Shown here: piece after piece, positions 1 to 64,000 of the stretch
Layout of the letters: each line of letters opens with the position of its first letter
Numbering within the stretch: position 1 is the stretch's first letter
NCBI GenBank assembly: GCA_018712245.1
Contig: DVHE01000056.1
Span: 16,980 to 80,979, forward strand
DNA from: Candidatus Avoscillospira avicola
Lineage (GTDB): Bacteria; Bacillota; Clostridia; Oscillospirales; Oscillospiraceae
Direction of reading: 5' to 3'
Length of the DNA stretch: 64,000 nt
Position numbers and translations under genes: made by a program
The notes under the pieces: model-generated
The model's input: the letters and a program-made list of their open reading frames with translations, nothing else
The model's database searches: none
Told to the model about the DNA's origin: nothing

Positions 1-397
1 GCCCCTGGGCCTCGGTATAGGTGACAAAATCGGCAAAACACTGGCTTTCATACTCCGTCACCGGGCACCAGACCGCGTCGGCTTCGAAGGCGGCCAGCAC
101 GCCGGCCAGGCCTCCCACGTGATCCTCGTGGGCGTGGGTATTGACGACGTAGGAGAGTTCCTCCACGCCCTGGTGCTGCAAGTAAGAGACGACCGTTTGA
201 GAATCGGCCACATTGCCGCCGTCGATGAGCATTGCTTCCCCGTCACACTGTAAAAGGATGCTGTCGGCCTGCCCTACGTCGATATAGTGGACCGTCAAGC
301 CTGCGCCGCTGACGCTGCCGCTTTGCGTCTTCTCAGGCAGCTCGCAGCCGGTGAGCAGCAGTGCCAAAAGGACGAATAGCACCGCCAATCGCTTCAT
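1..397 (-). CDS. MBL-fold metallo-hydrolase lipoprotein (ComEC C-terminal-domain-like), 3' end cut by window edge
   Basis: Own translation from ATG at 397: MKRLAVLFVLLALLLTGCELPEK (lipobox LLTGC), then NTHAHEDHVGG (HxHxDH zinc motif). Frame stays open to position 1. Not in the ORF track because there is no stop in the window. Confidence 0.75.
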   Translation of the reverse strand, partial: MKRLAVLFVLLALLLTGCELPEKTQSGSVSGAGLTVHYIDVGQADSILLQCDGEAMLIDGGNVADSQTVVSYLQHQGVEELSYVVNTHAHEDHVGGLAGVLAAFEADAVWCPVTEYESQCFADFVTYTEAQG

Positions 398-536
398 GCA
401 AATCACTCCTGTTCCGTTCATATCCGAATATTTGTTCTATGATACCACAGACAGCGCTGCTTTTCCAGAGGGGCGCGGCGATTGTGTTGCGGACGCCGGT
501 GTGATAAAATAGAAAAAAACGACCTGGGAGGCCGCC

Positions 537-1232
537 ATGGAACAGCTGACGATGAAAGTGATCGCCCATATTGAAAACGACTATACCGCCAAATTTGCCA
601 TCCCCCGGCAGAGCGGCTTGGTGGAGGGCGTGGTGTCCACCATTGTCTTTGAGCCGGGATACCGCAAGGAAAACGCCTTCCGGGGGCTGGAGGGCTATTC
701 CCACCTGTGGCTGCTCTGGATTTTTTCCAAGGCCATTCGGGAAGGCTGGTCTCCCACGGTGCTTCCGCCACGGTTGGGCGGCAAGACCCGCATGGGCGTC
801 TTTGCTACCCGCTCTCCCTTCCGGCCCAATCCTGTGGGACTTTCGTCGGTGCGGCTTTTGGGGGTGGACCTCCGCACGGCGCGGGGGCCGGTGCTGCGGG
901 TGGCCGGCGCCGATTTGATGGACGGCACGCCCATTGTGGACATCAAGCCGTATCTCGCCTATACAGACAGTCATCCCGATGCCCTGGGCGGCTTTTCCGA
1001 CCCGGTCCGGGATTACCGGCTGGAGGTGGTCTTCCCTCCTGCCCTGCTTCAGCAGGTGCCGGAGCGGCTCCGTCAGAGCGTGCTGGAGATTTTGGCGCAA
1101 GACCCGCGGCCCTCTTATCAGCATGACCCGGAGCGGGTGTACGGCGCGGCCTTCGGCGGCTGGGACTTCCGGTTTCAAGTGCGGGACGGGGTGCTGACCG
1201 TGGTGGAGGTGGAAAAACTCCGGCAGGACTGA
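537..1232 (+). CDS. trmO: tRNA (N6-threonylcarbamoyladenosine(37)-N6)-methyltransferase TrmO (TsaA/YaeB family)
   Basis: 231-aa ORF with family-typical stretches: FAIPRQSG, GYSHLWLLWIF, RSPFRPNPVGLS, DGTPIVDIKPY. The start could instead be the MKVIAH Met at 552. Confidence 0.85.
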   Translation: MEQLTMKVIAHIENDYTAKFAIPRQSGLVEGVVSTIVFEPGYRKENAFRGLEGYSHLWLLWIFSKAIREGWSPTVLPPRLGGKTRMGVFATRSPFRPNPVGLSSVRLLGVDLRTARGPVLRVAGADLMDGTPIVDIKPYLAYTDSHPDALGGFSDPVRDYRLEVVFPPALLQQVPERLRQSVLEILAQDPRPSYQHDPERVYGAAFGGWDFRFQVRDGVLTVVEVEKLRQD

Positions 1233-1301
1233 CACCCGACGAAAAAAGTGCCTGTTGCAGAATCGTTCCATTCTGCGACGGGCACTTTCCTCAAAAGTCG
1301 C

Positions 1302-1421
1302 TCAGAGATCGTCCGCGTCCTGCACCGGGCGCTCTCGGGGGTCCATGGGCTTTCCGGTATAGCTGCCCTGGGGGTCCGTGGGGCTGGGCGGCTCAGGGGT
1401 CAAGGTTTTATTTTTCTTCAT
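1302..1421 (-). CDS. candidate 39-aa small protein (MKKNKTLTPEPPSPTDPQGSYTGKPMDPRERPVQDADDL)
   Basis: Own translation. ATG at 1421 is preceded by GGAGG (1432..1436 on the complement) with about 10 nt spacing. It sits in the gap between the convergent trmO and DUF975 genes and is below the ORF-track size cutoff. Confidence 0.35.
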   Translation of the reverse strand: MKKNKTLTPEPPSPTDPQGSYTGKPMDPRERPVQDADDL

Positions 1422-1473
1422 AAAAAATCGCCTCCGGAGCTAGGATGCCCCGAAGGCGAGAAAGCATACGCAA

Positions 1474-2181
1474 TCAATTGTATTCCGGATTTGGCATTTG
1501 ATCGGCGCGCCCTGTGATTTCCAGATAGAAGGCCGCCCGGGAGGCGGAGACATAGGGTAAGAGCCAGAGCAGCCCAATCCCCAGCGTGAGAATGCTGAGC
1601 AAATACCACCCGATAAAGCTCAGCTCCAGGCAGAAGAGCCGCCCCTTATTGCCCTGCATCAGCCGCTTCGATTCCCGCATGGCGTCCAGCGCGCCCAGAT
1701 CCGGGAACTCCGCCATCAGGTAGGGCATCATGGCGTAGCGATAGATGGCGATGATACCGGGGATGACCAGCAGTAAGCTCCAGAGCCAGACGAAGATGCT
1801 GCGCAGAACCACCATGCAGATTCCCGCCCAGATGCGATGAAACCGGGAGAAGAGGTCTCCGAAGGAGACACGGCGACCCCGGATCAGATTGGTGTGAAAT
1901 GCGGTGTAGCCCATCTCTGTACAGCCGCCGATGACCAGCGTTAAAAGGGACATGACGACGAGTATGGTTGCAAAAATCGTCAGCAGCTCCCGGCTGAGAA
2001 AATAGGACAAGTCCAGCGTGTCGCCGAAGTAGACGGAATAGGTATTCTGCGAGTTGACAGAGACAGAGAGCGCGGGATTGCCGCCAGCCAAAAGAGCGTA
2101 AACAAAGCCCACGGCGATGGTGACGCCCCAATGCCCGCGCAGGGCCGCTCTGGCCCGCCGGCGAAAATCTTTGGCGCACAT
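1474..2181 (-). CDS. DUF975-family integral membrane protein
   Basis: 235-aa ORF. The N-terminus FRRRARAALRGHWGVTIAVGFVYALL and multiple hydrophobic segments are typical of DUF975 proteins (recognition from memory). Confidence 0.7.
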   Translation of the reverse strand: MCAKDFRRRARAALRGHWGVTIAVGFVYALLAGGNPALSVSVNSQNTYSVYFGDTLDLSYFLSRELLTIFATILVVMSLLTLVIGGCTEMGYTAFHTNLIRGRRVSFGDLFSRFHRIWAGICMVVLRSIFVWLWSLLLVIPGIIAIYRYAMMPYLMAEFPDLGALDAMRESKRLMQGNKGRLFCLELSFIGWYLLSILTLGIGLLWLLPYVSASRAAFYLEITGRADQMPNPEYN

Positions 2182-2226
2182 AGAGAATTCTCCTTCCGAT
2201 TTCTTTACAAATATGGGAAAGGGCGG

Positions 2227-2922
2227 CTACTCCCCTTCCGCCATCCGATACCCCACGCCGATCTCCGTAAAGATGTACTGGGGCTCAGCGGGGTTGGCCT
2301 CCAGCTTGCGGCGGATATTGGCCATGTTAACCCGGAGGATTCGATTGTCTCCGGCGGCGTTTGGCCCCCAGACGTGCTGGATGATCTGGTCGTAAGTCAG
2401 GACTTTACCGGCATAGCGGGCCAGCAGGGAGACAATTTTATATTCGTTTTGCGTCAGATGGATATCGCTGCCGGAAAGCTGCACCCGACGCTTTTCCGCA
2501 TCCACCGTCAAGTCCCGGCAGTGGTAGAGGCTTATTTGCTGCCCGCTGGAGCGCTGGGCTGCGTGGCGCAGCGCGGCCCGCACCCGGGCCAGCAGCTCCG
2601 AGGTGCCGAAGGGCTTGGTGATGTAATCGTCTGCGCCGAAGTCCAGCGCCATGACTTTGTCCCGCTCGTGAGACCGGGCGGACACCACCAGAATTGGCAC
2701 CTGGCTCCACCGGCGAACCGCCTGGATAAACATCTGCCCGTCGGTGTCCGGCAGCCCCAGATCCAGAAGCACCAGGTCGGGGCAGCGGGAGGAGAGCAGC
2801 GTCATGGCGTCCTCACCGGTGGTGGCGGTCAGGACCGTGTAATTGTTGGAGGTAAGGATGGTCTTTATAAAGTTGCGGATGTTGCGCTCATCCTCCACCA
2901 CCAGGATATGATAGTCGTTCAT
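2227..2922 (-). CDS. OmpR-family response regulator, KdpE-like
   Basis: Internal Met of ORF 2227..3210: MNDYHILVVEDERNIRNFI...LVLLDLGLPDTDG...DDYITKPF, plus a winged-helix C-terminus (YIFTEIGVGYR). ATG at 2920..2922 checked. Confidence 0.85.
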   Translation of the reverse strand: MNDYHILVVEDERNIRNFIKTILTSNNYTVLTATTGEDAMTLLSSRCPDLVLLDLGLPDTDGQMFIQAVRRWSQVPILVVSARSHERDKVMALDFGADDYITKPFGTSELLARVRAALRHAAQRSSGQQISLYHCRDLTVDAEKRRVQLSGSDIHLTQNEYKIVSLLARYAGKVLTYDQIIQHVWGPNAAGDNRILRVNMANIRRKLEANPAEPQYIFTEIGVGYRMAEGE

Positions 2923-4006
2923 GGGTATCCTCCTCCAAAGGCAGGGTAAAGCGGAACACAGCGCCGCCGGCGGGGGCATTTTCAGCGTCCATGTCGCCGC
3001 CGTGGGCACGGATGATGGTGCGGCAAACTGAGAGCCCGATGCCCATATTCCGTTTCTGGTCGCCATTTGAATCATCGCTGGGCAGATGGGTTTGAAAGAT
3101 CTTGGGGAGCAGCTGCGGGTCGATTCCGGCGCCGTTGTCCCGGACTTCAAACAACGCCAGTCCGCCCTCACGCCTGAGAGAGACATGCACGTGATTTCCG
3201 CCCTGGGCATGGTGGACAGCGTTTTCCATCAGGTTCAGCAGCACCTGCTCAATCAGGATGGCGTCCATGGGAATGAGGAAAAATTCCTGCGGAGCCTCCA
3301 GGGAGAGTTTCCAGCCGGGATACTGTTTGCGAAACTTGGCGGCAGCGGATTCCAAGATTTCCTCCCCTGCTTCCGGTGTTTTATTGACTTTGGCGCCGCC
3401 GTCGTTGTCCATCCGGGTGATCGTCAGGAGATTTTCCACCATGCGGATCAGCCAGCCGGCGTCATGGTGGATATCTTGAAGCAGTGTGCGCCGCTCCTCC
3501 TGGGAAATGGACGCATCATGCTCCAAAAGCGCGGAGGAAGCGCCCAGAATGCCGGTCAGCGGTGTGCGCAGGTCATGGGACACCGCGCGGAGCAGATTGC
3601 TGCGGGTCTTTTCCCGTTCTGCCTCCAGCCGGGCCACCGCGTTTCGCTTGGCCTTGCTGGTCAGCGCGCTGGTCGTGATGGACACAGCCAGCATGGTGAC
3701 GATGGCGATGGGGTAGCCGGCCAAGGTGAAGTTGAAGCGAAAATATGGATAGGTGAACAGGTAGTTGACCAACAAAACGCTGAGAAACGATGAGGCGATC
3801 CCGTAGACATAGCCATCCGTCACAGTGGCGATCAGGAAGACCGCCAGCAGAAAGAGCATGGAGACAAAATTGTTCTGCGGGTCGAAGCCCTGCAGCGCAA
3901 AGGAGAGCGCGGCAAAGGCAAGCAGAATGCCCAGCGACACCAGCATATCCCGGAGGGAAAGCCGCACCGCATATTTCAGCCGAAAGAAAAGGCTTCTCCG
4001 CTTCAT
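2888..4006 (-). CDS. sensor histidine kinase resembling the C-terminal half of KdpD (DUF4118 membrane domain + HisKA + HATPase)
   Basis: Starts at MKRRSLFF (ATG 4004..4006). Has 3-4 hydrophobic helices, H-box AVSHDLRTPLTGI, and N/G boxes NLMENAVHH, VRDNGAGI, GIGLSVC. Overlaps the response regulator start by 35 nt. Confidence 0.85.
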   Translation of the reverse strand: MKRRSLFFRLKYAVRLSLRDMLVSLGILLAFAALSFALQGFDPQNNFVSMLFLLAVFLIATVTDGYVYGIASSFLSVLLVNYLFTYPYFRFNFTLAGYPIAIVTMLAVSITTSALTSKAKRNAVARLEAEREKTRSNLLRAVSHDLRTPLTGILGASSALLEHDASISQEERRTLLQDIHHDAGWLIRMVENLLTITRMDNDGGAKVNKTPEAGEEILESAAAKFRKQYPGWKLSLEAPQEFFLIPMDAILIEQVLLNLMENAVHHAQGGNHVHVSLRREGGLALFEVRDNGAGIDPQLLPKIFQTHLPSDDSNGDQKRNMGIGLSVCRTIIRAHGGDMDAENAPAGGAVFRFTLPLEEDTHERLSYPGGGG

Positions 4007-4201
4007 CCCACTCCCCCTGCCGCATCGCGGAAATTCCGTCAGATCTGCGTCTTTTCGGCCGCCCCGCAAGGGGCGAGAAAAAACTTGGTTTTTGTAGCAT
4101 CGTCGTCGCGGCTATTATACCACAGAACCGGCGCCCGGGAAAGGGAAAATTCACCGCAGAAAGAAATCGCGGCGCATGTTTGACAGACGGTGACTTTGTC
4201 A

Positions 4202-4230
4202 TTGACTGGGACGCGGGAAACGGGTAAACT
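4202..4230 (+). promoter_or_regulatory. putative sigma-A promoter for the MoxR/VWA pair
   Basis: TTGACT (4202..4207), 17-nt spacer, TAAACT (4225..4230), about 30 nt upstream of the AGGAGG RBS and ATG 4260. Confidence 0.4.
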
Positions 4231-4259
4231 GAAGGAAAAGACATTTTATAGGAGGCAAT

Positions 4260-5180
4260 ATGGAACTGGAAACCCTCAGACGGAAGCTGGCTTCCGCCCA
4301 CTATATTCACGATGAAACGCTGCTCACCACCCTGGCGGTGGCGCTGTCCCTGGGGCGTCCGCTGCTGATCGAGGGCGCCGCCGGCGTCGGCAAGACGGAA
4401 ATTGCCAAGGTCATGGCCTCGGCCCTGGACCGGGAGCTGGTGCGCTTGCAGTGCTACGAGGGGCTGGACGAGAGCAAGGCGCTCTACGAGTGGAACTACC
4501 AAAAGCAGCTCTTAGCCATTCAAATTCAAAAGGATCGCCGGGAGGCCGGTGACCTCACCGCTTCCCTCTTCAGCGACGAGTATCTCCTGGAGCGGCCTCT
4601 GCTCAAATCCATCCGCTCGGAGAAGCCGGTGGTGCTGCTGATCGACGAGATTGACAAGGCTGACGAAGAGTTTGAGGCCTTCCTGCTGGAGCTGCTATCA
4701 GAGATGCAGGTGACGATCCCGGAGGTGGGCACCATCCACGCCAGGACTATCCCCTTTGTGGTCCTCACATCCAACCGGGCCCGTCCCCTTTCCGAGGCGC
4801 TGCGGCGCCGCTGCGCCTACGTCTACCTCACCTACCCCGACCTGGAGAAGGAACTGGCCATCCTCCGGGAGAAGCTCCCCCATGTGGATGACCGCCTGGC
4901 GGCACAGGTGGCGGTGGCGGTGCAGAAGCTCCGGTCCAATGAGGCCATTTTGAAAAAGCCCTCCATCGCGGAGACACTGGACTGGGCCAGCGCCCTGGAC
5001 GCCTTGGGCGTGCGCGAGCTGACGCCGGACGCCATGCGCAAGACCGCCGGCTTTGTGCTGAAAAACAGCGAGGATTTGAGCGCCTGGGATGAGGAGGAGC
5101 AGGCGCAAGCCCAGGAACAGACGCAGGAATCCGGCTGCTCCCACTGCGCGGGACACGGTGAGGGGCAAACCCATGGATGA
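4260..5180 (+). CDS. MoxR-family AAA+ ATPase (CoxD-like)
   Basis: Walker A GAAGVGKTE, Walker B VVLLIDEIDKA, and LQCYEGLDESKALYEWNY typical of MoxR/CoxD-type ATPases. Confidence 0.85.
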   Translation: MELETLRRKLASAHYIHDETLLTTLAVALSLGRPLLIEGAAGVGKTEIAKVMASALDRELVRLQCYEGLDESKALYEWNYQKQLLAIQIQKDRREAGDLTASLFSDEYLLERPLLKSIRSEKPVVLLIDEIDKADEEFEAFLLELLSEMQVTIPEVGTIHARTIPFVVLTSNRARPLSEALRRRCAYVYLTYPDLEKELAILREKLPHVDDRLAAQVAVAVQKLRSNEAILKKPSIAETLDWASALDALGVRELTPDAMRKTAGFVLKNSEDLSAWDEEEQAQAQEQTQESGCSHCAGHGEGQTHG

Positions 5181-6447
5181 CCCCACCGTATACCTGGAAA
5201 AGCTCTCCCTCTTTGCCCGGATGCTCCGGCGGGACGGGCTGACGGTGGGCGTGCAGGAGACGGCGGACGCCAGCCAGATTCTCATCTCCCTGGGCTTTTC
5301 GGACCGGGAGCAGGTCAAGACCGCCCTGCAGACTGTGTTTGCCAAGTCCCGGGAGGAGCAGGCCACCTTTGACCGGGTCTTCGACGGCTTTTTCGTCAGC
5401 GAGGAGACCATGCGCCGCCAGGCCCAAGAGCAGATGCAGCGGGAACAAGAGCTGGAGCAGGGCCGCCGGGAGGCGGAAGAAGACCTGCAGATCCGCGGCG
5501 AGCCCATGCACCTGCGGGAGGACCTCAAGGAGGTATACGCCGCCATGCCGGAAGAGGAGCGAGAGCGCCTTCGCCAGCTGATGGACCGCTACAAGGGAAA
5601 TATCGACCGTCACCCCGATCTCTACGGAAACTTCATCCACTCGGTATTCACCCGGGCCCTGCTGGAGCAGCAGATGAAGCTGGAGGACGCCGGCCTCGGC
5701 GTGGAGGAGAGCGACCCGGAGCTGGGCCTTCTCTACCGGGACATTTCGCAGTTCCGGGACGTGGAGATTCCCAGGGCCATCACCCTGATCTCCTCCATCA
5801 CCCGGCAGATCAACGGCGAACTGACGGCCAAGCGCCAGAAGAAGAGCCACTCCGGGAAGCTGGACTTTCGCCGCACCATCCGCCGCGGCCTGGAGACCGG
5901 CGGCAGCCTCTACCGCCTGAGCTTCAAACGAAAGCCGAAGCGGCGCAAGCGGCTGGTGATCCTCTGCGACGTCTCCGGCTCCATGATGCAGTTTTCCGAG
6001 TTTGCCCTGCGGTTCATCCAGGCCATGAACCAGACGGCCGACAGCTCCCGGGTGTTCCTCTTTTCAGAGGAGCTGGTGGAGGCCGACGCCTTTTCCCTGC
6101 AGAATATGGACCTCTTTCGGAATTATGTCCGGGACTCCGGCCTCTATGGCCGCGGCACGGACCTGGGTACCGCCTTGGCCCAGCTGCTGTCCCGCCGCCC
6201 TGCGGTGCTGGGGCCGGCGGCCACGCTGCTGATCCTCTCCGACACCAAGACCATCGACCTGCCCCGGGCGGTACGGAGCGTTCTGGAGGCCAAACGCCAG
6301 GCCGGGCGGGTAGTCTGGATGAACCCAATCCCGGAAAACAAGTGGCCCTACCTCAAGAGCGTGCAGATGGTGAAGGAGCTGTGCCAGATGATCCCGTGCA
6401 GCACGCTCTCCGCGCTGGCCGCTGCCTGCCGGAAGCTGGTCTCTTAG
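5173..6447 (+). CDS. VWA-domain protein, CoxE-like partner of the MoxR ATPase
   Basis: Start MDDPTVYLEKL at ATG 5173 overlaps the upstream stop (ATGGATGA). MIDAS-type motif LCDVSGSM. Acidic and basic linker region. Confidence 0.8.
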   Translation: MDDPTVYLEKLSLFARMLRRDGLTVGVQETADASQILISLGFSDREQVKTALQTVFAKSREEQATFDRVFDGFFVSEETMRRQAQEQMQREQELEQGRREAEEDLQIRGEPMHLREDLKEVYAAMPEEERERLRQLMDRYKGNIDRHPDLYGNFIHSVFTRALLEQQMKLEDAGLGVEESDPELGLLYRDISQFRDVEIPRAITLISSITRQINGELTAKRQKKSHSGKLDFRRTIRRGLETGGSLYRLSFKRKPKRRKRLVILCDVSGSMMQFSEFALRFIQAMNQTADSSRVFLFSEELVEADAFSLQNMDLFRNYVRDSGLYGRGTDLGTALAQLLSRRPAVLGPAATLLILSDTKTIDLPRAVRSVLEAKRQAGRVVWMNPIPENKWPYLKSVQMVKELCQMIPCSTLSALAAACRKLVS

Positions 6448-6902
6448 GGCAGCGCCGGCTTTACCATGACAAAGTTCGTGAGCAAGACGCCTTTCCTGAG
6501 AACTTGCTGCTCTCGAATGACCTGATAGCCGCGCTGCGAAAAAAAGGGCCGGGCCGTGATGGAGGCGTGGGTCTCATAGCGCGGCACGGCAAAATGTGCC
6601 TCCAGGGCATCGCACAATGCAGAGGCGACGCCCCGGCCCTGGTGCAGGTGGTGGACGTAGAGCCGGTCCAGATAGCCGGTCTTGTCCATGTCGCCAAAGC
6701 CGACGATCTCCCCTGCTTCCTCGGCCACCAGAGCAAAATGGGCCAGCAGCGAGGCATTGAAGGCCTGTAAATCCAGCTTCCCGTCTGCCCAGGCGTCCAG
6801 TTGTTGGGGAGAATAGTCCCGGGCATTAACGGTATGAACCGTTTCATAAAAGAGCCGGGCCAGGACCGGGCAGTCCTCCGGGCGGTAAGGTCTCAAAAAC
6901 AC
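6444..6902 (-). CDS. GNAT-family N-acetyltransferase
   Basis: 152 aa. LYVHHLHQGRGVASALCDALE matches the acetyl-CoA binding Q/RxxGxG/A motif. GTG start with AGGAG RBS. Confidence 0.8.
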   Translation of the reverse strand: MFLRPYRPEDCPVLARLFYETVHTVNARDYSPQQLDAWADGKLDLQAFNASLLAHFALVAEEAGEIVGFGDMDKTGYLDRLYVHHLHQGRGVASALCDALEAHFAVPRYETHASITARPFFSQRGYQVIREQQVLRKGVLLTNFVMVKPALP

Positions 6903-7095
6903 AGTGATTCTCCTCTCGGTTATTTATAAGAGCTGCACGCAGTTGACGGGTGCTGATAAGAAAGTTATTATTCCGGGCTGCCTCATGCCCTGTCACTCCC
7001 AAAGCCAGCACCGACAAGGTGGCTGCTTCCCTTGCGCCGCCTGACGGAGATCCTGATTGCCGTCAGTAACTTGAAATGTGGGCAGGTGAAACACA

Positions 7096-7512
7096 TTGAA
7101 AAAGACCATCAGAGAAAGCATTCATGCGCCTTATAGTTTGCACGATATGAACGTGACTGCATTCGAGGTAATAGGCAATACGCTTCGTATGCGAACACAT
7201 TCGGGAATGGTGGCAACAATGCCACCATATGGTCAACCAGACGGCTATGTGGAGTTTCATGAAGTTCAATGGGATTTTAGTTACGTTTATCTTCTTAGTC
7301 ATACCGGGAATGTCGGGACGTTCACGGGAAAGAAAATGTTTTTGATAGATTTTATCGCCGAACATCCTGCCCCCAACTTTTGTGTCATGGACGAGACATA
7401 CGGCTATCATGCAACGAAGTATAGCGGATACATCACAATCGCTGGAGAGTTCCACGAGGGCTTTATCGAGATTTACCATGAGGGCGATATGGTCTTTATT
7501 ACCGAAGAATAG
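7096..7512 (+). CDS. hypothetical protein in an AT-rich islet
   Basis: 138-aa ORF (TTG start; internal ATG alternatives exist). Followed by an intrinsic terminator. No motif I recognise. Composition is clearly AT-richer than the surroundings. Confidence 0.5.
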   Translation: MKKTIRESIHAPYSLHDMNVTAFEVIGNTLRMRTHSGMVATMPPYGQPDGYVEFHEVQWDFSYVYLLSHTGNVGTFTGKKMFLIDFIAEHPAPNFCVMDETYGYHATKYSGYITIAGEFHEGFIEIYHEGDMVFITEE

Positions 7513-7538
7513 AATAAATTTTAATACTAAAAAACGTG

Positions 7539-7580
7539 CCGTTGATCTCCACCTCGTGTGAAAGATCGGCGGTCTTTTTA
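7539..7580 (+). terminator. intrinsic terminator after the orphan gene
   Basis: Stem CCGTTGATCT / AGATCGGCGG (two G-U pairs) followed by TCTTTTTATT. Confidence 0.6.
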
Positions 7581-7610
7581 TTGCCATTTCCCTAAATATC
7601 GGAATAAGCG

Positions 7611-7649
7611 GATGAAACAGGAACGGCAAAACCGAAGGCATGCCGTTCC
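7611..7649 (-). terminator. probable terminator of the dlt-like operon
   Basis: 9-bp stem GGAACGGCA (7620..7628) / TGCCGTTCC (7641..7649). On the minus strand it is followed by UGUUUCAU. Lies 38 nt after the DUF2284 stop. Confidence 0.45.
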
Positions 7650-7686
7650 TGCAAAAAACAATTTTCTTTCTTATGCTACCCTGCTA

Positions 7687-8250
7687 TTACGCGTGCGGCT
7701 CTTTTGCGTCGTTCCAGTCAAAGAGATACATGCCAAAGAAGTTCACAATGCCAGGGCCGCTGTCGTACTCCATGCCACAGTCCTCCGCCAGCTTTTCCAC
7801 ATACACGCAGTACGCCGACATACAGGAAAACTGCTTGTCCGGGAAGCGGCAGGGCTCCCCTGCCGTGATGGCGCATGGGTTACAGAGATTGCAGCCGCTG
7901 GCGCCCACCATGATGCCATGGCTGACCTCCGAAAGCTGGTCGATGAGGCGGCGCACCATGCGGTTGTGCTGCCCCTTGGACGTCTTCAGCGCCGCGCTGT
8001 CCATGGCATCGTCCATTTGCCACATGGTTTGCAGCAGCAGGGCGTAGCGGTGCGACTTGGCCTTTTGCTCCATGTCCGCGGGACTGCCGCAGTCCGGCGG
8101 GCAGGAATAGTTGGCACCGTATTTGCCGCAGGTGTTGTCCTCGCAGCAGATTCGAAAGCCCGGCACGAAGGGAATGTCCTTTGTCTCCACCACGGCGGCG
8201 TTGGCAAAGCCCTGCTCCAGGGCCAGAGAGACCAGTTCCTCACAGTTCAT
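7687..8250 (-). CDS. DUF2284-like Cys-rich predicted metal-binding protein
   Basis: MNCEELVSLALEQGFANAAVV...CCEDNTCGKYGANYSCPPDC...GCNLCNPC. The ATG at 8250 overlaps the stop of the upstream small ORF (ATGAACTGTGA). The ORF track extends to 8265. Confidence 0.65.
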   Translation of the reverse strand: MNCEELVSLALEQGFANAAVVETKDIPFVPGFRICCEDNTCGKYGANYSCPPDCGSPADMEQKAKSHRYALLLQTMWQMDDAMDSAALKTSKGQHNRMVRRLIDQLSEVSHGIMVGASGCNLCNPCAITAGEPCRFPDKQFSCMSAYCVYVEKLAEDCGMEYDSGPGIVNFFGMYLFDWNDAKEPHA

Positions 8251-8380
8251 AGATGAATTCCCCATTCCCGGTGAAATAGATGCAAACCAGCAGCAGCATC
8301 ACGGCGTAGATCAGCCAGGTGATTGCCCGGCCTCCCCGCGTTTTGGGGAGCGATTGCAGTTTTTTCAAGAGAGAAGCCAC
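8240..8380 (-). CDS. DltX-like 46-aa membrane peptide (MASLLKKLQSLPKTRGGRAITWLIYAVMLLLVCIYFTGNGEFIYEL)
   Basis: Own translation. GTG at 8378..8380 lies 10 nt after GGAGG (complement of 8391..8395); alternative TTG start at 8366..8368 overlaps the upstream stop. Basic N-terminus, one TM helix, C-terminal G-rich linker plus FIYEL. Stop at 8240..8242. Confidence 0.6.
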   Translation of the reverse strand: MASLLKKLQSLPKTRGGRAITWLIYAVMLLLVCIYFTGNGEFIYEL

Positions 8381-9249
8381 GGGTCAATCGCCTCCGTAAA
8401 GCAGTATGCGCCATACTCATAGTTAAGATGGCCGATGTCGTAAAAGCAGGATGCGTCCAGGGCAGACTCCATGTCCAAAAACTCCACGCCTTTTTCCTCG
8501 CACAGCGCCTTGGCCTGGTCGTAGACGGCCCGGGTCTCAGTGGAAACCTCCAGCGTGGGGTTGAGCGGCATCCAAACGGCCCGCAGCCGAATGCCGTTTC
8601 GCTGGCAGTAGTCCGCCAATTTGGAGAGGGCCGAAAGATTCTCCTGGAAGTCCTCGATGGGAAGGTGGGAATAAGGAGACTTGGCCACCTTCTCCTCCAG
8701 GGCCTCCTGGGAAAGGGAGCCGGTGTAGTGGGATTTCTGCCGGTCGGCATAGAGGACGGCGGGCGCCTGCCGGGTCAAGAGGCTCTTGGCCCCCTCCTCC
8801 AGGAAGATGCGCAGCCGGTCTCGCTGGAAATAGCAGTACGGTTCATAGAAGGCCTTGTGCCAGGGATAGGTCGGGTTGGTTTCAAAATCGTCATAGAGCG
8901 TCAGGTCGGAAAGGCCCACCACCAGATCGCTTCCCACGGTGATGATGCCTTTGTCCACCATCTCCCATAGGTCCTCCACGACGCCGTAGTCCAGTCCGAG
9001 GTTTACATAACCGCTTTCGCTGACGTCCTCCCGATAGGCGGAGATCACGACGGAGTTGCCGAAAAAGACTTTGTCCCATACCTCCTCCGGGTGGTCGCGG
9101 CGCGTCAGCTCATAGTCATTGAGGACGAAGCGCCCACTCTGGATGAGATAGGGCTGGAACAGGGCGGCCACGACGGTGTCCAGCACGATGACGGCCACCA
9201 ACAGCAACAGCAGGAAGCTGTTTCGCTTGCAAAATTGGAGAAATTTCAT
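8365..9249 (-). CDS. membrane-anchored SGNH-like protein, DltD/AlgJ-type O-acyltransferase partner
   Basis: Starts MKFLQFCKRNSFLLLLLVAVIVL (N-terminal anchor; ATG 9247..9249 abuts the MBOAT stop). FFGNSVV is a candidate nucleophile block and FYDIGHLN is a DxxH block near the C-terminus. Confidence 0.65.
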   Translation of the reverse strand: MKFLQFCKRNSFLLLLLVAVIVLDTVVAALFQPYLIQSGRFVLNDYELTRRDHPEEVWDKVFFGNSVVISAYREDVSESGYVNLGLDYGVVEDLWEMVDKGIITVGSDLVVGLSDLTLYDDFETNPTYPWHKAFYEPYCYFQRDRLRIFLEEGAKSLLTRQAPAVLYADRQKSHYTGSLSQEALEEKVAKSPYSHLPIEDFQENLSALSKLADYCQRNGIRLRAVWMPLNPTLEVSTETRAVYDQAKALCEEKGVEFLDMESALDASCFYDIGHLNYEYGAYCFTEAIDPWLLS

Positions 9250-10412
9250 AGCCGGAAGAACCCCCTTATGGCCTGCAGCAGCTGGGAACCGCTCATGGTG
9301 AAGAACATGGCGTTGACGGCAAACAGGCCGAAGACCACCAGGCACCGGAAGACGTAGAGCGCCTTGGGCGTTCTGCGCTTATCCACCGTGGTGAGGCCGG
9401 TGAGATTCTCCAGAGCCAGGACGCCGCCCATATATAGGCCGGTGCAGAGGGCCGGAAGGCTGAACTCATGCCAAAGGCTCATCACCAGCATGGTGACGAG
9501 GCCGATCAACGCGGAAATCCACTTGTTGAGCCGCTTCCCGTTGACCACCACGAAGATATGCTCCCGGATGAAGTCGCTGAGGGTGACGTGCCATCTCCGC
9601 CAGAACTGGGTGAAGCTGGCGGCTTGCCACGGTTTTTTGAAGTTTTCCGGCACCGGGATGCCCATAAAGGTGCCAACGGCGATGGCAATATCGCTGTAGC
9701 CGGAGAGGTCCACATACAAAATGAGGTAGCTCAGCACGGCCAGGGCGCCGCTGACATAGAAGTGGGACGACATTTGCAGCACCCGGTTGAGCGCCTTGAG
9801 CAAAAACGCCGCCACCACCAGCTTTTTGAAAAGGCCCAGGATCAGCCGCTTGACCGAGGCCTCCGCCGTGGAAGCCGTCAGGATCTTGGGGGCCTGATAC
9901 GCCTTGAGGAAGTCCCGGTAGCGGAAGATGGGGCCCGCTGTCAGCACCGGGAAAAAGAGCAGATAGTTGGCATAGGCGAGAAGCGGGATTCTTTCCCCGG
10001 TGTAGTAGACATAAAATACCGCGTCCACCGCCTTGAGCATATTGTAGGCAAAGCCCACCAAGACGATCCACTGGGGCAGCGCCGGGAAAAAGGCCGCGCT
10101 GCGGGTGTAAAAGAGCGGGGCCACGTCCAGCAGACAGAACAGTACGAAACAGAATTTCCGGCCCCGCCGGATTTTCCCGATGCTCCAGGCCAGCAGGTAG
10201 CTGACCAGGGTATAGGCCGCGTAAAAGGCCAGGAGCTTCCAGTCCACGTAGAGCAGAAGCCCCAGGTCCAGCACCAGCAGCCACGGTGTCAGCGCCTTGC
10301 CGGGCCGGAAGCGGGCCAGCAAGGCGCTGGCCGCTGCAAATAGAACAGCCGCTGCCAACATCAATAGCAGGGTGTCTACCTTGAGATACCACATACGAAA
10401 TAATTCTCCCAT
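9246..10412 (-). CDS. MBOAT-family membrane O-acyltransferase (DltB/AlgI type)
   Basis: 388 aa and polytopic. FTQFWRRWHVTLSDFIREHIF and the downstream conserved His in MSLWHEFS are the MBOAT signature. The start may be the Met at 10394. Confidence 0.85.
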   Translation of the reverse strand: MGELFRMWYLKVDTLLLMLAAAVLFAAASALLARFRPGKALTPWLLVLDLGLLLYVDWKLLAFYAAYTLVSYLLAWSIGKIRRGRKFCFVLFCLLDVAPLFYTRSAAFFPALPQWIVLVGFAYNMLKAVDAVFYVYYTGERIPLLAYANYLLFFPVLTAGPIFRYRDFLKAYQAPKILTASTAEASVKRLILGLFKKLVVAAFLLKALNRVLQMSSHFYVSGALAVLSYLILYVDLSGYSDIAIAVGTFMGIPVPENFKKPWQAASFTQFWRRWHVTLSDFIREHIFVVVNGKRLNKWISALIGLVTMLVMSLWHEFSLPALCTGLYMGGVLALENLTGLTTVDKRRTPKALYVFRCLVVFGLFAVNAMFFTMSGSQLLQAIRGFFRL

Positions 10413-10433
10413 CGCCCCCAGGGGGCGCTTTGA

Positions 10434-10685
10434 TTAGCCCTTCAGTTTCCGCTCCACCACTTCCGCGATCTCGTTGACGGTGTTCATGGGATAGAGCGTG
10501 ATATCCTTCTGGGTGATCTGGATGTGGAAGGTCTCCTCCAGGAAGAGGACGATCTCCGTGGCGCCCAGCGAGTCCACAAAGCCGTAGTCAAAGAGATGGA
10601 CGTCGTCGCCGAAATCGGGGTCGTCGGCCTCAATCTGAAAATGCTCCAGAATATAGCTGCGCAGCGTGTCTTTTACATTGTCCAT
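10434..10685 (-). CDS. DltC-like aminoacyl/acyl carrier protein
   Basis: 83 aa and acidic. Phosphopantetheine-attachment motif GFVDSLGATEIV. Confidence 0.85.
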   Translation of the reverse strand: MDNVKDTLRSYILEHFQIEADDPDFGDDVHLFDYGFVDSLGATEIVLFLEETFHIQITQKDITLYPMNTVNEIAEVVERKLKG

Positions 10686-10694
10686 GGTGATACC

Positions 10695-11186
10695 TCATTT
10701 CTTATCATTGGATTGCAGCGTCTTGCTGCATATGGTGGCCACAGGCGTCATGCCATGGCCGGACCAGTAGGCCTGGGCTGCCGCATTTCCCGGGAGGATT
10801 TGCAGCTGCATGACGTTTATCCCGTTTTCCTGGAGCCAGGTTTCTGCAAAAGCCGTCAGTCGCCGGGCCAGGCCCTGGCGGCGGGCGGCGGGGGATACAT
10901 AGAGATCGTTGAGGAAGCCCACGCTGGCTGCGCCCTGGCAGAGATACTCCGGGCTCAGCCGCAGGATCGAGCAGAACACAAAGCCCAATAGCGTCCCGCC
11001 GGTGTCCTCCGCCACAGCGGTGAGGATCAACCGGGAGCGGATGCGCGTCTCCAGCACCCGGGGCAGGGCCTCGTCGTTGAGGTCATAGTTCATACCGCAG
11101 GTCAAAAGGCCCTGATGGTAGCTCCGATAGAGCGCCAGCAGCTGGGGAAGGTCCTCCTGCCGGGCCTCGCGAATGGTCAGTTCCAT
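10695..11186 (-). CDS. GNAT-family N-acetyltransferase embedded in the dlt-like operon
   Basis: 163 aa. LYVSPAARRQGLARRL is the acetyl-CoA binding motif. 9-nt gaps to both neighbours. Confidence 0.8.
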   Translation of the reverse strand: MELTIREARQEDLPQLLALYRSYHQGLLTCGMNYDLNDEALPRVLETRIRSRLILTAVAEDTGGTLLGFVFCSILRLSPEYLCQGAASVGFLNDLYVSPAARRQGLARRLTAFAETWLQENGINVMQLQILPGNAAAQAYWSGHGMTPVATICSKTLQSNDKK

Positions 11187-11195
11187 GAAACCACC

Positions 11196-12707
11196 TCAGA
11201 GCATGGCCTTGAGGGCGACGCGGTCGATCTTGCGGTTGGCGTTCAGCGGCAGGGCCTCCATGCAGACCAGCTTGCCGGGGAGCATATACTTGGGGATATA
11301 TTTCCCCAGCTCCACGTTGAGCCGCCGGAGCGTCAGCGCTTTGGACGTTTCGACATAGAGAACGATCCGCTCGTTCTCCGCGTCGAACACGGCACAGGCA
11401 TTGGCAATGCAGGGGACGCACCGGGCGGCGGTCTCAATGTCGCCCATTTCGATTCGGTTGCCGCGGAGTTTGATCTGGCTGTCCTTCCGGCCTACGTACT
11501 GGATGAGGCCGTCGGCCTCGCGGTAGGCAAGGTCGCCGGTGCGGTACATGGGCTCCGGGAAGGCGCGGTTGAGGGGATTTGTGACAAAGTGGCGTGCTGT
11601 CTCCCCGGGATTGTTCCAGTAGCCCAGGGCCAGCTGGCTGCCCACCACGCAAAGCTCGCCGGTCTCCCCTGCCGCGGCCTCAGTGTCGTCGTCCCGGAGG
11701 ATCAGCACCCGCATATTGGGCCGGGCATAGCCGATGGGCAGCGGGTCGGAGTCAGAAAATTCCCGGTCCACGTTGTAGATCGTGCAGTCCACGGTGATCT
11801 CCGTGGGGCCGTAGAGGTTGGAGTAGAGGCAGTTCGGCAGCGCTTTGCGCCAGATGTTCAGCTGCTTGTTGGGCATGACCTCTCCGGCGAAGACCACGGT
11901 CTGGAGGTCCGGCAGCGCCACGGTATCCAGCGCGCCGGAGTTGGCCACGCTGCACATGACGGTGGGCACCCAGAAGACGCAGCTGACCCGCTTTTCCGCC
12001 ACGTACTCCATCAGCTTCACCGGGTACATAAAGAGGATTTCCGGGATGATTAGCACCTTGGCCCCGGTGAGGACCGCGGCGTAGAGGTCAAAGACCGAGT
12101 TGTCAAAGTGGAAGCCCGACTGGAGACCGATGATCGTGTCCTTTGTAATGCCGTAGCTCTCGGCGATGAAGGCGGCATAGTCCAACACGCCCCGGTGGGG
12201 AATCACCACGCCCTTGGGTGTACCGGTGGAGCCGGAAGTGTACATAATATAGGCTGGGTCTGTATCCACGGTGGCGTCCACCGTGCGATAAAGAGCCTCT
12301 TCGTCTTCGTGACCGGCAGTCAAGGTGACATAATCCAGAAGCAGAGATTCCGGCAGGTCCAGGCTCTGGAGCTTGCCTCTCCCCTCTTCATTGGTGATGA
12401 TGCAGCTGGGCCGGAGGTTCTGGAGGGTCTTTTCGGTCCGGTTGGCCGGGGCGGTATAGTCCAGCGGTGCGTAGGGCGCGCCGCAGTAGAGGGCGGCGTA
12501 AAAGCTGACGACGCAGCCGCAGCTCTTGGGCAGGTAAACGGCCACAGGGCCGCCCTTTTTGACGCCGTGGGCCAGCAGCGCCGTAGCGGCAATGCGGGCC
12601 GCAGTGCGCAAGGCCTTATAGGTCATTTCACCGTCGCTGTCCTCCAGGGCGACGGCCTGGGGCAGCTGAGCGGCGGTGCGCTCCAGCAGGCAGACAATGG
12701 AGTTCAT
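11196..12707 (-). CDS. stand-alone amino-acid adenylation enzyme, DltA-type (paralog 1)
   Basis: 503 aa. Core motifs YIMYTSGSTGTPKGV, FHFDNSVFD, NLYGPTE, GELCVVGSQLALGYW, YRTGDLA, GRKDSQIKLRGNRIEMGDIE, NRKIDR. No C or T domain. Confidence 0.9.
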   Translation of the reverse strand: MNSIVCLLERTAAQLPQAVALEDSDGEMTYKALRTAARIAATALLAHGVKKGGPVAVYLPKSCGCVVSFYAALYCGAPYAPLDYTAPANRTEKTLQNLRPSCIITNEEGRGKLQSLDLPESLLLDYVTLTAGHEDEEALYRTVDATVDTDPAYIMYTSGSTGTPKGVVIPHRGVLDYAAFIAESYGITKDTIIGLQSGFHFDNSVFDLYAAVLTGAKVLIIPEILFMYPVKLMEYVAEKRVSCVFWVPTVMCSVANSGALDTVALPDLQTVVFAGEVMPNKQLNIWRKALPNCLYSNLYGPTEITVDCTIYNVDREFSDSDPLPIGYARPNMRVLILRDDDTEAAAGETGELCVVGSQLALGYWNNPGETARHFVTNPLNRAFPEPMYRTGDLAYREADGLIQYVGRKDSQIKLRGNRIEMGDIETAARCVPCIANACAVFDAENERIVLYVETSKALTLRRLNVELGKYIPKYMLPGKLVCMEALPLNANRKIDRVALKAML

Positions 12708-12915
12708 GGTGGGTCTCCTTTCAAATGACGATCCGGGTTGTCAATGGCTCCCCTGTGTAAGGGGAGCTGGCTCTCGAAGCGAGACTGAGGGGTTGTCCAC
12801 GCCCGACGAACAACTGCTGACAAGTGTCGGGAAAGCGAGCAGCCATTGCCGCTTCTGATCCCCTCCGGCACGGCGAAGCCGTGCCACCTCCCCTTGGAGA
12901 CCAAGGGGAGGCTAA
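12708..12915 (-). repeat. hairpin-rich GC-rich spacer between the two ligase genes (REP/MITE-like element candidate)
   Basis: Perfect stems: 11 bp (12887..12911, loop AGA), 8 bp (12867..12885, loop GAA), 7 bp (12747..12767). No U-tract after any of them. It is the only large gap in the operon. Confidence 0.5.
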
Positions 12916-14430
12916 TCAAGTCTCAAGGCTTTTGCGGAGCGTCACCCGGTCGATCTTGTCATTGGCGGTGTGGGGGAGCTTCTCCATAGGCACCAGCTTG
13001 GCTGGGAGCATATACTGCGGGATATACCGCTTCAGCTCCAGGTTGAACTTCCGCAGCGGAAGCGTCCCCTGGGTCTCCACAAAGAGGACGATCTGCTCAT
13101 GCTCGGCGTCGAAGATGGCGGCGGCGTTTTCCACGCCCGCCACACACATGGCGGCGGTTTCGATCTCGCCCAGCTCAATGCGGTTGCCCTTGAGCTTGAT
13201 CTGGTTGTCCTTTCTGCCGCAGAATTGCAGCAATCCGTCCGCATCCCAATAGGCCAGATCGCCGGTGTGGTAGAGCCGCTCGGCGTAGTCCGGCGTCAGC
13301 GGATTTTGCGTGAAGGCCCGGGCGGTAATTTCCGGAGCGTTCCAATAGCCCAGCGCCACACCGCTGCCGATGACGCAGAGTTCTCCCTGCTCCCCCGGCG
13401 CGGCCTCCTTCCCGTCCTCGGTCAGCAGCACCACGCGCATATTTTCGCAGGCACGGCCAATGGGCAGAGGGTCGGCGTCGTCAAAGGCCCGGTCCACGAT
13501 ATAGTAGCAGCAGACGTCGGTAATTTCCGTGGGACCGTAGAGATTGGCGTAGGTGCAGTGGGGCAGCGCCTGGCGCCAGAGGTTCAGCTGCTTATTGGGC
13601 ATGACCTCGCCGCAGAAGGCGACGGTTCGGAGCTGGGGCAGCTCGATGCCCTCCAGGGCGCCGGAGTTGGCCACGTTGATCATCACTGTGGGCACCCAGA
13701 AAATGGAGGTGATCTCCTTTTCCCGCAGGAATTCGGGCAGCCGCAGCGGGAAGAGCATCAGGACATCCGGGATCAGCACCAGCTTGCCGCCGCAATGGAG
13801 ACTGCCGTAGATATCGAAAGTGGAGTTGTCGAAGTAGAAGGGCGCCTGGTTGGCCATGACGGTCGTTTCGTCAAAGCGGAAGGTCGTCACCACCCAGTCT
13901 GCGTAGTCAATAATCCCCCGGTGGGGAATGGTGACGCCCTTGGGCGTACCGGTGGAGCCGGAGGTGTACATAATATAGATGGGGTCGGAGTCCACCACCT
14001 GCGCCAGGGCGGAAGCCACGGCGGCTTCGTCCACCGGTGCGGCAGACAGCTCCTCAATCAGCGCTACCTGCGCGCCCAGGAGGTCGATGGCGGTGAGATT
14101 TTCCGCCAGCTCCCGGCTGGTGATGAGGACGCCGGGCGTCAGACTTTCGACGATTTTTTGAAGTCGCGTCATGGGAATGTGGGAATCCACCGGGGCATAG
14201 GGGCTGCCGGCGTACATGGCGCCCATGAACGCGCAGACCATCCCGGCGCTCTTGGGCAGATACACCACGACGGGACGCCGGGCGCTGCCCATCGCCAGCA
14301 GGCCGGAGCCAATGGCCAAGGCACGCTGCCGGTAGGCTTCATAAGTGAGGCTCTCCTGCTCATCCTCCAGGGCAACGCGGGCGCCGAAGCGTGCCGCGGC
14401 CTCGTCAAGCATACAAACTGCTGAATTCAT
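12916..14430 (-). CDS. stand-alone amino-acid adenylation enzyme, DltA-type (paralog 2)
   Basis: 504 aa. YIMYTSGSTGTPKGV, FYFDNSTFD, NLYGPTE, GELCVIGSGVALGYW, YHTGDLA, GRKDNQIKLKGNRIELGEIE, NDKIDR. Start overlaps the upstream stop (ATGA 14427..14430). Confidence 0.9.
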   Translation of the reverse strand: MNSAVCMLDEAAARFGARVALEDEQESLTYEAYRQRALAIGSGLLAMGSARRPVVVYLPKSAGMVCAFMGAMYAGSPYAPVDSHIPMTRLQKIVESLTPGVLITSRELAENLTAIDLLGAQVALIEELSAAPVDEAAVASALAQVVDSDPIYIMYTSGSTGTPKGVTIPHRGIIDYADWVVTTFRFDETTVMANQAPFYFDNSTFDIYGSLHCGGKLVLIPDVLMLFPLRLPEFLREKEITSIFWVPTVMINVANSGALEGIELPQLRTVAFCGEVMPNKQLNLWRQALPHCTYANLYGPTEITDVCCYYIVDRAFDDADPLPIGRACENMRVVLLTEDGKEAAPGEQGELCVIGSGVALGYWNAPEITARAFTQNPLTPDYAERLYHTGDLAYWDADGLLQFCGRKDNQIKLKGNRIELGEIETAAMCVAGVENAAAIFDAEHEQIVLFVETQGTLPLRKFNLELKRYIPQYMLPAKLVPMEKLPHTANDKIDRVTLRKSLET

Positions 14431-17408
14431 CCGTCTGTCTCCTTGCTGAAGCGAAGGGACAGGGTGTCCGCCTCGCCGTATTTGGTGAAAATGGTTTTGC
14501 CGTCCCGGGTCTCCACGTCCCAGCCGGCGCTGGCGGCGACGGCGTCTCCCTCCACTACTACTTGCAGCATTCCATCGGCCTCAAAGGCGATCTCTGCCCC
14601 GTTGGACAAAAGGGTGATGTCCGCCGGCAGATTGACCTGCGTCAGATGGGCTGTCTGGGAGGGCTCCCCTGCCGTTAAGGTGACGGGGCGGTTGAGAGAG
14701 ACGAAGAGGCTATTGCCCCGCTGATACCAGACGTCTGCGTCCACCGCAAAGGCCGCGGCGCTGTGGTCCTGGGAGAACTGAACCTCCACGCCCACAGAAG
14801 TATCGTCTTTGGCGGCAATGGTCAGCGCACCGTTCTGGGTTTTGGCGTCCACTGTCAGGGCCAGCGCTTCGGCGGAAGCTGCCATCAGCTGATCCTCCCG
14901 GACGAAATTATAACCGAATTTCCACTGGAAGTCCGAGACCTTTTGCAGGTAGTCCCGGGCGCCTAAGTCGCTCTCATAGACGAAGTCACAGTGGTAGTAG
15001 ATGCACACCGGCATTCTGTATTCGCCGGAGAGATCGGTCCAGGCGCTGTCCACATAGGGCAGGACGGAGTTATCCTGCACCAGCAGTGTCCCCTCCCCGT
15101 CCTTCTGGAGGAAGAACGGCAGGGCGATGACGTTTTCCGCCGCGTACTGCGGCGCTACGCCGGTATCGTAGGCCGGTGAGAAGCCGGAGTTCCAGAGGAG
15201 TCCGGCGGCGTATTCGCTGTCAAAGGTCTGGGTGTCGCCCAGGTTGCTGGAGTACCAGGTGTGGAGATTGGCGCCGATGCCCTCGGTGGGCAAGCCATAG
15301 GCCTCAAAGGCCTCCAGGTGGCGCTCCAGTTCATAAGCTTCGCGGGCTTCCGACGCACCGGCATTGGAGTAGTGGTGGATGCCCACATAGAGGTGATGCG
15401 CCTCGGCGAAGTCCACCTGGGCCTCCAGCGCCGCCCGCTCCGGGAAGTAGGGCGAATCGATGGGATAGGCCAGGCCGTACTCCAGGGAGCCGCAGACCAG
15501 GTCCAGCGCGCCGTCGCCGTCGAGATCGTAGAAGGCAGGCACGGCGTAGGTGCCGAATTTGGCCCGGTCATTGCCCTTGTAGTTTTGCTCGTCCAGGGTG
15601 ATATAGCCGTTGAAGGCAAAGCCGCCTTGACCGTCGTTCAGGAAAATGGCCAGATATCCCTCAAAGAGGCCCACCACCAGGTCCTGGTATCCGTCACCAT
15701 TCCAGTCCACCTGGCCGGGGGCAAGCCACTGGCCCAGTTCCGCATCGGCACAGAGCCGGGAGAGGCTGGACATCCGGCTGTGGTCAAAGGAGACGGTGCC
15801 GTCGATATTCTGGCCGTAGTACACCAGAAGGACGCCGCTGTCACTGCCCACGGCCAGGTCCACGGTGCCGTCGCCGTTGAAGTCCCCGACGCAGGGCAGG
15901 GACTGACCGGGCAGGTCTGTGGTAAACAGAAGCCCCTGGGGCGTGAAGTGGCCGTTGGGGTCTCCGGCAAACCAATAGATGCCGCCGTCACTGCTGCCGC
16001 TGAGGAGGTCCATGCGTCCATCTCCGTTTAGATCGACCAGCTGCGGCGCGGAGTAGCCCGCCACCTGGAGGGGATAACCGTCGGCATCGGTCAAAAGTGA
16101 AGGCTCGCGCACATGGAGTCGGTCCGAGTATTCCAGGATTTCATAGGCGTAGAAATAGCCGTCCTCGCTGCCGGAGACCAGCATCTCCTTCCCCTGAATG
16201 GCACCGAAGGCCGGATAAGCCCGGTAGTCATACTCCGGATACTCCCGGAAGTAACTGCCTGCGTCCTCGATGGAGTTGATTTGCAGCCACTGGTCGTTGC
16301 AGGCGATGTGGGTGCCCGAGGAGTAGGCGCTCTCTTCCCAGTCCATGGCAAAGTCCATGCCGTCATCGCTCTGGTTTAAGAGATACGTGACGGTCTCGGT
16401 GCGGAGGAACCACCAATAGCTGCTGCGGATCAGCGTATAGGAGGGAATCTGGTGGTATTCCTCGCAGAGATCGTAAAAGAGCTTCATGGAGTTGTGGGCG
16501 ATGCCGGTCATCTCTTCATAGTGAAGCTCCCAGCTCATGGAGGGACTGCCGTTGTAGCCATAGACCCGGTTCAGGGCGTATCCAAACTGCTTTTTGGCAG
16601 CCAACGTGGCCACACCACTGTAAAAGAGCTGGTTGCAGCTGGTGGTGGTGGCGGAAAATGCAGTTTCCTCCCCGGTGCGGCGGGTCATGGAGAAGTTGCC
16701 CAGGGAATAGACGTTGGGCAGCAGCGGGTTGGTCAGCAGTACGGCGCCTTCGCCATAGGCCCGGTAGGTGTAGAGTGCCAGCTCTCCCCACATGGCCAGC
16801 GGCTCCGCCGCATCCGGGACGAAACCATAGCCGTAATCCTGCTGGGAGAGGACGTCATAGTCATAGAAATCCGGGTAGAGGCCGGAGAAGTCCTCCACCA
16901 AGGTTTGCAGCGGCTGGAGGTCTTCCTCCACCGTCGGGAAGGTCAGCTCCACCGGACAGCCGGTGAGGGGCACGACCTCCCGAATCCCCAGATAGTCTGC
17001 GGAAAAGAGCGGCGCGAAGGCATTGTCCAACAGCACATAGCCGCCCGCCTCCGTATAGGCGATCAGTAACGCCTCATAGGCGGCGATGTTGGGAGAATTG
17101 GCCAGCGCCGCGGCGGGGATTACCAGGTCGTACTGGGAGAGATCCGAGACCTCCTCCAGGTTAACCAGCTCTGTGGTGAGGCCCAACAGCGTGGACTGCT
17201 CCAAAAGCTCTGCCACGTCCTGCGGCGCGGCCATGTCACAAGTGCTGTCATAAGCCACGGCGACCTGGAGCGCATAGGTGAGGCCGTCCGGCAGCGGGTC
17301 TGCCGCATGGGGCGTCTGCGCCGCTTCCTGGGGCTGGCTGCATCCACTGAAAGCCAGGCATAGAATTAAGAAAAGCGCCGCGAGCCGGCGCAGTGTGTGT
17401 TGCTTCAA
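14427..17408 (-). CDS. large lipoprotein with a central FG-GAP/VCBS-type repeat block
   Basis: Likely TTG start at 17406..17408, 8 nt after GGAGGA, giving MKQHTLRRLAALFLILCLAFSGC (lipobox). Four DxNGDGxxDL-type repeats (DLNGDGRMDL, DFNGDGTVDL, DWNGDGYQDL, DLDGDGALDL) at about 15476..16181. Confidence 0.8.
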   Translation of the reverse strand: MKQHTLRRLAALFLILCLAFSGCSQPQEAAQTPHAADPLPDGLTYALQVAVAYDSTCDMAAPQDVAELLEQSTLLGLTTELVNLEEVSDLSQYDLVIPAAALANSPNIAAYEALLIAYTEAGGYVLLDNAFAPLFSADYLGIREVVPLTGCPVELTFPTVEEDLQPLQTLVEDFSGLYPDFYDYDVLSQQDYGYGFVPDAAEPLAMWGELALYTYRAYGEGAVLLTNPLLPNVYSLGNFSMTRRTGEETAFSATTTSCNQLFYSGVATLAAKKQFGYALNRVYGYNGSPSMSWELHYEEMTGIAHNSMKLFYDLCEEYHQIPSYTLIRSSYWWFLRTETVTYLLNQSDDGMDFAMDWEESAYSSGTHIACNDQWLQINSIEDAGSYFREYPEYDYRAYPAFGAIQGKEMLVSGSEDGYFYAYEILEYSDRLHVREPSLLTDADGYPLQVAGYSAPQLVDLNGDGRMDLLSGSSDGGIYWFAGDPNGHFTPQGLLFTTDLPGQSLPCVGDFNGDGTVDLAVGSDSGVLLVYYGQNIDGTVSFDHSRMSSLSRLCADAELGQWLAPGQVDWNGDGYQDLVVGLFEGYLAIFLNDGQGGFAFNGYITLDEQNYKGNDRAKFGTYAVPAFYDLDGDGALDLVCGSLEYGLAYPIDSPYFPERAALEAQVDFAEAHHLYVGIHHYSNAGASEAREAYELERHLEAFEAYGLPTEGIGANLHTWYSSNLGDTQTFDSEYAAGLLWNSGFSPAYDTGVAPQYAAENVIALPFFLQKDGEGTLLVQDNSVLPYVDSAWTDLSGEYRMPVCIYYHCDFVYESDLGARDYLQKVSDFQWKFGYNFVREDQLMAASAEALALTVDAKTQNGALTIAAKDDTSVGVEVQFSQDHSAAAFAVDADVWYQRGNSLFVSLNRPVTLTAGEPSQTAHLTQVNLPADITLLSNGAEIAFEADGMLQVVVEGDAVAASAGWDVETRDGKTIFTKYGEADTLSLRFSKETDG

Positions 17409-17488
17409 GGGTGATTCCTCCAAAGATGCCGCTGCGATTAACTTCTGCCTCTCGGAAAAACGCAGCAGCGCACTGCCTAAACATGAAA

Positions 17489-17517
17489 ATTATAGCAGTA
17501 TTCCCGGCTGTTTGCAA
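17489..17517 (-). promoter_or_regulatory. near-consensus sigma-A promoter of the dlt-like operon
   Basis: Minus strand: TTGCAA (17512..17517), 17-nt spacer, TATAAT (17489..17494). Predicts a 5' UTR of about 75 nt. Confidence 0.55.
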
Positions 17518-17571
17518 GGCCTATGGCGGCAAGCACGAGGGCGATGTAGCTAAACTGCCGGTCAAAACGCC

Positions 17572-17621
17572 TAAAAAATGCCCGGAAAGACGCCCGGAAA
17601 GCCAGAGGGCCTTCCGGGCGT
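17572..17621 (-). terminator. probable terminator after the YitT-family gene
   Basis: 10-bp stem ACGCCCGGAA (17590..17599) / TTCCGGGCGT (17612..17621). A U-run (complement of AAAAAA 17573..17578) lies about 10 nt further on. Confidence 0.45.
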
Positions 17622-17649
17622 TCGATCTGACGCAGATTCCATACACTCT

Positions 17650-18561
17650 TCAGTCGTTGGGCTTTCGGTAAAATCTGCCGGAGATTTGGTTGGTCTTCAG
17701 CACGTTGACAAAGGCATGGGGGTCGATTTCCCGGACAGCGCGGGTCACTTGCTTGACCTGATTGCTGTCGATGACGGAATAGATCAGTTCTTTTGGTTCC
17801 CCATTGTAAAGCCCTGTCCCATGGAAGAGCGTGGCGCTATGGTGTGTGGTGTCTTTGATATGGAGATAGATCTGCTCGGCACTGTTGGAGATGATGAACA
17901 GAGTAGTCTGCTTGAACCGAGGGTCCAGCAGATGCACCACCTGGGTGGAGGCAAACTGGAAAATGATCGAGTAGAGCGCCTTGTCCCAGCCGAAGAGGAT
18001 GCCAGCCACCACCAGCATGATACAGTTGCCGGCGAAGATGTAATTCCATGCGTCCAGGCCCAAGCGTTCGCTGATGGCCGCTGCGATAAAGTCGGTGCCG
18101 CCGCTGGTGGCGCGGCCCATCAGGCACAGGCTGATGGCCAGGCCCTGAATCATTCCGCCGAAAATGCACACCAGCAGCACGTCGTCAGTCAGAGGCATGG
18201 CCGGAATCAAGTCAGTGAGGATACTGGTCAGGGCGATCATCAGACAGGAGTAGGTGGTGAACCATTTGCCGATCAATCGAAAGCTGATGATTGCAGGGAT
18301 GGCGTTTAACAGCAGATTGATGGGCGTGAACGGCAGGGAGATGCCCGCAAATTGTTCGGCACTGCGCTGAATCAAAAGTGTCAGTCCGTTGAAGCCGCCG
18401 GGGAACAGACCACCGGCATTGACGAAGCTCTTGATATTGACGGACATGATGACGGAGGCCAGGACGATCAGGGAGAGTCTTGCGATGGGTCCACGCTGGA
18501 ACTGCTGCCAGGTACGCCCAATCCGGGCGGAGAGCTGGGAATGGGGACGCTGCTCCTTCAT
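17650..18561 (-). CDS. YitT-family membrane protein (DUF2179 C-terminal domain)
   Basis: Starts MKEQRPHSQL (ATG 18559..18561). Polytopic N-terminal part plus a soluble C-terminus (TLFIISNSAEQIYLHIKD...HAFVNVLKT) typical of YitT proteins. Confidence 0.8.
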   Translation of the reverse strand: MKEQRPHSQLSARIGRTWQQFQRGPIARLSLIVLASVIMSVNIKSFVNAGGLFPGGFNGLTLLIQRSAEQFAGISLPFTPINLLLNAIPAIISFRLIGKWFTTYSCLMIALTSILTDLIPAMPLTDDVLLVCIFGGMIQGLAISLCLMGRATSGGTDFIAAAISERLGLDAWNYIFAGNCIMLVVAGILFGWDKALYSIIFQFASTQVVHLLDPRFKQTTLFIISNSAEQIYLHIKDTTHHSATLFHGTGLYNGEPKELIYSVIDSNQVKQVTRAVREIDPHAFVNVLKTNQISGRFYRKPND

Positions 18562-18626
18562 GGGAAATCCTCCTTTGTTCAGAAACGACTGAGCTTGCCG
18601 GGCGGCGTGAGGTGCCGCCCACATCG

Positions 18627-19205
18627 TTAATGCGCCTGGGTAGGAGAAGCCGTATCGGGCCCATAGGGAAGCCCCCGGAGAACCACCTGCCGGATGAAGC
18701 GGAAGGTTTCCTTCTCGCCTTGGTCCCGCAGCATGGTGAGCAAAAAGCTGAGCTTTGCCCTGGTTTCTGGGTGCATCAGTCCGGTGTCTCTGGATTGCTC
18801 CAGATACTCCAGCGCGGAACCGTCGTGGTAGTCCTTCCCTTTGTAGACTTTGCAGGCGGCGATCCGGTCCATCACCATTTCCACCAGGTACTGCGTGGGC
18901 ATGGGGACCGGGCCGTAAGTCTTGGTGCCGGGGAGAATGTCGGTCCAATATTCAAAATGGTGTTTATTTCGACCCTTGTGGTGCATCCACGCCAGGGAAT
19001 AGCCCATCGCTTCCCGCTCGGCGGTGTTGGGGCTTCTGGTTCCCTGGTAGTAGCGTATCCCGGCGCGGAACTCCGTCCAACTGTACTTGGAGAGGTCGTG
19101 GGCCAGTCCCCGCCGGTAAAGCCCCACCTGAAAACAGTGTTTCATCACCAGATGGCGGTGCTTTGTGATGGTTTTAAAATGCTGCCAGCCTTTGGACAAG
19201 GCCAT
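18627..19205 (-). CDS. conserved hypothetical protein (resembles the DUF5662 family from memory)
   Basis: 192-aa His-rich ORF (HRHLVMKHCF, HDLSKY, WMHHKGRNKHHFEYW) in consistent coding context. Family name not verifiable here. Confidence 0.55.
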   Translation of the reverse strand: MALSKGWQHFKTITKHRHLVMKHCFQVGLYRRGLAHDLSKYSWTEFRAGIRYYQGTRSPNTAEREAMGYSLAWMHHKGRNKHHFEYWTDILPGTKTYGPVPMPTQYLVEMVMDRIAACKVYKGKDYHDGSALEYLEQSRDTGLMHPETRAKLSFLLTMLRDQGEKETFRFIRQVVLRGLPYGPDTASPTQAH

Positions 19206-19232
19206 CGCCCCCTTCGCCGGTGTTGCGCACGA

Positions 19233-20543
19233 TTACCGCTCCGTTTTCCAGAAGGCGACGCTGTAGGGCGGCAGTTCGCTGCCGCCGCCGAAATCATGGG
19301 GCGCGCCGGTGATGAGGTCTACGGCCATTCCGCTTCTGGCATCAAAATGGGCGACGTAGGGCACGCTGTCGGCATTGACGGCCACCAGCACCCGCTCTCC
19401 CGGGACTTCCCGCTCGAAGATGATCTGCCGGTTTGTCAACACGACGTTTTTAAAGCTGCCCTCGCACAGTGCGCGGCTCCCCTTTCGGGCTTTGGCCAGC
19501 GCCGCGATCCAGTCGGTCAGTTGGTTATGGATTGGCTTCTCCACTTCCGGGCGCAGATCGTAGTCGCCGGGGCCCTTCTTTCCTTCAATGCCCCATTCAC
19601 TGCCGTAGTACAACGACGGAACGCCCGGCATACCAAACAGCAGACCGTAGGCCACCGGCAGATGCTGCGGATTTTGGAGCATGGATGCAATGCGGGTGAC
19701 GTCGTGGTTGTCGAGGAAATTCAGAAGATGGAAGCCGCGGTAGAGCGTCCACGGCTCCGGACCAAACTGCCGGGCCAGGCTATGGCCGATCTCGAAGAGG
19801 TTCATGGAATTGAGGCTGGAGTAAAGCCCTTTGTAGCACTCATAGTTGGTGGTGGCGTGGCACATATCCGGCCCCATCCAGCGCTTGTAGTCGCCGTGAA
19901 TGGTCTCGCCGATCAGCACGAAGTCCCGCTTCAGGCTGTCCGTAAAGCTGCGCAGCTGCTTGAGGTACCAGTCCGGCAGACAGTAGGCCACGTCCAGCCG
20001 GAGACCGTCGATATCATAGTCCGCCACCCAGCTGCGGATGGCGTCAAACTGATGGCGCACCACCTCGGGATTGGAGAGGTTGAGTTTGACCAGGACCTCG
20101 TGCCCTTCCCAGTTTTCGTACCAAAATCCGTCGTTATAAGAGGTGTTGCCGCCAAAATCCAGGCGGAACCAGTCTTTATAGGCACTGTCCCACTTTTTCT
20201 GCCGCACGTCCTCAAAGGCCCAGAAGCCGCGGCCCACGTGGTTCAAAACGGCGTCGAAGATCACGCGGATGCCCTTGTCGTGGAGCGCCCGGCAGACAGC
20301 CTGCAGATCCTCCTTGGAGCCGAGACGGCAGTCCACCTGGGTGTAGTTGCGCGTGTCGTAGCCATGGCGGTCGCTTTCGAACAGGGGGTTAAAGAGAACA
20401 GTATCGGCGCCGGTGGCCGCGATGGAGTCCACCCAGTCCAGCAGCCGGAGGATGCGATGGGATAAAACGCCGTCATTCTCCTTGGGGGCGCCGCAGAGGC
20501 CCAGGGGATAGATCTGATATACGGTTGCTTGATGATACCACAC
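19233..20543 (-). CDS. GH13 alpha-amylase-family glycoside hydrolase
   Basis: GH13 conserved regions DAVLNHVG (I), GLRLDVAY (II), IGETIH (III), FLDNHD (IV). GTG start after AGGAGAAAGGAG. Confidence 0.85.
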   Translation of the reverse strand: MWYHQATVYQIYPLGLCGAPKENDGVLSHRILRLLDWVDSIAATGADTVLFNPLFESDRHGYDTRNYTQVDCRLGSKEDLQAVCRALHDKGIRVIFDAVLNHVGRGFWAFEDVRQKKWDSAYKDWFRLDFGGNTSYNDGFWYENWEGHEVLVKLNLSNPEVVRHQFDAIRSWVADYDIDGLRLDVAYCLPDWYLKQLRSFTDSLKRDFVLIGETIHGDYKRWMGPDMCHATTNYECYKGLYSSLNSMNLFEIGHSLARQFGPEPWTLYRGFHLLNFLDNHDVTRIASMLQNPQHLPVAYGLLFGMPGVPSLYYGSEWGIEGKKGPGDYDLRPEVEKPIHNQLTDWIAALAKARKGSRALCEGSFKNVVLTNRQIIFEREVPGERVLVAVNADSVPYVAHFDARSGMAVDLITGAPHDFGGGSELPPYSVAFWKTER

Positions 20544-20650
20544 GGTAGGCTCCTTTCTCCTATAAAACAGGCCACCGGGCCAGCAGGCCCGGCGTGTCTT
20601 TTGTTATAAGCAGTATACCCAATTCCCTGACCGTTTGTCAAGAGCCGCGC

Positions 20651-21343
20651 CTAAGTGGAGCTTTCCCCCAGGACCTCCTCCAGCTTCTTGAGTGCCTTCT
20701 TCTCAATGCGGGAGACATAGCTTCGGCTGATGCCGCATTTGGCGGCGATCTCCCGCTGGGTCAGCGGCTGAGAGCCGCCCAGGCCGTAGCGCAGCGCCAG
20801 AATGTTCCGTTCTCGCTGGGTCAAATGTTCCTCCATAGCCTGGTGGAGCTTGGCGTGCATTTCCTGGGTGCTTAGGTCTTCAAAGAGGTCTTCGTCAGAC
20901 CGGACCACCTCCATCAGCGAAAGGGCATTGCCGTCCTTTCCAGTCTCGATGTACTCCGACAGCGACACATCCATGGCCGTCTTTTTCTGGCTGCGGAAGT
21001 ACATCAGGATTTCATTTTCCACGCATCGGGCGGCATAGGTGGCAAGACGGGCGCCCTTGGACGGGTCGAAGGACGATATGCCCTTGATGAGACCGATGGT
21101 GCCGATGGAAATGAGGTCCTCCTGGTCGGAGGTATGGGCGTAGTATTTTTTCATGATGTGGGCCACCAGGCGGAGATTTCGCTCGATGAGGATGTTGCGG
21201 GCGTCCAGGTCGCCCTGGGCTGCCAGAGCCACATAGTGCCGCTCTTCTTCCGCGGTCAGGGGTTTGGGAAAGGACGAACCGGAATCCAGACGCAGCGTGT
21301 AGATCATGGTGCTGAAAATCAGCCATATGGTTGCGGGAAACAT
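20651..21343 (-). CDS. sigK: sporulation sigma factor SigK (pro-sigma-K), uninterrupted
   Basis: Starts MFPATIWLIFSTMIYTLRLDSGSSFPKPL (hydrophobic pro-sequence + FPxPL), then ERNLRLVAHI, DLISIGTIGLIKG, ATYAARCVENEILMY, GISRSYVSRIEKKAL. RBS GGAGGTG before ATG 21343. Not next to spoIIGA/sigG, which argues against SigE. Confidence 0.8.
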   Translation of the reverse strand: MFPATIWLIFSTMIYTLRLDSGSSFPKPLTAEEERHYVALAAQGDLDARNILIERNLRLVAHIMKKYYAHTSDQEDLISIGTIGLIKGISSFDPSKGARLATYAARCVENEILMYFRSQKKTAMDVSLSEYIETGKDGNALSLMEVVRSDEDLFEDLSTQEMHAKLHQAMEEHLTQRERNILALRYGLGGSQPLTQREIAAKCGISRSYVSRIEKKALKKLEEVLGESST

Positions 21344-21462
21344 TTCTTCACCTCCGAATTCAGTGTATGTTTCCCCCTTTTGTCCACTTTCCCCGGATGG
21401 CCCGTCCATCATATCTGCCACCGAGCGCGGCGGCGTTTTTCCTGCCCCGGGCGGGCAGCCGA

Positions 21463-21491
21463 TTGACGAAGCGCCGCCTGCATGGTATGAT
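21463..21491 (+). promoter_or_regulatory. putative sigma-A promoter (extended -10) for the flavoprotein gene
   Basis: TTGACG (21463..21468), 17 nt, TGGTATGAT with TATGAT at 21486..21491. About 33 nt upstream of ATG 21525. Confidence 0.5.
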
Positions 21492-21524
21492 TTTTCTGTA
21501 ATCTCCGTAAAAGAAGGTGCGATT

Positions 21525-22874
21525 ATGCAGATCTTGATTATCAACGGCAGCCCCAAGGGGAAAAACAGCACCACATACCAGACCGCCCTGTATTTACAGG
21601 CGCTGCACCCGGAGCATACCTTCACGACGCTCCACGCAGGGCAGCAGATCAAACGGCTGGAGCAGGATTTCTCCCCGGCGCGCAGGGCTCTGGCTGCTGC
21701 GGATTTGCTCCTGTTCTGTTACCCGGTGTACACCTTTATCGCCCCCTACCAGCTCCACCGCTTCTTTGAACTCATCAAGGCTGACGGAATCAGCCTGCAA
21801 GGAAAATTTGCCTCACAGATCACCACTTCCAAGCACTTCTACGATGTCACAGCCCACCGCTATGTGGAGGAAAACTGCTGTGACCTGGGGCTTCATGTGG
21901 TGCGGGGTCTCTCCGCCGACATGGAGGATTTGCTGCGGGAAGCGGGGCAGCGGGACGCCGAGAACTTCTTCGACCAGCTGCTGTTCTCCTGCCGGCACGG
22001 CCTATTTGTCACGCCGCCTTTGGCGGCGCCGGGCGGAACGAGACCCATTTATCACGCCGCACTGAATGAGACGCCCAAGACGCAGAAGCAGGACGTTGTG
22101 ATCGTAACCAACTGCGCCGAAGAAGACGAGACGCTTCAAAATATGATTGCGGATTTCCGTGCGGCACTTCCCTGCCCCAGCCGCGTGGTCAATCTTCGGG
22201 AGTTTCCCTTCGACGGCGGCTGCCTAGGCTGCTTCGGCTGCGCCATCACGGGAAAATGCGTCTACAAGGACGGCTTCGACACCTTCCTGCGGCAGAAAAT
22301 CCAGACTGCCGACAGCTTCGTCTACGCCTTTACGATCTCCGACCACTACACCCACTCCAGCTTCAAGTGCTTCGACGACCGGCAGTTCTGCAACGGCCAC
22401 CGCACCGTCACCCACGGCACGCCCATCGCCTACCTGATCAGCGGCGACTACCGCCTGGAGCCGAACCTGCGGATGATCGTGGAGGCCCGGGCGGAAGTGG
22501 GCGGCAACTACCTCTGCGGTGTGGCCACGGACGAGTCCGAGACGACGGCCCAGATTCAGGCTTTGGCTGAAAATCTCAGCTTCGCCATGGAGCGGAAGCT
22601 GACGCGACCTGCCAATTTCTATGGCGTGGGCGGCATGAAGATTTTCCGCGACCTCATCTATGTGATGCAGGGACTGATGAAGGCGGACCACAAATTCTAC
22701 AAGGCCAACGGCATTTATGACTTCCCCCAAAAGCAGGTGGGTCGCATCTGGCAGATGCGGCTGGTGGGCGCGCTGATGGCCATTCCGTCCATACAGAAAA
22801 AGGCAAAGGGCAAGATGACCGAAGCGATCATCGCCCCCTATCGAAAAGTGATCGACCAGGTGAAGTCCTCCTAG
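21525..22874 (+). CDS. flavodoxin-like-fold NAD(P)H-dependent oxidoreductase, two-domain (iron-sulfur flavoprotein-like)
   Basis: Starts MQILIINGSPKGKNSTT (FMN-reductase-type N-terminus). A second similar half carries GGCLGCFGC. Confidence 0.65.
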   Translation: MQILIINGSPKGKNSTTYQTALYLQALHPEHTFTTLHAGQQIKRLEQDFSPARRALAAADLLLFCYPVYTFIAPYQLHRFFELIKADGISLQGKFASQITTSKHFYDVTAHRYVEENCCDLGLHVVRGLSADMEDLLREAGQRDAENFFDQLLFSCRHGLFVTPPLAAPGGTRPIYHAALNETPKTQKQDVVIVTNCAEEDETLQNMIADFRAALPCPSRVVNLREFPFDGGCLGCFGCAITGKCVYKDGFDTFLRQKIQTADSFVYAFTISDHYTHSSFKCFDDRQFCNGHRTVTHGTPIAYLISGDYRLEPNLRMIVEARAEVGGNYLCGVATDESETTAQIQALAENLSFAMERKLTRPANFYGVGGMKIFRDLIYVMQGLMKADHKFYKANGIYDFPQKQVGRIWQMRLVGALMAIPSIQKKAKGKMTEAIIAPYRKVIDQVKSS

Positions 22875-22910
22875 AAGCCATCGGAGAAAAAATGCTTTTT
22901 GACAATCCGA

Positions 22911-22946
22911 CGCGCCCTCATTTCCAGCATTCCGGAAATGAGGGCG
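22911..22946. terminator. 14-bp hairpin between convergent genes (probable bidirectional terminator)
   Basis: GCGCCCTCATTTCC (22911..22924) pairs with GGAAATGAGGGCGC (22933..22946). U-tracts are weak on both sides. Confidence 0.5.
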
Positions 22947-22967
22947 CATCAATTCTGCCATGTCTAG

Positions 22968-24839
22968 TTAAAACAGCGCCAGCACCTGGGCAAGACACGA
23001 CAACGCGGCGCACAACAGTATCCCCAGGGCTGTTGGCACCGCCATGGAGACCAGCGTCCACTTCCACGACCCTGTCTCGCGGTGGATGGTCAGGCAGGTG
23101 GTGGCGCAGGGCCAGTGGAAGAGCAGGAACAAAATGGTACAGAGGGCCGTCTGCCAAGCCCAGCCGTGGGAGAGCAGCAGCGTGTGGAGCGCTTCGCCTG
23201 AGACTTCGATCAGCACAGCGCTGCCGCTGAGAATGGTCACCAGCAGCGGCAGAAGCAGCTCATTGGCCGGGAAGGACAGGAGAAACGCAGCCAAAATCGC
23301 GCCGCTCATGCCCAGAAAGCCGCCCAGAGGCTGGAGAAACGCCGCCAGATGCAGCAGGAGAGACTGCTCCCCCACCGTCACATGGCCCAAGAGCCATAGA
23401 ACCATTCCCGCCGGCGCCGCCACGGTCACGGCTCTGGCAGTTACCGCGGCAGTACGATCCAACAGGGAGCGCAGCAGAATCTGCCCGACCCGCGGACGGC
23501 GAAAGGGTGGGATTTCCAGCACCATGGGGTTGGGCTCTCCCTGCAAGACGGAGCCGCTGAGCAGCGCTGTGGCGAAAAAGGTCATACCGACACTGAGTAT
23601 GACAAAGGCTGTGAGGATACCAGCACCGATCAGAGAATTTGAAGAGAAAAAGAGCGAGATCAGCACGATCAAAGCCGGAAACCGTCCGTTGCAGGGCACC
23701 AGAGCGTTGGTAAGAATCGCCAGCAGCCGTTCCCGGGGCGAGGTGATGATGCGGCAGCCGATAACGCCGGCGGCATTGCACCCAAACCCCATGGCCATGG
23801 TAAGGGCCTGCTTGCCGCAGCCGCCGCAGCGCTCAAAGCGATGATCCAGCAGAAAGGCCGCCCTGGGCAGGTAGCCAAAGTCCTCCAGCAGTGTAAACAG
23901 CGGAAAAAAGATTGCCATGGGCGGCAGCATCACTGCGACGACGCGGGCGGCGGTGTCATAGGCGCCCTCCAGCAGCAAACCGGTGAGCCAGTCGGGGAAA
24001 TGCAGTGCCGCAGCGCCGGCGTGCAGCAGCTGTCCGATCCAGGTGAGCAGCCGCTCCAGCCACAGAGATGGGACATTGGCGCCAGAGATGGTCAGCCAGA
24101 AAACCCCCAGGAGCAGCAGCACCATGATGATCCTTCCGCTCCAGCGGCCCAACGTCAGCCGGTCCAGCCAAGACATGACGGGCCGCTGCTCGCCGGAGAG
24201 AACCCGGGCGGCGATTTCCTCGGCGCGATGGACAAACCGTGTGGCGGTTCGGTCTGTCATTTTACGGGAAGTGGGGGCAAGAACCTGTTCTCTGTCGCCA
24301 ATCACCCGCCTGGGATGAGTGGGGACAAATCCGTCCACCAGTTCCCTGACCGTTTCCTGGAGGCGGTCCAGCCCCTGCCCTGCGCTGGCGGTGATGCCGA
24401 CCACGGGGACGCCCAGCTCCAGGTGCAGTGCCGCCAAGTCCACGGACAGATGCCGCCGCGCCGCCTCATCCAGCAGATTGACACAGAAAACACAGCGGTC
24501 CGTCAGCTCCAGCACCTGGAGCATCAGGAGCAGATTGCGCTCCAGGCAGGTGGCGTCTCCCAGGACCAGCACACAGTCGGCTTGACAGCTCTTGAGAAAC
24601 TCGGCGGTGATGCGCTCTTCCTCTGACCTGGAGCGCAGCGAGTACGTACCGGGCAGGTCCACCAGGCGATATGTGCGGCCCTTATAGCGATACCGCCCCT
24701 GGGCCACGGCCACTGTCTTCCCCGGCCAATTTCCGGTGTGCTGGTGCAGCCCTGTCAGCGCGTTGAAGAGGGTACTCTTCCCTACATTGGGATTTCCCAC
24801 CAGGGCGACGACGACCTCTTCCCGATCTGCGCCATTCAT
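22968..24839 (-). CDS. feoB: ferrous iron transporter FeoB
   Basis: Starts MNGADREEVVVALVGNPNVGKSTLFN (G1), then DLPGTYS, followed by a long polytopic permease domain. ATG at 24839 overlaps the feoA stop (ATGA). Confidence 0.9.
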   Translation of the reverse strand: MNGADREEVVVALVGNPNVGKSTLFNALTGLHQHTGNWPGKTVAVAQGRYRYKGRTYRLVDLPGTYSLRSRSEEERITAEFLKSCQADCVLVLGDATCLERNLLLMLQVLELTDRCVFCVNLLDEAARRHLSVDLAALHLELGVPVVGITASAGQGLDRLQETVRELVDGFVPTHPRRVIGDREQVLAPTSRKMTDRTATRFVHRAEEIAARVLSGEQRPVMSWLDRLTLGRWSGRIIMVLLLLGVFWLTISGANVPSLWLERLLTWIGQLLHAGAAALHFPDWLTGLLLEGAYDTAARVVAVMLPPMAIFFPLFTLLEDFGYLPRAAFLLDHRFERCGGCGKQALTMAMGFGCNAAGVIGCRIITSPRERLLAILTNALVPCNGRFPALIVLISLFFSSNSLIGAGILTAFVILSVGMTFFATALLSGSVLQGEPNPMVLEIPPFRRPRVGQILLRSLLDRTAAVTARAVTVAAPAGMVLWLLGHVTVGEQSLLLHLAAFLQPLGGFLGMSGAILAAFLLSFPANELLLPLLVTILSGSAVLIEVSGEALHTLLLSHGWAWQTALCTILFLLFHWPCATTCLTIHRETGSWKWTLVSMAVPTALGILLCAALSCLAQVLALF

Positions 24840-25078
24840 GGCGCCGCCTCCGCCGCCACGGTGATGCGGCGGCAATCCTGGGTGCGCAGGGCGATGACAG
24901 CGCCCCGAATGGAGAACGCCATGGGCGATCCGGCCGGCGCTGTGTAAAGATGGCGGACTCTGGTCCCCGCTACCAGGCCCAGCTCCCCTAGCCGCCGCCC
25001 GGTGCCGGGCTCCAGCGTCTCACAGCGCATGACGCCCCAGGCTCCCAGCGGCAGCGCGGCAAGGGACAATTCTTGCAA
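24836..25078 (-). CDS. feoA: FeoA-family protein
   Basis: 80 aa. LGELGLVAGTRV...IRGAVIALR is an SH3-like FeoA pattern. TTG start 8 nt after AGGAGG. Confidence 0.8.
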   Translation of the reverse strand: MQELSLAALPLGAWGVMRCETLEPGTGRRLGELGLVAGTRVRHLYTAPAGSPMAFSIRGAVIALRTQDCRRITVAAEAAP

Positions 25079-25092
25079 GGGAATCCCTCCTT

Positions 25093-25110
25093 ATGATGGT
25101 TTCCCATCAT
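25093..25110. promoter_or_regulatory. perfect 7-4-7 palindrome ATGATGG-TTTC-CCATCAT, candidate operator for feoAB
   Basis: Read directly from the sequence. Lies between the predicted -10 and the feoA RBS. Confidence 0.3.
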
Positions 25111-25138
25111 CCTATGCCCGGCTGCTGAGATCGGTCAA
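25109..25138 (-). promoter_or_regulatory. putative feoAB promoter
   Basis: Minus strand: TTGACC (25133..25138), 18 nt, TAGGAT (25109..25114). The -10 overlaps the palindrome by 2 nt. Confidence 0.35.
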
Positions 25139-25170
25139 AAAAAGAGGGTGCGTTCCACGGAACGCACCCT
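25137..25170 (-). terminator. intrinsic terminator after yajC
   Basis: 10-bp stem AGGGTGCGTT (25144..25153) / AACGCACCCT (25161..25170), followed on the minus strand by a 7-U tract (complement of 25137..25143). Confidence 0.8.
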
Positions 25171-25246
25171 GTATTCTTGTATGGCGTGAAACTCTTTCCG
25201 CAGCGTCTGACAGCTGGGCGCTTGCGCCGGGCTGCCCGCAGAAAAA

Positions 25247-25597
25247 TTATTTTTCCTTCTTTTCCTTCTTCTGCTTCGCCTGCTTGCGGGCCTGAATCGC
25301 GGCTTCCTTTTCCTTGGCCGCGGCCTTCTCCGCCGTGTTGTTGGTGGAAATGGCCCACTTGGTGAACTCAATGCGGACCTTGTCGGCGCCGACTTCGATG
25401 ACAATATTGTCATCCTTCACATGGACAATGTCGCCCACGACGCCGCCAATGGTGGTGATATTGTCGCCCACCTTCAGGCTGTTGCGCATTTCGTTCATGG
25501 CTTTTTTCTTCTTGTTCTCGGGGCGGATCAGGAAGAAATAGAAGACGCCGATCATGACCACCATCATGATAATCATGGACATACTATCTGCTGGCAT
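25247..25597 (-). CDS. yajC: preprotein translocase subunit YajC with a Lys/Ala/Glu-rich tail
   Basis: MPADSMSMIIMMVVMIGVFYFFLIRPENKKKK...LKVGDNITTIGGVVG is the YajC signature. ATG 25595..25597. Confidence 0.85.
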   Translation of the reverse strand: MPADSMSMIIMMVVMIGVFYFFLIRPENKKKKAMNEMRNSLKVGDNITTIGGVVGDIVHVKDDNIVIEVGADKVRIEFTKWAISTNNTAEKAAAKEKEAAIQARKQAKQKKEKKEK

Positions 25598-25665
25598 GGA
25601 ATATCCTCCGTTTCTCAAATTACTGCTATTATACAGATAACCTGGTGTAAATGCAAGAGAGAACG

Positions 25666-26796
25666 CTAAATTTTCCGGTCCAGCACTTCGCTGTAGGTGC
25701 TGCGGAACTGCTGGAACACGCCGCCGTCGATGGCCTCGCGGATGCGCGCCATCAGCGTATTATAGAAATAGAGATTGTGCATCACGCTCAGCCGCATGGC
25801 CAGCATTTCTTCCGCCTTGAAGAGATGCCGGAGGTAAGCCCTGGAGTAGCGGCGGCAGACGGGACAGTCGCACTGGGGATCAATGGGCTGGGTATCCAGC
25901 TCATACTTGGCGTTCTTCAGATTGATGGCGCCGGACCAGGTGAATAGCCTGCCGTGGCGGGCATTCCGGGCCGGCATGACGCAGTCGAAGAAGTCCACGC
26001 CCCGGGCCACCGCCTCGATGATATTGGACGGCGTGCCGACGCCCATCAGATACCGGGGCTTGTCCTGGGGCATGTGGGGTTCCACCGCGTCGATGATCTC
26101 GTACATCGTCTCGGTACTCTCCCCCACCGCCAGGCCGCCGATGGCGTAGCCGGGCAGATCCAACTGCGCGATCTCCTCCATGTGGCGAATGCGCAGGTCC
26201 GGGTATGTGCCGCCCTGGTTGATGCCGAAGAGGACCTGCCCGGGGTTCACGGTGTCGGGCAGGGCGTTGAGCCGGTCCAGCTCGGCCTTGCAGCGCCGGA
26301 GCCACCGGGCCGTTCTGTCGCAGGAGGCCTTGACATAGTCATAAGGCGCGGGGTTTTCAATGCACTCGTCAAATGCCATGGCGATGTCGGAGCCCAGATT
26401 GGACTGGATTCGCATGCTCTCCTCCGGGCCCATGAAGATCTTGCGGCCGTCGATGTGGGAGGCGAAGTGGACGCCCTCCTCCTTAATCCGCCGGAGAGAC
26501 GCCAGGGAGAACACCTGAAAGCCGCCGGAATCCGTGAGGATGGGGCCGCTCCAGGTCATAAACTTGTGGAGGCCGCCCATCTTGCGCACCACCTGGTCGC
26601 CGGGCCGGAGATGGAGGTGATAGGTGTTGGAAAGCTCCACCTGGGTGCCGATTTTTTCCAGGTCCGCTGCGCTGAGTGCGCCCTTGATGGCACCCAGGGT
26701 ACCGACATTCATAAAGACCGGCGTTTGCACGGTTCCGTGGGGGCAGGTGAACACGCCGCGCCGGGCGTGGCCTTCGGTTTTTGTAACGGTAAACAT
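25666..26796 (-). CDS. tgt: queuine tRNA-ribosyltransferase
   Basis: MFTVTKTEGHARRGVFTCPHGTVQTPVFMNVGT, DSGGFQV, and zinc motif CDCPVCRRYSRAYLRH. Confidence 0.9.
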   Translation of the reverse strand: MFTVTKTEGHARRGVFTCPHGTVQTPVFMNVGTLGAIKGALSAADLEKIGTQVELSNTYHLHLRPGDQVVRKMGGLHKFMTWSGPILTDSGGFQVFSLASLRRIKEEGVHFASHIDGRKIFMGPEESMRIQSNLGSDIAMAFDECIENPAPYDYVKASCDRTARWLRRCKAELDRLNALPDTVNPGQVLFGINQGGTYPDLRIRHMEEIAQLDLPGYAIGGLAVGESTETMYEIIDAVEPHMPQDKPRYLMGVGTPSNIIEAVARGVDFFDCVMPARNARHGRLFTWSGAINLKNAKYELDTQPIDPQCDCPVCRRYSRAYLRHLFKAEEMLAMRLSVMHNLYFYNTLMARIREAIDGGVFQQFRSTYSEVLDRKI

Positions 26797-26809
26797 ATAC
26801 GGCCCCCCT

Positions 26810-27850
26810 TCAAGAAAGTCCGCTGGCCAGGAACATGGCGTCTCCAAACGAGAAGAAGCGATAGCGCTCCTGGACTGCCACCTCATAGGCGTGGAGGATA
26901 TGCTCCCGCCCGGCAAAGGCGGAGACCAGCATCACCAGCGTGCTTTCCGGCAGGTGGAAATTGGTGATCAGGGCGTCCATGGCCTTGAAGCGGTAGCCGG
27001 GATAGATAAAGATATCTGTCCAGGCCGAGGATTCATGGAACAGCCCGTCCTCCCCAGCCAGGGATTCCAGCGTACGGCACGAGGTGGTGCCGACGCACAC
27101 CAGCCGTCCTCCGGCGCGGCGCGTCTCGTTGAGCAGCTGCGCCGTCTCCTGAGAGATCATGCAGAACTCACTGTGCATCTGGTGGTCCGTGATCTCCTCG
27201 GCCTTGACAGGACGGAAAGTGCCCAGCCCTACGTGCAGCGTCACATAGGCTATCTTCACGCCCTTGGCCGCGATTTTATCAAGCAACTCCTGGGTAAAGT
27301 GCAGTCCTGCCGTGGGGGCCGCGGCGGAGCCGTTGATCTTGGAGTAGACGGTCTGGTACCGCTCCGGGTCCTGGAGCTCCTCCTTGATATAGGGCGGCAG
27401 TGGCATCTTGCCCAGCCGCTCCAGCACCTCCAGAAAGATGCCGTCATAGTGGAAGCGGATCAGCTTATTGCCGTTTTCCATGGCCTCCTCCACCGTGGCG
27501 GTCAGAGCGCCGTCTCCGAAGGAGAGGGCCGTGCCGGCTTGGGTCTTGCGGCCCGGCTTCGTCAGGCACTCCCAGAGGCCGTCCCCCTTGTCCCGGAGCA
27601 GCAGCACTTCCACGGCGCCCTTGGTGGGCTCCCGATGGCCCAGCAGCCGGGCCGGCAGGACGCGGGAGTTATTCAGCACCAGACAGTCGCCGGGGTTCAA
27701 AAAGTCGATGATTTCATAAAAGTGATGATGGCCCACCGCGCCGGTATCCCGGTCCAGCGTCATCAGCCGGGAGCTGTCCCGCCGCTCCAGCGGCGTCTGG
27801 GCGATCAGCTCTGGCGGTAGGTCATAGTAAAAATCGTGTGTTTTCAACAA
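26810..27850 (-). CDS. queA: S-adenosylmethionine:tRNA ribosyltransferase-isomerase
   Basis: [30 protein letters not shown] and [11 protein letters not shown] are typical QueA motifs. Confidence 0.9.
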
Positions 27851-27891
27851 TCAAACCTCTTTCCGTCACTGGCAATTTGCATGGTTAAACA

Positions 27892-27920
27892 TTGACAGAC
27901 AGCGCAGGATATGATATGAT
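27892..27920 (+). promoter_or_regulatory. putative promoter upstream of asd
   Basis: TTGACA (27892..27897), 17 nt, TATGAT (27915..27920). A second candidate, TTGCAT-16-TATATT, lies nearer the gene (about 27984..28011). Confidence 0.35.
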
Positions 27921-28062
27921 GATGTGGCCTTCAAAGACATTTGACTTTCTACCGCGCACACATGGCTGCACTGCTGCCTTGCATATCGGCCATATTATAG
28001 TATATTTTGTGTTTTGAAGCAATCCCAACTTACAAGAACACATGGAAATGGAGCGATTGACT

Positions 28063-29154
28063 ATGAACAAGTACAAAGTCGGCATCATCGGCGCCACCGG
28101 CATGGTGGGCCAACGGTTCGTCTGCCTGAACAGCACCCATCCCTGGTTTGAGATCGTGGCCCTGGCGGCCAGCGCCCGCAGCGCCGGCAAGACCTACCGC
28201 GAGGCCGTGGGGCATCGCTGGGCTATGGAAGAGCCCATGCCCGAAGCTGCCGCCCAGATGGTGGTGCTGGACGCCGAAGGCGATGCCGAGAAGATCGCCC
28301 AGATGGTCGACTTTGTATTCTGCGCCGTGGATATGAAGAAGGACGAAATCCGCGCCCTGGAAGAGCGGTATGCCAAGCTGGAGTGCCCCGTGGTTTCCAA
28401 CAACTCGGCCCACCGCTGGACGCCGGACGTCCCCATGGTGGTGCCGGAAATCAACGCCGACCATATCAAGATCATCGACGCGCAGAGAAAGCGCCTGGGC
28501 ACCAAGCGGGGCTTTGTAGCCGTCAAGTCCAACTGCTCCCTCCAGAGCTACGTCCCGGCTCTCCATCCGCTGAAAAAGTTCGGCCTGGAGGCCGCGCTGG
28601 TTTGCACGTACCAGGCGATCTCCGGCGCCGGCAAGACCTTTGAGACCTGGCCTGAGATGGTGGACAATGTCATCCCCTACATCGGCGGCGAGGAAGAAAA
28701 ATCCGAGCAGGAGCCGCTGAAGCTCTGGGGCCACATCGAGGGCGACAAGATTGTCAACGCCGAGGGCCCCGCCATTACGGCCCAGTGCTTCCGCGTGGCC
28801 TGCAGCAACGGCCATATGGCGGCTTGCTTCATGCGCTTTGGTGAAAACAAGCCCGCCATGGAGGAGATCAAGGCCTGCTGGGCCAATTTCTCCGGCCGCG
28901 CCCAGGAGCTGAACCTCCCCTCCGCCCCCAAGCAGTTCCTGCACTACTTCGAGGAGGAAAACCGGCCTCAGACCAAGCTGGACCGGATGCTGGAGGGCGG
29001 CATGGCCGTCTCCATCGGACGGCTGCGGCCCGACACCCAGTATGACTACAAGTTCGTCTGCCTGAGCCACAACACCCTCCGGGGTGCCGCCGGCGGCGCG
29101 GTGCTGCTGGCCGAGCTGCTGTGCGCCGAGGGCTACATCGGCCACAAGGCTTAA
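28063..29154 (+). CDS. asd: aspartate-semialdehyde dehydrogenase
   Basis: MNKYKVGIIGATGMVGQRF (NAD-binding), active-site region VKSNCSLQS, C-terminal HNTLRGAAGGAVL. The ORF track starts 21 nt earlier at 28042. Confidence 0.9.
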   Translation: MNKYKVGIIGATGMVGQRFVCLNSTHPWFEIVALAASARSAGKTYREAVGHRWAMEEPMPEAAAQMVVLDAEGDAEKIAQMVDFVFCAVDMKKDEIRALEERYAKLECPVVSNNSAHRWTPDVPMVVPEINADHIKIIDAQRKRLGTKRGFVAVKSNCSLQSYVPALHPLKKFGLEAALVCTYQAISGAGKTFETWPEMVDNVIPYIGGEEEKSEQEPLKLWGHIEGDKIVNAEGPAITAQCFRVACSNGHMAACFMRFGENKPAMEEIKACWANFSGRAQELNLPSAPKQFLHYFEEENRPQTKLDRMLEGGMAVSIGRLRPDTQYDYKFVCLSHNTLRGAAGGAVLLAELLCAEGYIGHKA

Positions 29155-29170
29155 TTGCAAATGACATAAA

Positions 29171-29200
29171 AACGGGACGCTGCACACGCGGCGTCCCGTT
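29171..29200. terminator. hairpin between the convergent asd and ParB-like genes
   Basis: 10-bp stem AACGGGACGC / GCGTCCCGTT. An A-run sits upstream on the plus strand, so it reads as a U-run on the minus strand. Confidence 0.55.
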
Positions 29201-29202
29201 TG

Positions 29203-29820
29203 CTATCCTTGGTTATCTTTGGCGGCAAAATAGTCGTCACAATATCCGTCCCACAGTTTCTGGTAGTCCTGGTGATTTAACAGGGTCATGTCCCCCGGGC
29301 AGCGGATTTTACGCCGCTGGGCCTCCCGGACAAAATCCATGGTGTAATCTCCTGCCTCGTCCACCACGGCACGGACGACTGTCCAGCCGCTGGCAGCGGC
29401 CAGGTAGAGCCTGGTGTGGCCGTCCAGGGAGATGTATCTTCCATCCCAGGGCGATACCGGCACGATGATTTCGTCCGGGCAGGTGATAAACGTCCGGACA
29501 GCGGCCAGCTTATCTTCATCCACATAGAACTGCGAGGGCTGGATTTGTTCCAGTGGGATGCGCAAAAGCTCCACCGGCGCAAAGGCCTGGAGCAGATTCC
29601 CCAGCGCATCGTAAAAGCGGGTGATATGCGGGGCGTAGAAGCGGAACTCCTCCAGAAGCGGTTCGAGGTCTGGCCGTGCCTTCCCACGGACGACGGCCTC
29701 AGACGAGGAGACGATCTCCAACTCGTACGGCTCACCGTCCGCCAAAAAGCCGCCGTGCTGCCGCAGCACGGCGGGGGAAAAACGCGGATCTTCATAGGTG
29801 TTGATGCGAACGAGTTCCAT
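29203..29820 (-). CDS. hypothetical protein with a C-terminal ParB/Srx-like domain
   Basis: 205 aa. IPLEQIQPSQFYVDEDKL...YISLDGHTRLYLAAASGWTVVRAVV resembles the ParB N-terminal-domain DGHHR core. Confidence 0.55.
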   Translation of the reverse strand: MELVRINTYEDPRFSPAVLRQHGGFLADGEPYELEIVSSSEAVVRGKARPDLEPLLEEFRFYAPHITRFYDALGNLLQAFAPVELLRIPLEQIQPSQFYVDEDKLAAVRTFITCPDEIIVPVSPWDGRYISLDGHTRLYLAAASGWTVVRAVVDEAGDYTMDFVREAQRRKIRCPGDMTLLNHQDYQKLWDGYCDDYFAAKDNQG

Positions 29821-29919
29821 ACGGTTTTCCTTTCAAGATGATGCGCAGGCCGCCGCAGCGCACTGCGGCGGCCTTGATGTCATGGATCGTTTGGACACAG
29901 CAAAACAGGGGCGGAACGC

Positions 29920-30645
29920 TCAGGCCTCGGACAATTGAAGCGCTAGTGTCAGGATCTCGCCGTTGACACGGACCCAAGGCTCAATCTCATCCGGTTTCTC
30001 CTCCTCCGGTATCAAAGAAGAGAAGGCGTCAAAGTAGTTTTCCGCCCAGAGGACGCTGCCCGCCGGCTCGGCGTTTATATAGTTCGCGGCGGCCTCGTCG
30101 GATAATTCGCTGAGATATGCCTCCCGCAAGGCAGACTGCTCTGCGTCAGACAGAGTGCCGGCCAGTGTCATCTTGGGGAACCAGTACTTGAGCTGTTCAT
30201 TGTCCACCCATGTCTGCGCTTCCCCGTCAATGGAAGAGTAGCGGACATATTCCTCTGCCTCTGGCCCGTACTCTGCACGAAGCGCATCCAGAAGCGCCTG
30301 CTGGTCGCAATCGGCGGTATAGAAAAAATGCACCTGACACAGGCCCAGGGGTACGGTCGGGTCATCGGTAAAATTCGCGAAATTGAAGTAGACGATCTGG
30401 GCAGTCTGGCCGAAGGCATCCCAATTCTCCAGGCGCAACGTTCCGCCGCGTTCGCTTTCCTCTTCCCACATCGCGGGATCGAACTCCAGCTCCAGCGCTT
30501 GGCAGACCTCCTCCACGGAGGCGTTCCAGGGAATTCCCTCGAATTCCATCGTGTCAGGCGTTTCCGCTTTGCCGGCACAGGCACAGAGCACGACCAAAAG
30601 GCAAAGCAGCAGCCCGATACAGGGTATGTAGCCGTGATTCTTCAT
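29920..30645 (-). CDS. lipoprotein of unknown function
   Basis: Starts MKNHGYIPCIGLLLCLLVVLCACAGK (lipobox LCAC). ATG 30643..30645. Acidic mature part. Confidence 0.7.
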   Translation of the reverse strand: MKNHGYIPCIGLLLCLLVVLCACAGKAETPDTMEFEGIPWNASVEEVCQALELEFDPAMWEEESERGGTLRLENWDAFGQTAQIVYFNFANFTDDPTVPLGLCQVHFFYTADCDQQALLDALRAEYGPEAEEYVRYSSIDGEAQTWVDNEQLKYWFPKMTLAGTLSDAEQSALREAYLSELSDEAAANYINAEPAGSVLWAENYFDAFSSLIPEEEKPDEIEPWVRVNGEILTLALQLSEA

Positions 30646-30825
30646 ATGCGGCTCCTTTCCTACGTATCTCGTACGGAAATATGCATGATGTCTGGCTGGT
30701 GGCTGCTTCTTGCAAGGGTACTTCCTATTTTTAGAATACCATATTTTCCTTATATGTATCAGTAAAATAGAGTAATTTACATTTTTTCTCACGCTCTTAC
30801 AAATCAGTCCGTACATTTTTATTCA

Positions 30826-30877
30826 GGATAAACAAAAATTGTAAGCCCTGGCGCCGCTTGAAAAGGCGGCGCCGGGG
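30826..30877 (-). terminator. intrinsic terminator after tyrS
   Basis: GC-rich stem GGCGCCGC (30850..30857) / GCGGCGCC (30866..30873), extendable to 12 bp. Followed on the minus strand by CUUACAAUUUUUGUUU. Confidence 0.7.
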
Positions 30878-30883
30878 ATTCTA

Positions 30884-32104
30884 TTAAAGGGTGGCCTTGT
30901 GGAAGACCTTTTTGCCCTTGCGGATCTTGAGGCCGGCCTTCAGGTCGTCAGCGGTGAACTTGACGTCGATGGTGGGGACCTTTTCGTCGTTGACGAAGAC
31001 GCCGCCCTGCTGCACCAGCCGCCGGGCCTCAGACTTGCTAGGGGCCAGCTTGCAGGCCAACAGCAGGTCGAGAATGGCGATGGAGCCGTCGGTCAGCTGC
31101 TCGGCAGAGAGGACCGTGGTGGGCATATCGCTGTCGTCGCTGCCGCCGCCGAAGAGAGCCTTGGCCGCGGTTTGGGCCTTGTCGGCTTCCTCCTGGCCGT
31201 GGACCAGCTTGGTCAGCTCATAGGCCAGGATGGCCTTGGCCTCGTTGAGCTGGCTGCCCTCCCAATTGGCCATGGCATCGATCTGCTCCAGCGGCAGGAA
31301 GGTCAGCATCCGGATGCACGTCATCACGTCGGCGTCGTCCACGTTGCGCCAGTACTGGTAGAAGTCGAAGGGCGAGGTCTTGTTGGGATCCAGCCACACG
31401 GCGCCCTTGGCGGTCTTGCCCATCTTCTTGCCCTCGGAGTTGAGGAGCAGCGTGATGGTCATGGCGTGGGCGTCCTTGCCCAGCTTCCGGCGAATGAGCT
31501 CCGTGCCGCCCAGCATATTGGACCACTGATCGTTGCCGCCGAACTGGAGGTTGCAGCCGTAGTGCTGGAAGAGGTAGTAAAAGTCGTAGGACTGCATGGG
31601 CATATAGTTGAACTCCAGGAAGCTCAGGCCCTTCTCCATCCGCTGCTTGAAGCACTCGGCCCGGAGCATATTGTTCACCGAGAAGCAGGCGCCGATGTCC
31701 CGGATAAAGTCGATGTAGTTGAGGTTCAGGAGCCAGTCGGCGTTGTTGACCATCATGGCCTTGCCCTCGCCGAACTCGATGAACCGCTCCATCTGCTTCT
31801 TGAAGCAGTCGCAGTTGTGCTGAATGGTCTCCCGGGTCATCATGGAGCGCAGATCCGTGCGGCCGGAGGGGTCGCCGATCATGGCCGTGCCGCCGCCGAT
31901 CAGCGCGATGGGGCGGTTGCCGGCCATCTGGAGACGCTTCATTAGGCACAGGGCCATAAAGTGGCCCACATGGAGGGAATCCGCCGTGGGATCGAAGCCG
32001 ATATAGAAGGTGGCTTTGCCCTCGTTGATGAGACGGCTGACTTCTTCCTCATCCGTGACCTGGGCGATGAGGCCACGGGCCACCAGTTCTTCATAGAGTG
32101 TCAT
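30884..32104 (-). CDS. tyrS: tyrosine--tRNA ligase
   Basis: 406 aa. HIGH-type motif SLHVGHF, KMSKS-type KMGKT, C-terminal S4-like domain. Confidence 0.95.
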   Translation of the reverse strand: MTLYEELVARGLIAQVTDEEEVSRLINEGKATFYIGFDPTADSLHVGHFMALCLMKRLQMAGNRPIALIGGGTAMIGDPSGRTDLRSMMTRETIQHNCDCFKKQMERFIEFGEGKAMMVNNADWLLNLNYIDFIRDIGACFSVNNMLRAECFKQRMEKGLSFLEFNYMPMQSYDFYYLFQHYGCNLQFGGNDQWSNMLGGTELIRRKLGKDAHAMTITLLLNSEGKKMGKTAKGAVWLDPNKTSPFDFYQYWRNVDDADVMTCIRMLTFLPLEQIDAMANWEGSQLNEAKAILAYELTKLVHGQEEADKAQTAAKALFGGGSDDSDMPTTVLSAEQLTDGSIAILDLLLACKLAPSKSEARRLVQQGGVFVNDEKVPTIDVKFTADDLKAGLKIRKGKKVFHKATL

Positions 32105-32118
32105 GGTAACAATCCTTT

Positions 32119-33060
32119 CTAGTTGGTCTGCTCCAGGAGTTTCAGGACGAACGCCCGCAGCAGTATGATATTTTGTTCTTCCAATATGGTATCCCGTTTG
32201 GTGTGGATTCTACCGAGATAATAGATGCCGTGGCGGGTTTTCCGCATGGCGGCGATGCCCACGCCCAAGGGGAATTGGGCCTGATCGGAGGGATAGAAGC
32301 CGAACTGATCCCAGATTACCAGCTCCTTCTCCCCTGCCGGGCCGGCAGCGGCCTGGAGCCGCTCAAACAAGGCGCGGTCCCGTTTGACTTTGGCTTTTGG
32401 GAAAAAGAGAAGATGGTCCCCATCGCCTACGCAGTCAAAGTTCAGCACCAGCTGCCCCTGAGAGGCCTTTCGGTGGGCCTTGCGGTAAGAGGCAGAGCCA
32501 AAAAGTCCGGCTTCCTCCAGATCGAAAAGGACGAAGCAGACCTGGGCGCGTTGCTCCTCCGGCAGCGCCGCCATCAGATCCAGCACCGTCAGGACACCGG
32601 AGGAATTATCGTTGGCATTGGTGGGATTAGCCGGGCCGAAAAGCAGCAGGTAAAGGAAAAGCAGAAACAGCACTTCCGCCGTGACACTGGCCACCAGCGG
32701 TCCCCGCATCAAAATGCCAACCGCAATGCCGATGGCGCAGGGTACCAGGATGAGAACGGCGCAAAGCAGCAGCTGGTAGAGAAGATAGATACTCAAATGG
32801 CAAGGTGTGATAAAATTGGGAAAAGGCAGCCGGGCGCAGGTATCATAGTGGGCGGTGACGAGATACGCCGCCGCGTCCGGATTTCCAAAGACGATATTTT
32901 TTGCGCCGAAGGCACCGGATTCCACCGTGCCCGTATAGCCCCGTGCTGCTCCATAGCGCAGCGCGGCCTCGCGGAACGCGGCCTTCTGCTTTTTGGACTT
33001 TCGCACAGGGAACTGGTCTATGAGTTCTCTGCCGTACAGCACATCATCGCCCCCTTTCAA
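32119..33060 (-). CDS. M28-family metallopeptidase with inserted transmembrane segments
   Basis: AHYDT, NDNSSGV, FDLEEAGLFGS and FDCVGDGD are M28 zinc-ligand-type blocks. A hydrophobic insert splits the fold. A GTG at 33042, preceded by AAGGGGG, may be the true start. Confidence 0.7.
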   Translation of the reverse strand: MKGGDDVLYGRELIDQFPVRKSKKQKAAFREAALRYGAARGYTGTVESGAFGAKNIVFGNPDAAAYLVTAHYDTCARLPFPNFITPCHLSIYLLYQLLLCAVLILVPCAIGIAVGILMRGPLVASVTAEVLFLLFLYLLLFGPANPTNANDNSSGVLTVLDLMAALPEEQRAQVCFVLFDLEEAGLFGSASYRKAHRKASQGQLVLNFDCVGDGDHLLFFPKAKVKRDRALFERLQAAAGPAGEKELVIWDQFGFYPSDQAQFPLGVGIAAMRKTRHGIYYLGRIHTKRDTILEEQNIILLRAFVLKLLEQTN

Positions 33061-33069
33061 GATTGAGAT

Positions 33070-33384
33070 TTAATCCATCAGACGCACCCCGCAGTGGGGG
33101 CATCTGGCGTCATCGATTTCGTGGAGCTGACTGCAATGAGGACACGGTGCCTGGGCAATGCCGCTGCCCGCAGCTGCGGATTCAGAATCTACAGCATAAA
33201 ACTCCAGCTTCCGGCAGGCGTCACAGCAATAAACTTCCACTTCCAGTGAGCCGGAAACCAGATTGATCAGACTGCCAAGCAGCAAACCGTATTGCCCCAG
33301 CTGGAGCTTTTCCGCACTCACAAATTCCATATTACCGCCGCATCGAAGGCACTTGAAATTGGATTTTCGCTGCGATTCACCCAT
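33070..33384 (-). CDS. 104-aa double zinc-ribbon protein
   Basis: Starts MGESQRKSNFKCLRCGG (ATG 33382..33384). Four CxxC pairs (CLRC, CDAC, CPHC, CPHC). First gene after the T-box terminator. Confidence 0.6.
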   Translation of the reverse strand: MGESQRKSNFKCLRCGGNMEFVSAEKLQLGQYGLLLGSLINLVSGSLEVEVYCCDACRKLEFYAVDSESAAAGSGIAQAPCPHCSQLHEIDDARCPHCGVRLMD

Positions 33385-33632
33385 AAAAAAGCCCTCTGTC
33401 TGACGACAGAGGGCGAAAACTCGCGGTACCACCTCAGGTTCGCCGCAGCCTCGCGGGTGCGGCCTCACGGAGTCGGAGACTCCCGGCTGTAACGGGCCAC
33501 CCGGCGCACCCTACTCTTCGTTCAGGCCGCTGCTCCAAGGCGTATTCGGGCAGGACGTCCGCCTCCTTGCACCAACCGGAGGCTCTCTTCAGGGCGCGAT
33601 CTGCCGTACTGTTCCTTTTCCTCGCATGTATC
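33385..33632 (-). promoter_or_regulatory. T-box riboswitch leader, tyrosine specifier (UAC)
   Basis: Minus strand shows AGAGAG (complement of 33581..33590), distal GGUUGGUGCAAGG, and GAA-UAC-G specifier (codon at 33542..33544). T-box sequence GGUGGUACCGCG is at 33422..33433. Terminator stem 33391..33414 plus U6 (33385..33390). Confidence 0.85.
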
Positions 33633-33638
33633 GACATC

Positions 33639-33667
33639 ATAGTAGCAGAAACCAGCCGGTTTGTCAA
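33639..33667 (-). promoter_or_regulatory. sigma-A promoter of the T-box operon
   Basis: Minus strand: TTGACA (33662..33667), 17 nt, TACTAT (33639..33644). Confidence 0.6.
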
Positions 33668-33818
33668 TCGGATATCCGCCGGTTCATGGCTATTGTGGAC
33701 GTAGGGCAGGTGCGCTGCGCCCGACAGGTCTGCGGGCCGATGTGGGCATCGGCCCCTACGAAGCAGAGCCATTGAACCTCGGTGGGATCGGAACCCAGTC
33801 CTGGGCGGCTTGCGGGGG

Positions 33819-35480
33819 CTATTTTCTATCCGATTGCAGCATCTCCTCGGCGCTGCGGAGGGTGGTTTCCGTGATTTCGGCGCCGCCGATGATCCGGGCG
33901 ATCTCCCGGGTGCGTCCGGCCCGGTCCAACGGCGTCACCTGGGTATAGGTCCTCCCCTGCCGCTCCGACTTGGCGATCAGCAAGTGAACGTCCGCTGCCG
34001 CGGTGATTTGGGGCAAGTGGGTCACGCAGAGGACCTGCTTGCTCCGAGACACGGACCGGAGCTTTTCCGCCACCTTCTGGGCGGCCCGTCCGCTGACACC
34101 GGCGTCCACCTCGTCAAAAATCAGGGTGCCCACCTGGTCTTGCTCCGCCAGGACGTTCTTGATGGCCAGCATGATCCGCGCCAGCTCGCCGCCGGAGGCC
34201 ACCTTGCTTAAAGGCTTCAGCGCCTCGCCCACGTTGGCGGTCATCAAAAAGCGCAGCTGGTCGATGCCGCTGGGGCCCAGTGGCTGCTCTGTCAGCTCGC
34301 AGATAAACTGCGCCCGGGGCATATCCAGTGCCGCCAGCTCCTGGGAAAGCCGCGTCTCCATGGCCTGGGCGGCGTTCTGCCGCGTCTGTCGCAGCTGCAG
34401 GCCCAGCCGCTGGGCTTCCTCCGTGGCGGCCTGCAGCGCTGCCTCCAGCTGTTCCAGCCGCTCCTCGGAGAAGGTGATCTCGTCTAGCTCCGTCTGGGCC
34501 CGCTGTGCGTACTCTAAAATCTCCTCCACACTGCCGCCGTATTTGCGCCGCAGCCGGTGCAGCACATCCAGGCGGCTTTCGATCTGCTCCAGCTCCTCGC
34601 CGGAATAGGCCAGCTGCTCCAGCCGCTCCCGGATTTCCCCCGCCACATCGGAAAGTTCGATCTGAACGGTGCCGAGCCGCTCCGAGAGGGCGGCGATGGC
34701 GTCGTCATAGCGGGCGATGCGCGAGAGGGTGTGCGCCGCCTCTCCGGTGAGGTCCGCGGCGCCGGACTGATCGTCGCCGCCACTCAGGGCGTCCAGCGCC
34801 ATGGCCAAGTGTTCCGATAGCTTTTGGGCGTTCTGCAGGAGCTTGCGCCGCTGCTCCAGGGTCTCGTCTTCGCCGGGCTGGAGCCTTGCCCGCTGGATTT
34901 CTTCCAGCTGGTACTGGAGGGCCTCCACCCGCCGCAGCTTTTCACCCTCGTCCATGGTGAGGCGCTCTTTTTCCTGCCGCAAAGCGGCAACCTGCTCGTA
35001 GGCCCTCTCATAGGCCTCCCGCGCTGGGGCGTTCTGGGCAAACAGATCCAGATACGAAAGGTGCTTCGTCTCGTCAAAGAGCTGCTGCGAGTCGTGCTGG
35101 CCGTGGATGTTGACCAGCTGTCCGCCCAGCTTCTTGAGGATGGCTACGGTGACGGGCCTTCCATTGACGCGGCAGACGTTTTTGCCGTCGCCATAGATCT
35201 CCCGCTGCACCAAAAGCTCGCCCGGCTCATAGTCCACACGGTTTTCCTGGAACCACGAAAGCTCCGGCACATCGGTAAACACGGCGCCGACGAAGGCGCG
35301 GTCCGTCCCAGTACGGATGACGTCCCGGTAAGTCCGCTCTCCCAGGATGGCCGAGATGGCGTCGATCACGATGGATTTACCGGCGCCGGTCTCGCCGGTC
35401 AGGACGTTGAAGCCCCGGTCAAAGGCAATCTCCGCCTGCTCGATGACGGCGATATTTTCGATGTGGAGTAAGCTCAGCAT
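33819..35480 (-). CDS. recN: DNA repair protein RecN
   Basis: MLSLLHIENIAVIEQAEIAFDRGFNVLTGETGAGKSI (Walker A), long coiled-coil, C-terminal SGGELARIMLA and LIFDEVDAG. Confidence 0.95.
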   Translation of the reverse strand: MLSLLHIENIAVIEQAEIAFDRGFNVLTGETGAGKSIVIDAISAILGERTYRDVIRTGTDRAFVGAVFTDVPELSWFQENRVDYEPGELLVQREIYGDGKNVCRVNGRPVTVAILKKLGGQLVNIHGQHDSQQLFDETKHLSYLDLFAQNAPAREAYERAYEQVAALRQEKERLTMDEGEKLRRVEALQYQLEEIQRARLQPGEDETLEQRRKLLQNAQKLSEHLAMALDALSGGDDQSGAADLTGEAAHTLSRIARYDDAIAALSERLGTVQIELSDVAGEIRERLEQLAYSGEELEQIESRLDVLHRLRRKYGGSVEEILEYAQRAQTELDEITFSEERLEQLEAALQAATEEAQRLGLQLRQTRQNAAQAMETRLSQELAALDMPRAQFICELTEQPLGPSGIDQLRFLMTANVGEALKPLSKVASGGELARIMLAIKNVLAEQDQVGTLIFDEVDAGVSGRAAQKVAEKLRSVSRSKQVLCVTHLPQITAAADVHLLIAKSERQGRTYTQVTPLDRAGRTREIARIIGGAEITETTLRSAEEMLQSDRK

Positions 35481-35499
35481 ACGCCCGCCTCCCGGTCCG

Positions 35500-35952
35500 T
35501 CAGTTGATCTGCTTTTTGATATCGGCGCAGAGGGCCGCCGCGGAAGTCGTGTCCCGCATCAGTAAAAACGCCGTGTCATCCCCGGCCAGGGTGCCGACGA
35601 TCATGTCCAAATTCATGGAATCCATGGCGGAGCAGGCGGCGGAGGCCAGCCCCGGCATCGTCTTCATCGCCACAATGTTCTGCGCATAGTCGCAAGAAAC
35701 CACGCACTGGCGGAAAATACTGTGGAGCTTGGCGGAGGCGTTGGTCTCCAGCTGCTTGGGAACAGCGCTGTAGCGATAGCTGCCGTTTTCCCCCAGCTCC
35801 TTGATGATACGCAGTTCTTTGATGTCCCGCGAGATCGTAGCCTGAGTGGTAGCAAAACCGCAAGCCTCCAGTTCCTGAAGGAGCTGCTCCTGGGTTTCGA
35901 TATCCTTGCTTTCGATCAGTTCCAATATTTTGGCTTGTCTGTTGGGTTTCAT
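35500..35952 (-). CDS. argR: arginine repressor
   Basis: MKPNRQAKILELIESKDIETQEQLLQELEACGFATTQATISRDIKEL and C-terminal GTLAGDDT. Confidence 0.9.
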   Translation of the reverse strand: MKPNRQAKILELIESKDIETQEQLLQELEACGFATTQATISRDIKELRIIKELGENGSYRYSAVPKQLETNASAKLHSIFRQCVVSCDYAQNIVAMKTMPGLASAACSAMDSMNLDMIVGTLAGDDTAFLLMRDTTSAAALCADIKKQIN

Positions 35953-35963
35953 GGCTCAGCTCC

Positions 35964-36824
35964 TCAGGGAATATAAAATTTATTGTTGATAATCTCGTAA
36001 AAGCTGGTGTCCTTCAGCCGGATCAGGCGCGTTTCCTGCTCTGCCTTGCGAATCGTCACCACATCGCCCAAATTGAGGCGGTATGCCTTGCCGCCGTCCA
36101 CGGACAAGAAGGCGTTCCGCCGCCCCAACTTGCTGAGCTTGACGGAAATGGTGCGCCAAGGCGCTGTGACGATGCTCTTGGCCTGGATGGCGTGGGCGCA
36201 GATGGGGGTGATCAGGATATTCTGGGCAGAGGGCTCCACGATGGGGCCGCCTGCGGACATGGAATAAGCTGTGGATCCGGTGGGCGTGCTGACGATGACG
36301 CCGTCGCCCGCAAAAGAGGTGGCTTCCACGCCGTCGCACTCCACCGAGAGCTGGATCACCCGCGCCACAGCGCCCTTGGTGATGGCTGCGTCGTTGAGGG
36401 CGATCTCGTCAAACGTCACCTTGCCCTCGCTGCGCACCGTGGCCCGGAGCATCATCCGCTTTTCCACCCGGTAGTCGTTGGCGGGCAGCCGCGCCAGAAG
36501 CGGCAGCTCGCTGGCCTCCAGCTCCGCCATAAAGCCCATGGTGCCGATGTTGACGCCCAGAATCGGTACATGGTGGCGGGTGGCGATTTTGGAGGCATGG
36601 AGGATGGTGCCGTCGCCGCCGAAGCAGATGAGCATATCCGCCGACTTGATCTCCCGGTGGATGTCGTGGAACTTGACGGTTTTGGGCAGCTCGAAGTTCT
36701 TGTCCACGTCAAAGGGCAGGCAAATCCGCGTCTCGACGCCGGCCTCTTGGAGGATGGCGACGGCCTGCTCCACATACTTAAAATTCCGATCCCGATAGGG
36801 ATTGGGGGTCATGACAATTTTCAT
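35964..36824 (-). CDS. nadK: NAD(+) kinase
   Basis: GGDGTIL motif, NIGTMGF, and TPTGSTAYSMSAGGPIV. Confidence 0.9.
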   Translation of the reverse strand: MKIVMTPNPYRDRNFKYVEQAVAILQEAGVETRICLPFDVDKNFELPKTVKFHDIHREIKSADMLICFGGDGTILHASKIATRHHVPILGVNIGTMGFMAELEASELPLLARLPANDYRVEKRMMLRATVRSEGKVTFDEIALNDAAITKGAVARVIQLSVECDGVEATSFAGDGVIVSTPTGSTAYSMSAGGPIVEPSAQNILITPICAHAIQAKSIVTAPWRTISVKLSKLGRRNAFLSVDGGKAYRLNLGDVVTIRKAEQETRLIRLKDTSFYEIINNKFYIP

Positions 36825-36827
36825 ACG

Positions 36828-37634
36828 TCACCCCTTCAGCGCTGCATGGGCCTGGGCCACCAGGTCTGCGAGGTCCGGCACCCGGGATTCTCCGCCTGCC
36901 AGGGTGAGATGGGCCAAAAACTCAATGTTGCCCTCCGGCCCTTTGACCGGGGAAAACGTCAGGTTCAAAATGGAAAAGCGCAGCTCCCGGGCTGTTTCCA
37001 CAAAGGATTCCAGCACCTCCCGGTGAACTGCCGGGTCCCGAACGACGCCCTTCTTGCCGACCTTCTCCTTCCCAGCCTCAAACTGCGGTTTGATGAGGCA
37101 CAGCACCTGTCCCGTCTCTGGCTTGAGCAGGGCTCGAATCGCCGGCAGCACCAGCTTGAGGGAGATGAATGAAACGTCGATGACGGACAAGTCCAGCGGC
37201 TCTCCCAGCTGCTCCGGCGTGACATAGCGGATATTGGTCCGCTCCATGGTGACGACCCGGGGATCGCTGCGGATTTTCCAGGCCAGCTGGCCATAGCCCA
37301 CGTCAATGGCAAAGACCTTCCTGGCCCCTTGCTGCAGCAGGCAGTCGGTGAAGCCACCGGTGGAGGCGCCGGAGTCGCTGCAAACGAAACCGGTGGGGTC
37401 CACGCCGAAGTCCCGCAGCGCCTTCTCCAGCTTCAAACCGCCGCGGCTTACATAGGGGCAGTGACCGCCGCGCACTTCAATCTGCGCTTCGCCGCCGTAA
37501 GATGCGCCGGGTTTGTCGGCCTTTTGGCCGTCCACAAAGACCTCGCCGCTCATAATGATGGCCTGGGCCTTGGCGCGGCTCTCCGCCAGGCCGCGCTCTA
37601 CCAGCAAAACGTCCAAGCGCTCTTTATGCTTCAT
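36828..37634 (-). CDS. tlyA: TlyA-family rRNA 2'-O-methyltransferase
   Basis: S4-like N-terminus RLDVLLVERGLAESRAKAQ, and SAM motif DSGASTGGFTDCLLQ. Confidence 0.85.
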   Translation of the reverse strand: MKHKERLDVLLVERGLAESRAKAQAIIMSGEVFVDGQKADKPGASYGGEAQIEVRGGHCPYVSRGGLKLEKALRDFGVDPTGFVCSDSGASTGGFTDCLLQQGARKVFAIDVGYGQLAWKIRSDPRVVTMERTNIRYVTPEQLGEPLDLSVIDVSFISLKLVLPAIRALLKPETGQVLCLIKPQFEAGKEKVGKKGVVRDPAVHREVLESFVETARELRFSILNLTFSPVKGPEGNIEFLAHLTLAGGESRVPDLADLVAQAHAALKG

Positions 37635-39471
37635 GGGCTGTCAGCTCCTTTGCCGCTTGATAAATGCCGCCCTCATCCAATCCGGTGCGGCGGCGCAGCA
37701 GAGCTACCGCGCCGTGGGGGACGATTCCGGACCGTAAATTGAGAAGCCTTGCCTTTCGGGGGCAGCAGCCCTGCCTGGAGAGCTGGGCCAGTAGTTCCAC
37801 GCCGATGCAGCCGGCTTCCGCGGCCTCCTCCACGACCAGCAGATGCCGGCTTTTCTCCAGGGAGGAAAGCACCGCGTCCAGCGAAAGCGGCGCAATGCGA
37901 TCCAGCTTGATGACGTCCGCCAGAATGCGCTCCTGCCGGAGATGTTCCGCCGCTGCCAGGCAGTCGTTGACATTGATGCCGTAAGTGACGATGGTCAGCG
38001 CCGGATGCGCCCAACGTCTGTCTTCCCAGAATTCGGCTTGATAAGCGCCGTCGCCGCCCCGGGGGTATCGCACCGCCACGGGGCCGCTCTCTTGGAGGAG
38101 CGCCGTGGTCAGCATTCTTCTGAGTTCCGCCTGGCTGGCGGGGCAATAGATCGTCATGCCGGGAATCTGCCGGAGGTAGCCCACATCGAATACGCCGTGG
38201 TGCGTCTCGCCGTCCTCCCCCACCAGGCCGGCCCGGTCCACTGCCAGCACCACATGAAGCCCCAAGAGCCCGACATCCTGCTGGAGCATATCGTAGCTCC
38301 GCTGCAAAAAAGTGGAGTACACCGCGAAGACGGGCAGCATCCCCTGCTTGGCAAGGCCTGCCGCCATGGAGACTGCGTGCCCTTCCGCAATGCCGACGTC
38401 AAAAAAGCGGTCTTTCAACTGGCCGGCAAAGGTGGAAAGGCCGGTACCCTGCTCCATGGCAGCTGTGATGGCGCAGATTCGCGGATCTGTCCGGGCCAAT
38501 TCCAGCAGCGTGCCGCCAAAGGTCTCCGAAAAGCTCTTCCCGCCGGAGGGGGTTCCCACGCCTGTCACGGGGTTGAAGCGCCCGACGCCGTGGTATTTGG
38601 AGGGCGTGGCCTCGGCGGGGATGTAGCCCTTGCCCTTTTTGGTAATCACATGCAGGAGAACAGGGCCGCCCATGGACTTGGCCTCCCGCAAAAGAAACGT
38701 CAGCTTTTGCACGTCGTGCCCATCCACCGGGCCAAGATAGGAAAAGCCCATTTCCTCAAAAATGGTCACACCGATCAAGCGGCGGCGCATTCTGGTTTTG
38801 AGGCCATGGGTAAAGCGATACAGCAGCCGACCTCCGGGGATCTTTTGCGTCAGCTGTCGATAGGCTTTTTTCAAACCAAAATAGCCGGGCTTGAGCCGCA
38901 GCAGCTTCAAGTGCCGGGCGATGGCGCCCACATTCGACGTGATGGACATCCCGTTGTCGTTGAGGACCACCACCAGCGGCTCGCCGCTGGCGCCTGCATC
39001 GTTAAGGCCTTCGTAGGAAAGGCCGCCGGTCAGAGCGCCGTCTCCCAGGACGGCTACCACGTCGTAATCCGCTTGCTGAAGCGTCCTGGCCCTGGCCATG
39101 CCCAGGGCCACAGAGACGGCCTCCGAAGCGTGCCCGGCAATGAAAGCGTCGTGCGGACTTTCCGACGGCTTGGGGAAACCGGCGAGGCCGCCGTAAGTGC
39201 GCATCGTTGAAAAGCGGTCCATCCGCCCGGTCAAAATCTTATGAACATAGGACTGGTGCCCCACATCAAAGAGGAGCCGGTCCGTCTGCGTATCATAAAC
39301 CTTGTGCAGCGCCACAGTCAATTCCACCACGCCCAGGTTGGAGGCCAGGTGGCCGCCGGTTCTTGCGATGTGCCGCACAAGAAATTCACGGATCTCCTCG
39401 CAGAGCTGCCGGTCTTGCGCCGGCGTCAGCTGCAGAAGATCCGCTCTGGAATTGAGTTGGGATAAAAGCAT
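37624..39471 (-). CDS. dxs: 1-deoxy-D-xylulose-5-phosphate synthase
   Basis: 615 aa. GGHLASNLGVVELTVALH, GDGALTGG, AEGHAVSMAAG. Confidence 0.95.
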   Translation of the reverse strand: MLLSQLNSRADLLQLTPAQDRQLCEEIREFLVRHIARTGGHLASNLGVVELTVALHKVYDTQTDRLLFDVGHQSYVHKILTGRMDRFSTMRTYGGLAGFPKPSESPHDAFIAGHASEAVSVALGMARARTLQQADYDVVAVLGDGALTGGLSYEGLNDAGASGEPLVVVLNDNGMSITSNVGAIARHLKLLRLKPGYFGLKKAYRQLTQKIPGGRLLYRFTHGLKTRMRRRLIGVTIFEEMGFSYLGPVDGHDVQKLTFLLREAKSMGGPVLLHVITKKGKGYIPAEATPSKYHGVGRFNPVTGVGTPSGGKSFSETFGGTLLELARTDPRICAITAAMEQGTGLSTFAGQLKDRFFDVGIAEGHAVSMAAGLAKQGMLPVFAVYSTFLQRSYDMLQQDVGLLGLHVVLAVDRAGLVGEDGETHHGVFDVGYLRQIPGMTIYCPASQAELRRMLTTALLQESGPVAVRYPRGGDGAYQAEFWEDRRWAHPALTIVTYGINVNDCLAAAEHLRQERILADVIKLDRIAPLSLDAVLSSLEKSRHLLVVEEAAEAGCIGVELLAQLSRQGCCPRKARLLNLRSGIVPHGAVALLRRRTGLDEGGIYQAAKELTAHEA

Positions 39472-39483
39472 ATCTTTCCTCCA

Positions 39484-40077
39484 TCAATTCCGGCGAACAG
39501 TTTCCAAAATCCAGCGAGGCATAGACTTTACGCCATAAATCAGCTTGGCGGCGGCATGGATGATCATGGTGCTGTTTTTGATAGCGATGGACTTACCGAA
39601 GGCCTTTCCGCCCACAGTGAGGCCCGCCACAACGGCAGACATCAAAAGCTGCACCAGCTGACCAAGCCAGGACTCCATGCCGACAATGGCGCGGGCCGCA
39701 ATTACGGCGGAAGCCGAGCCGGAGATGACGCCGCAGATATCTCCCACCACGTCATTGCAGAAGGACGAAACCCGTTCAGCCCGGCGCAGGAGCTTGAGCG
39801 CTTCCCTGGCTTCCGGCACTTTTTTCGCGGCCATAGAGTGAAACGGCGTTTCATCCGCTGATGTGGCCGCCACGCCGATGATGTCAAAGAGAATGCCCAG
39901 CAGGATAATGGCCGTCAAAGCAACAAAGCTCAGCACCAGGCTGCCGGACAGCAGCTGATTGGAAAGGAAACTCATGGTGGCGGAAATACCGATGGTGGCG
40001 CCGAAAATTGTGGTGACCCAATGCCAATCAGGCTGAATTCGGAATTTGATTGATTTTTTTTCTTTCTTATCCTTCAC
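39484..40077 (-). CDS. oapA: OapA-like small polytopic membrane protein (OLE-associated protein A candidate)
   Basis: 197 aa with four hydrophobic segments. GTG start after GGAGG. Sits directly downstream of the large structured RNA and upstream of dxs, which is the position described for oapA. Confidence 0.55.
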   Translation of the reverse strand: MKDKKEKKSIKFRIQPDWHWVTTIFGATIGISATMSFLSNQLLSGSLVLSFVALTAIILLGILFDIIGVAATSADETPFHSMAAKKVPEAREALKLLRRAERVSSFCNDVVGDICGVISGSASAVIAARAIVGMESWLGQLVQLLMSAVVAGLTVGGKAFGKSIAIKNSTMIIHAAAKLIYGVKSMPRWILETVRRN

Positions 40078-40099
40078 AAATTGCCTCCAAAGAAAAATA

Positions 40100-40730
40100 A
40101 TGGCAGCAAATCAGGTTAATCTTACGGCTTAGGTCGGGTAGGATTTCCCCGGCGGCTGCTCCCCGTCGCCGTGGGAGCGGTTTCCCATGAAAGCCGCCGT
40201 CTTTCCGTTGCCGAGAAAGCAACCCGATTGCCACTGAGTCCGTACTGCAATCCCTGATTTGCTCTGTTAAGACAGCCTAGGTGATTTCCACAACAGCGTC
40301 CATCGACTCTTATCCTCTTTTGCAAGCAGGCTTTCGAGAGGCAATATCGCGCCTCGCCCCTGGCCTGGGGTCTGCGCGCCTGACACCTCTGTCCCGATCT
40401 GCTCACGCAAGGCAGGCTACGCTGTACACAGCGCTCCGGAAAGCCGTTGCACCGCGATACAGGTTCTCATCCTGCCTCGTACAGAGGTCGCTTTGACCGC
40501 TTGGGAGTACGCCTCTGCACAACAGCAGGTCTCCACAGCGGCAGGGTCGGGGTCTCCATGCCATTGGAGGCCGCCCTTCCGCCGCAGGCGTAATTGTTAC
40601 GCCTTCCTTCAGCACCCACCCCAAACTGGGCGTAAGAAGCAGGCACCAAAGGTTTCACAGTTATGCCCTTTAAAGGATTTTTAGGCCCTTCCTGGGAGCC
40701 GGGGATACTGACTAGGATACTGCGCCATTA
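40100..40730 (-). ncRNA. ole: OLE (ornate, large, extremophilic) RNA candidate; ends approximate
   Basis: About 630 nt with no credible ORF in an otherwise coding-dense region. Has its own promoter. Many local stems (e.g. 40587..40603, 40420..40433). Synteny with oapA-dxs-tlyA-nadK-argR-recN matches the published OLE locus. Not confirmed by a covariance model. Confidence 0.65.
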
Positions 40731-40737
40731 TTTTGTT

Positions 40738-40766
40738 AGTATAGCACATTATTCATGGATATACAA
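40738..40766 (-). promoter_or_regulatory. putative promoter of the OLE-oapA unit
   Basis: Minus strand: TTGTAT (40761..40766), 17 nt, TATACT (40738..40743), inside an AT-rich patch. Confidence 0.5.
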
Positions 40767-40800
40767 GAGGTATCCATTCTTTTGCCCAAAGCGCAGAAAG

Positions 40801-40831
40801 CACCCTGGCACAGAATGTCTGTGCCAGGGTG
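40801..40831 (-). terminator. 13-bp hairpin after ispH/rpsA
   Basis: CACCCTGGCACAG / CTGTGCCAGGGTG with loop AATGT. Followed on the minus strand by CUUUCUGCGCUUU. Confidence 0.6.
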
Positions 40832-40848
40832 CTGAAAGGCAGAGGGAA

Positions 40849-42798
40849 TTACTCTTCCACGGACTCCTGGGCGTCGTCCTCGGTCAGGAGGGCGCGGATG
40901 GACAGGCTGATGCGCTTGTTCTCAGCGTCGATGTCAATGATCTTGGCATCCACTTCCTGACCCTCGGAAAGCACGTCCTCGGGCTTGCCGATGCGGCGAT
41001 CCGCGATCTGGGAAATGTGGATCAGGCCGTCCACGCCGGGGATGATCTCAGCAAAGGCGCCGAAGGTCATCAGCTTGACGATCTTGACCTTGGCCACGTC
41101 GCCCACATGGAACTGGTTCATAAAGATGTTCCAGGGGTTGGTCTCGGGGGTCTTGTAGCCCAGGGAGATCTTCTTCTTCTCGGGATCGTAGGAGATGACA
41201 AAGACCTCGATCTCGTCGCCGACCTTGACCACTTCGGCGGGGTTCTTGATCCGGTTCCAGGACAGCTCGGACACGTGAACCATGCCGTCCACGCCGCCGA
41301 TGTCCACAAAGGCACCGTAAGAGGTGAGGCTCTTGACCACGCCGGTGTACTTTTTGCCAACTTCGATCTCGGCCCAGATCTTCTCCTGCGCAGCCTTACG
41401 CAGCTCGCTGGTGACGGCACGGATGGAGCCGACCACTCTGCGGCGGGCGCGGTTGACCTCAGTAATCTTCATCTGCACAGTGGTCTTCACCAGAGCGGAC
41501 AGGTCGCCGCCCTTGGGCACGCCAGTCTGGGAGGCGGGGATGAACACACGGACACCCTTGACATTGGCCACGATGCCGCCCTTGTTCTCTTCGGTGATGA
41601 GGCCTTCAACAACAGCCTTGCTCTCAGCGGCAGCCTCAATTTCTTCCCAAGCCTTGCCGGCTTCCAGGCGCTTCTTGGAAAGGCGTGCGGTACCCTCGGA
41701 ATCGTTGACGTGGACTACCAGCACCTCAATCTCGTCGCCAACTTTGAGAACATCTTCCGGCTTCACGGAAGGATCGGAGCTGAAATCATCAACAGGGATA
41801 TAACCTGCGTGCTTTGTACCCAGGTCCACCTGAATTTCGGTGGCGCCAATGGCAGTTACAATGCCTGTGACCTTATCTCCGTTATTTAAAGTCTTGATAG
41901 ACTGCTCGAGAAGCTCGGCAAAGTCTTCCTCCTGGGCAGTTTCAACTTTGATTTCTTCGCTCATTATGTTGTTGACCTCCTTTATTATCCACGCCGGGGT
42001 GGATGCCCCCGCCGTGATACCAACAGAACCAAGACAAGAAAAATGCGATACGTCCAGTCCGCTGGCATCCTCCACCAGCGTCACATCCTCGCAGTGTTGC
42101 CTACAGATCATGGCAAGCCGCTTGGTATTGGAGCTGAAGGAATCGCCGACGACGACCATCGCATCGCAGCATCTGGATAGCTCACTCGCTTCTTTCTGCC
42201 GTTTTTCTGTTGCTTCGCATATTGTATCAAATATTTCGGAATTTGTACACTGTTTTTTTATAATTTTCTTGCAGGATTCCCATAAATTCTGCGTGCTTGT
42301 GGTTTGCGAGACCATGGTGACGGGCGTATCGCGGTTTTGCGGCGCCTGATCGAGCCAATTTTCCAGTTCCTCCGGGGTTTCAAACACCAGGGGCCTCCTG
42401 CACCAGCCGGCAATGGCCTCCACCTCCGGGTGGGTCCTGGTGCCGATGATGATGGGGTGCCGTCCTTTTTCCTCCGCCTGAATGACCAGCTTATGAATGC
42501 GCTTGACAAAGGGACAGGTGGCGTCTACGATCTCCACGCCCTGATCCTGCAGCCGCGCATAGACGGCGCGGGAAACGCCGTGGGAGCGAATCACGACGCA
42601 CTCCCCTGGCTTGGCCTCCTCGGGTTCCTTCAGCTCCCGGACACCGCGCTGCATGAAATGGTCCATGACATGGCGGTTGTGGATGATAGGGCCCAGCGTG
42701 GCCACCTGCTTGCCCTGGTCGACTGCCTCCTCCACCAAGGAGACGGCGCGATCTACGCCGAAGCAGAAACCGGCGGACTTTGCCAATGTGATCTTCAT
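40849..42798 (-). CDS. ispH: bifunctional IspH (HMBPP reductase) / ribosomal protein S1 fusion
   Basis: N-terminus MKITLAKSAGFCFGVDRAV...GPIIHN (LytB/IspH) followed by four S1-type repeats (e.g. GDKVTGIVTAI, GLITEENKGGI, YTGVVKSLTSYGAFVDI, GDVAKVKIVKLMTFGAFAEI). Confidence 0.9.
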   Translation of the reverse strand: MKITLAKSAGFCFGVDRAVSLVEEAVDQGKQVATLGPIIHNRHVMDHFMQRGVRELKEPEEAKPGECVVIRSHGVSRAVYARLQDQGVEIVDATCPFVKRIHKLVIQAEEKGRHPIIIGTRTHPEVEAIAGWCRRPLVFETPEELENWLDQAPQNRDTPVTMVSQTTSTQNLWESCKKIIKKQCTNSEIFDTICEATEKRQKEASELSRCCDAMVVVGDSFSSNTKRLAMICRQHCEDVTLVEDASGLDVSHFSCLGSVGITAGASTPAWIIKEVNNIMSEEIKVETAQEEDFAELLEQSIKTLNNGDKVTGIVTAIGATEIQVDLGTKHAGYIPVDDFSSDPSVKPEDVLKVGDEIEVLVVHVNDSEGTARLSKKRLEAGKAWEEIEAAAESKAVVEGLITEENKGGIVANVKGVRVFIPASQTGVPKGGDLSALVKTTVQMKITEVNRARRRVVGSIRAVTSELRKAAQEKIWAEIEVGKKYTGVVKSLTSYGAFVDIGGVDGMVHVSELSWNRIKNPAEVVKVGDEIEVFVISYDPEKKKISLGYKTPETNPWNIFMNQFHVGDVAKVKIVKLMTFGAFAEIIPGVDGLIHISQIADRRIGKPEDVLSEGQEVDAKIIDIDAENKRISLSIRALLTEDDAQESVEE

Positions 42799-43397
42799 GT
42801 GTTCTCCCCCAGACGATAAATGGTACCCATTAAGTCATCTGTGGCCTGCTCCAGCTCTTCCTCCGAGGGGCGCTTGTTGGCAAAGGTGGGGCGGTAGGGT
42901 TCGCCGATCACACAGGTCAGCTTGCTGAAGGGGCGGCGCTTCACCGTGAGGTAAACCGGCAAAATGGGCGTATCGGTTTTCTGGGCCAGCAGCACCGCGC
43001 CGCGCTTGGCTTTCACCTGGCGGCCCGGCTTGACGCGGGTTCCCTCCGGGAACAGCAGCAGCTGCTGCTCATCCCGCAGGCAGCGGATGCCGGTCTTGAT
43101 GCCGCTGATATCCATGCCGTCCCGGTCGATGCCAAAGACGCCGATGCTGCGCAAAAACCAACCGAGGATCGGCACATCAAAGGCTTCCTTTTTGGCCATC
43201 ACGCGGGGCATATGGCCCATCCGCAGCGCCATGATGATCCAGATGGGGTCGGCGAGGCCGCTGTGGTTGGCGCAGATCAAAAGACGGCCGTCCTTGGGGA
43301 TATGTTCCCTGCCCACGACGCGGAACACAGGGTGGTAGAAAAACAGTCCAATGCGGCAGGCGACAAAGAGGAAACAGTAAATTGCCCCGTGGATCAT
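42795..43397 (-). CDS. plsC: 1-acyl-sn-glycerol-3-phosphate acyltransferase
   Basis: HxxxxD motif in ICANHSGLADP, and FPEGTR block. Confidence 0.85.
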   Translation of the reverse strand: MIHGAIYCFLFVACRIGLFFYHPVFRVVGREHIPKDGRLLICANHSGLADPIWIIMALRMGHMPRVMAKKEAFDVPILGWFLRSIGVFGIDRDGMDISGIKTGIRCLRDEQQLLLFPEGTRVKPGRQVKAKRGAVLLAQKTDTPILPVYLTVKRRPFSKLTCVIGEPYRPTFANKRPSEEELEQATDDLMGTIYRLGENT

Positions 43398-44074
43398 ATG
43401 GCCAGCCTCTTTTCTACAATCGCCAGAATGGCGGCGGCGCTCTCTTCCGGGGACAGCGAGGATGTATCCAGCACGACGGCGTCCGGCGCTTGCTTCAAGG
43501 GAGCGACGGCGCGGGTGGTGTCCCGCAGGTCCCGCTGGCGGATGTCCTCCAGCACGTGTTCCAGCGTGGCCTTTTTGTTGCCCTTTTCCCGCAGCTCCAG
43601 CAGCCTCCGCTGCGCCCGGACCTCCGGGGACGCAGTGAGGAATATCTTGACATCCGCCTTGGGCAGCACTACGGTGCCAATATCCCGCCCGTCCATGACC
43701 ACATTCCGCGTGGCCGCCAGGTCCCGCTGCAAATCCAGCAGCACGTCCCGCACCACCTTCAGCGCGGAAATCTGGGAGGCATAGCTGCCCATCTCCTCGG
43801 TCCGCAGGTCCTCTGTCACGTCCTGTCCGTTGAGGATCATGTGCTGTGCACCCGCGCTGTCGTACTCGATCTGAATGGCGGCGTCGTCAATCAGTCGCGT
43901 GATCCCATCCACGTCCTTGGGGCTGATGCCGCAAATCTGCAAAAACAGGCCGATGGTTCGATAGATGGCGCCGGTATCTACATAGGAGTACCCCAGGCGG
44001 CTGGCCACCAATTTGGCCATAGTGCTTTTACCGGCCCCGGCGGGGCCGTCGATGGCGACGGAAATGTACTTCAT
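43394..44074 (-). CDS. cmk: cytidylate kinase
   Basis: MKYISVAIDGPAGAGKSTMAKLVASRLGYSYVDTGAIYR. Confidence 0.95.
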   Translation of the reverse strand: MKYISVAIDGPAGAGKSTMAKLVASRLGYSYVDTGAIYRTIGLFLQICGISPKDVDGITRLIDDAAIQIEYDSAGAQHMILNGQDVTEDLRTEEMGSYASQISALKVVRDVLLDLQRDLAATRNVVMDGRDIGTVVLPKADVKIFLTASPEVRAQRRLLELREKGNKKATLEHVLEDIRQRDLRDTTRAVAPLKQAPDAVVLDTSSLSPEESAAAILAIVEKRLAI

Positions 44075-45333
44075 GCCAATGCCTCCTCTTCCCTGGCAGC
44101 GGCAGCCAATCCGGCAGCACGGCCCGTTGCCCAGGCGATTTGTAAATTAAAGCCGCCGGTATAGGCGTCCACATCCAGCAGTTCTCCGGCGATGTAAAGA
44201 CCTTTGACCTGCTTTGATTCCATGGTCTTGGGGTTGACCTCCCGCACCGAGACGCCGCCGGCCGTGATGATTGCCTCTTCCACCGGGCGCGTACCGCGGA
44301 TTTTCACCGGAAAGGCCTTGGTCATCTCCAGAAGCCGCCGCCGCTGGGCGCGGGTGACGGAGTTGGCCTTGGTCTCCGGGGAAATTTCGGCCAGCTCCAG
44401 CATCACCGGGATCAAAAGACGGGGGTAGAGATCCTGGAGGGCGTGGTCCATATTGCGGTTTTGGTATTGTTCCAGGTCCCGCAGGATCCGCTGATCCAGC
44501 TTCTGCTCGTCCAGCGCGGGCTTTAAGTCAATGAGGACTTCCCGAATCTCTCCTGGCTTGCCGTGGGCGCTGGCGCTGAGAATCACCGGCCCGGAAAGGC
44601 CGAAATGGGTAAAGAGCAGCTCGCCGAAATCGGTATATATGGTCTTCCCTGCCGCGTTTTTCACGCGGATGGCACAGTTGCGCAGGGAAAGTCCCTGCAG
44701 CTTCGGACAGGTCTCTCCGTCCTCCTCCAGCGGCACCAGAGAGCCCCGGGGCGGCTGGATGGTGTGCCCCAGCGCCTGGGCCAGGCGATAGCCATCTCCG
44801 GTGGAGCCGGTACGGGGATAGGAACAGCCGCCAGTGGCGAGAATGACGCGATTGGCAGTCAAAAATCCTTGCTCCGTGCGGACGCCGCAGACGGCGCCGT
44901 TTTCCACGACGATCTCAGTCGCCCGTGCCCGGCGCACCAACACGCGATGTTCCTCCAGAAAACGGGTCAGCGCCTGGATGACGCTGCTGGAGCGGTCCGA
45001 CACCGGGAAGACCCGGTTCCCGCGCTCCACCTTCAGCGGACAGCCGTGGGCCTCAAAAAAGGCCATGGCGGCCTCAGGCGGAAAGGCATCCAGCGCGCTA
45101 TACAAAAACCGGCCGTTGCGGGGGATATTTTTCAAGACCTCGTCCACGCCGCACTGGTTGGTGACGTTGCACCGGCCCTTGCCGGTGATGGCCAGTTTCA
45201 TGCCCAGCCGCTGGTTGGGCTCCAGCAGCTCCACGTGGCCGCCGGCCTCCGCTGCCCAGCCCGCCGCCATCATGCCGGCGGCACCGCCGCCGATGACGAC
45301 GATTTTATGGTTCAACGCGCTCATAGACTTCAT
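44071..45333 (-). CDS. NAD(P)/FAD-dependent oxidoreductase (HI0933/BaiN-like)
   Basis: Starts MKSMSALNHKIVVIGGGAAGMMAA (ATG 45331..45333 after AGGAG). GKGRCNVTN, and C-terminal GLYIAGELLDVDAYTGGFNLQ. Confidence 0.8.
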   Translation of the reverse strand: MKSMSALNHKIVVIGGGAAGMMAAGWAAEAGGHVELLEPNQRLGMKLAITGKGRCNVTNQCGVDEVLKNIPRNGRFLYSALDAFPPEAAMAFFEAHGCPLKVERGNRVFPVSDRSSSVIQALTRFLEEHRVLVRRARATEIVVENGAVCGVRTEQGFLTANRVILATGGCSYPRTGSTGDGYRLAQALGHTIQPPRGSLVPLEEDGETCPKLQGLSLRNCAIRVKNAAGKTIYTDFGELLFTHFGLSGPVILSASAHGKPGEIREVLIDLKPALDEQKLDQRILRDLEQYQNRNMDHALQDLYPRLLIPVMLELAEISPETKANSVTRAQRRRLLEMTKAFPVKIRGTRPVEEAIITAGGVSVREVNPKTMESKQVKGLYIAGELLDVDAYTGGFNLQIAWATGRAAGLAAAAREEEALA

Positions 45334-46168
45334 ACTCCTGCCAGATTCCCTCGAGATTTTCGAAGATCCTCGAGAGTTCTCCCTTCTTCTTCTGCCCAAT
45401 GGCCACGATCAGGGCGTTGACCAGGCTCATGGGCGCCACAAGAGAATCCACCACCGAGACCATGTCGCTCTTCGCGAGAAGCGTGTGGTCGGCCCGTTTG
45501 GCCGCCGGTGCCTCCAGGGAGTCGGTGATGGCCACCACCTCCGCGCCGGAGTCCCGGGCAAACTCCATCAGCTGCACGGTTCGGCTGGAGTAGCGCGGCA
45601 GGCTGATTCCGATGACCACATCTCCCTGGGAGACGTGGAGCATCTGCTCGATCATCTCACTGGTGGCCGACGAGCTGACCAGGTGGACATTGTCGAAGAT
45701 ATTGCGGAAGTAAAAGCTCATAAACGTGGCAATGACCGCCGAGGAGCGGACGCCGACGATATAGATGTTCTTGGCCCGCAGGATAGCCTCCACTGCCTGA
45801 TCCAGCACCCGGCGGTCCAGCGCCTCGCTGGTCATGCGGATGCTCTCCCAGTCCGCCTGTAAAACCATGGAGACCACGTCCTGGTCGCCCAGGCGGTCGT
45901 TGGTCACTTCGATCCGCTGCACCGAGGTGAGCTTGTTGCGCACCATCTCTTGCAGCGCCTTCTGCATACTGGGATATCCGTCAAACCCCAGCTCCACCGC
46001 AAAACGGACCACCGTGGATTCCGACACGCTGACCATCTTCCCCAGGCGGCTGGCCGTCATAAAGGCGGCTTTGTCGTAGGAGGATTCGATATACTGCGCG
46101 ATGCGCCGCTGTCCCTTGGAGAAGGACCCCATCTGATTATGTATGGTAGATAAAATATCGGTGGCCAT
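45305..46168 (-). CDS. MurR/RpiR-family transcriptional regulator
   Basis: HTH part QRRIAQYIESSYDKAAFMTASRLGKMVSVSESTVVRFA plus a SIS domain. ATG at 46168. Confidence 0.85.
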   Translation of the reverse strand: MATDILSTIHNQMGSFSKGQRRIAQYIESSYDKAAFMTASRLGKMVSVSESTVVRFAVELGFDGYPSMQKALQEMVRNKLTSVQRIEVTNDRLGDQDVVSMVLQADWESIRMTSEALDRRVLDQAVEAILRAKNIYIVGVRSSAVIATFMSFYFRNIFDNVHLVSSSATSEMIEQMLHVSQGDVVIGISLPRYSSRTVQLMEFARDSGAEVVAITDSLEAPAAKRADHTLLAKSDMVSVVDSLVAPMSLVNALIVAIGQKKKGELSRIFENLEGIWQEYEVYERVEP

Positions 46169-46209
46169 GCTGCCGCTCCTTTGGTGATTATAGATGCGAT
46201 CTACTAAAA

Positions 46210-46983
46210 CTATAGCTTTTTCGATGAGATTTTGCAAGAGGATTTCACGGCTTGACTGTTGGAAAAAGGCTGCCGCAGTTCTCGCTCCAATGCGTTCAGC
46301 TCAGTGGGAGTCAGAAGCCGCCATTTCCCCGGCGGCAGCTCCCCCAGCAGCAGCGGCCCCTCCTGGACGCGAATGAGCCGTGTCACCGTGAGGCCCGCCG
46401 CCTCACACAGGCGGCGGATCTGCCGGTTGCGCCCGTCGTGGAGCAGAAACTCCAGGCCGGTCTTCTCTCCCCGCTGCCAGATCTCCCGCACCTGGGCCGG
46501 CGAGGTCCAGCGCCCATCAATCTCAATGGGCGTCTGGAGCTGCCGCTTCGCGTCGGCGCGGTAGCCCGTCACCGTGACGCGGTATCGCTTGGTCACGCCG
46601 CCGCTGGGGTGCATCAGGCGATGGGCCAATGCGCCGTCGTTTGTCATCAGCAGCAGTCCTTCGGAGTCCATGTCCAGCCGCCCCACCGGGTACACCCGGC
46701 AGCCGCAGTCCGCCACCAGCTCCGAGACGTTTCGGCGCCCCTTTTCATCCGAAAGCGTTGTGACATAGCCCCGGGGCTTGTGGAGCATCAGATATATGTG
46801 CTCCGGCGGCGCTGCAAGGGGCTTTCCATCCAGCAGAATTTCATCCCGCTCTAAGTCCGCAGAGGCACCCAGGGCGGCCACCTGGCCGTTGACCCGGACA
46901 CGACCTGCCGCGATCATCGCCTCCGCCTGCCGGCGGGAAGCAATGCCGCAGCGGGACAATAGCTTCTGCAGCCGTTCCTCCAT
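46210..46983 (-). CDS. rluB: pseudouridine synthase, RsuA/RluB family
   Basis: S4 domain MEERLQKLLSRCGIASRRQAEAMI, and catalytic GRLDMDSEGLLL. Confidence 0.85.
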   Translation of the reverse strand: MEERLQKLLSRCGIASRRQAEAMIAAGRVRVNGQVAALGASADLERDEILLDGKPLAAPPEHIYLMLHKPRGYVTTLSDEKGRRNVSELVADCGCRVYPVGRLDMDSEGLLLMTNDGALAHRLMHPSGGVTKRYRVTVTGYRADAKRQLQTPIEIDGRWTSPAQVREIWQRGEKTGLEFLLHDGRNRQIRRLCEAAGLTVTRLIRVQEGPLLLGELPPGKWRLLTPTELNALERELRQPFSNSQAVKSSCKISSKKL

Positions 46984-46985
46984 GG

Positions 46986-48047
46986 CTATTCCTCCTCCAG
47001 AACAGTATGGCACCAGTAGAGCGGTACCGACAGCGTCTGAGCGCCGTCCACATAAATTCGCAGTACCCCCGCTGGGTCTCCTTCGCGCACCGGTGCGTAG
47101 ACAAACCGCGGCACATCCACGGTAGCCGTCCAGCGCTCCTCTGACGCCACAGGGAAGATCACGTCTTCCGCCGCTGCCACCATGGCATAGGGCTCCGTCC
47201 CGCTTAGGACCGGCACCCGGCCCAGCACTGCTCCGGCAGAGGCAATGCGCTCCGTCGTAAAGGTCGAAAATCCGTAGTCCAGCAGTGCCGCGTGATCGGC
47301 CCAATCGTTGGGATCGTCGATGGTCACGGCCACTAGCTCCCGACCCTGCTGTTGGGCACAGGAGACCAAAATGCGCCCAGCGGCGCGGGTATAGCCTGTT
47401 TTGACGCCGAGGGCGCCGGGATACTGCCAAAGGAGCTTGTTGTGGTTGGTGAACTGCCGCCCCTCCAGTGCGATGGCTTTGGTGGACACGACTTCGCGGA
47501 ACACTGGATCTTCCATGGCCGCTGCAGCCAGGTGCGCCAGGTCCGCTGCGGTGGAATAGTGTTCCGAATCATCTAATCCATGGGGATTGACGAAGTGCGT
47601 GTCACATAGTCCCAGCTGCTGCGCCTTTTGGTTCATCAGCACAGCGAAATTCGCCACGCTGCCGGCGCAGTAGACGGCCAAGGCCGTGGCGGCATCGTTG
47701 CCGGAGTGGAGCATCATCCCATAGAGCAGGGTCTTGACCTGAAAGACGTCCCCGGCCTGCAGGTCCATGCTGGAGCCCTCCACGTTCACCGCCTCCGGCG
47801 GAATCTCCACCGGCGCGTCCAGACTGCAAAGCTCACACACCAAAAGGCCGGTCATAATTTTGGTGGTGCTGGCGATCAGTGCGCGCTGGTCGCTGTTTTG
47901 CGCCCAGAGGACACGCCCTGTGTTTCGGTCCAGCAAGATGGCGCTTTGCGCCGATACGGCAGGCGCCGCCGCGGACGCGCTGCCGACGAAAAGGATGGCG
48001 GCGATCCAGAGGGCCGCCGCGCAACGAATTACATATTTCATATCCAT
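46986..48047 (-). CDS. D-alanyl-D-alanine carboxypeptidase (S11 family, DacB-like)
   Basis: Signal peptide, SxxK in ASTTKIMT, SGN in HSGNDAA, KTG in VKTGYT. Confidence 0.85.
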   Translation of the reverse strand: MDMKYVIRCAAALWIAAILFVGSASAAAPAVSAQSAILLDRNTGRVLWAQNSDQRALIASTTKIMTGLLVCELCSLDAPVEIPPEAVNVEGSSMDLQAGDVFQVKTLLYGMMLHSGNDAATALAVYCAGSVANFAVLMNQKAQQLGLCDTHFVNPHGLDDSEHYSTAADLAHLAAAAMEDPVFREVVSTKAIALEGRQFTNHNKLLWQYPGALGVKTGYTRAAGRILVSCAQQQGRELVAVTIDDPNDWADHAALLDYGFSTFTTERIASAGAVLGRVPVLSGTEPYAMVAAAEDVIFPVASEERWTATVDVPRFVYAPVREGDPAGVLRIYVDGAQTLSVPLYWCHTVLEEE

Positions 48048-48224
48048 TCCCCCCGACTAGTATGCCCAGCCGGAGGGAATGCTACTGATTTTTGCGATGC
48101 AAGCATCGCAAAATCAAGAAATCCGCCATTTCCTCGCCCCATCCGGGGCAACCGGAAATGATGCGCAAAACTTTGTGCGCAGCTGCCGTTGCCTATTTTC
48201 TCGGTGTATTCTGCGCATGAAGTT

Positions 48225-48623
48225 TTATACGTCTGCACCGTCGTCCGTTTTCTTTTTCAAGAGCGAAGAAACCTGGTCGATGAGGTCCGGGAGCATTTCC
48301 ACAACGCGCTCCATGGCGTTGGAGGCCGGCTCCGCGATGGGCAAGAGCCGCACCGACTCCCCCTTGATAATCAAAAACGCCACAGGGGTGATGGTGACGC
48401 CGGCGCCGCTGCCGCCGCCGAAGTTGTTCTCCTTGGCGTTGCGATCCGGCTTGGGGGCAAAGTCCGCGCCGCCGCCGGCGAAGCCCAGCTTGATCCGAGA
48501 CACCGGCACAATGGTCACGCCGTCCGGCGTGGTGATGGGATCGCCGAGCGTGGTATTGGCGTCCACCATGGAGCGGATTTTCTCCATGGTTTCCCCCAGC
48601 AAATTGGGTAGTGATTGACTCAT
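48225..48623 (-). CDS. ytfJ: GerW/YtfJ-family sporulation protein
   Basis: GDPITTPDGVTIVPVSRIKLGFAGGGADF...GGGSGAGVTITPVAFLIIK is typical of YtfJ. Confidence 0.85.
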   Translation of the reverse strand: MSQSLPNLLGETMEKIRSMVDANTTLGDPITTPDGVTIVPVSRIKLGFAGGGADFAPKPDRNAKENNFGGGSGAGVTITPVAFLIIKGESVRLLPIAEPASNAMERVVEMLPDLIDQVSSLLKKKTDDGADV

Positions 48624-48625
48624 AG

Positions 48626-49222
48626 TTACCGCACCGCCTTTTTTTGTTTCGTGGTTTTTGATTTTGCCTGAGACATCAATTTGGCTATCGCCAACAGAAG
48701 CTGGAGCAATTCCAGCACCCGCAGCGTAAAAACAACGGTTCCTTCGATGGTAGTTTTGGGCTGCTGGTAGTCACAGCGGACCGACACAGCCTCCTTTTGC
48801 ACGCGGAAGGCCTGGCGCAGCAGCGGTAGTCCTGCGCCGACTGCGGCGCAGGCATGGCCATAGCTGAGCGCGCAGTCTGCCGCGTCCTGCCCGCCGGCCG
48901 TGATCTCCAATTGAAAAAGCGCAATGGCGGGACGGTGCAGCACCGCTGTAATTTCCCGCAGGATGTCCCGCCAGTGGTGGAGCAAAAAACGCTTCCAGTC
49001 GGTTTTTCCAGCTGCCTTCTGATCAGGTCTTGCAGACTTTTGCTGCTGCTCCGCACGCGCCTGGTTCGGTTCTTTCGTTCCGGGCAGGTGCAGCGGAATC
49101 GGCCCCAGATACGCGCTAGCCGAAAACGCTTCCTCCCGATAAGAAATCTCAATTCGCACCTTGGCCGCTGCTGTCAGGGACAAGAGCGCGGCGATTCCCA
49201 GGAGTACCAGCAGGGCGGTCAC
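48626..49222 (-). CDS. DUF2953/YtfI-like sporulation-associated protein
   Basis: N-terminal anchor MTALLVLLGIAALLSL. Immediately upstream of ytfJ, as in other spore formers. Confidence 0.6.
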   Translation of the reverse strand: MTALLVLLGIAALLSLTAAAKVRIEISYREEAFSASAYLGPIPLHLPGTKEPNQARAEQQQKSARPDQKAAGKTDWKRFLLHHWRDILREITAVLHRPAIALFQLEITAGGQDAADCALSYGHACAAVGAGLPLLRQAFRVQKEAVSVRCDYQQPKTTIEGTVVFTLRVLELLQLLLAIAKLMSQAKSKTTKQKKAVR

Positions 49223-49836
49223 GACTGGGCCTCCCCCGCCGGCGGGTCTTCCGGTGCATGCTCCGGCGCTGTGCCGTCCGATGACGGCGCGGCGTCCTCC
49301 GGCGGCACCGGACGGGCCTGAAAGTTCATTTTTTCGATCTCCGGCAGCTCGCTGAGGGAGCTGAGCCCAAAGGTGCGCAAAAAGTCAGGCGTGGTCCGGT
49401 AGAGGATGGGGCGGCCCGGCACGTTAAGGCGGCCGCACTCTTCAATGAGCTTTTTAGTCAGCAGCGCGCTGATAGAATAGCCGCTGTCCACACCGCGAAG
49501 CTGTTCCACATAGGCCTTGGTGGCCGGCTGGTAGTAGGCGATGATGGTCAGCGCCTCCAACTGGGAATTGGAGAGCTTGGGCGGCTTGCGGGTCTCCAGC
49601 GCCTTGGTGACATAGGGAGCCATCTCGCCGGAGGAGACCATCTGATAGGCGTTCTCCAGATGCAAAATGCGGATGCCGCTGCGGTGGTAGGCCAGATCAT
49701 CCATCAGAGTCTGGAGTTCGGCGTGGATTTCTGCTTCCGGCTTTTCCAGGGAGGCGGCCAGCCGCTGGGCGTCCACCGGTTCCCCGGCAGCGAAGAGAAT
49801 CGCCATCAGCGCCCGCTGGGTATCATTCTGCTCCAT
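49219..49836 (-). CDS. scpB: segregation and condensation protein B
   Basis: MEQNDTQRALMAILFAAGEPV...LEALTIIAYYQPATKAYVEQLRGVDS. Confidence 0.9.
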   Translation of the reverse strand: MEQNDTQRALMAILFAAGEPVDAQRLAASLEKPEAEIHAELQTLMDDLAYHRSGIRILHLENAYQMVSSGEMAPYVTKALETRKPPKLSNSQLEALTIIAYYQPATKAYVEQLRGVDSGYSISALLTKKLIEECGRLNVPGRPILYRTTPDFLRTFGLSSLSELPEIEKMNFQARPVPPEDAAPSSDGTAPEHAPEDPPAGEAQS

Positions 49837-50641
49837 GCACGTCCTCTCCTTCCTGGTTGCCTTCCGGCAGCTTGATAAATCGCACGGAAACTTCCTCCTC
49901 CGGCGCACTGCTCTCCAGCGTGACGGAACGCAGGCGGCAAAGCTCCAAGATGGCTAAAAAGGTGGCCACGATCTCTGAGCGGGAACGGTTGCCGCGGAAG
50001 AGCTTTCGGAAGGTGGAAACGCCGTGGGCCAGCAGCCGACGCAGGACCTCCGCCGCCTTTTTGGTGACGGGATACGGCTCCCGCCCGACAATGCCGCTGA
50101 AGCTGGCCGAGGGCGGCGGCAGCGCCCGCTGGCTTCGGTCGGCCAGAATGACCATGGTGCGCACCAGGTCCTCCGGGTCGTGGCGGTAGCGGTAGGTGTT
50201 GTCCCGCCGCAGCGGCTCCGGCTCCTTGGTGAAAAGGCCGCAGCCGATCTCGTTGCGCTGGGAGAGAAACGCCACCGACGTGCGAATCTGGTTCATGGCA
50301 TCCTGCCGCTGCCGCTCCTCCAGGGAGCGGATCAGCAGCTCCATTTCGCTGATGGCTTCCTGCTGCTCCGCGGCGGAGAGCAGCATCTTCGTCTTGATGA
50401 GCATCAAGTGCGAGGCCATGGCGATAAACTCGCTGGCGATCTCCATATCCAGCCGCTTCATCTCGTCGAGATAAGCCAGATATTGCTCCAGAATGGAACT
50501 GATGCTGATATCCTGTATTTCGATTTTGTTCTTGCTCAGCAGCAGGAGGATGACGTCCAGCGGGCCGTCAAAATCCTCCATATGCTCAGCTTTGGCCCGG
50601 ACCACATGGTCCAGGTGGTATTGCGGTTCTTCCATACGCAC
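49823..50641 (-). CDS. scpA: segregation and condensation protein A
   Basis: FDGPLDVILLLLSKNKIEIQDISISSILEQY, and C-terminal VATFLAILEL. Confidence 0.9.
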   Translation of the reverse strand: MRMEEPQYHLDHVVRAKAEHMEDFDGPLDVILLLLSKNKIEIQDISISSILEQYLAYLDEMKRLDMEIASEFIAMASHLMLIKTKMLLSAAEQQEAISEMELLIRSLEERQRQDAMNQIRTSVAFLSQRNEIGCGLFTKEPEPLRRDNTYRYRHDPEDLVRTMVILADRSQRALPPPSASFSGIVGREPYPVTKKAAEVLRRLLAHGVSTFRKLFRGNRSRSEIVATFLAILELCRLRSVTLESSAPEEEVSVRFIKLPEGNQEGEDVHGAE

Positions 50642-50642
50642 C

Positions 50643-51335
50643 TCACAGCATCATGCGCCCCAGAGCCTGCGCCAGCGGCGTCAGAAGCCAGGATATCCCG
50701 TCGATCAACTGCGAACGCAGGAACAGCAGGGGCGTATCCAGCACATTCAAGAGGAGCAAAATCACCAGAAGAATCATGCCGTAGCGCTCATAGCGCATCC
50801 ATTTGGCGTAATAGGGGCCCGGCAGCACAGCCAGCAGAATTTTGGAGCCGTCCAGCGGCGGAATGGGAAAGAGATTGAATACCGCCAGACCTGCACTGAG
50901 CAGGGCGGTATACTCCAAGAACAAGATCACATAGTTCCAAACTGCCCCGGCACCAGTCTTCAGCGCCAGAAAAATGGCCACCATCCGAAGCGCCAAGGAC
51001 ACCAGGGCCAGCAGCACATTGGACACCGGCCCCGCCAGGGCTGTCAGCGCCATGCCAAGCCTGGGATTGCGAAAGCGCCGCATATCCACCGGCACAGGCT
51101 TGGCCCAGCCGAAGCGCACCAGCGCCATCATCAAAAGGCCTACCCAGTCCACATGGTGCAGCGGATTGAAGGAGAGCCGGCCCATGCGTTTGGCCGTGTC
51201 GTCCCCCTGCCAATAGGCTGCCCAGCCGTGGCAGGTCTCGTGGACTGTGATGCACAGCAGAGACGCTGCGACGATGATCAGAGTATCCCATATGCTATCC
51301 AGCCGCAGCTGTCGGAACCAGTCGGCGATGCTCAC
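50643..51335 (-). CDS. M50-family site-2 protease-like membrane metalloprotease
   Basis: HExxH in VHETCHGWAA, NPLHHVDW, polytopic, and LFPIPPLDGS. Confidence 0.8.
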   Translation of the reverse strand: MSIADWFRQLRLDSIWDTLIIVAASLLCITVHETCHGWAAYWQGDDTAKRMGRLSFNPLHHVDWVGLLMMALVRFGWAKPVPVDMRRFRNPRLGMALTALAGPVSNVLLALVSLALRMVAIFLALKTGAGAVWNYVILFLEYTALLSAGLAVFNLFPIPPLDGSKILLAVLPGPYYAKWMRYERYGMILLVILLLLNVLDTPLLFLRSQLIDGISWLLTPLAQALGRMML

Positions 51336-51369
51336 GCCTACACCCCCTCAGTATGTCAAAACGCGGCGG

Positions 51370-51966
51370 TTACAGAGAGACAAGCGCCTCCACCCGGGCC
51401 AGGAGCGTTTCGCGGCCCATTCCCTTCTCCGCGGAAAAGGGAATGAGTTCCACGCTGTCGTCCAGGTGCAGTGTCTCACGAATCAGGGCGAGGTTTGGCT
51501 CAATTTCGCTCTTTTTCAGCTTGTCCAGCTTATTGGCCACCACCAGATAGGGCTTTCCGGTATTCTGGAAAAACCGGGCCATGGTGATATCGTTTTCCGT
51601 GGGCTTGTGGCGGGCGTCTACGATCAGCACGCCCAAGGTGATCCAGCTGGGATCTGCAAAATAGCCCTCGATCAGCTTGGCCCACCGCTCTTTTTCCGCC
51701 TGCGGCACCTTTGCATAGCCATAACCAGGCAAATCTACCAAATAGAGCGCCTCGTCCAGGAGGAAAAAGTTGATATGAGTGGTCTTTCCCGGCGCTTCGC
51801 CCACCCGGGCGAAGTTCTTCCGCAGCAGCAGCCGGTTGATGACGGAGGACTTGCCCACATTGGAGCGGCCCGCAAAGGCCACCTGGGGAAGACCGTCCCC
51901 CGGGCAGTCGGAGAGCGCCGCAACGGAACGGATAAATTTTACATTGTGAATATTCATAGGCAGCAC
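51370..51966 (-). CDS. engB: ribosome biogenesis GTP-binding protein YsxC/EngB
   Basis: FAGRSNVGKSSVINRLL (G1), VDLPGYGYA (G3), VVANKLDK (G4). Confidence 0.9.
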   Translation of the reverse strand: MLPMNIHNVKFIRSVAALSDCPGDGLPQVAFAGRSNVGKSSVINRLLLRKNFARVGEAPGKTTHINFFLLDEALYLVDLPGYGYAKVPQAEKERWAKLIEGYFADPSWITLGVLIVDARHKPTENDITMARFFQNTGKPYLVVANKLDKLKKSEIEPNLALIRETLHLDDSVELIPFSAEKGMGRETLLARVEALVSL

Positions 51967-54396
51967 CTATTGGCGAATACCGGTCTTGTGAGCCTTGTTC
52001 TGTTCTCGGCTTACCGCCAGCTGCGCCTCCTGGGGCACCTGAGACGGCACTGGCTCTTCCTCCGGTCGCTGGAAATCCAGCGCTGCTTCCAGCACGGAAT
52101 CCACATGGGACACCGTTAGGAAGTTCAGGGCCTTGCGGACGGTCTGGTCGATCTCCTCCAGGTCCTTGGCGTTGGCTTCGGGGATGATGACGGTTTTGAT
52201 TCCGTGGCGGAGTGCCGCCATGGTCTTCTCCTTCAGTCCGCCAATGGGCAAAACGCGCCCGCGAATGGAAATTTCGCCGGTCATGGCGATATCCCGCCGC
52301 ACCCGCAGCCCCGTCAGCGCGGAGACCATAGCGGTGCAGATGGTGATGCCTGCGGAGGGACCGTCCTTGGGGATGGCGCCCTCTGGGAAGTGGACGTGGA
52401 TATCCTTGGTCTTATAGAAATCCGCCGGGATTTGCAGCTTTTCCGCCCGGGAGCGGATATAGCTCATGGCGGCATAGACGGATTCCTTCATCACGTCGCC
52501 CAGGTTGCCGGTCAGCTCCAGCTTGCCGGTGCCGTCCACGACGTTGACCTCCACCTCCAGGGTTTCGCCGCCCACACTGGTCCAGGCCAGGCCCGTCACC
52601 AGACCGACGGTATCTGCCGGCGGCAGCGGGTCGGGCAGGAACTTCCGAACGCCTAAAAACTCCTCCAGATTGCCGCCCGTGACGGTGATCCGCTTGGGCG
52701 CCTTTTCGGAGACGAAGCGCATATCGCATTTGCGGCACAGCGTTGCCAGCTCTCGCTCCAGATTGCGCACGCCGGATTCCCGGGTGTAACAGCTGATGAT
52801 CTCGCGGATGGCGTCGTCGCTGAGGCGCACCTGGCTCTTCTTGAGGCCGTGCTTTTGCAGCTGCTTGGGGAAAAGATGGTTCTTGGCAATTTGCAGCTTT
52901 TCTTCATCGGTATAGGAAGAAAGCTCAATAACCTCCATCCGGTCCAGCAGCGGCGCGGGGATGGTGGAGGTGGTGTTAGCGGTGGTGATGAACATACACT
53001 CGCTGAGGTCAAAGGGAACTTCCAGGTAGTGGTCCCGGAAGGAGCTGTTTTGCTCGGCGTCCAGAACCTCCAGCAGTGCCGAAGAGGGATCGCCCCGGTA
53101 GTCGCTGCCCAGCTTGTCGATTTCATCTAGCAGCAGCAGCGGGTTCTTCGACTTGGCTTGGGCCACCGCCGCGATGATCCGGCCGGGCATGGCGCCGATA
53201 TAGGTCTTACGGTGGCCGCGGATGTCGGCCTCGTCATGGACGCCGCCAAGAGAGATGCGGGCCAGGTTCCGGTTGAGGGCCCGGGCGATGCTGATGGCCA
53301 CGGAGGTCTTGCCTACACCGGGAGGCCCAACGAGACAGATGATCTGCCCCGGCAGCTCCGGCGCCATCTTCCGCACGGCGAAAATCTCCAGAATCCGCTC
53401 CTTGACCTTCTCCAGGCCGAAGTGATCCTCATCCAGCACCTTTCTGGCAGCGCGGATATCCACCCGCTCTTTGGTGCGGGTATTCCAGGGCAGCTCCAGA
53501 CAGGTGTCCAGGTACGTCCGCAGCACGGCTGCTTCTGAGGAGTTGGAGGGCTGCTTGCTCAGCCGCTTGAGTTCCTTGAGGAGTTTTTCAGTAATCTCCT
53601 CCGGGAGCTGCAGCGCGACGATGGCGTCGTGGTAGTTCTGAAGCTCTTCCTCATCGTCCCCTTCCCCCAGCTCGGACTGGATGACCCGCAGCTGCTCGCG
53701 CAGGTAATAGTCCCGCTGGCCCTTGTTGACACTTTCCTGGACCTTCTCCTGGATTTCCGATTCCAGCTGGAGGATATCCAACTCCCGGCCCAGCAGGATC
53801 AGCGCCAGCTCCAGCCGCTTCATGGGGTGCAGCTGCTCCAGGACCTTCTGCTTTTCGGCGTAGTTGATGGAGGAATTCTGGGTGATATAGTCGGCAATGT
53901 ACCCAGGGTCCTGGGAGGTCAGCACCGGCGCCAGGCCGTCCTGGGGAGAGCGTCCGGTCAGCTCCAGGAAGTGGTCATAGAGGACCTGAGCCTCGCGGAT
54001 CATGGCCTCTACCTTGGGGGCGGACTTGGTATAGGGCTGGTCTGCCACCGTCTCCACGCGGCCATAGAAGTACGGCTCCATCTGGATGCACTCCGTGATT
54101 CGGGCACGGTACTTCCCTTCCACCAGAATGCGAAGGCTATCCCCCGGCAGCTTGAGAATTTGCTTGATGGTGCAGACAGTGCCGATGGAATAGAGTTCGC
54201 TGAGGTCCGGGTCATCGGCCTGAATGTCCTTCTGCGTCACCAGAAAGATTTCCTGGTTGTGGTTGCGCATGGCCTCCTCGATGGAGCGGACAGACTTCTT
54301 CCGTCCCACATCGAAATGAATGGTCATGGCTGGAAATACGTTGAGTCCCCGCAGCGCCAGAACCGGCAGCCGCTGGGATAATAGCAGTTCGTTCAA
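51967..54396 (-). CDS. lon: ATP-dependent Lon protease
   Basis: 809 aa. LON N-domain, Walker A GPPGVGKTS, and catalytic PKDGPSAGIT. Confidence 0.95.
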   Translation of the reverse strand: MNELLLSQRLPVLALRGLNVFPAMTIHFDVGRKKSVRSIEEAMRNHNQEIFLVTQKDIQADDPDLSELYSIGTVCTIKQILKLPGDSLRILVEGKYRARITECIQMEPYFYGRVETVADQPYTKSAPKVEAMIREAQVLYDHFLELTGRSPQDGLAPVLTSQDPGYIADYITQNSSINYAEKQKVLEQLHPMKRLELALILLGRELDILQLESEIQEKVQESVNKGQRDYYLREQLRVIQSELGEGDDEEELQNYHDAIVALQLPEEITEKLLKELKRLSKQPSNSSEAAVLRTYLDTCLELPWNTRTKERVDIRAARKVLDEDHFGLEKVKERILEIFAVRKMAPELPGQIICLVGPPGVGKTSVAISIARALNRNLARISLGGVHDEADIRGHRKTYIGAMPGRIIAAVAQAKSKNPLLLLDEIDKLGSDYRGDPSSALLEVLDAEQNSSFRDHYLEVPFDLSECMFITTANTTSTIPAPLLDRMEVIELSSYTDEEKLQIAKNHLFPKQLQKHGLKKSQVRLSDDAIREIISCYTRESGVRNLERELATLCRKCDMRFVSEKAPKRITVTGGNLEEFLGVRKFLPDPLPPADTVGLVTGLAWTSVGGETLEVEVNVVDGTGKLELTGNLGDVMKESVYAAMSYIRSRAEKLQIPADFYKTKDIHVHFPEGAIPKDGPSAGITICTAMVSALTGLRVRRDIAMTGEISIRGRVLPIGGLKEKTMAALRHGIKTVIIPEANAKDLEEIDQTVRKALNFLTVSHVDSVLEAALDFQRPEEEPVPSQVPQEAQLAVSREQNKAHKTGIRQ

Positions 54397-54424
54397 AATA
54401 GTTCCCTCCTTTTCAGGGAATCAT

Positions 54425-54459
54425 ATCAAACACAAAGAGAGGGCCAGAGCCCCCTCTTT
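54425..54459 (-). terminator. probable terminator after clpX
   Basis: Stem AAAGAGAGGG / CCCCCTCTTT with one A-C mismatch. Followed on the minus strand by GUGUUUGAU. Confidence 0.45.
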
Positions 54460-54467
54460 GCATCTCG

Positions 54468-55733
54468 CTACAGTGTTACACCGGCGTTCCGAATGGGTTT
54501 ACGCGGCTTGGAGCTGTCTCTGATGACCTGGGGCTTCTCGCCGTCGCGCACACACGCTTCCGTAATCAAAACGCTTTGGATGGTGGGATCAGAGGGGATG
54601 TCATACATAATACCCGTCATAATCTCTTCCATGATGGCGCGCAGTCCTCTCGCGCCGATTTTTCGCTGGATGGCCTTTTCTGCGATGGCCTCCAGCGCAG
54701 CCTCCTCAAAGCTGAGGGTGACTTGGTCGTACTCCAGGAGCTTGCGGTACTGCTTGCACAGGGCGTTCTTCGGCTCCGTGAGAATCCGCATCAAGTCTTC
54801 CTTCTGGAGGCTCTGGAGGGAGGTGATCACCGGCAGACGGCCCACCAGCTCCGGGATAATGCCAAATTTCAGCAGGTCGTGGGGCTGCACAAGACGGAAC
54901 AGCTGGCCCACATCGGCATCCTCTTTGCGCTTGATCTCCGAGCCGAAGCCGATGGAGGAGCGGTCGGTGCGCCGCTCGATGATCTTATCTAGGCCATCAA
55001 AGGCACCGCCGCAAATGAAGAGAATGTTGGTGGTGTCGATCTGGATAAATTCCTGCTGGGGGTGCTTCCGGCCGCCCTGGGGCGGCACGTTGGCCACGGT
55101 GCCCTCGAGAATTTTCAACAGCGCCTGCTGCACGCCCTCGCCGGAGACGTCCCGGGTGATGGAGGTGTTCTCGCTCTTGCGGGCGATCTTGTCCATCTCG
55201 TCGATGTAGATGATGCCGCGCTGGGCCAGCTCCACGTCAAAGTCCGCCGCCTGCAAAAGCCGCAGGAGGATATTCTCCACGTCCTCGCCCACGTAGCCGG
55301 CCTCGGTCAGCGTCGTGGCGTCTGCGATGGCAAAGGGCACGTTGAGGATCTTGGCCAGAGTCTGGGCGAAGAGCGTCTTACCGGAGCCCGTGGGGCCGAT
55401 GAGCAAAATGTTGCTCTTTTGCAGCTCCACGTCGGAATCGTTTTCGAAGTAGATGCGCTTGTAGTGGTTATAGACCGCCACCGACAGGGCGACCTTGGCG
55501 TCGTCCTGGCCGATGATATAGTGGTCCATATAGTTCTTAATCTCCTGAGGCGTGGGAAGCGTGTCCGGCAATTCAAAGGAGGGTGCCTGGGAGACGCTCA
55601 TATCGTCCCGCAGGATGCCGGCACAGAGTTCCACGCACTCATTGCAGATGGCGACATTCGGTCCGGCAATGATCCGGTTGACCTGCTCCTGGCGCTTGCC
55701 GCAGAAGGAACAGCGGATGGAGTCTCTAGCCAA
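54468..55733 (-). CDS. clpX: ATP-dependent Clp protease ATP-binding subunit ClpX
   Basis: Zinc finger CSFCGK...CNEC, Walker A GPTGSGKT, and IGFG loop. Confidence 0.95.
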
Positions 55734-55760
55734 AGGGGTTACTTCCTTTCCTCTGCCGCT

Positions 55761-56342
55761 TTAGCGCCGGTAGATCACCTGGTCCACAAGACCATAGTCC
55801 CGGGCTTCCTCGGCAGACATGAAATGATCGCGCTCGGTATCGCGCTGGATGATCTCCAGCGGCTTGCCGGTATTCTCCGCTAGGATGCGGTTGAGCTGAT
55901 CTTTGATCCGCAGCATCCGCTCCACATGGATTTGCATATCCGTGGTCTGGCCCTGGGTCCCGCCCAGCGGCTGATGGATCATGATTTCCGCGTTGGGCAG
56001 CGCCATGCGCTTGCCCTTGGCGCCGGCGGAAAGCAGAAACGCGCCCATGGAAGCGGCCATGCCGATGCAGATGGTAGAGACGTCGCACTTGACATACTGC
56101 ATGGTGTCATAGATGGCCATGCCGGCTGTGACGGAGCCGCCGGGGGAGTTAATGTAAAACTGGATGTCCTTGTCAGGGTCCTGACCCTCCAGATACAGCA
56201 TCTGTGCCACCACCAGGCTGGCCGTCGTGTCGTTGACCTCCTCGGAGAGAAGGATAATACGGTCGTTGAGCAGCCGAGAGAAAATATCATAGCTCCGCTC
56301 GCCGCGGCTGGTCTGCTCAACAACATAGGGAATGAAACTCAT
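55761..56342 (-). CDS. clpP: ATP-dependent Clp protease proteolytic subunit
   Basis: [11 protein letters not shown], and catalytic [11 protein letters not shown] and MIHQPLGG. Confidence 0.95.
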
Positions 56343-56396
56343 AGAATACTCCTTTCACCGGTTTATCTGAGAGATTCTAACCGGGCCAGAGCCGGA

Positions 56397-57713
56397 TTAT
56401 TCCTCCGTTTTGGAAGCCTCGGCCTCTTCTGCCTTGGGCAGAGCCGTGGCAACGGCGCTCTCGGTGATGAGCTTGACGGCCTTGCGGGTGGCCAGGTCAG
56501 CCTTGAGAGCCTCGTCACTGACGGCGGCGCGGACCTTGTCCTCCTCCATGGAGTACTGCTCAGCCAGGCGCTTGACTTCCTCAGCCACTTCCTCGTCGGT
56601 GGCGGTGAGGCCCTCGGCCTCCACCACGGCAGCCAGCAGCACGTTGTTGCGGACAGTGGTCTCAGCCATGGGCCGCATGGAGTTGCGCATGGCGTTCATG
56701 TCGCCGCCCATCATCTTGGCGTAGTCCTCCAGCTTCATACCGTTCATCTGCAGCTGGTAAGCAAACTGCTCCAGATTCTTGTCCACCTGCTCCTCGATCA
56801 TGGAGGCAGGGATCTCGCAGGTCATATTGGCAGCGGCCTTCTCCACAGCGGCGCTCTCAAAGGCGCGCTCCACGGCCTCGCGGCGCTCGTTCTCACGCTT
56901 GGCGCGGATGTCGGCGCGCAGGGCGTCCAGGGTGTCAAACTCGGAGACGTCCTTGGCGAACTCGTCGTCCTTCTCGGGCATCTGGGTCTCCTTGACCTCG
57001 TGGATCTTGCACTTGAAGACCACGGGCTTGCCGGCCAGCTCGGGGGTGTAGTTCTCGGGGAAGGTCACGTCCACGTCCTTCTCATCGCCGGCGGACAGGC
57101 CCACCAGAGCCTCTTCAAAGCCGGGGACGAAGGAGTGGGAGCCCAGCTTCAGGCTGTAGCCTTCGGCCTTGCCGCCCTCAAAGGGCACGCCGTTGTCGAA
57201 GCCCTCGAAGTCCAGGATCACGGTGTCGCCTTCCTGGGCGGGGCGCTCCACGGTCTCGATGCGGCTGTTGCGCTCGGCCATGCGGTCGATTTCGGCCTCG
57301 ACCTCTTCATCGGTCACATTGACTTCGGACTTGGGAACCTCCAGGCCCTTGTAATCGCCCAGGGTCACTTCGGGGTAGAGATCAGTCTCCACCGTGAGGA
57401 CAACGCCGCCATCCTCGCCGTCTTCCAGGTTGGAGACGTAGGGCGTGCCGACGGCCTTGATCTCCTGGGCCACGATGGCCTTTTCATAGACCTCGGGGAA
57501 AATCTCGTTGACAGCGTCTTCATAGAACACCTTGGCGCCGTACATACCCTCGACCACCTTCCGGGGGGCCTTGCCCTTGCGGAAGCCGGGGACAAAGATA
57601 TCTTTGCGGCTCTTGTTGTAGGCCTTGGTCAGAGCGGCGTCAAACTCCGCCTTCTCCACTTCGACGATGATTTTGGCCTTTCCGGCGGCTTTCTCGGTGT
57701 TTTTCACATTCAT
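56397..57713 (-). CDS. tig: trigger factor
   Basis: Starts MNVKNTEKAAGK (ATG 57711..57713). GFRKGKAPRKVVE ribosome-binding motif. Central FKBP-like domain. Confidence 0.9.
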   Translation of the reverse strand: MNVKNTEKAAGKAKIIVEVEKAEFDAALTKAYNKSRKDIFVPGFRKGKAPRKVVEGMYGAKVFYEDAVNEIFPEVYEKAIVAQEIKAVGTPYVSNLEDGEDGGVVLTVETDLYPEVTLGDYKGLEVPKSEVNVTDEEVEAEIDRMAERNSRIETVERPAQEGDTVILDFEGFDNGVPFEGGKAEGYSLKLGSHSFVPGFEEALVGLSAGDEKDVDVTFPENYTPELAGKPVVFKCKIHEVKETQMPEKDDEFAKDVSEFDTLDALRADIRAKRENERREAVERAFESAAVEKAAANMTCEIPASMIEEQVDKNLEQFAYQLQMNGMKLEDYAKMMGGDMNAMRNSMRPMAETTVRNNVLLAAVVEAEGLTATDEEVAEEVKRLAEQYSMEEDKVRAAVSDEALKADLATRKAVKLITESAVATALPKAEEAEASKTEE

Positions 57714-57847
57714 GGGTGTTGTTCCTCCTATGTGGTGGGCCATTGCTGGCCATAGTTACTCCTTTGCCATGATCTCATGGCAGAGTATAATATTAACAGA
57801 AGTTTGTGAAGATTTCTACCCTTTTTTCCGGAATTTCGGAAAATATT

Positions 57848-58537
57848 TTATGGAAGCAGACGGACCGGCAGGAAATCTACATAGTCCGCCGCCACCAGCT
57901 GAAAGGCAGTGCCGTCCCAGAGGCCCTCCAACGCCAGCTTATGGCTGTCGCCGTGGAGGTGGCCATAGCAGCAAAGGCGCACGCCGTAGGTCTTCAGCAG
58001 CTCCAGTATTTCCGGGCAGGTATAGCCGCGGTAGCGGGGCGGATAGTGGAGAAAGCAGAACTTCTCCCGGTCTCCCGCAGCCTTCAAGGAGGTCTCCAGG
58101 CGGATCAGCTCCCGGCGGAAGACCTTTTCATCGTGGGTGCCGCCCTTCTCCTCCTCGTAAAACCAGCCGCGGGTGCCGCAGAGTGCCACGTCGTCATAGA
58201 AAAAGGCGGTGTTGTGGAGCAGCGCCATATTTTCAAACCCGTTTTCCTGGCAGAACTTCGAAAATTTAGCTGCCGTACACCACCAGTAGTCGTGGTTTCC
58301 CTTCACCAGGAGCTTCCGGCCCGGGTAGGAGGCCAGGAAGGCGAAGTCGGCTCGGGCTTCCTCCAGCCCCAACGCCCAGCAGAAGTCGCCCACCAGAACC
58401 AGGGTGTCCGCCGGACGCAGCACCGAGAGGCTTTCCCGGAGCTTTTCTTGGTACCCGGTCCACTTGCCGCCAAAGACGTCCATGGGCTTGTCGGCCCCCA
58501 GTGCCAGGTGGAGATCCCCCAGCGCGTAGAGCGCCAT
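57848..58537 (-). CDS. calcineurin-like metallophosphoesterase
   Basis: GDLHL, VGDF, GNHDYWW and GHLH metal-ligand blocks. Confidence 0.8.
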   Translation of the reverse strand: MALYALGDLHLALGADKPMDVFGGKWTGYQEKLRESLSVLRPADTLVLVGDFCWALGLEEARADFAFLASYPGRKLLVKGNHDYWWCTAAKFSKFCQENGFENMALLHNTAFFYDDVALCGTRGWFYEEEKGGTHDEKVFRRELIRLETSLKAAGDREKFCFLHYPPRYRGYTCPEILELLKTYGVRLCCYGHLHGDSHKLALEGLWDGTAFQLVAADYVDFLPVRLLP

Positions 58538-60015
58538 CAGCGAAGGAACCGGTCCACTACCGCCGGCATCTCCTGCTTCTCTACAAATTCCGTAAAGCGG
58601 ACGGCCTTGCCGGCCAGAGAGGCCAGGGGCTGCGGCGCGGCTTTTCCGGTGACTTGGGTCAGCTGCTCCAGGATCGCGGTCCCCTGCCGCTGTTCCGTGA
58701 CGCCCAGTGCCTTGAGGACGCTGTCGCAGAACTTGAAGGGGCTGGCAGTGGAGGCGATCAGCGTGACGGTGTCGTCCGCCGTGGCGGCGCGGTAATCCTG
58801 CAACACCGTATAGGCCACCGCCGTATGGGTATCCATCAGGTAGCCGGTCTGGTGGAAGACCTTTTCGATGGTATTGAGGGTACGGGCATCGTCGCAGCAG
58901 CCGGAGACGAACTGCGCCCGGATGGCCTCTTTGACCTGGTCGGAGACCTCGTAGCGGCCCGTCTGGTTCAGCTGCTCCATGTAAGCGCGCACCTCCTGAT
59001 CCGAGCCGGTCAGGTCGTAGAGCAGCCGCTCCAGGTTGGAGGAGATCAGGATGTCCATGGACGGAGAAACCGTGTTGTAGAAGGGGCGGTTCCGGTCATA
59101 GATGCCGGTTTTCAGGAAGTCGGTGAGGACATTGTTGGCATTGGAGGCGCACAGCAGCTTTCCGACCGGCAGGCCCATCTTCTTGGCGTAGTAGCAGGCG
59201 AGAATATTGCCGAAGTTGCCGGTGGGGACGCAGACGTTCATGGTGTCACCCATCTGGAGCTTTCCGGCCTTTACGAGATCGCAGTAGGCGGAGATGTAGT
59301 AGACCACCTGCGGCAGGACCCGGCCCCAGTTGATGGAGTTGGCCGAGGAGAGGACATAGCCCCGCTGGCTGAGGGTCTCCCGGATGGCGGGATCGGAGAA
59401 AATCTTTTTCACGCCGGTCTGGGCGTCGTCAAAGTTGCCCACCACCGCCGAGACGCCGACGTTGCCGCCCTCCTGCGTGACCATCTGCAGCTGCTGGATG
59501 TCGGAGACGCCGTCCTTGGGATAGAACACCATGATCCTGGTGCCGTTCACATCCTTGAAGCCCTCCAGGGCAGCCTTGCCGGTGTCACCGGAGGTAGCCA
59601 CCAGGATGCAGACGGTCTTCTCCTCGCCGTTTTTCTGCATAGAGGCCGTCAGCAGGTGGGGCAGCATCTGAAGCGCCATGTCCTTGAAAGCACAGGTGGG
59701 GCCGTGCCACAGCTCCAGGATATGGGTCTTGCAGTGCAGCTCTCGCACCGGCGCCACTTCAGGGCAGTCAAACTTTGCAGGGCCGTAGGCCTTGTGGGCA
59801 AAGGTCAGAAGCTCTTCCTGGGTGAAGCCGTCCAGGAACAAGCCCATAATGGCGGCAGCGCGCGCTTCATACGTCATGGGCAGCAGCGTGTTGAGGTCAG
59901 GCAGCGCCGGGAAAAACTCCGGCAGGAACAGGCCGCCGTCCCGGCTCAGGCCCTGCTCAATGGCCTGGGCAGCCGTATAGGCGAGAGATTGGTCTCTGGT
60001 ACTTACATAGCGCAT
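58537..60015 (-). CDS. thrC: threonine synthase (long form)
   Basis: MRYVSTRD...GGLFLP N-terminus, and PLP lysine region CAFKDMALQ. Confidence 0.9.
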   Translation of the reverse strand: MRYVSTRDQSLAYTAAQAIEQGLSRDGGLFLPEFFPALPDLNTLLPMTYEARAAAIMGLFLDGFTQEELLTFAHKAYGPAKFDCPEVAPVRELHCKTHILELWHGPTCAFKDMALQMLPHLLTASMQKNGEEKTVCILVATSGDTGKAALEGFKDVNGTRIMVFYPKDGVSDIQQLQMVTQEGGNVGVSAVVGNFDDAQTGVKKIFSDPAIRETLSQRGYVLSSANSINWGRVLPQVVYYISAYCDLVKAGKLQMGDTMNVCVPTGNFGNILACYYAKKMGLPVGKLLCASNANNVLTDFLKTGIYDRNRPFYNTVSPSMDILISSNLERLLYDLTGSDQEVRAYMEQLNQTGRYEVSDQVKEAIRAQFVSGCCDDARTLNTIEKVFHQTGYLMDTHTAVAYTVLQDYRAATADDTVTLIASTASPFKFCDSVLKALGVTEQRQGTAILEQLTQVTGKAAPQPLASLAGKAVRFTEFVEKQEMPAVVDRFLR

Positions 60016-60947
60016 GATGTCACAACCCTTTTCAGTGTATTGGAAAAAATATCTTGAATCGTCTCTGGAGAGAAGCCGCTGGCCTCCAGGTGAGACGACA
60101 AGTCGTTGTAATTGGCCACGGACCGGAAGCCCGTAGGCAGCAGGTCGCAGCCGTCCAGATCGCCGCCCAGTGCGATGTGGCCCGCGCCGCCCAGCTGCAA
60201 AAAGTGGTCCATATGGCAGCGGACCGTATCCAGGTCCGCCTTCCCGTCTTCGGAAAGAAAATAGCCAAAGAGGTTGATGCCGGCGAAGCCGCCCGTCTCA
60301 CAGAGAGCCTTGAATTGCGCGTCGGTGAGATTACGGTTGTGGTGACAGAGGGTAAAGCTGTTGGAATGGCTGGCGACCACGGGCTTTTCCGCGATGTCCA
60401 TGATATCCCAGAACGCCTTCTCGGAAATGTGGCTCACATCAACGAGGATGCCCAACCGCTGGGCGCGCCGGACAAACTCCCTGCCCAGCGCCGTCAGCCC
60501 GGGGCCGTCCAGCTTGGAGCAGCCGGCTAGGGCGTTATTGGCATTCCAGGTCAGTGTCACCATCCGTATCCCCTGGGCATACGCCTCTTCCAGCCGCCCC
60601 GGGTCACAGCTTATACCCTCAGCGCCCTCCAGGGAGAGAAAGGCCGCCAGTTGTCCTGCTTGCAGCGCTGCTTCCAGTTCTTGGACGCTGCGGATGAGGA
60701 CGGCGCGGCCTCCCAGCCGCTCCAGCTCCCGGCGGAAATACTGGAGGCAATTTTCATAAAACGCCTCGCAGCTGTAGCCGGTATTCAGTCCCGGCAGCGG
60801 ACAGATGGCAAAGAACTGCCCGTAGCCCGCCAGCTCCCCCGCCGCCGCCAGACTGACGTCGGTGGTGCAGTGATCCAGGGTCTCCCCGCGCTTCCAAAGC
60901 TCCGCTGCCGTATCGCAGTGGGCGTCCAAAACCACATAGTTGCTCAT
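60003..60947 (-). CDS. M19-family membrane dipeptidase-like protein
   Basis: VLDAHCDT N-terminal metal motif, VDVSHIS, ASHSN. Confidence 0.8.
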   Translation of the reverse strand: MSNYVVLDAHCDTAAELWKRGETLDHCTTDVSLAAAGELAGYGQFFAICPLPGLNTGYSCEAFYENCLQYFRRELERLGGRAVLIRSVQELEAALQAGQLAAFLSLEGAEGISCDPGRLEEAYAQGIRMVTLTWNANNALAGCSKLDGPGLTALGREFVRRAQRLGILVDVSHISEKAFWDIMDIAEKPVVASHSNSFTLCHHNRNLTDAQFKALCETGGFAGINLFGYFLSEDGKADLDTVRCHMDHFLQLGGAGHIALGGDLDGCDLLPTGFRSVANYNDLSSHLEASGFSPETIQDIFSNTLKRVVTSCAM

Positions 60948-61309
60948 TGAAAGGCATCCTCCCAGTGGATGATTTCCGGTGCGGGTGTCTCCACCCCCTG
61001 CGGCGCGTAGATCTCAATGACGTCAAATCGCGGCTGCCGCCGGTCCGGATTGTTCTGGAGCCAGAGCATTGCCGTGGTGCGAATCCGCCGCTGCTTTTCC
61101 GCAGTGACAAATTCCCGGGCCTCACCAAACTGCGTCGTTTTGCGGAGCTTGACTTCCACGAACACCAGGAATTTCCGGTTGGCGGCGATCAGATCGATCT
61201 CGCCAAATTTGCAGCGGTAATTGCTGGCCAAAATCGCATAGCGCTTCTTCCGCAGATACTCCGCCGCCAGCGCCTCGCCCCAGGGTCCGGTGAGGCTACT
61301 TCTCCCCAT
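60944..61309 (-). CDS. YraN-family (UPF0102) endonuclease-like protein
   Basis: GEALAAEYLRKKRYAILASNYRCKFGEIDLIA...VFVEVK. Confidence 0.85.
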   Translation of the reverse strand: MGRSSLTGPWGEALAAEYLRKKRYAILASNYRCKFGEIDLIAANRKFLVFVEVKLRKTTQFGEAREFVTAEKQRRIRTTAMLWLQNNPDRRQPRFDVIEIYAPQGVETPAPEIIHWEDAFQ

Positions 61310-61904
61310 AGAACTTTTTCAAAAAGCTCTGGCGGTGGATGGGACAGGGGCCGTATTCCGTCAAAGCCGCATAGTGCCGCTTGGTGCCGTAGCCCTTGTG
61401 TACCGCAAAGCCATACTGCGGATACAGGCTGTCCTGCTCCTCCATGTACCGATCCCGGGTGACTTTGGCCAGAATCGACGCGGCGGCGATGCTAGCGCTC
61501 AGACTGTCGCCGCGGACGATGGTCTGCACCGGCATTCCCAGCGGCGGTCGGCGGTTGCCGTCCACCAGGGCAATGTCCGGCTGTAAGCCCAGGGCCTCCA
61601 CGGCCCGTTCCATGGCCAGGAAGGTGGCGTTGAGAATGTTCACCGAATCGATCTCCGCCTCGTCCGCAAAAGCAATGCCGTAGGCATAGGCCTCCTGGAC
61701 GATGACGTCAAAGAGGCTGCGGCGCTTGGCGTCGGAGAGCTTTTTGGAGTCATTGAGGCCCTCGATGACTGCGTCCCGGGGCAAAATCACTGCGGCGGCG
61801 CAGACGGGCCCTGCCAGGGGACCCCGCCCTGCCTCGTCGATGCCGCAGATCAGGTCAAAGCCGCCCTCTCGGCAGCGGTCTTCAAATTCCCAGAGATTTG
61901 TCAC
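61296..61904 (-). CDS. rnhB: ribonuclease HII
   Basis: GIDEAGRGPLAGPV, DSKKLS, GYGT. Confidence 0.95.
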   Translation of the reverse strand: MTNLWEFEDRCREGGFDLICGIDEAGRGPLAGPVCAAAVILPRDAVIEGLNDSKKLSDAKRRSLFDVIVQEAYAYGIAFADEAEIDSVNILNATFLAMERAVEALGLQPDIALVDGNRRPPLGMPVQTIVRGDSLSASIAAASILAKVTRDRYMEEQDSLYPQYGFAVHKGYGTKRHYAALTEYGPCPIHRQSFLKKFYGEK

Positions 61905-62779
61905 GCTTCTTCCTCCTCCGGGGGTAAATCCAGCGTAAAGCGGCCAAGTTTACCGCTACGATACTCATCCAGTACGATGCGGGCAGCTCGCTCGGTGTCC
62001 ACCTCGCCGCCGGAAATCAGAAATCCCCGCTTACGGCCCACGGCCTCCAACAGCGCGTAACCCGGTGCGTCCGCCGGCAGCTCCACCCGGTAGCGCCCGG
62101 TGACGGCGTCCGGATACTGCCGCCACAGGAGGGACAGCAGTCCGGAAGACAAGGTCTCCAAATCGATGATATCGTCCTTCACCGCGCCGGTATAGGCCAG
62201 GCGCATTCCCACCTCGGGGTCTTCGAACTTGGGCCAGAGAATACCCGGCGTATCCAGCAGCAGCAGGCCCTGGTCCACGGTGATCCACTGCTTACCCCGG
62301 GTGACGCCGGGGCGGTTTTCTGCCTTGGCGCTTTTGCGTCCGGCAATCTGGTTGATAAAGGTGGACTTTCCCACGTTCGGGATGCCGGCCACCATGATCT
62401 TCAGCGGTCTTCCCACCTGCCCCTTTTCCTGATACCGCCGGAGCTTTTCAGAAAGCATGGTGCGGATGGCCGGGACAAAGCCTGAAATGCCCTTGCGGCT
62501 CTTGCAGTCCGTCTCCAGAACGGCGTAGCCCTGGCCCTTGAAATAGGCAGCCCACCGGCGCACCAGGGCGGGGTCTGCCTGGTCGACGCGGTTCAGCACG
62601 ATCAGCCGCGGCTTCTTGCCGCACAGTTCGCTGAGGTCGGGGTTACGGCTGGCGGCGGGGATGCGGGCGTCGAGAATCTCACACACGCCGTCCACCAATC
62701 GGAGGTCCTCCTCCATCATGCGCCGGGTTTTTGTCATGTGGCCCGGATACCACTGAATCTGCATTTGATTTTCTTCCAT
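61901..62779 (-). CDS. rbgA: ribosome biogenesis GTPase A (YlqF/RbgA)
   Basis: MQIQWYPGHMTK (likely start at 62764). Circularly permuted GTPase: LNRVDQ then GIPNVGKST. Confidence 0.9.
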   Translation of the reverse strand: MEENQMQIQWYPGHMTKTRRMMEEDLRLVDGVCEILDARIPAASRNPDLSELCGKKPRLIVLNRVDQADPALVRRWAAYFKGQGYAVLETDCKSRKGISGFVPAIRTMLSEKLRRYQEKGQVGRPLKIMVAGIPNVGKSTFINQIAGRKSAKAENRPGVTRGKQWITVDQGLLLLDTPGILWPKFEDPEVGMRLAYTGAVKDDIIDLETLSSGLLSLLWRQYPDAVTGRYRVELPADAPGYALLEAVGRKRGFLISGGEVDTERAARIVLDEYRSGKLGRFTLDLPPEEEEA

Positions 62780-62780
62780 A

Positions 62781-63632
62781 TCAAGACACCAATCCGATCC
62801 GGTTCCACTCCCGGGGTTCGATCACATTGCCCTGGGCGTCCCGTTTTTCGCCGGGCAGCACGATAGCCCAGACCTTCCCCAGCACGCAGCGCACATCCAC
62901 CATGCCCACTGGGGCAAAGCGGCTGTCGGTGGAATTGTTGCGGTTATCACCCAGGACGAAGATGCAGCCCTCCGGCACCGTCGCCGGGTACGTCAAGCCG
63001 TACTCTCCGTCCCAATTGACCCAGCTGGCCTCGCCGGTATAGTCCATCAGGTACGATTCCTCCAGGGCGACGCCATCCACATAGACCACGTGGTTTTCAA
63101 AATCAATGTCCACCGTCTGTCCGCCGGTGGCAATGACGCGCTTGACGATGGGTTCATCCTTGTAATACGGCACGGTCAGAACCACGATATCGCCAGTCTC
63201 AATGTCCTCGGGTCCATAGAAAAAGTTACTCTCCAGCACCAGATAGTCCCCGTGGTGGAGTGTGGGGCGCATGGAACTGCCGTCTACCCCCACCAGGCGC
63301 ACCACAAATACAAAGAGCAGCGTCACCACCGCCAAAATGTAAGAAATATCGTGGAGAATGCCGTAACACTCATAGAGCGGATCGCTCTTTTTTTCTACCT
63401 TATCCGATTTTTCCGCCTTATCTGCCGGCTTTTGCCGCTGAGGCGCCGGAGTTTCGGCCTCCTGCCTGACAGGCTTCTGCTCAGGCTCCGGCTTCGGCTC
63501 TGCCGGGGACGGCTGTACCGGCTCCGCGGCGGGAGACGGCTGCTTTTGGTACTGCGGCTCATGGGAGTGCAGCAGCGCACGAATTTCATCTAAGTCAATG
63601 GTGTCATGGATCGGCTTATATTCTTCATCCAT
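62781..63632 (-). CDS. lepB: signal peptidase I with a roughly 95-aa Pro/Glu/Lys/Gln-rich N-terminal extension
   Basis: Catalytic VDGSSMRPTL, and GDNRNNSTDSR box. One TM (ISYILAVVTLLFVFVV) preceded by a low-complexity tail. Confidence 0.85.
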   Translation of the reverse strand: MDEEYKPIHDTIDLDEIRALLHSHEPQYQKQPSPAAEPVQPSPAEPKPEPEQKPVRQEAETPAPQRQKPADKAEKSDKVEKKSDPLYECYGILHDISYILAVVTLLFVFVVRLVGVDGSSMRPTLHHGDYLVLESNFFYGPEDIETGDIVVLTVPYYKDEPIVKRVIATGGQTVDIDFENHVVYVDGVALEESYLMDYTGEASWVNWDGEYGLTYPATVPEGCIFVLGDNRNNSTDSRFAPVGMVDVRCVLGKVWAIVLPGEKRDAQGNVIEPREWNRIGLVS

Positions 63633-63770
63633 ATTAAAACCAACCTCCGTGATCGGAGCAATATATCAAATGGGAAGAGCCCATACAAAATTTATTATAC
63701 ACAACCCCCGGGCGAAAGGAAAGAGCCAGAAGAAAAAAATTGGAATACTTGAGCGCGTCTCATCCCACGT

Positions 63771-63810
63771 GTACACAAAATGCCGAACCCCCAGCGGAGT
63801 TCGGCATTTT
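63771..63810 (-). terminator. intrinsic terminator after rplS
   Basis: Stem TGCCGAAC (63781..63788) / GTTCGGCA (63799..63806) with A-T extension. Followed on the minus strand by UUUUGUGU. Confidence 0.75.
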
Positions 63811-63849
63811 GCACGGAGGCGCCGTGGCGTCTCCCGGATTGAATTTGGC

Positions 63850-64000
63850 TTACACCTTTTCTCTGATCTTGGCAGCCTTGCCCATGCGATCACGCAGGTA
63901 GTAGAGCTTGGCTCTGCGGACCTTGCCCTTGCGGACGGTCTCCACCTTCACGATGCTGGGGGAATGCAGCAGGAACACTTTCTCGCAGCCGACGCCATAG
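63850..64000 (-). CDS. rplS: 50S ribosomal protein L19, C-terminal part (5' end beyond window)
   Basis: Own translation: ...[49 protein letters not shown], stop at 63850..63852. Confidence 0.9.

What the first reader, a model, noticed from the sequence alone, without database searches (positions are those of the whole stretch)
7687..17517. Nine-gene dlt-like operon with non-canonical content: two ligases, one carrier, GNAT, MBOAT, DltD-like, hidden DltX-like, DUF2284, FG-GAP lipoprotein
Seen: one near-consensus promoter (TTGCAA-17-TATAAT, 17489..17517) is followed by nine same-strand genes. Gaps are 0-21 nt, or the stop and start codons overlap (ATGA at 14427..14430; 8365..8380; ATGAACTGTGA at 8240..8250). 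The only larger gap is a 208-bp hairpin-rich spacer. Gene order is FG-GAP lipoprotein, adenylation enzyme 2, spacer, adenylation enzyme 1, GNAT, 83-aa carrier (DSLG), MBOAT, anchored SGNH/DltD-like protein, 46-aa DltX-like peptide, Cys-rich DUF2284 protein. Established: DltA, DltC, DltB, DltD and DltX together D-alanylate teichoic acids, normally encoded as dltXABCD. Inference: every Dlt function is present, but the order (A-A-GNAT-C-B-D-X), the duplicated ligase and three extra genes do not fit the canonical operon. This looks like a related but distinct envelope-polymer aminoacylation machine, possibly adding two different amino acids or an N-acetylated one. I know of no characterised system with this layout.
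Basis: partly seen in the sequence, partly recalled or inferred. Interest (0 to 1): 0.85.

Follow-up and report, generated by a model that had tools for sequence, protein, structure and literature searches.

The report
Dlt-like amino-acid relay, non-canonical
A gut Clostridia bacterium carries a self-contained gene module built like the Dlt system that puts D-alanine on teichoic acids. Its parts are different, it has extra amino-acid-activating enzymes, and it has a large dedicated lipoprotein, so it probably adds something other than D-alanine to an unknown cell-surface target.

Summary
The nine same-strand genes, their overlaps, the promoter and the 208-nt spacer are all present as described.

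Profile and structure searches confirm these parts:
- two stand-alone adenylation enzymes
- a GNAT acetyltransferase
- a carrier protein with a DSLG serine
- a DltB-like MBOAT
- a membrane-anchored SGNH-fold protein with an invariant Ser/Asp/His triad
- a 46-aa microprotein ending in the DltX-type tyrosine motif

None reaches the curated DltA, DltB, DltC, DltD or DltX thresholds. Both ligase specificity codes share only 3 of 10 positions with Bacillus subtilis DltA.

Relatives were found in 111 species-representative genomes, mostly Oscillospiraceae and other Clostridia. In the 80 loci retrieved, ligase(s), carrier, MBOAT and SGNH travel together through unrelated genomic contexts. The microprotein and the roughly 1000-aa FG-GAP lipoprotein accompany them in most loci. 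One copy lies on a mobilisable element.

The second ligase and the GNAT are optional accessories. DUF2284 follows the module only in three close relatives (L007, L087, window) and is a passenger.

My reading is a distinct Dlt-type transmembrane aminoacyl relay. The amino acid(s) and the acceptor are unknown. I found no published description. I class it as a new variant of a known kind.

The parts
17489..17517 (-). Sigma-70-type promoter, TTGCAA-17-TGcTATAAT
   Evidence: 10 of 12 matches, with TG extension; sequence. It lies between the upstream gene's terminator-like hairpin (17598..17581) and the first gene.
14427..17408 (-). Lipoprotein of about 993 aa. It has a signal peptide and lipobox (LAFSGC), an N-terminal alpha/beta domain, an FG-GAP beta-propeller (about residues 400-650), a further alpha/beta domain and a C-terminal beta-sandwich. 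It is specific to this system. The ORF as listed begins at TTG 17423.
   Evidence: Pfam FG-GAP_3 at 77 bits and FG-GAP at 49 bits. Full-length homologues at 44-98% identity. Cys28 of the lipobox is nearly invariant, as are many His, Glu and Asp residues. AF2 model with pLDDT 90.7. Best PDB fold match is PelA 9cgy at E 6.7e-7; the rest are beta-propellers. No sequence-level match outside the propeller.
12916..14430 (-). Core stand-alone adenylation enzyme ('A2', 504 aa), specificity code DNFFACLDVK
   Evidence: AMP-binding at 244 bits. TIGR01733 at 350 bits, above the 317 cutoff; DltA equivalog at 309 bits, below the 560 cutoff. The DNFF.CLDVK-type code belongs to the first ligase in most loci; a few carry other codes (DVMYAALDVK, EMLFMSIFIK). 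30% identity to B. subtilis DltA.
12708..12915 (-). Hairpin-rich intergenic spacer, specific to this lineage
   Evidence: MFE -96.2 kcal/mol, z -4.46. No Rfam match even at E<=1. No other copy in the window or loci. Absent in L087, where the two ligase genes abut. Different sequence in L007.
11196..12707 (-). Accessory adenylation enzyme ('A1', 503 aa), specificity code DNFFVALVDK
   Evidence: AMP-binding at 237 bits. TIGR01733 at 350 bits; DltA equivalog at 276 bits, below the 560 cutoff. 54% identical to A2. Its code is conserved in orthologues, but the gene is absent from many loci.
10695..11186 (-). Cytoplasmic GNAT N-acetyltransferase (163 aa), an accessory
   Evidence: Acetyltransf_1 at 51 bits. 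Weak resemblance to amine-acetylating GNATs such as AAC(6') and polyamine acetyltransferase. Present in 11 of 37 evaluable loci, either after the ligase(s) or between carrier and MBOAT.
10434..10685 (-). 83-aa carrier protein with the phosphopantetheine-site serine in DSLG
   Evidence: PP-binding at 35.4 bits, above the 20.8 cutoff. DltC models at 32.5 and 26 bits, below cutoffs of 68 and 52. Present in every locus that reaches it.
9246..10412 (-). DltB-like MBOAT (388 aa) with no C-terminal tyrosine motif of its own
   Evidence: MBOAT at 90.5 bits. TIGR04091 dltB at 152 bits, below the 375 cutoff. The only solved sequence relatives are DltB 6bug and 8jem at E 9e-23; FWRRWH and LWHE align with DltB's FWNRWH and FWHG. 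The C-terminus is ...AIRGFFRL.
8365..9249 (-). SGNH-fold acyltransferase candidate (294 aa) anchored by an N-terminal membrane helix, in the DltD role
   Evidence: Invariant G64-N65-S66 and D271-x-x-H274 in 32 homologues. AF2 pLDDT 93.8, with a long N-terminal helix at residues 11-38. Foldseek hits to GDSL/SGNH enzymes at probability 1.0, including DltD 7dxm (rank 6) and PatB 7tlv. No Pfam or NCBIfam hit. Small family: 43 clusters at E<=1e-30 among 1.84 billion representatives. Distant relatives hit DUF1574 and, weakly, DltD. One relative is an MBOAT fusion.
8240..8380 (-). 46-aa membrane microprotein in the DltX role. It has a basic N-terminus, one predicted transmembrane helix, and a C-terminal ...FTGNGEFIYEL.
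   Evidence: An ORF ending G-x-G-x-F-I-Y-E-(A/G)-F follows the SGNH gene in 62 of 77 loci. The pattern occurs only 70 times in 2.5 million six-frame residues, essentially only at these sites. It matches the DltX FxYxxF acyl-shuttle motif (PMC12148441). Pfam DltX scores only 13.7 bits against a cutoff of 25.
7687..8250 (-). DUF2284 Cys-rich protein. It overlaps the microprotein gene, so it is probably co-transcribed and translationally coupled, but it is not part of the conserved module.
   Evidence: DUF2284 at 132.5 bits. An 11-nt overlap with the microprotein gene. Present only in L007 and L087 and in 0 of 37 evaluable loci.
7619..7650 (-). GC-rich hairpin after DUF2284 (AGGAACGGCA...TGCCGTTCCT), the likely end of the transcription unit
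   Evidence: Read from the sequence. The U-run is weak (GTTTC) and the terminator scan did not list it.

Best explanation
The locus encodes a self-contained transmembrane aminoacyl relay of the Dlt type. It is paralogous to the canonical dlt operon, not orthologous to it.

Inferred steps:
1. In the cytoplasm, the core ligase A2 adenylates an alpha-amino acid and loads it as a thioester on the phosphopantetheine arm of the 83-aa carrier protein. In this lineage the accessory ligase A1 does the same with a second amino acid.
2. The accessory GNAT probably acetylates an amino group of the loaded or free amino acid.
3. The DltB-like MBOAT passes the acyl group through the membrane onto the conserved tyrosine in the C-terminal F-I-Y-E tail of the 46-aa microprotein.
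4. The membrane-anchored SGNH protein takes the acyl group on Ser66 (triad Ser66/Asp271/His274) and transfers it to an extracytoplasmic acceptor.
5. The roughly 990-aa lipoprotein has a beta-propeller and PelA-like domains. It is a dedicated outside partner that probably binds or pre-processes the acceptor, most likely a wall or surface glycopolymer.

DUF2284 is a lineage-specific passenger.

Shown here: the gene content, the catalytic motifs, the folds, the co-conservation and the non-equivalence to Dlt proteins. Inferred only: every chemical step, the identity of the amino acid(s), and the acceptor.
For: - Domain assignments are.
- The MBOAT's only solved sequence relatives are DltB, and both His motifs align.
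- A microprotein with a G-x-F-I-Y-E-x-F tail follows the SGNH gene in 62 of 77 loci. This matches the FxYxxF acyl-shuttle motif shown to carry D-Ala on DltX and acetyl on PatA (PMC12148441).
- An MBOAT-SGNH fusion protein exists in the family.
- The module is conserved in at least 111 species-level genomes, of which 80 loci were retrieved. It keeps tight gene order in unrelated flanks. No other co-conserved gene family was found within 10 kb either side.
- FG-GAP is present in 29 of the 32 microprotein-containing evaluable loci and in 0 of the 5 loci without the microprotein.
- The parts are not Dlt equivalogs. Scores against cutoffs: DltA 309 and 276 against 560; DltB 152 against 375; DltC 32.5 against 68; no DltD hit.
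- The ligase codes DNFFACLDVK and DNFFVALVDK compare with DltA DLMTMCTVAK at 3 of 10 positions each. Each code is conserved among orthologues down to about 53-58% identity.
- The lipoprotein's best structural match is the exopolysaccharide-modifying enzyme PelA.
Against: - No biochemical data exist.
- The SGNH and microprotein genes match no curated DltD or DltX model.
- In the window the tail is FIYEL, one residue shorter than the FxYxxF consensus.
- The PelA match is partial (TM 0.24-0.29 over 346 columns), and I could not locate which domain aligns or show deacetylase catalytic motifs.
- Specificity codes cannot be read into a substrate. A2 keeps the Cys that DltA uses to select D-Ala, so D-Ala is not excluded for A2.
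- I could not test whether the same genomes also carry a canonical dlt operon.
- A sub-variant lacks both the microprotein and the lipoprotein, so these two may not be mechanistically obligatory.
Confidence: 0.72

Rival explanations
1. This is simply the organism's ordinary, sequence-divergent dlt operon. It D-alanylates lipoteichoic or wall teichoic acid, one ligase is a redundant duplicate, and the other genes are neighbours.
For: All five Dlt roles are represented. Among full-length subfamily and equivalog NCBIfam models, DltA models score highest for both ligases. DltB is the only solved relative of the MBOAT. A2 retains Cys at code position 301, as DltA does. In one clade an LtaS-like sulfatase-domain protein follows the module.
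Against: All scores fall far below the equivalog cutoffs. The ligases are no closer to DltA (27-30% identity) than to GrsA (28-29%). The codes share 3 of 10 positions with DltA. Two to three ligases with different, conserved codes argue against redundancy. The FG-GAP lipoprotein is tightly co-conserved, and canonical dlt has no counterpart to it. The SGNH protein is about 100 aa shorter than DltD and does not hit PF04914.
Confidence: 0.13
2. The relay works as proposed, but the acceptor is not a glycopolymer. It could be a membrane lipid or glycolipid, as in aminoacyl-lipid formation, or a protein, possibly the FG-GAP lipoprotein itself.
For: No glycosyltransferase or polymer-synthesis gene is co-conserved with the module. 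The carrier's best NCBIfam match is an ornithine-lipid ACP, at 46 bits and sub-threshold. The lipoprotein is the only conserved extracytoplasmic partner.
Against: All characterised bacterial MBOAT-SGNH pairs acylate polymers (PMC12148441). The lipoprotein's best fold match is a polysaccharide-modifying enzyme. It has many invariant His, Glu and Asp residues, which is typical of an enzyme rather than a passive substrate.
Confidence: 0.12
3. It is a small NRPS-like pathway that makes a secreted or membrane-bound small molecule, such as an N-acetyl amino acid derivative. The MBOAT and SGNH proteins would act as tailoring or export enzymes.
For: Stand-alone adenylation enzymes, a carrier protein and a GNAT are common in natural-product clusters. 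The highest PDB score for A2 is to an NRPS, linear gramicidin synthase.
Against: There is no condensation, thioesterase or reductase domain. The membrane-anchored SGNH protein and the tyrosine-tailed microprotein next to a DltB-like MBOAT are the specific signature of the envelope acyl relay.
Confidence: 0.03

Closest known systems
Dlt pathway (DltX-DltA-DltB-DltC-DltD), D-alanylation of teichoic acids in Bacillota
   Same: It has the same five roles and probably the same chemistry: an adenylating ligase, a small Ppant carrier protein, an MBOAT of DltB size (388 aa) without its own tyrosine tail, a separate single-pass microprotein ending in an F-x-Y motif, and an N-terminally anchored SGNH protein. 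DltB is the only solved sequence relative of the MBOAT.
   Different: - No component reaches the Dlt equivalog or Pfam thresholds.
- There are one to three ligases, whose codes are unlike DltA's.
- An optional GNAT is present.
- An additional co-conserved lipoprotein of about 1000 aa with FG-GAP and PelA-like domains is present.
- The SGNH protein belongs to a different, small family.
- The gene order differs, with the microprotein last rather than first.
PatA/PatB, AlgI/AlgJ/AlgX and related MBOAT-SGNH O-acetylation systems
   Same: These also pair an MBOAT with an SGNH protein and use a tyrosine hexapeptide acyl shuttle (PMC12148441).
   Different: Those systems use acetyl-CoA. They have no ligase or carrier protein, and the tyrosine motif is fused to the MBOAT on two extra helices. 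Here the donor is a carrier-protein thioester and the motif is on a separate microprotein. That paper states these two features are otherwise found only in Dlt.
AlmEFG of Vibrio cholerae (glycine addition to lipid A)
   Same: A DltA-like ligase and a DltC-like carrier activate an amino acid other than D-Ala for envelope modification. This comparison rests on my own knowledge and was not tested here.
   Different: The Alm transferase is a cytoplasmic-face lipid A acyltransferase, not an MBOAT-SGNH-microprotein relay. Alm has no lipoprotein partner.
PelA (Pel exopolysaccharide de-N-acetylase/hydrolase)
   Same: It is the best structural match to the FG-GAP lipoprotein (9cgy, E 6.7e-7). PelA also combines a mixed alpha/beta domain, a (beta/alpha) barrel esterase-type domain and a beta-rich domain (PMC12022489).
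   Different: There is no detectable sequence similarity. A beta-propeller is inserted here. The PelA catalytic motifs (H-x-D-x-D, H-x3-H) were not identified. Membership is not claimed.

Membership tests
Canonical Dlt system | DltA: D-alanine--carrier protein ligase (TIGR01734 equivalog) | tested here: not met
   309.5 bits (A2) and 276.4 bits (A1) against a cutoff of 559.85. 30% and 27% identity to B. subtilis DltA.
Canonical Dlt system | D-Ala-type substrate pocket (10-residue specificity code like DltA's DLMTMCTVAK) | tested here: not met
   A2 is DNFFACLDVK and A1 is DNFFVALVDK, each 3 of 10 identical to DltA. A2 keeps Cys301. Reference sequences were verified against 3e7w and 1amu. Actual substrate preference cannot be tested with these tools.
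Canonical Dlt system | DltB (TIGR04091 equivalog) | tested here: not met
   152.2 bits against a cutoff of 375. However, DltB is the only PDB relative and both catalytic His motifs are conserved.
Canonical Dlt system | DltC (NF003464 / TIGR01688) | tested here: not met
   32.5 and 26.1 bits against cutoffs of 68 and 52.35.
Canonical Dlt system | DltD (Pfam PF04914) | tested here: not met
   No Pfam or NCBIfam hit. No PDB sequence-profile hit to DltD. There is only a fold-level match to 7dxm at E 2e-4 among many SGNH enzymes.
Canonical Dlt system | DltX (Pfam PF12459) with a C-terminal FxYxxF | tested here: inconclusive
   Pfam DltX scores 13.7 bits against a cutoff of 25. The family consensus tail FIYE[AG]F fits FxYxxF. 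The window copy ends FIYEL.
Bacterial MBOAT-SGNH acyl relay (general class) | MBOAT with conserved catalytic His | tested here: met
   PF03062 at 90.5 bits, above the cutoff of 27. The His motifs align with DltB.
Bacterial MBOAT-SGNH acyl relay (general class) | Extracytoplasmic SGNH-fold partner with a Ser/Asp/His triad | tested here: met
   Invariant GNS and DxxH. Model pLDDT 93.8 with an N-terminal anchor helix. SGNH fold matches at probability 1.0.
Bacterial MBOAT-SGNH acyl relay (general class) | Conserved tyrosine-containing C-terminal shuttle motif | tested here: met
   An invariant Tyr in G-x-F-[IL]-Y-E is found in 62 of 77 loci. Acylation of that Tyr cannot be tested here.
Amino-acid adenylation domain (TIGR01733) | Score above the curated cutoff, with Asp235 and Lys517 present | tested here: met
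   350.1 and 350.3 bits against a cutoff of 317.4. The codes start with D and end with K.
PelA / CE4-like polysaccharide deacetylase (for the lipoprotein) | (beta/alpha)7 barrel with the metal-binding Asp/His/His and catalytic Asp/His motifs | tested here: inconclusive
   The top Foldseek hit is 9cgy at E 6.7e-7, but the aligned region is not reported. No sequence-profile hit. Invariant His, Glu and Asp residues exist, but they were not mapped to the motifs.
   DUF2284 appears only in L007 and L087. GNAT is in 11 of 37 evaluable loci and a second ligase in about half.

The most novel reading that the evidence does not exclude
This would be the founding example of a second family of carrier-protein- and microprotein-dependent MBOAT-SGNH relays. 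It would decorate a surface glycopolymer of gut Oscillospiraceae with amino acids other than D-alanine. Swappable accessory genes (extra ligases with different specificity, a GNAT) would diversify the decoration. A dedicated PelA-like propeller lipoprotein would prepare or hold the acceptor. The whole cassette would move horizontally.
Probability: 0.45. Interest if true: 0.78.

Novelty: new variant of a known kind. Interest (0 to 1): 0.66.

Why it matters
D-alanylation by Dlt is the textbook way Gram-positive bacteria tune surface charge, resistance to cationic peptides and host interaction. The recent mechanistic literature states that a carrier-protein donor and a DltX-like microprotein are unique to Dlt among MBOAT-SGNH pathways (PMC12148441).

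This module shows the same relay architecture re-used with different ligases and a new obligatory-looking partner. It occurs in abundant but poorly studied gut anaerobes. If the acyl group or acceptor differs, it would reveal a new class of envelope decoration. Such a decoration could affect interactions with phages, the immune system and antimicrobial peptides.

The module also gives a natural test of how general the tyrosine acyl-shuttle mechanism is. Cultured carriers exist for experiments: Agathobaculum desmolans ATCC 43058 and Vermiculatibacterium agrestimuris DSM 112226.

Tried and rejected
- **Riboswitch or T-box in the spacer.** There is no Rfam hit at gathering threshold or at E<=1. 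The spacer is absent or different in close relatives, so I read it as a lineage-specific hairpin-rich insertion.
- **Repeated element (REP/MITE) in the spacer.** No other copy is present in the window or the loci.
- **Sequence-level link of the SGNH protein to DltD in the PDB.** None was found.
- **Sequence-level identification of the non-propeller parts of the lipoprotein.** Pfam at E<=10 on the two halves, a PDB profile search with the full alignment, and a PDB profile search with a propeller-deleted alignment gave nothing significant.
- **DUF2284 as a system component.** Rejected on synteny.
- **A tyrosine tail or hidden microprotein in the microprotein-less sub-variant.** None was found within 10 kb either side.
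- **Extra genes in ligase-carrier gaps (L056) or upstream of L021 as substrate clues.** These were uninformative.
- **Any further co-conserved gene family around the module.** None was found.
- **Literature.** Five full-text searches found no description of this cluster. Schultz et al. 2023 (PMC10664464) is not held, and subscription journals are largely not covered.
- **A second copy of any component in the window.** None was found.
Full report
**1. What is in the sequence**

Nine ORFs lie head to tail on the minus strand between 17423 and 7687.

- FG-GAP/A2: ATGA overlap at 14427-14430.
- A2/A1: a 208-nt spacer at 12708-12915.
- A1/GNAT, GNAT/carrier and carrier/MBOAT: gaps of 9, 9 and 21 nt.
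- MBOAT/SGNH: ATGA overlap at 9246-9249.
- SGNH/microprotein: 16-nt overlap, with a GTG start at 8380.
- Microprotein/DUF2284: 11-nt overlap.

The promoter TTGCAA-17-TATAAT (17517..17489) carries a TG extension and scores 10 of 12. It lies directly after a terminator-like hairpin of the upstream YitT-family gene. A GC-rich hairpin at 7619-7650 follows DUF2284.

Two refinements:
- The lipoprotein most likely starts at TTG 17408, which has a GGAGGA 7 nt upstream. A 98%-identical homologue is 993 aa.
- The SGNH gene starts at ATG 9249.

**2. What the parts are**

- **Ligases.** Both have AMP-binding domains and exceed the amino-acid-adenylation model TIGR01733 (350 bits against a cutoff of 317). 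They reach only 309 and 276 bits on the DltA equivalog, whose cutoff is 560. They are 54% identical to each other. Their identity to B. subtilis DltA is 27-30%, no higher than to GrsA.
- **Carrier.** The 83-aa protein passes PP-binding but not the DltC models.
- **MBOAT.** It passes PF03062 and scores 152 bits on the DltB equivalog (cutoff 375). DltB is its only solved sequence relative, and both histidine motifs are conserved. It has no tyrosine tail of its own.
- **'DltD-like' ORF.** It hits no Pfam or NCBIfam model, and a profile of 32 homologues finds no DltD in the PDB by sequence. Those homologues do have invariant G-N-S66 and D271-x-x-H274. An AlphaFold model (pLDDT 93.8) has a long N-terminal anchor helix. 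It matches GDSL/SGNH enzymes at probability 1.0, with DltD 7dxm at rank 6 and PatB also listed.
- **SGNH family size.** The family is small: 43 clusters at E<=1e-30 among 1.84 billion representatives. Its distant relatives hit DUF1574 and, weakly, DltD. One member is fused to an MBOAT.
- **Microprotein.** The 46-aa ORF is real. An ORF ending G-x-G-x-F-I-Y-E-(A/G)-F follows the SGNH gene in 62 of 77 loci. That pattern occurs essentially nowhere else in 2.5 million six-frame residues. The tail fits the FxYxxF 'acyl shuttle' motif of DltX, whose tyrosine carries D-Ala from DltB to DltD (PMC12148441). The window copy and its nearest relative end FIYEL. Pfam DltX is sub-threshold at 13.7 bits against 25.

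**3. The lipoprotein**

The family is conserved full-length at 44-98% identity, with a near-invariant lipobox cysteine and many invariant His, Glu and Asp residues.

The model (pLDDT 90.7) shows five regions:
- an N-terminal alpha/beta domain
- a split alpha/beta domain
- an inserted FG-GAP propeller (about residues 400-650)
- a further alpha/beta region
- a C-terminal beta-sandwich

The best PDB fold match is PelA, the Pel exopolysaccharide de-N-acetylase/hydrolase (9cgy, E 6.7e-7). The other matches are generic propellers. PelA also combines a mixed alpha/beta domain, an esterase-type barrel and a beta-rich domain (PMC12022489).

I could not see which residues align. No sequence-level similarity outside the propeller was found. 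A polymer-modifying or polymer-binding role is therefore an inference of modest strength.

**4. Comparative genomics**

A scan of one genome per species found relatives of the SGNH protein in 111 species, and 80 loci were retrieved.
- Nearly all are Oscillospiraceae or other Clostridia from animal and human guts.
- The nearest is Candidatus Avoscillospira stercorigallinarum, at 82% identity.
- Cultured carriers include Agathobaculum desmolans ATCC 43058 and Vermiculatibacterium agrestimuris DSM 112226.
- One locus is assigned to a Gastranaerophilales MAG.

tblastn with the nine window proteins and counts on the 37 loci with enough flanking DNA show which genes travel together:
- Ligase(s), carrier, MBOAT and SGNH are always together.
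- The microprotein is in 32 of 37 loci.
- The lipoprotein is in 29 of those 32 and in none of the 5 loci without the microprotein. It lies upstream of the ligase or downstream of the microprotein.
- The GNAT is in 11 of 37 loci, at two alternative positions.
- There are one, two or three ligases.
- DUF2284 is in 0 of 37 loci.

DUF2284 follows the module only in the two closest relatives, L007 and L087, which share the window's wider synteny.

Flanking genes otherwise differ completely between lineages. In one lineage the module sits between a relaxase/MobC pair and a serine recombinase. Clustering of all ORFs within 10 kb either side found no further co-conserved family, apart from a DUF805-like gene in the microprotein-less sub-variant.

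The functional module is therefore lipoprotein, ligase(s), optional GNAT, carrier, MBOAT, SGNH and microprotein. It behaves as a mobile cassette.

**5. Substrate clues**

The specificity codes were extracted against GrsA numbering. The reference sequences were verified against 1amu and 3e7w.

| Enzyme | Code |
|---|---|
| GrsA | DAWTIAAICK |
| B. subtilis DltA | DLMTMCTVAK |
| A2 (window) | DNFFACLDVK |
| A1 (window) | DNFFVALVDK |

- The A2-type code belongs to the first ligase in most loci. The A1-type code is conserved in its orthologues.
- Other clades carry a third type (DNFFLAMDIK), a DVMYAALDVK type, and rarer ones.
- Asp235 and Lys517 indicate alpha-amino-acid substrates.
- Each code shares only 3 of 10 positions with DltA, although A2 keeps the Cys that enforces D-Ala selection in DltA.
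- Different conserved codes for co-resident ligases argue that they load different amino acids on the single carrier. The identities cannot be read from the codes.
- The GNAT is cytoplasmic and weakly resembles amine N-acetyltransferases. N-acetylation of the loaded amino acid is plausible but untested.

**6. The spacer**

The spacer folds unusually well (-96.2 kcal/mol, z -4.46). It matches no Rfam family and is unique in the window. It is missing in a 79%-identical relative where the ligase genes abut, and it differs in sequence in L007. It is a lineage-specific insertion. At most it modulates relative expression, and it is not part of the conserved system.

**7. Interpretation**

The best-supported reading is a Dlt-type relay:

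ligase(s) -> carrier thioester -> MBOAT -> microprotein tyrosine -> SGNH serine -> extracytoplasmic acceptor.

The lipoprotein acts as a system-specific outside partner. The architecture, motifs, folds and co-conservation are shown here. Every chemical step is inferred by analogy with Dlt and PatAB.

The main rival is a merely divergent dlt operon. Four observations weaken it: the sub-threshold scores, the unlike specificity codes, the multiple ligases and the conserved lipoprotein. It is not excluded, because substrate and acceptor are unknown and I could not check for a canonical dlt operon in the same genomes.

**8. Novelty**

Five full-text searches found no description of this cluster. 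A 2025 mechanistic paper states that other MBOAT-SGNH pathways lack both a carrier protein and a DltX-like microprotein. Coverage of subscription journals is limited.

I rate this a new variant of a known kind and of real interest to envelope biologists. The mechanism is probably familiar, while the chemistry and the target remain unknown.

Noticed in passing
window 40084-40744 (-): A full-length OLE (ornate large extremophilic) RNA: Rfam RF01071, 430.8 bits, E 4e-123.
   Followed up: no
window 33406-33631 (-): A T-box leader: RF00230, 110.6 bits against a gathering score of 93. The regulated gene was not examined.
   Followed up: no
L023, L029, L054, L063, L066, L068-L074 (around 10000-11500 in each): A sub-variant of the module has two ligases, carrier, MBOAT and SGNH followed by a DUF805-like membrane protein. 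It has no tyrosine-tailed microprotein, no FG-GAP lipoprotein within 10 kb either side, and no tyrosine tail on the MBOAT. How the acyl group would be shuttled there is unexplained.
   Followed up: partly
L004 924-13128 (and L005): The module, in its single-ligase plus GNAT form, lies between an HTH/MobC/relaxase set and a serine recombinase. This looks like a mobilisable element.
   Followed up: no
L061 3975-10953: A MAG assigned to Gastranaerophilales (non-photosynthetic Cyanobacteriota) carries the module. Its ligase code is EMLFMSIFIK, which lacks Asp235, so the substrate may not be an alpha-amino acid. This could be horizontal transfer or a binning error.
   Followed up: no
protein P0249 (717 aa): A natural fusion of an MBOAT (residues about 134-340) with this SGNH family (residues 418-708). 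It supports direct functional coupling of the two proteins.
   Followed up: partly
L001 11018-13510: In one clade an 830-aa protein starts 2 nt after the microprotein gene. It has several N-terminal hydrophobic, membrane-helix-like stretches (read from the translation, not formally predicted), a sulfatase (LtaS-like) domain and faint SLH hits. A two-component system follows. This may hint at the envelope target.
   Followed up: no
window 17462-17476 (-): A small GC hairpin followed by GTTTTTCC lies inside the roughly 70-nt 5' leader, between the promoter and the lipoprotein start. It is terminator-like by the scan and could be an attenuator or chance.
   Followed up: no
window 17650-18948 (-) compared with L087: The YitT/DUF2179 membrane-protein gene between DUF5662 and the module in the window is absent at the same place in the syntenic relative L087. 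This is a local insertion or deletion next to the module.
   Followed up: no

Follow-up and report, generated by a model that had tools for sequence, protein, structure and literature searches.

A conserved DltX-like microprotein encoded beside an SGNH-fold protein in a Dlt-like gene cluster of gut Oscillospiraceae

Charge-modifying acylations of the cell envelope influence antimicrobial-peptide resistance and host interactions. The closest described relative of the locus studied here is the dltXABCD operon of Bacillota, in which dltX comes first, before dltA (PMC5541007), and encodes DltX (PF12459, "teichoic acid D-Ala incorporation-associated protein DltX"). The published shuttle motif, FxYxxF, reads FIYNEF in DltX and FIYANF in the acyltransferase PatA (PMC12148441, PMC13653941, PMC5541007), and the role of its tyrosine is to form a covalent acyl-O-Tyr between the MBOAT and the SGNH protein (PMC12148441, PMC13653941). 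Contacts between DltD and DltX, including binding of the DltX C-terminal peptide by DltD, have been reported (PMC13653941), and it has been stated that non-Dlt MBOAT pathways have no DltX-like microprotein (PMC12148441).

The window, by which we mean the whole 64,000-nucleotide stretch of Candidatus Avoscillospira avicola DNA analyzed here, carries on its minus strand a gene for a 46-residue microprotein (positions 8240 to 8380; GTG start, TGA stop), a candidate DltX-like acyl shuttle. The frame read from 8380 to 8240 translates to MASLLKKLQSLPKTRGGRAITWLIYAVMLLLVCIYFTGNGEFIYEL, followed by the stop codon, exactly as described in a first-pass annotation made from the DNA letters alone. That annotation called the frame unlisted, which is true of an open reading frame (ORF) track with a 60-aa cutoff but not of the public records, in which the exact peptide is GenBank HIR51002.1, a "hypothetical protein" of Candidatus Avoscillospira avicola. 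The Agathobaculum desmolans orthologue, WP_154658738.1, is likewise named "hypothetical protein" in GenBank/RefSeq.

Upstream of the GTG (8380-8378), and within the last codons of the preceding SGNH gene, lies a GGAGG ribosome-binding site (8390 to 8394, minus strand). The 10-nt spacing between the two that had been noted at the outset (8394-8390 to the GTG) recurs unchanged, together with GGAGG itself, in 17 of 17 orthologous loci. A TTG had been proposed as an alternative start. It is in-frame codon 5 (8368-8366) and does share a TTGA with the TGA stop (8367-8365) of the SGNH gene, but because the orthologues all begin at a conserved Met-Ala position (ATG or GTG, then GCT), we concluded that the GTG, and not the TTG, is the real start. 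At the other end, the stop codon (TGA, 8242-8240) was said to overlap the ATG of a downstream DUF2284 gene; the two genes do overlap, by 11 nt, but that ATG (8250-8248) lies inside codons Y44/E45 and not on the stop codon itself. A second possible DUF2284 start, an in-frame upstream ATG, is present at 8265.

In the 11 kb around the locus, where the DNA is 59% GC, we counted 117 ORFs of 30 aa or longer, and the presence of the microprotein ORF alone is not beyond chance. We therefore accept the gene as real because it is conserved, and not because the ORF is there. Of 20 related Oscillospiraceae loci, 17 have an ORF of 46 to 48 aa in the same place, overlapping the 3′ end of the SGNH gene. Two of these 20 loci (L017 and L019) end at the microprotein position, while L020, a complete related locus, lacks any such ORF over 12.8 kb. 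Searches of L020 and L017 by motif, by HMM, and for hydrophobic ORFs with a Tyr tail revealed no hidden shuttle ORF. All indels among the orthologues are in frame. Whole-gene medians were 0.62 for pS versus 0.31 for pN, the C-terminal half gave a pN of 0.19 versus a pS of 0.64, and the entropies of codon positions 1, 2, and 3 were 0.78, 0.57, and 1.15. Searched with the family HMM, each locus and the entire window gave a single match, the microprotein, and the family profile matched 59 representative clusters (50% identity) at E ≤ 1e-3 in a search that used the window peptide and P0001 to P0007 as queries. The microprotein gene is thus real and under purifying selection, and the conservation of the reading frame, which the first-pass annotation had named as a check on its claim, is clear.

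The Kyte-Doolittle scale predicts a single transmembrane (TM) helix over codons 19 to 37 (AITWLIYAVMLLLVCIYFT; 8270 to 8326, minus strand), with 15-residue windows over these residues reaching values of up to 2.0 to 2.7. The net charge is +5 on the N-terminal side of the helix and −2 in the short acidic tail, and an AF2 model of the microprotein, of low to moderate confidence, has a helix at residues 15 to 37 and a coil tail. The predicted topology is bitopic, so that the N terminus would be cytoplasmic and the C terminus outside, and by prediction the microprotein has the shape of DltX (about 45 to 50 aa, a single TM, N-in/C-out). The architecture originally described, with a basic N terminus (+5), a single TM helix (~19 to 37), and an F-I-Y ending (within an invariant F-I-Y-E), therefore holds.

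The C-terminal tail, F42-I43-Y44-E45-L46, is encoded at 8243 to 8257 (minus strand), and the proposed acyl acceptor is Tyr44 (8251-8249). Conservation of the FIY tail had been singled out as something to look for, and F42, I43, Y44, and E45 were all invariant among 21 sequences. The length of the tail beyond the tyrosine varies. It is three residues in 47 of 62 family tails (e.g., FIYEGF, FIYEAF, and FIYETF); of these, 43 close with Phe and so have the exact FxYxxF, and the other 4 close with Leu. The usual ending among relatives, FIYE[A/G/T]F, fits the published motif. Another 14 of the 62 tails have two residues after the tyrosine (e.g., FIYEL), the natural versions being FIYEL, FIYEV, FIYEG, and FIYEK. 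The window copy, FIYEL, has no sixth residue (the final Phe) and hence no FxYxxF hexapeptide; its tail is one residue shorter, as first noted, and the same short tail is recurrent in the family, occurring in distant clusters as well. FIYEL is a derived, shorter variant of the canonical FxYxxF tail. The possibility that it is an artefact of the overlap with DUF2284 was rejected, as L023 to L025 have the FIYEL tail as well and gave no DUF2284 hit in tblastn. In L025, the gene downstream of the microprotein is on the opposite strand.

The Pfam DltX search that had been suggested did find a match for the window peptide, but one of 13.7 bits (E = 0.047), short of the gathering score of 25 bits, which even the best distant member (18.9 bits, E = 0.0011) did not reach. 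An unrelated TM family, Ion_trans_2, outscored DltX slightly on the window peptide. DltX was nevertheless the Pfam family with the most matched members (7 of 21 at E ≤ 1, best E = 0.02), and NCBIfam, its DltX naming model included, contained no family matching the window peptide at E ≤ 10. In hhalign, the family aligned end to end with Bacillus thuringiensis DltX (P = 1.9e-4); the real score of 21.7 was reached by 1 of 200 segment-preserving shuffles (10.6 ± 2.9) and by none of 200 controls in which only the N terminus and the TM segment were shuffled. No canonical FIYNEF DltX was present among the 59 significant representatives of the family profile, a search from B. thuringiensis DltX returned B. 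cereus-group sequences only, and PDB searches with the family profile and with B. thuringiensis DltX retrieved unrelated TM helices and no DltX chain.

The gene upstream of the microprotein gene (8365 to 9252, minus strand) shares 16 nt with it and encodes a membrane-anchored, DltD-like SGNH-fold protein of 295 aa. The AF2 model of this protein has a pLDDT of 94.7, and Foldseek matched it to SGNH/GDSL esterases, DltD (7dxm, 6o93), and PatB, whereas its sequence gave only noise against the PDB. G65 and D272 do not vary among 38 homologues, and N66, S67, and H275 hardly do; read by analogy with DltD, S67, D272, and H275 would form the catalytic triad. Pfam DltD, which the window protein does not match, gave weak matches to 9 of the 38 homologues, and the L026 homologue passes its cutoff (23.6 versus 22.7 bits). 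For the homologues, a more recent Pfam entry, PF27429 ("LB_356"), is also recorded as a weak precomputed match.

Throughout the family, the microprotein gene directly follows the SGNH gene and overlaps it by 8 to 19 nt, an arrangement kept even in the permuted gene order of L026; in most cases it comes last, with a terminator-like hairpin after it. Its place after the MBOAT and DltD-like genes, and not in first position immediately upstream of a dltA, had been remarked on for the window and is the rule for the family. The SGNH and microprotein genes, the second translationally coupled to the first, form the invariant core of the module, and their constant pairing fits the DltD-DltX contacts reported previously (PMC13653941). 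The coupling to both neighbours that had been claimed is conserved on the SGNH side, but that to the DUF2284 gene (7687 to 8250, minus strand; Pfam DUF2284 E = 1.5e-38), which overlaps the last microprotein codons, is confined to the window and its closest relative, L001. Elsewhere the downstream position is taken by a terminator-like hairpin or by unrelated genes. The DUF2284 coupling is thus lineage specific, and DUF2284 is a neighbour outside the system. A terminator scan of window positions 6900 to 8500 found none.

Further upstream, all on the minus strand, the window encodes the other parts expected of a Dlt-like system. A DltB-like MBOAT protein of 388 aa (9246 to 10412, with an internal Met at 10394 as a possible start) matches Pfam MBOAT (E = 1.7e-25), scores 152.2 bits against TIGR04091 dltB (cutoff, 375), and has DltB 8jem and 6bug as its best PDB relatives (E about 8e-23); it ends in QAIRGFFRL, with no fused FxYxxF, and its MBOAT His, in a WHEF sequence, is residue 315. 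An 83-aa carrier protein (10434 to 10685; Pfam PP-binding E = 1.3e-8) reaches 32.5 bits against DltC models (cutoff, 68). Two stand-alone amino-acid adenylating ligases, both with PDB matches, follow: ligase 2, a DltA-like paralogue (11196 to 12707; TIGR01733, 350 bits), and the DltA-like ligase 1 (12916 to 14430), which is the copy retained in single-ligase loci. Against the DltA equivalog (cutoff, 559.85) they score 276.4 and 309.5 bits, respectively, and none of the window partners reaches its DltA, DltB, DltC, or DltD cutoff. One related locus has a class-II aaRS-like ligase in place of the DltA-type enzyme. As in MBOAT-SGNH envelope acyltransferase systems generally, an MBOAT and an SGNH partner with Ser, Asp, and His are encoded together.

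Two more genes accompany the module. A GNAT acetyltransferase (10695 to 11186, minus strand; Pfam match) is a frequent but not universal member, present in L001 to L006, L018, L023, L024, L026, L028, and L029 and absent from L010. A 998-aa FG-GAP repeat protein (14427 to 17423, minus strand; Pfam FG-GAP_3 E = 1.3e-21) co-occurs with the module in most related loci, distant ones included; read by eye, its N terminus looks lipoprotein-like (LAFSGC). Some relatives have the shuttle module fused to a PMT_2-type GT-C glycosyltransferase, and long cytoplasmic N-terminal extensions and permuted operons are also found in the family.

Taken together, these results make it likely that the microprotein is a DltX-type acyl shuttle in a divergent Dlt-like operon with which gut Oscillospiraceae would modify the cell envelope. 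In the mechanism that we propose, one or two stand-alone ligases would charge the 83-aa carrier protein with an amino acid, and the DltB-like MBOAT would move the amino-acyl group across the membrane to Tyr44 in the extracytoplasmic F-I-Y-E-L tail. The tail would then hand the group to the putative catalytic Ser67 of the adjacent SGNH-fold protein, which would esterify an envelope acceptor. Of this scheme, we infer the acylation of Tyr44, the order of transfer, and the membrane topology.

More tentatively, the cluster could specify an undescribed envelope amino-acylation pathway, distinct from teichoic-acid D-alanylation, with its own lineage of shuttle microprotein. Such a pathway would move another amino acid (which the frequent GNAT might N-acetylate) to an acceptor linked to the FG-GAP protein or a GT-C glycosyltransferase, and the two-residue post-Tyr tails would then show that the "invariant" hexapeptide can do without its terminal Phe. 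An alternative idea is that the microprotein is a plain DltX of a true but divergent dlt operon, acting in the transfer of D-alanine to teichoic acid and differing only in gene order. All five Dlt roles are indeed represented, and the best named matches of the partners are Dlt proteins (the DltA subfamily at 315.7 bits, dltB, DltC, and DltD). We nevertheless regard this idea as rather unlikely, given partners that fall far below the NCBIfam equivalog cutoffs (309 versus 560, 152 versus 375, and 32.5 versus 68), an SGNH protein about 100 residues shorter than DltD and without its Pfam match, a module that usually travels with the GNAT and the FG-GAP protein (~1000 aa) and sometimes with two ligases, and the class-II aaRS-like ligase that replaces the DltA-type enzyme at one locus.

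It is also conceivable, though improbable, that the microprotein is a structural or assembly partner (an anchor or chaperone) of the SGNH protein and that its tail is a binding epitope and not an acyl carrier. The invariable adjacency and translational coupling of the two genes would suit such a role, as would the reported binding of the DltX C-terminal peptide to DltD (PMC13653941), but the invariant Tyr stands at the same distance from the C terminus as the tyrosine proven to be acylated in DltX and PatA (PMC12148441), and with no motif fused to the MBOAT no alternative shuttle residue is evident. That the ORF arose by chance in GC-rich DNA, or is conserved only because signals such as the end of the SGNH gene, the start of DUF2284, or an RNA element overlap it, seems barely credible, even though small ORFs are abundant here and both ends of this one overlap neighbours. 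The overlaps cover only 16 nt (SGNH) plus 11 nt (DUF2284) of the gene's 141 nt, the most conserved part (codons 25 to 45) is free of overlap in most loci, substitutions cluster at third codon positions, Rfam has no family matching at the locus, and DUF2284 is missing from most loci.

The proposed DltX-type shuttle resembles DltX in length (~45 to 50 aa), basic N terminus, single TM, and C-terminal F-I-Y, in the company of a ligase, a carrier, a DltB-like MBOAT, and a DltD-like SGNH protein, and in a weak but collinear sequence similarity. It differs in falling under the Pfam and NCBIfam thresholds, in its family signature (YAxMLxLVLxFFTG(N/H)GxFIYE[G/A]F versus ...FIYNEF), in its TM-to-motif linker (~4 residues versus ~9 in B. 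thuringiensis DltX), in the one residue by which the window copy, FIYEL, falls short, and in a gene that overlaps the SGNH 3′ end and is usually last. With PatA, which ends FIYANF in Neisseria gonorrhoeae (PMC12148441), it shares an F-x-Y tail at an extracytoplasmic C terminus beside an SGNH transferase, but in the present cluster a separate microprotein bears the motif, the MBOAT is of the short DltB type, and the donor would be a ligase-loaded carrier protein and not acyl-CoA. The SGNH partner has the N-terminal membrane anchor, SGNH fold, and conserved Ser/Asp/His positions of DltD and PatB, yet at 295 aa it is much smaller than DltD (about 390 to 420 aa).

The second, sequence-distinct family of DltX-like microproteins found here contradicts the published statement about non-Dlt MBOAT pathways (PMC12148441). 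The family is widespread in gut Oscillospiraceae, where its public name is merely "hypothetical protein," and its natural variation (tail length, short linker, N-terminal extensions, GT-C fusion, permuted operons, and another ligase) offers material with which to test what a shuttle tail requires. The modification system, as yet uncharacterised, is carried by abundant gut commensals, and one carrier, A. desmolans ATCC 43058 (locus L010), is culturable.

From position 8380 to 8240, the minus strand encodes the 46-aa microprotein MASLLKKLQSLPKTRGGRAITWLIYAVMLLLVCIYFTGNGEFIYEL, followed by a stop codon. An ORF of such size, taken alone, means nothing in this DNA, which is locally 59% GC and holds 117 ORFs of ≥30 aa in 11 kb. 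A genome scan with the product of the upstream gene, a 295-aa DltD-like SGNH protein, as the query yielded 20 related Oscillospiraceae loci, from Candidatus Avoscillospira, Avilachnospira, and Scatomorpha MAGs and from the cultured Agathobaculum desmolans ATCC 43058, and in 17 of them an ORF of 46 to 48 aa starts within the last codons of the SGNH gene (two of the three loci without it end exactly at that point). The reading frame, whose conservation the first-pass annotation had named as a check, is conserved: length differences among orthologues are whole codons, the third codon position is the most variable, and pairwise Nei-Gojobori medians are pS 0.62 and pN 0.31 for the full ORF and pS 0.64 and pN 0.19 for its C-terminal half. 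With a family HMM, a single copy per locus is detected, and the 64-kb window likewise has just one. Eight called homologues of 43 to 47 aa were recovered from 5.8 billion proteins, and a profile run against 1.84 billion representatives gave 59 clusters at E ≤ 1e-3. Public pipelines call the gene and assign it no function: the window peptide is exactly GenBank HIR51002.1 (“hypothetical protein,” Candidatus Avoscillospira avicola), and the A. desmolans orthologue, WP_154658738.1, is likewise named “hypothetical.” We concluded that the ORF is almost certainly a real gene.

The GTG start codon lies 10 nt after a GGAGG (8394-8390), as originally described, and in 17/17 orthologous loci GGAGG stands at the same spacing, followed by ATG or GTG and then GCT. 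The in-frame TTG at codon 5 (8368-8366) does overlap the TGA stop codon of the SGNH gene in the TTGA manner; its suggested role as an alternative start was not upheld, because the Met-Ala start conserved in the orthologues shows that the GTG is the one used. The microprotein gene had also been thought to be coupled to both neighbors. This stands for the SGNH gene, since an overlap of 8 to 19 nt between the two genes is the invariant feature of the loci. The DUF2284 gene, however, is found downstream only in the window and in one related locus (L001), its place being taken elsewhere by a terminator-like hairpin or an unrelated gene, and its coupling is therefore incidental. Nor does the microprotein stop codon overlap the DUF2284 ATG, as had been stated; that ATG (8250-8248) lies within microprotein codons 44 and 45, giving an 11-nt overlap, and an in-frame upstream ATG at 8265 provides an alternative DUF2284 start.

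As transcribed from the minus strand, the operon comprises genes for an FG-GAP repeat protein (14427-17423), amino-acid adenylating ligases 1 (12916-14430) and 2 (11196-12707), a GNAT acetyltransferase (10695-11186), a PP-binding carrier protein (10434-10685), a DltB-like MBOAT (9246-10412), the SGNH protein (8365-9252), and the microprotein (8240-8380). The order FG-GAP, one or two ligases, optional GNAT, carrier, MBOAT, SGNH, microprotein is kept across loci, bearing out the position after the MBOAT and DltD-like genes, and distant family members of 36 to 43 aa are found in the same module. Locus L026 (4018-11315) is permuted to carrier, ligase, GNAT, SGNH, microprotein, MBOAT, FG-GAP and its ligase is swapped for a class-II aaRS-like type (tRNA-synt_2b, 27 bits), yet the overlap between the 3′ end of the SGNH gene and the microprotein gene is preserved. 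In L020 (Ornithomonoglobus), ligases, carrier, MBOAT, and SGNH are present and no microprotein or other shuttle ORF was found within 12.8 kb. After the SGNH gene, L020 (6001-7300) and L017 (6001-6939, in a sequence that ends shortly after that gene) instead carry a DUF805-like membrane protein gene, recognized by eye; both loci have two ligases, and their tblastn matches include no FG-GAP gene.

The FG-GAP protein that heads the operon (998 aa, with a lipoprotein-like N terminus, ...LAFSGC, by eye) accompanies the module at almost every related locus, distant ones included, and may be a pathway partner or acceptor related. The two ligases are stand-alone paralogues (~55% mutual identity) whose genes are separated by a 208-nt gap (12708-12915) with no recognizable gene inside; in many relatives there is a single ligase. 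The GNAT gene, placed between the ligase and carrier genes, is frequent but missing from A. desmolans.

DltX is a microprotein of ~48 aa (B. thuringiensis sequence MERLKEIWSRPLTQWVAKTVYYLAILFALLWLYGFHDTNTSTFIYNEF; PMC5541007) whose FxYxxF Tyr accepts d-Ala from DltB and hands it on to the DltD serine (PMC12148441, PMC13653941), the tail being bound in a DltD pocket (PMC13653941); in other bacterial MBOATs, this motif is part of the enzyme itself, fused at the C terminus (PMC12148441). The Pfam DltX model, the search proposed at first pass, scores the window peptide below threshold (13.7 bits, E = 0.047, versus a gathering score of 25), slightly under a spurious Ion_trans_2 match, and an NCBIfam scan gave no match for the peptide, which thus falls short of the curated DltX thresholds. 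DltX is the Pfam family matching the most members (7/21), one distant member giving an alignment that runs right to the model's end (18.9 bits, E = 0.0011). With hhalign, the family aligned end to end and tail on tail with B. thuringiensis DltX (P = 1.9e-4; score, 21.7), whereas shuffles made within the N-terminal, TM, and tail segments, each keeping its composition, scored 10.6 ± 2.9, with 1/200 reaching 21.7. The real score was reached by 0/200 shuffles of the N terminus and TM only and by 11/200 of the tail only, so the similarity involves both the motif and the residue order of the helix. A family profile search of representatives recovered no canonical FIYNEF DltX. On these sequence comparisons, the microprotein is a distant relative or close analogue of DltX forming its own sequence family, unlike DltX in its signature, gene position, and tail variants.

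Residues 1 to 18 of the window peptide have a net charge of +5, residues 19 to 37 form a hydrophobic stretch (Kyte-Doolittle up to 2.7), and the net charge of the tail, GNGEFIYEL, is −2. In an AF2 model, whose confidence is low to moderate, helices span 2-13 and 15-37 and the tail is coil. M1, A2, A26, M28, F36, G38, G40, F42, I43, Y44, and E45 are invariant in 21 sequences, and the family signature is YAxMLxLVLxFFTG(N/H)GxFIYE[G/A]F. The tail had been noted as one residue short, which is correct for the window copy and recurs: 14/62 family tails have two residues after the Tyr (FIYEL in 8, plus FIYEV, FLYEI, FIYEG, and FIYEK), against three in 47/62 (FIYEGF in 21, FIYEAF in 14, FIYETF in 5, and others). 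The two-residue tail is a recurrent natural variant in a family that otherwise fits the published FxYxxF hexapeptide.

Five homologues (P0016, P0018, P0022, P0026, and P0035; e.g., L030:1034-1318) have long, low-complexity, Ala/Gly/Ser/Pro-rich cytoplasmic N-terminal extensions that start MAERTEM..., in variants of up to 153 aa, with the TM helix and FIYEGF tail unchanged. In three mutually divergent clusters, P0034 (L022:1561-3159), P0037, and P0041 (L031:84-1559), a DltX-like TM helix and an FIYEA[F/L] tail form the C terminus of polytopic proteins of 386 to 532 aa. P0034 matches the GT-C glycosyltransferase family PMT_2 (Pfam) and is encoded after the MBOAT and SGNH genes; we found no description, in the literature searched, of a fusion between an acyl-shuttle module and a GT-C-like protein.

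The MBOAT has dltB as its sole NCBIfam match (152 bits versus a cutoff of 375). Among solved structures, its best matches are the DltB entries 8jem and 6bug (E ~8e-23), and its C terminus, ...QAIRGFFRL, shows that it has no fused shuttle motif. Sequence searches of Pfam and the PDB gave no match for the window SGNH protein; its model (pLDDT 94.7) consists of an N-terminal helix and then an SGNH fold, and its Foldseek matches are GDSL esterases, among them DltD (7dxm, E = 6.7e-4; 6o93) and PatB (7tlv). Among 38 homologues, G65 and D272 never vary, and N66, S67, and H275 are nearly invariant; 9/38 match Pfam DltD weakly, and a distant one in L026 exceeds its threshold (23.6 versus 22.7 bits). 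Many homologues of the SGNH protein have a precomputed weak match to PF27429 (“LB_356”); the window protein has no Pfam-A family.

The microprotein is best classed as a DltX-type acyl-shuttle microprotein within an uncharacterized Dlt-like operon, and a mechanism can be predicted by analogy, in which the microprotein quite likely functions as the shuttle. A ligase would adenylate an amino acid, probably the acyl group, and load the carrier protein; the MBOAT would move it to Tyr44 at the membrane's outer face; the tail would swing into the SGNH active site and acylate Ser67; and the SGNH protein would then esterify an envelope acceptor. Because all four partner proteins are far under the Dlt equivalog cutoffs and the module has further conserved components (the FG-GAP protein, in many cases a GNAT, in some a second ligase, and at one locus a ligase of aaRS-like type), d-Ala and teichoic acid are not assumed. 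No paper describing the family was found in the literature searched. The family contradicts a published statement that MBOAT pathways other than Dlt have no such microprotein, offers natural tests of motif requirements, and points to an unstudied modification of the envelope in gut bacteria that are common.

Elsewhere on the minus strand of the window, we observed a full-length OLE (ornate large extremophilic) RNA at 40084-40744 (430.8 bits, E = 3.7e-123) and a T-box leader at 33406-33631 (110.6 bits versus a gathering score of 93).
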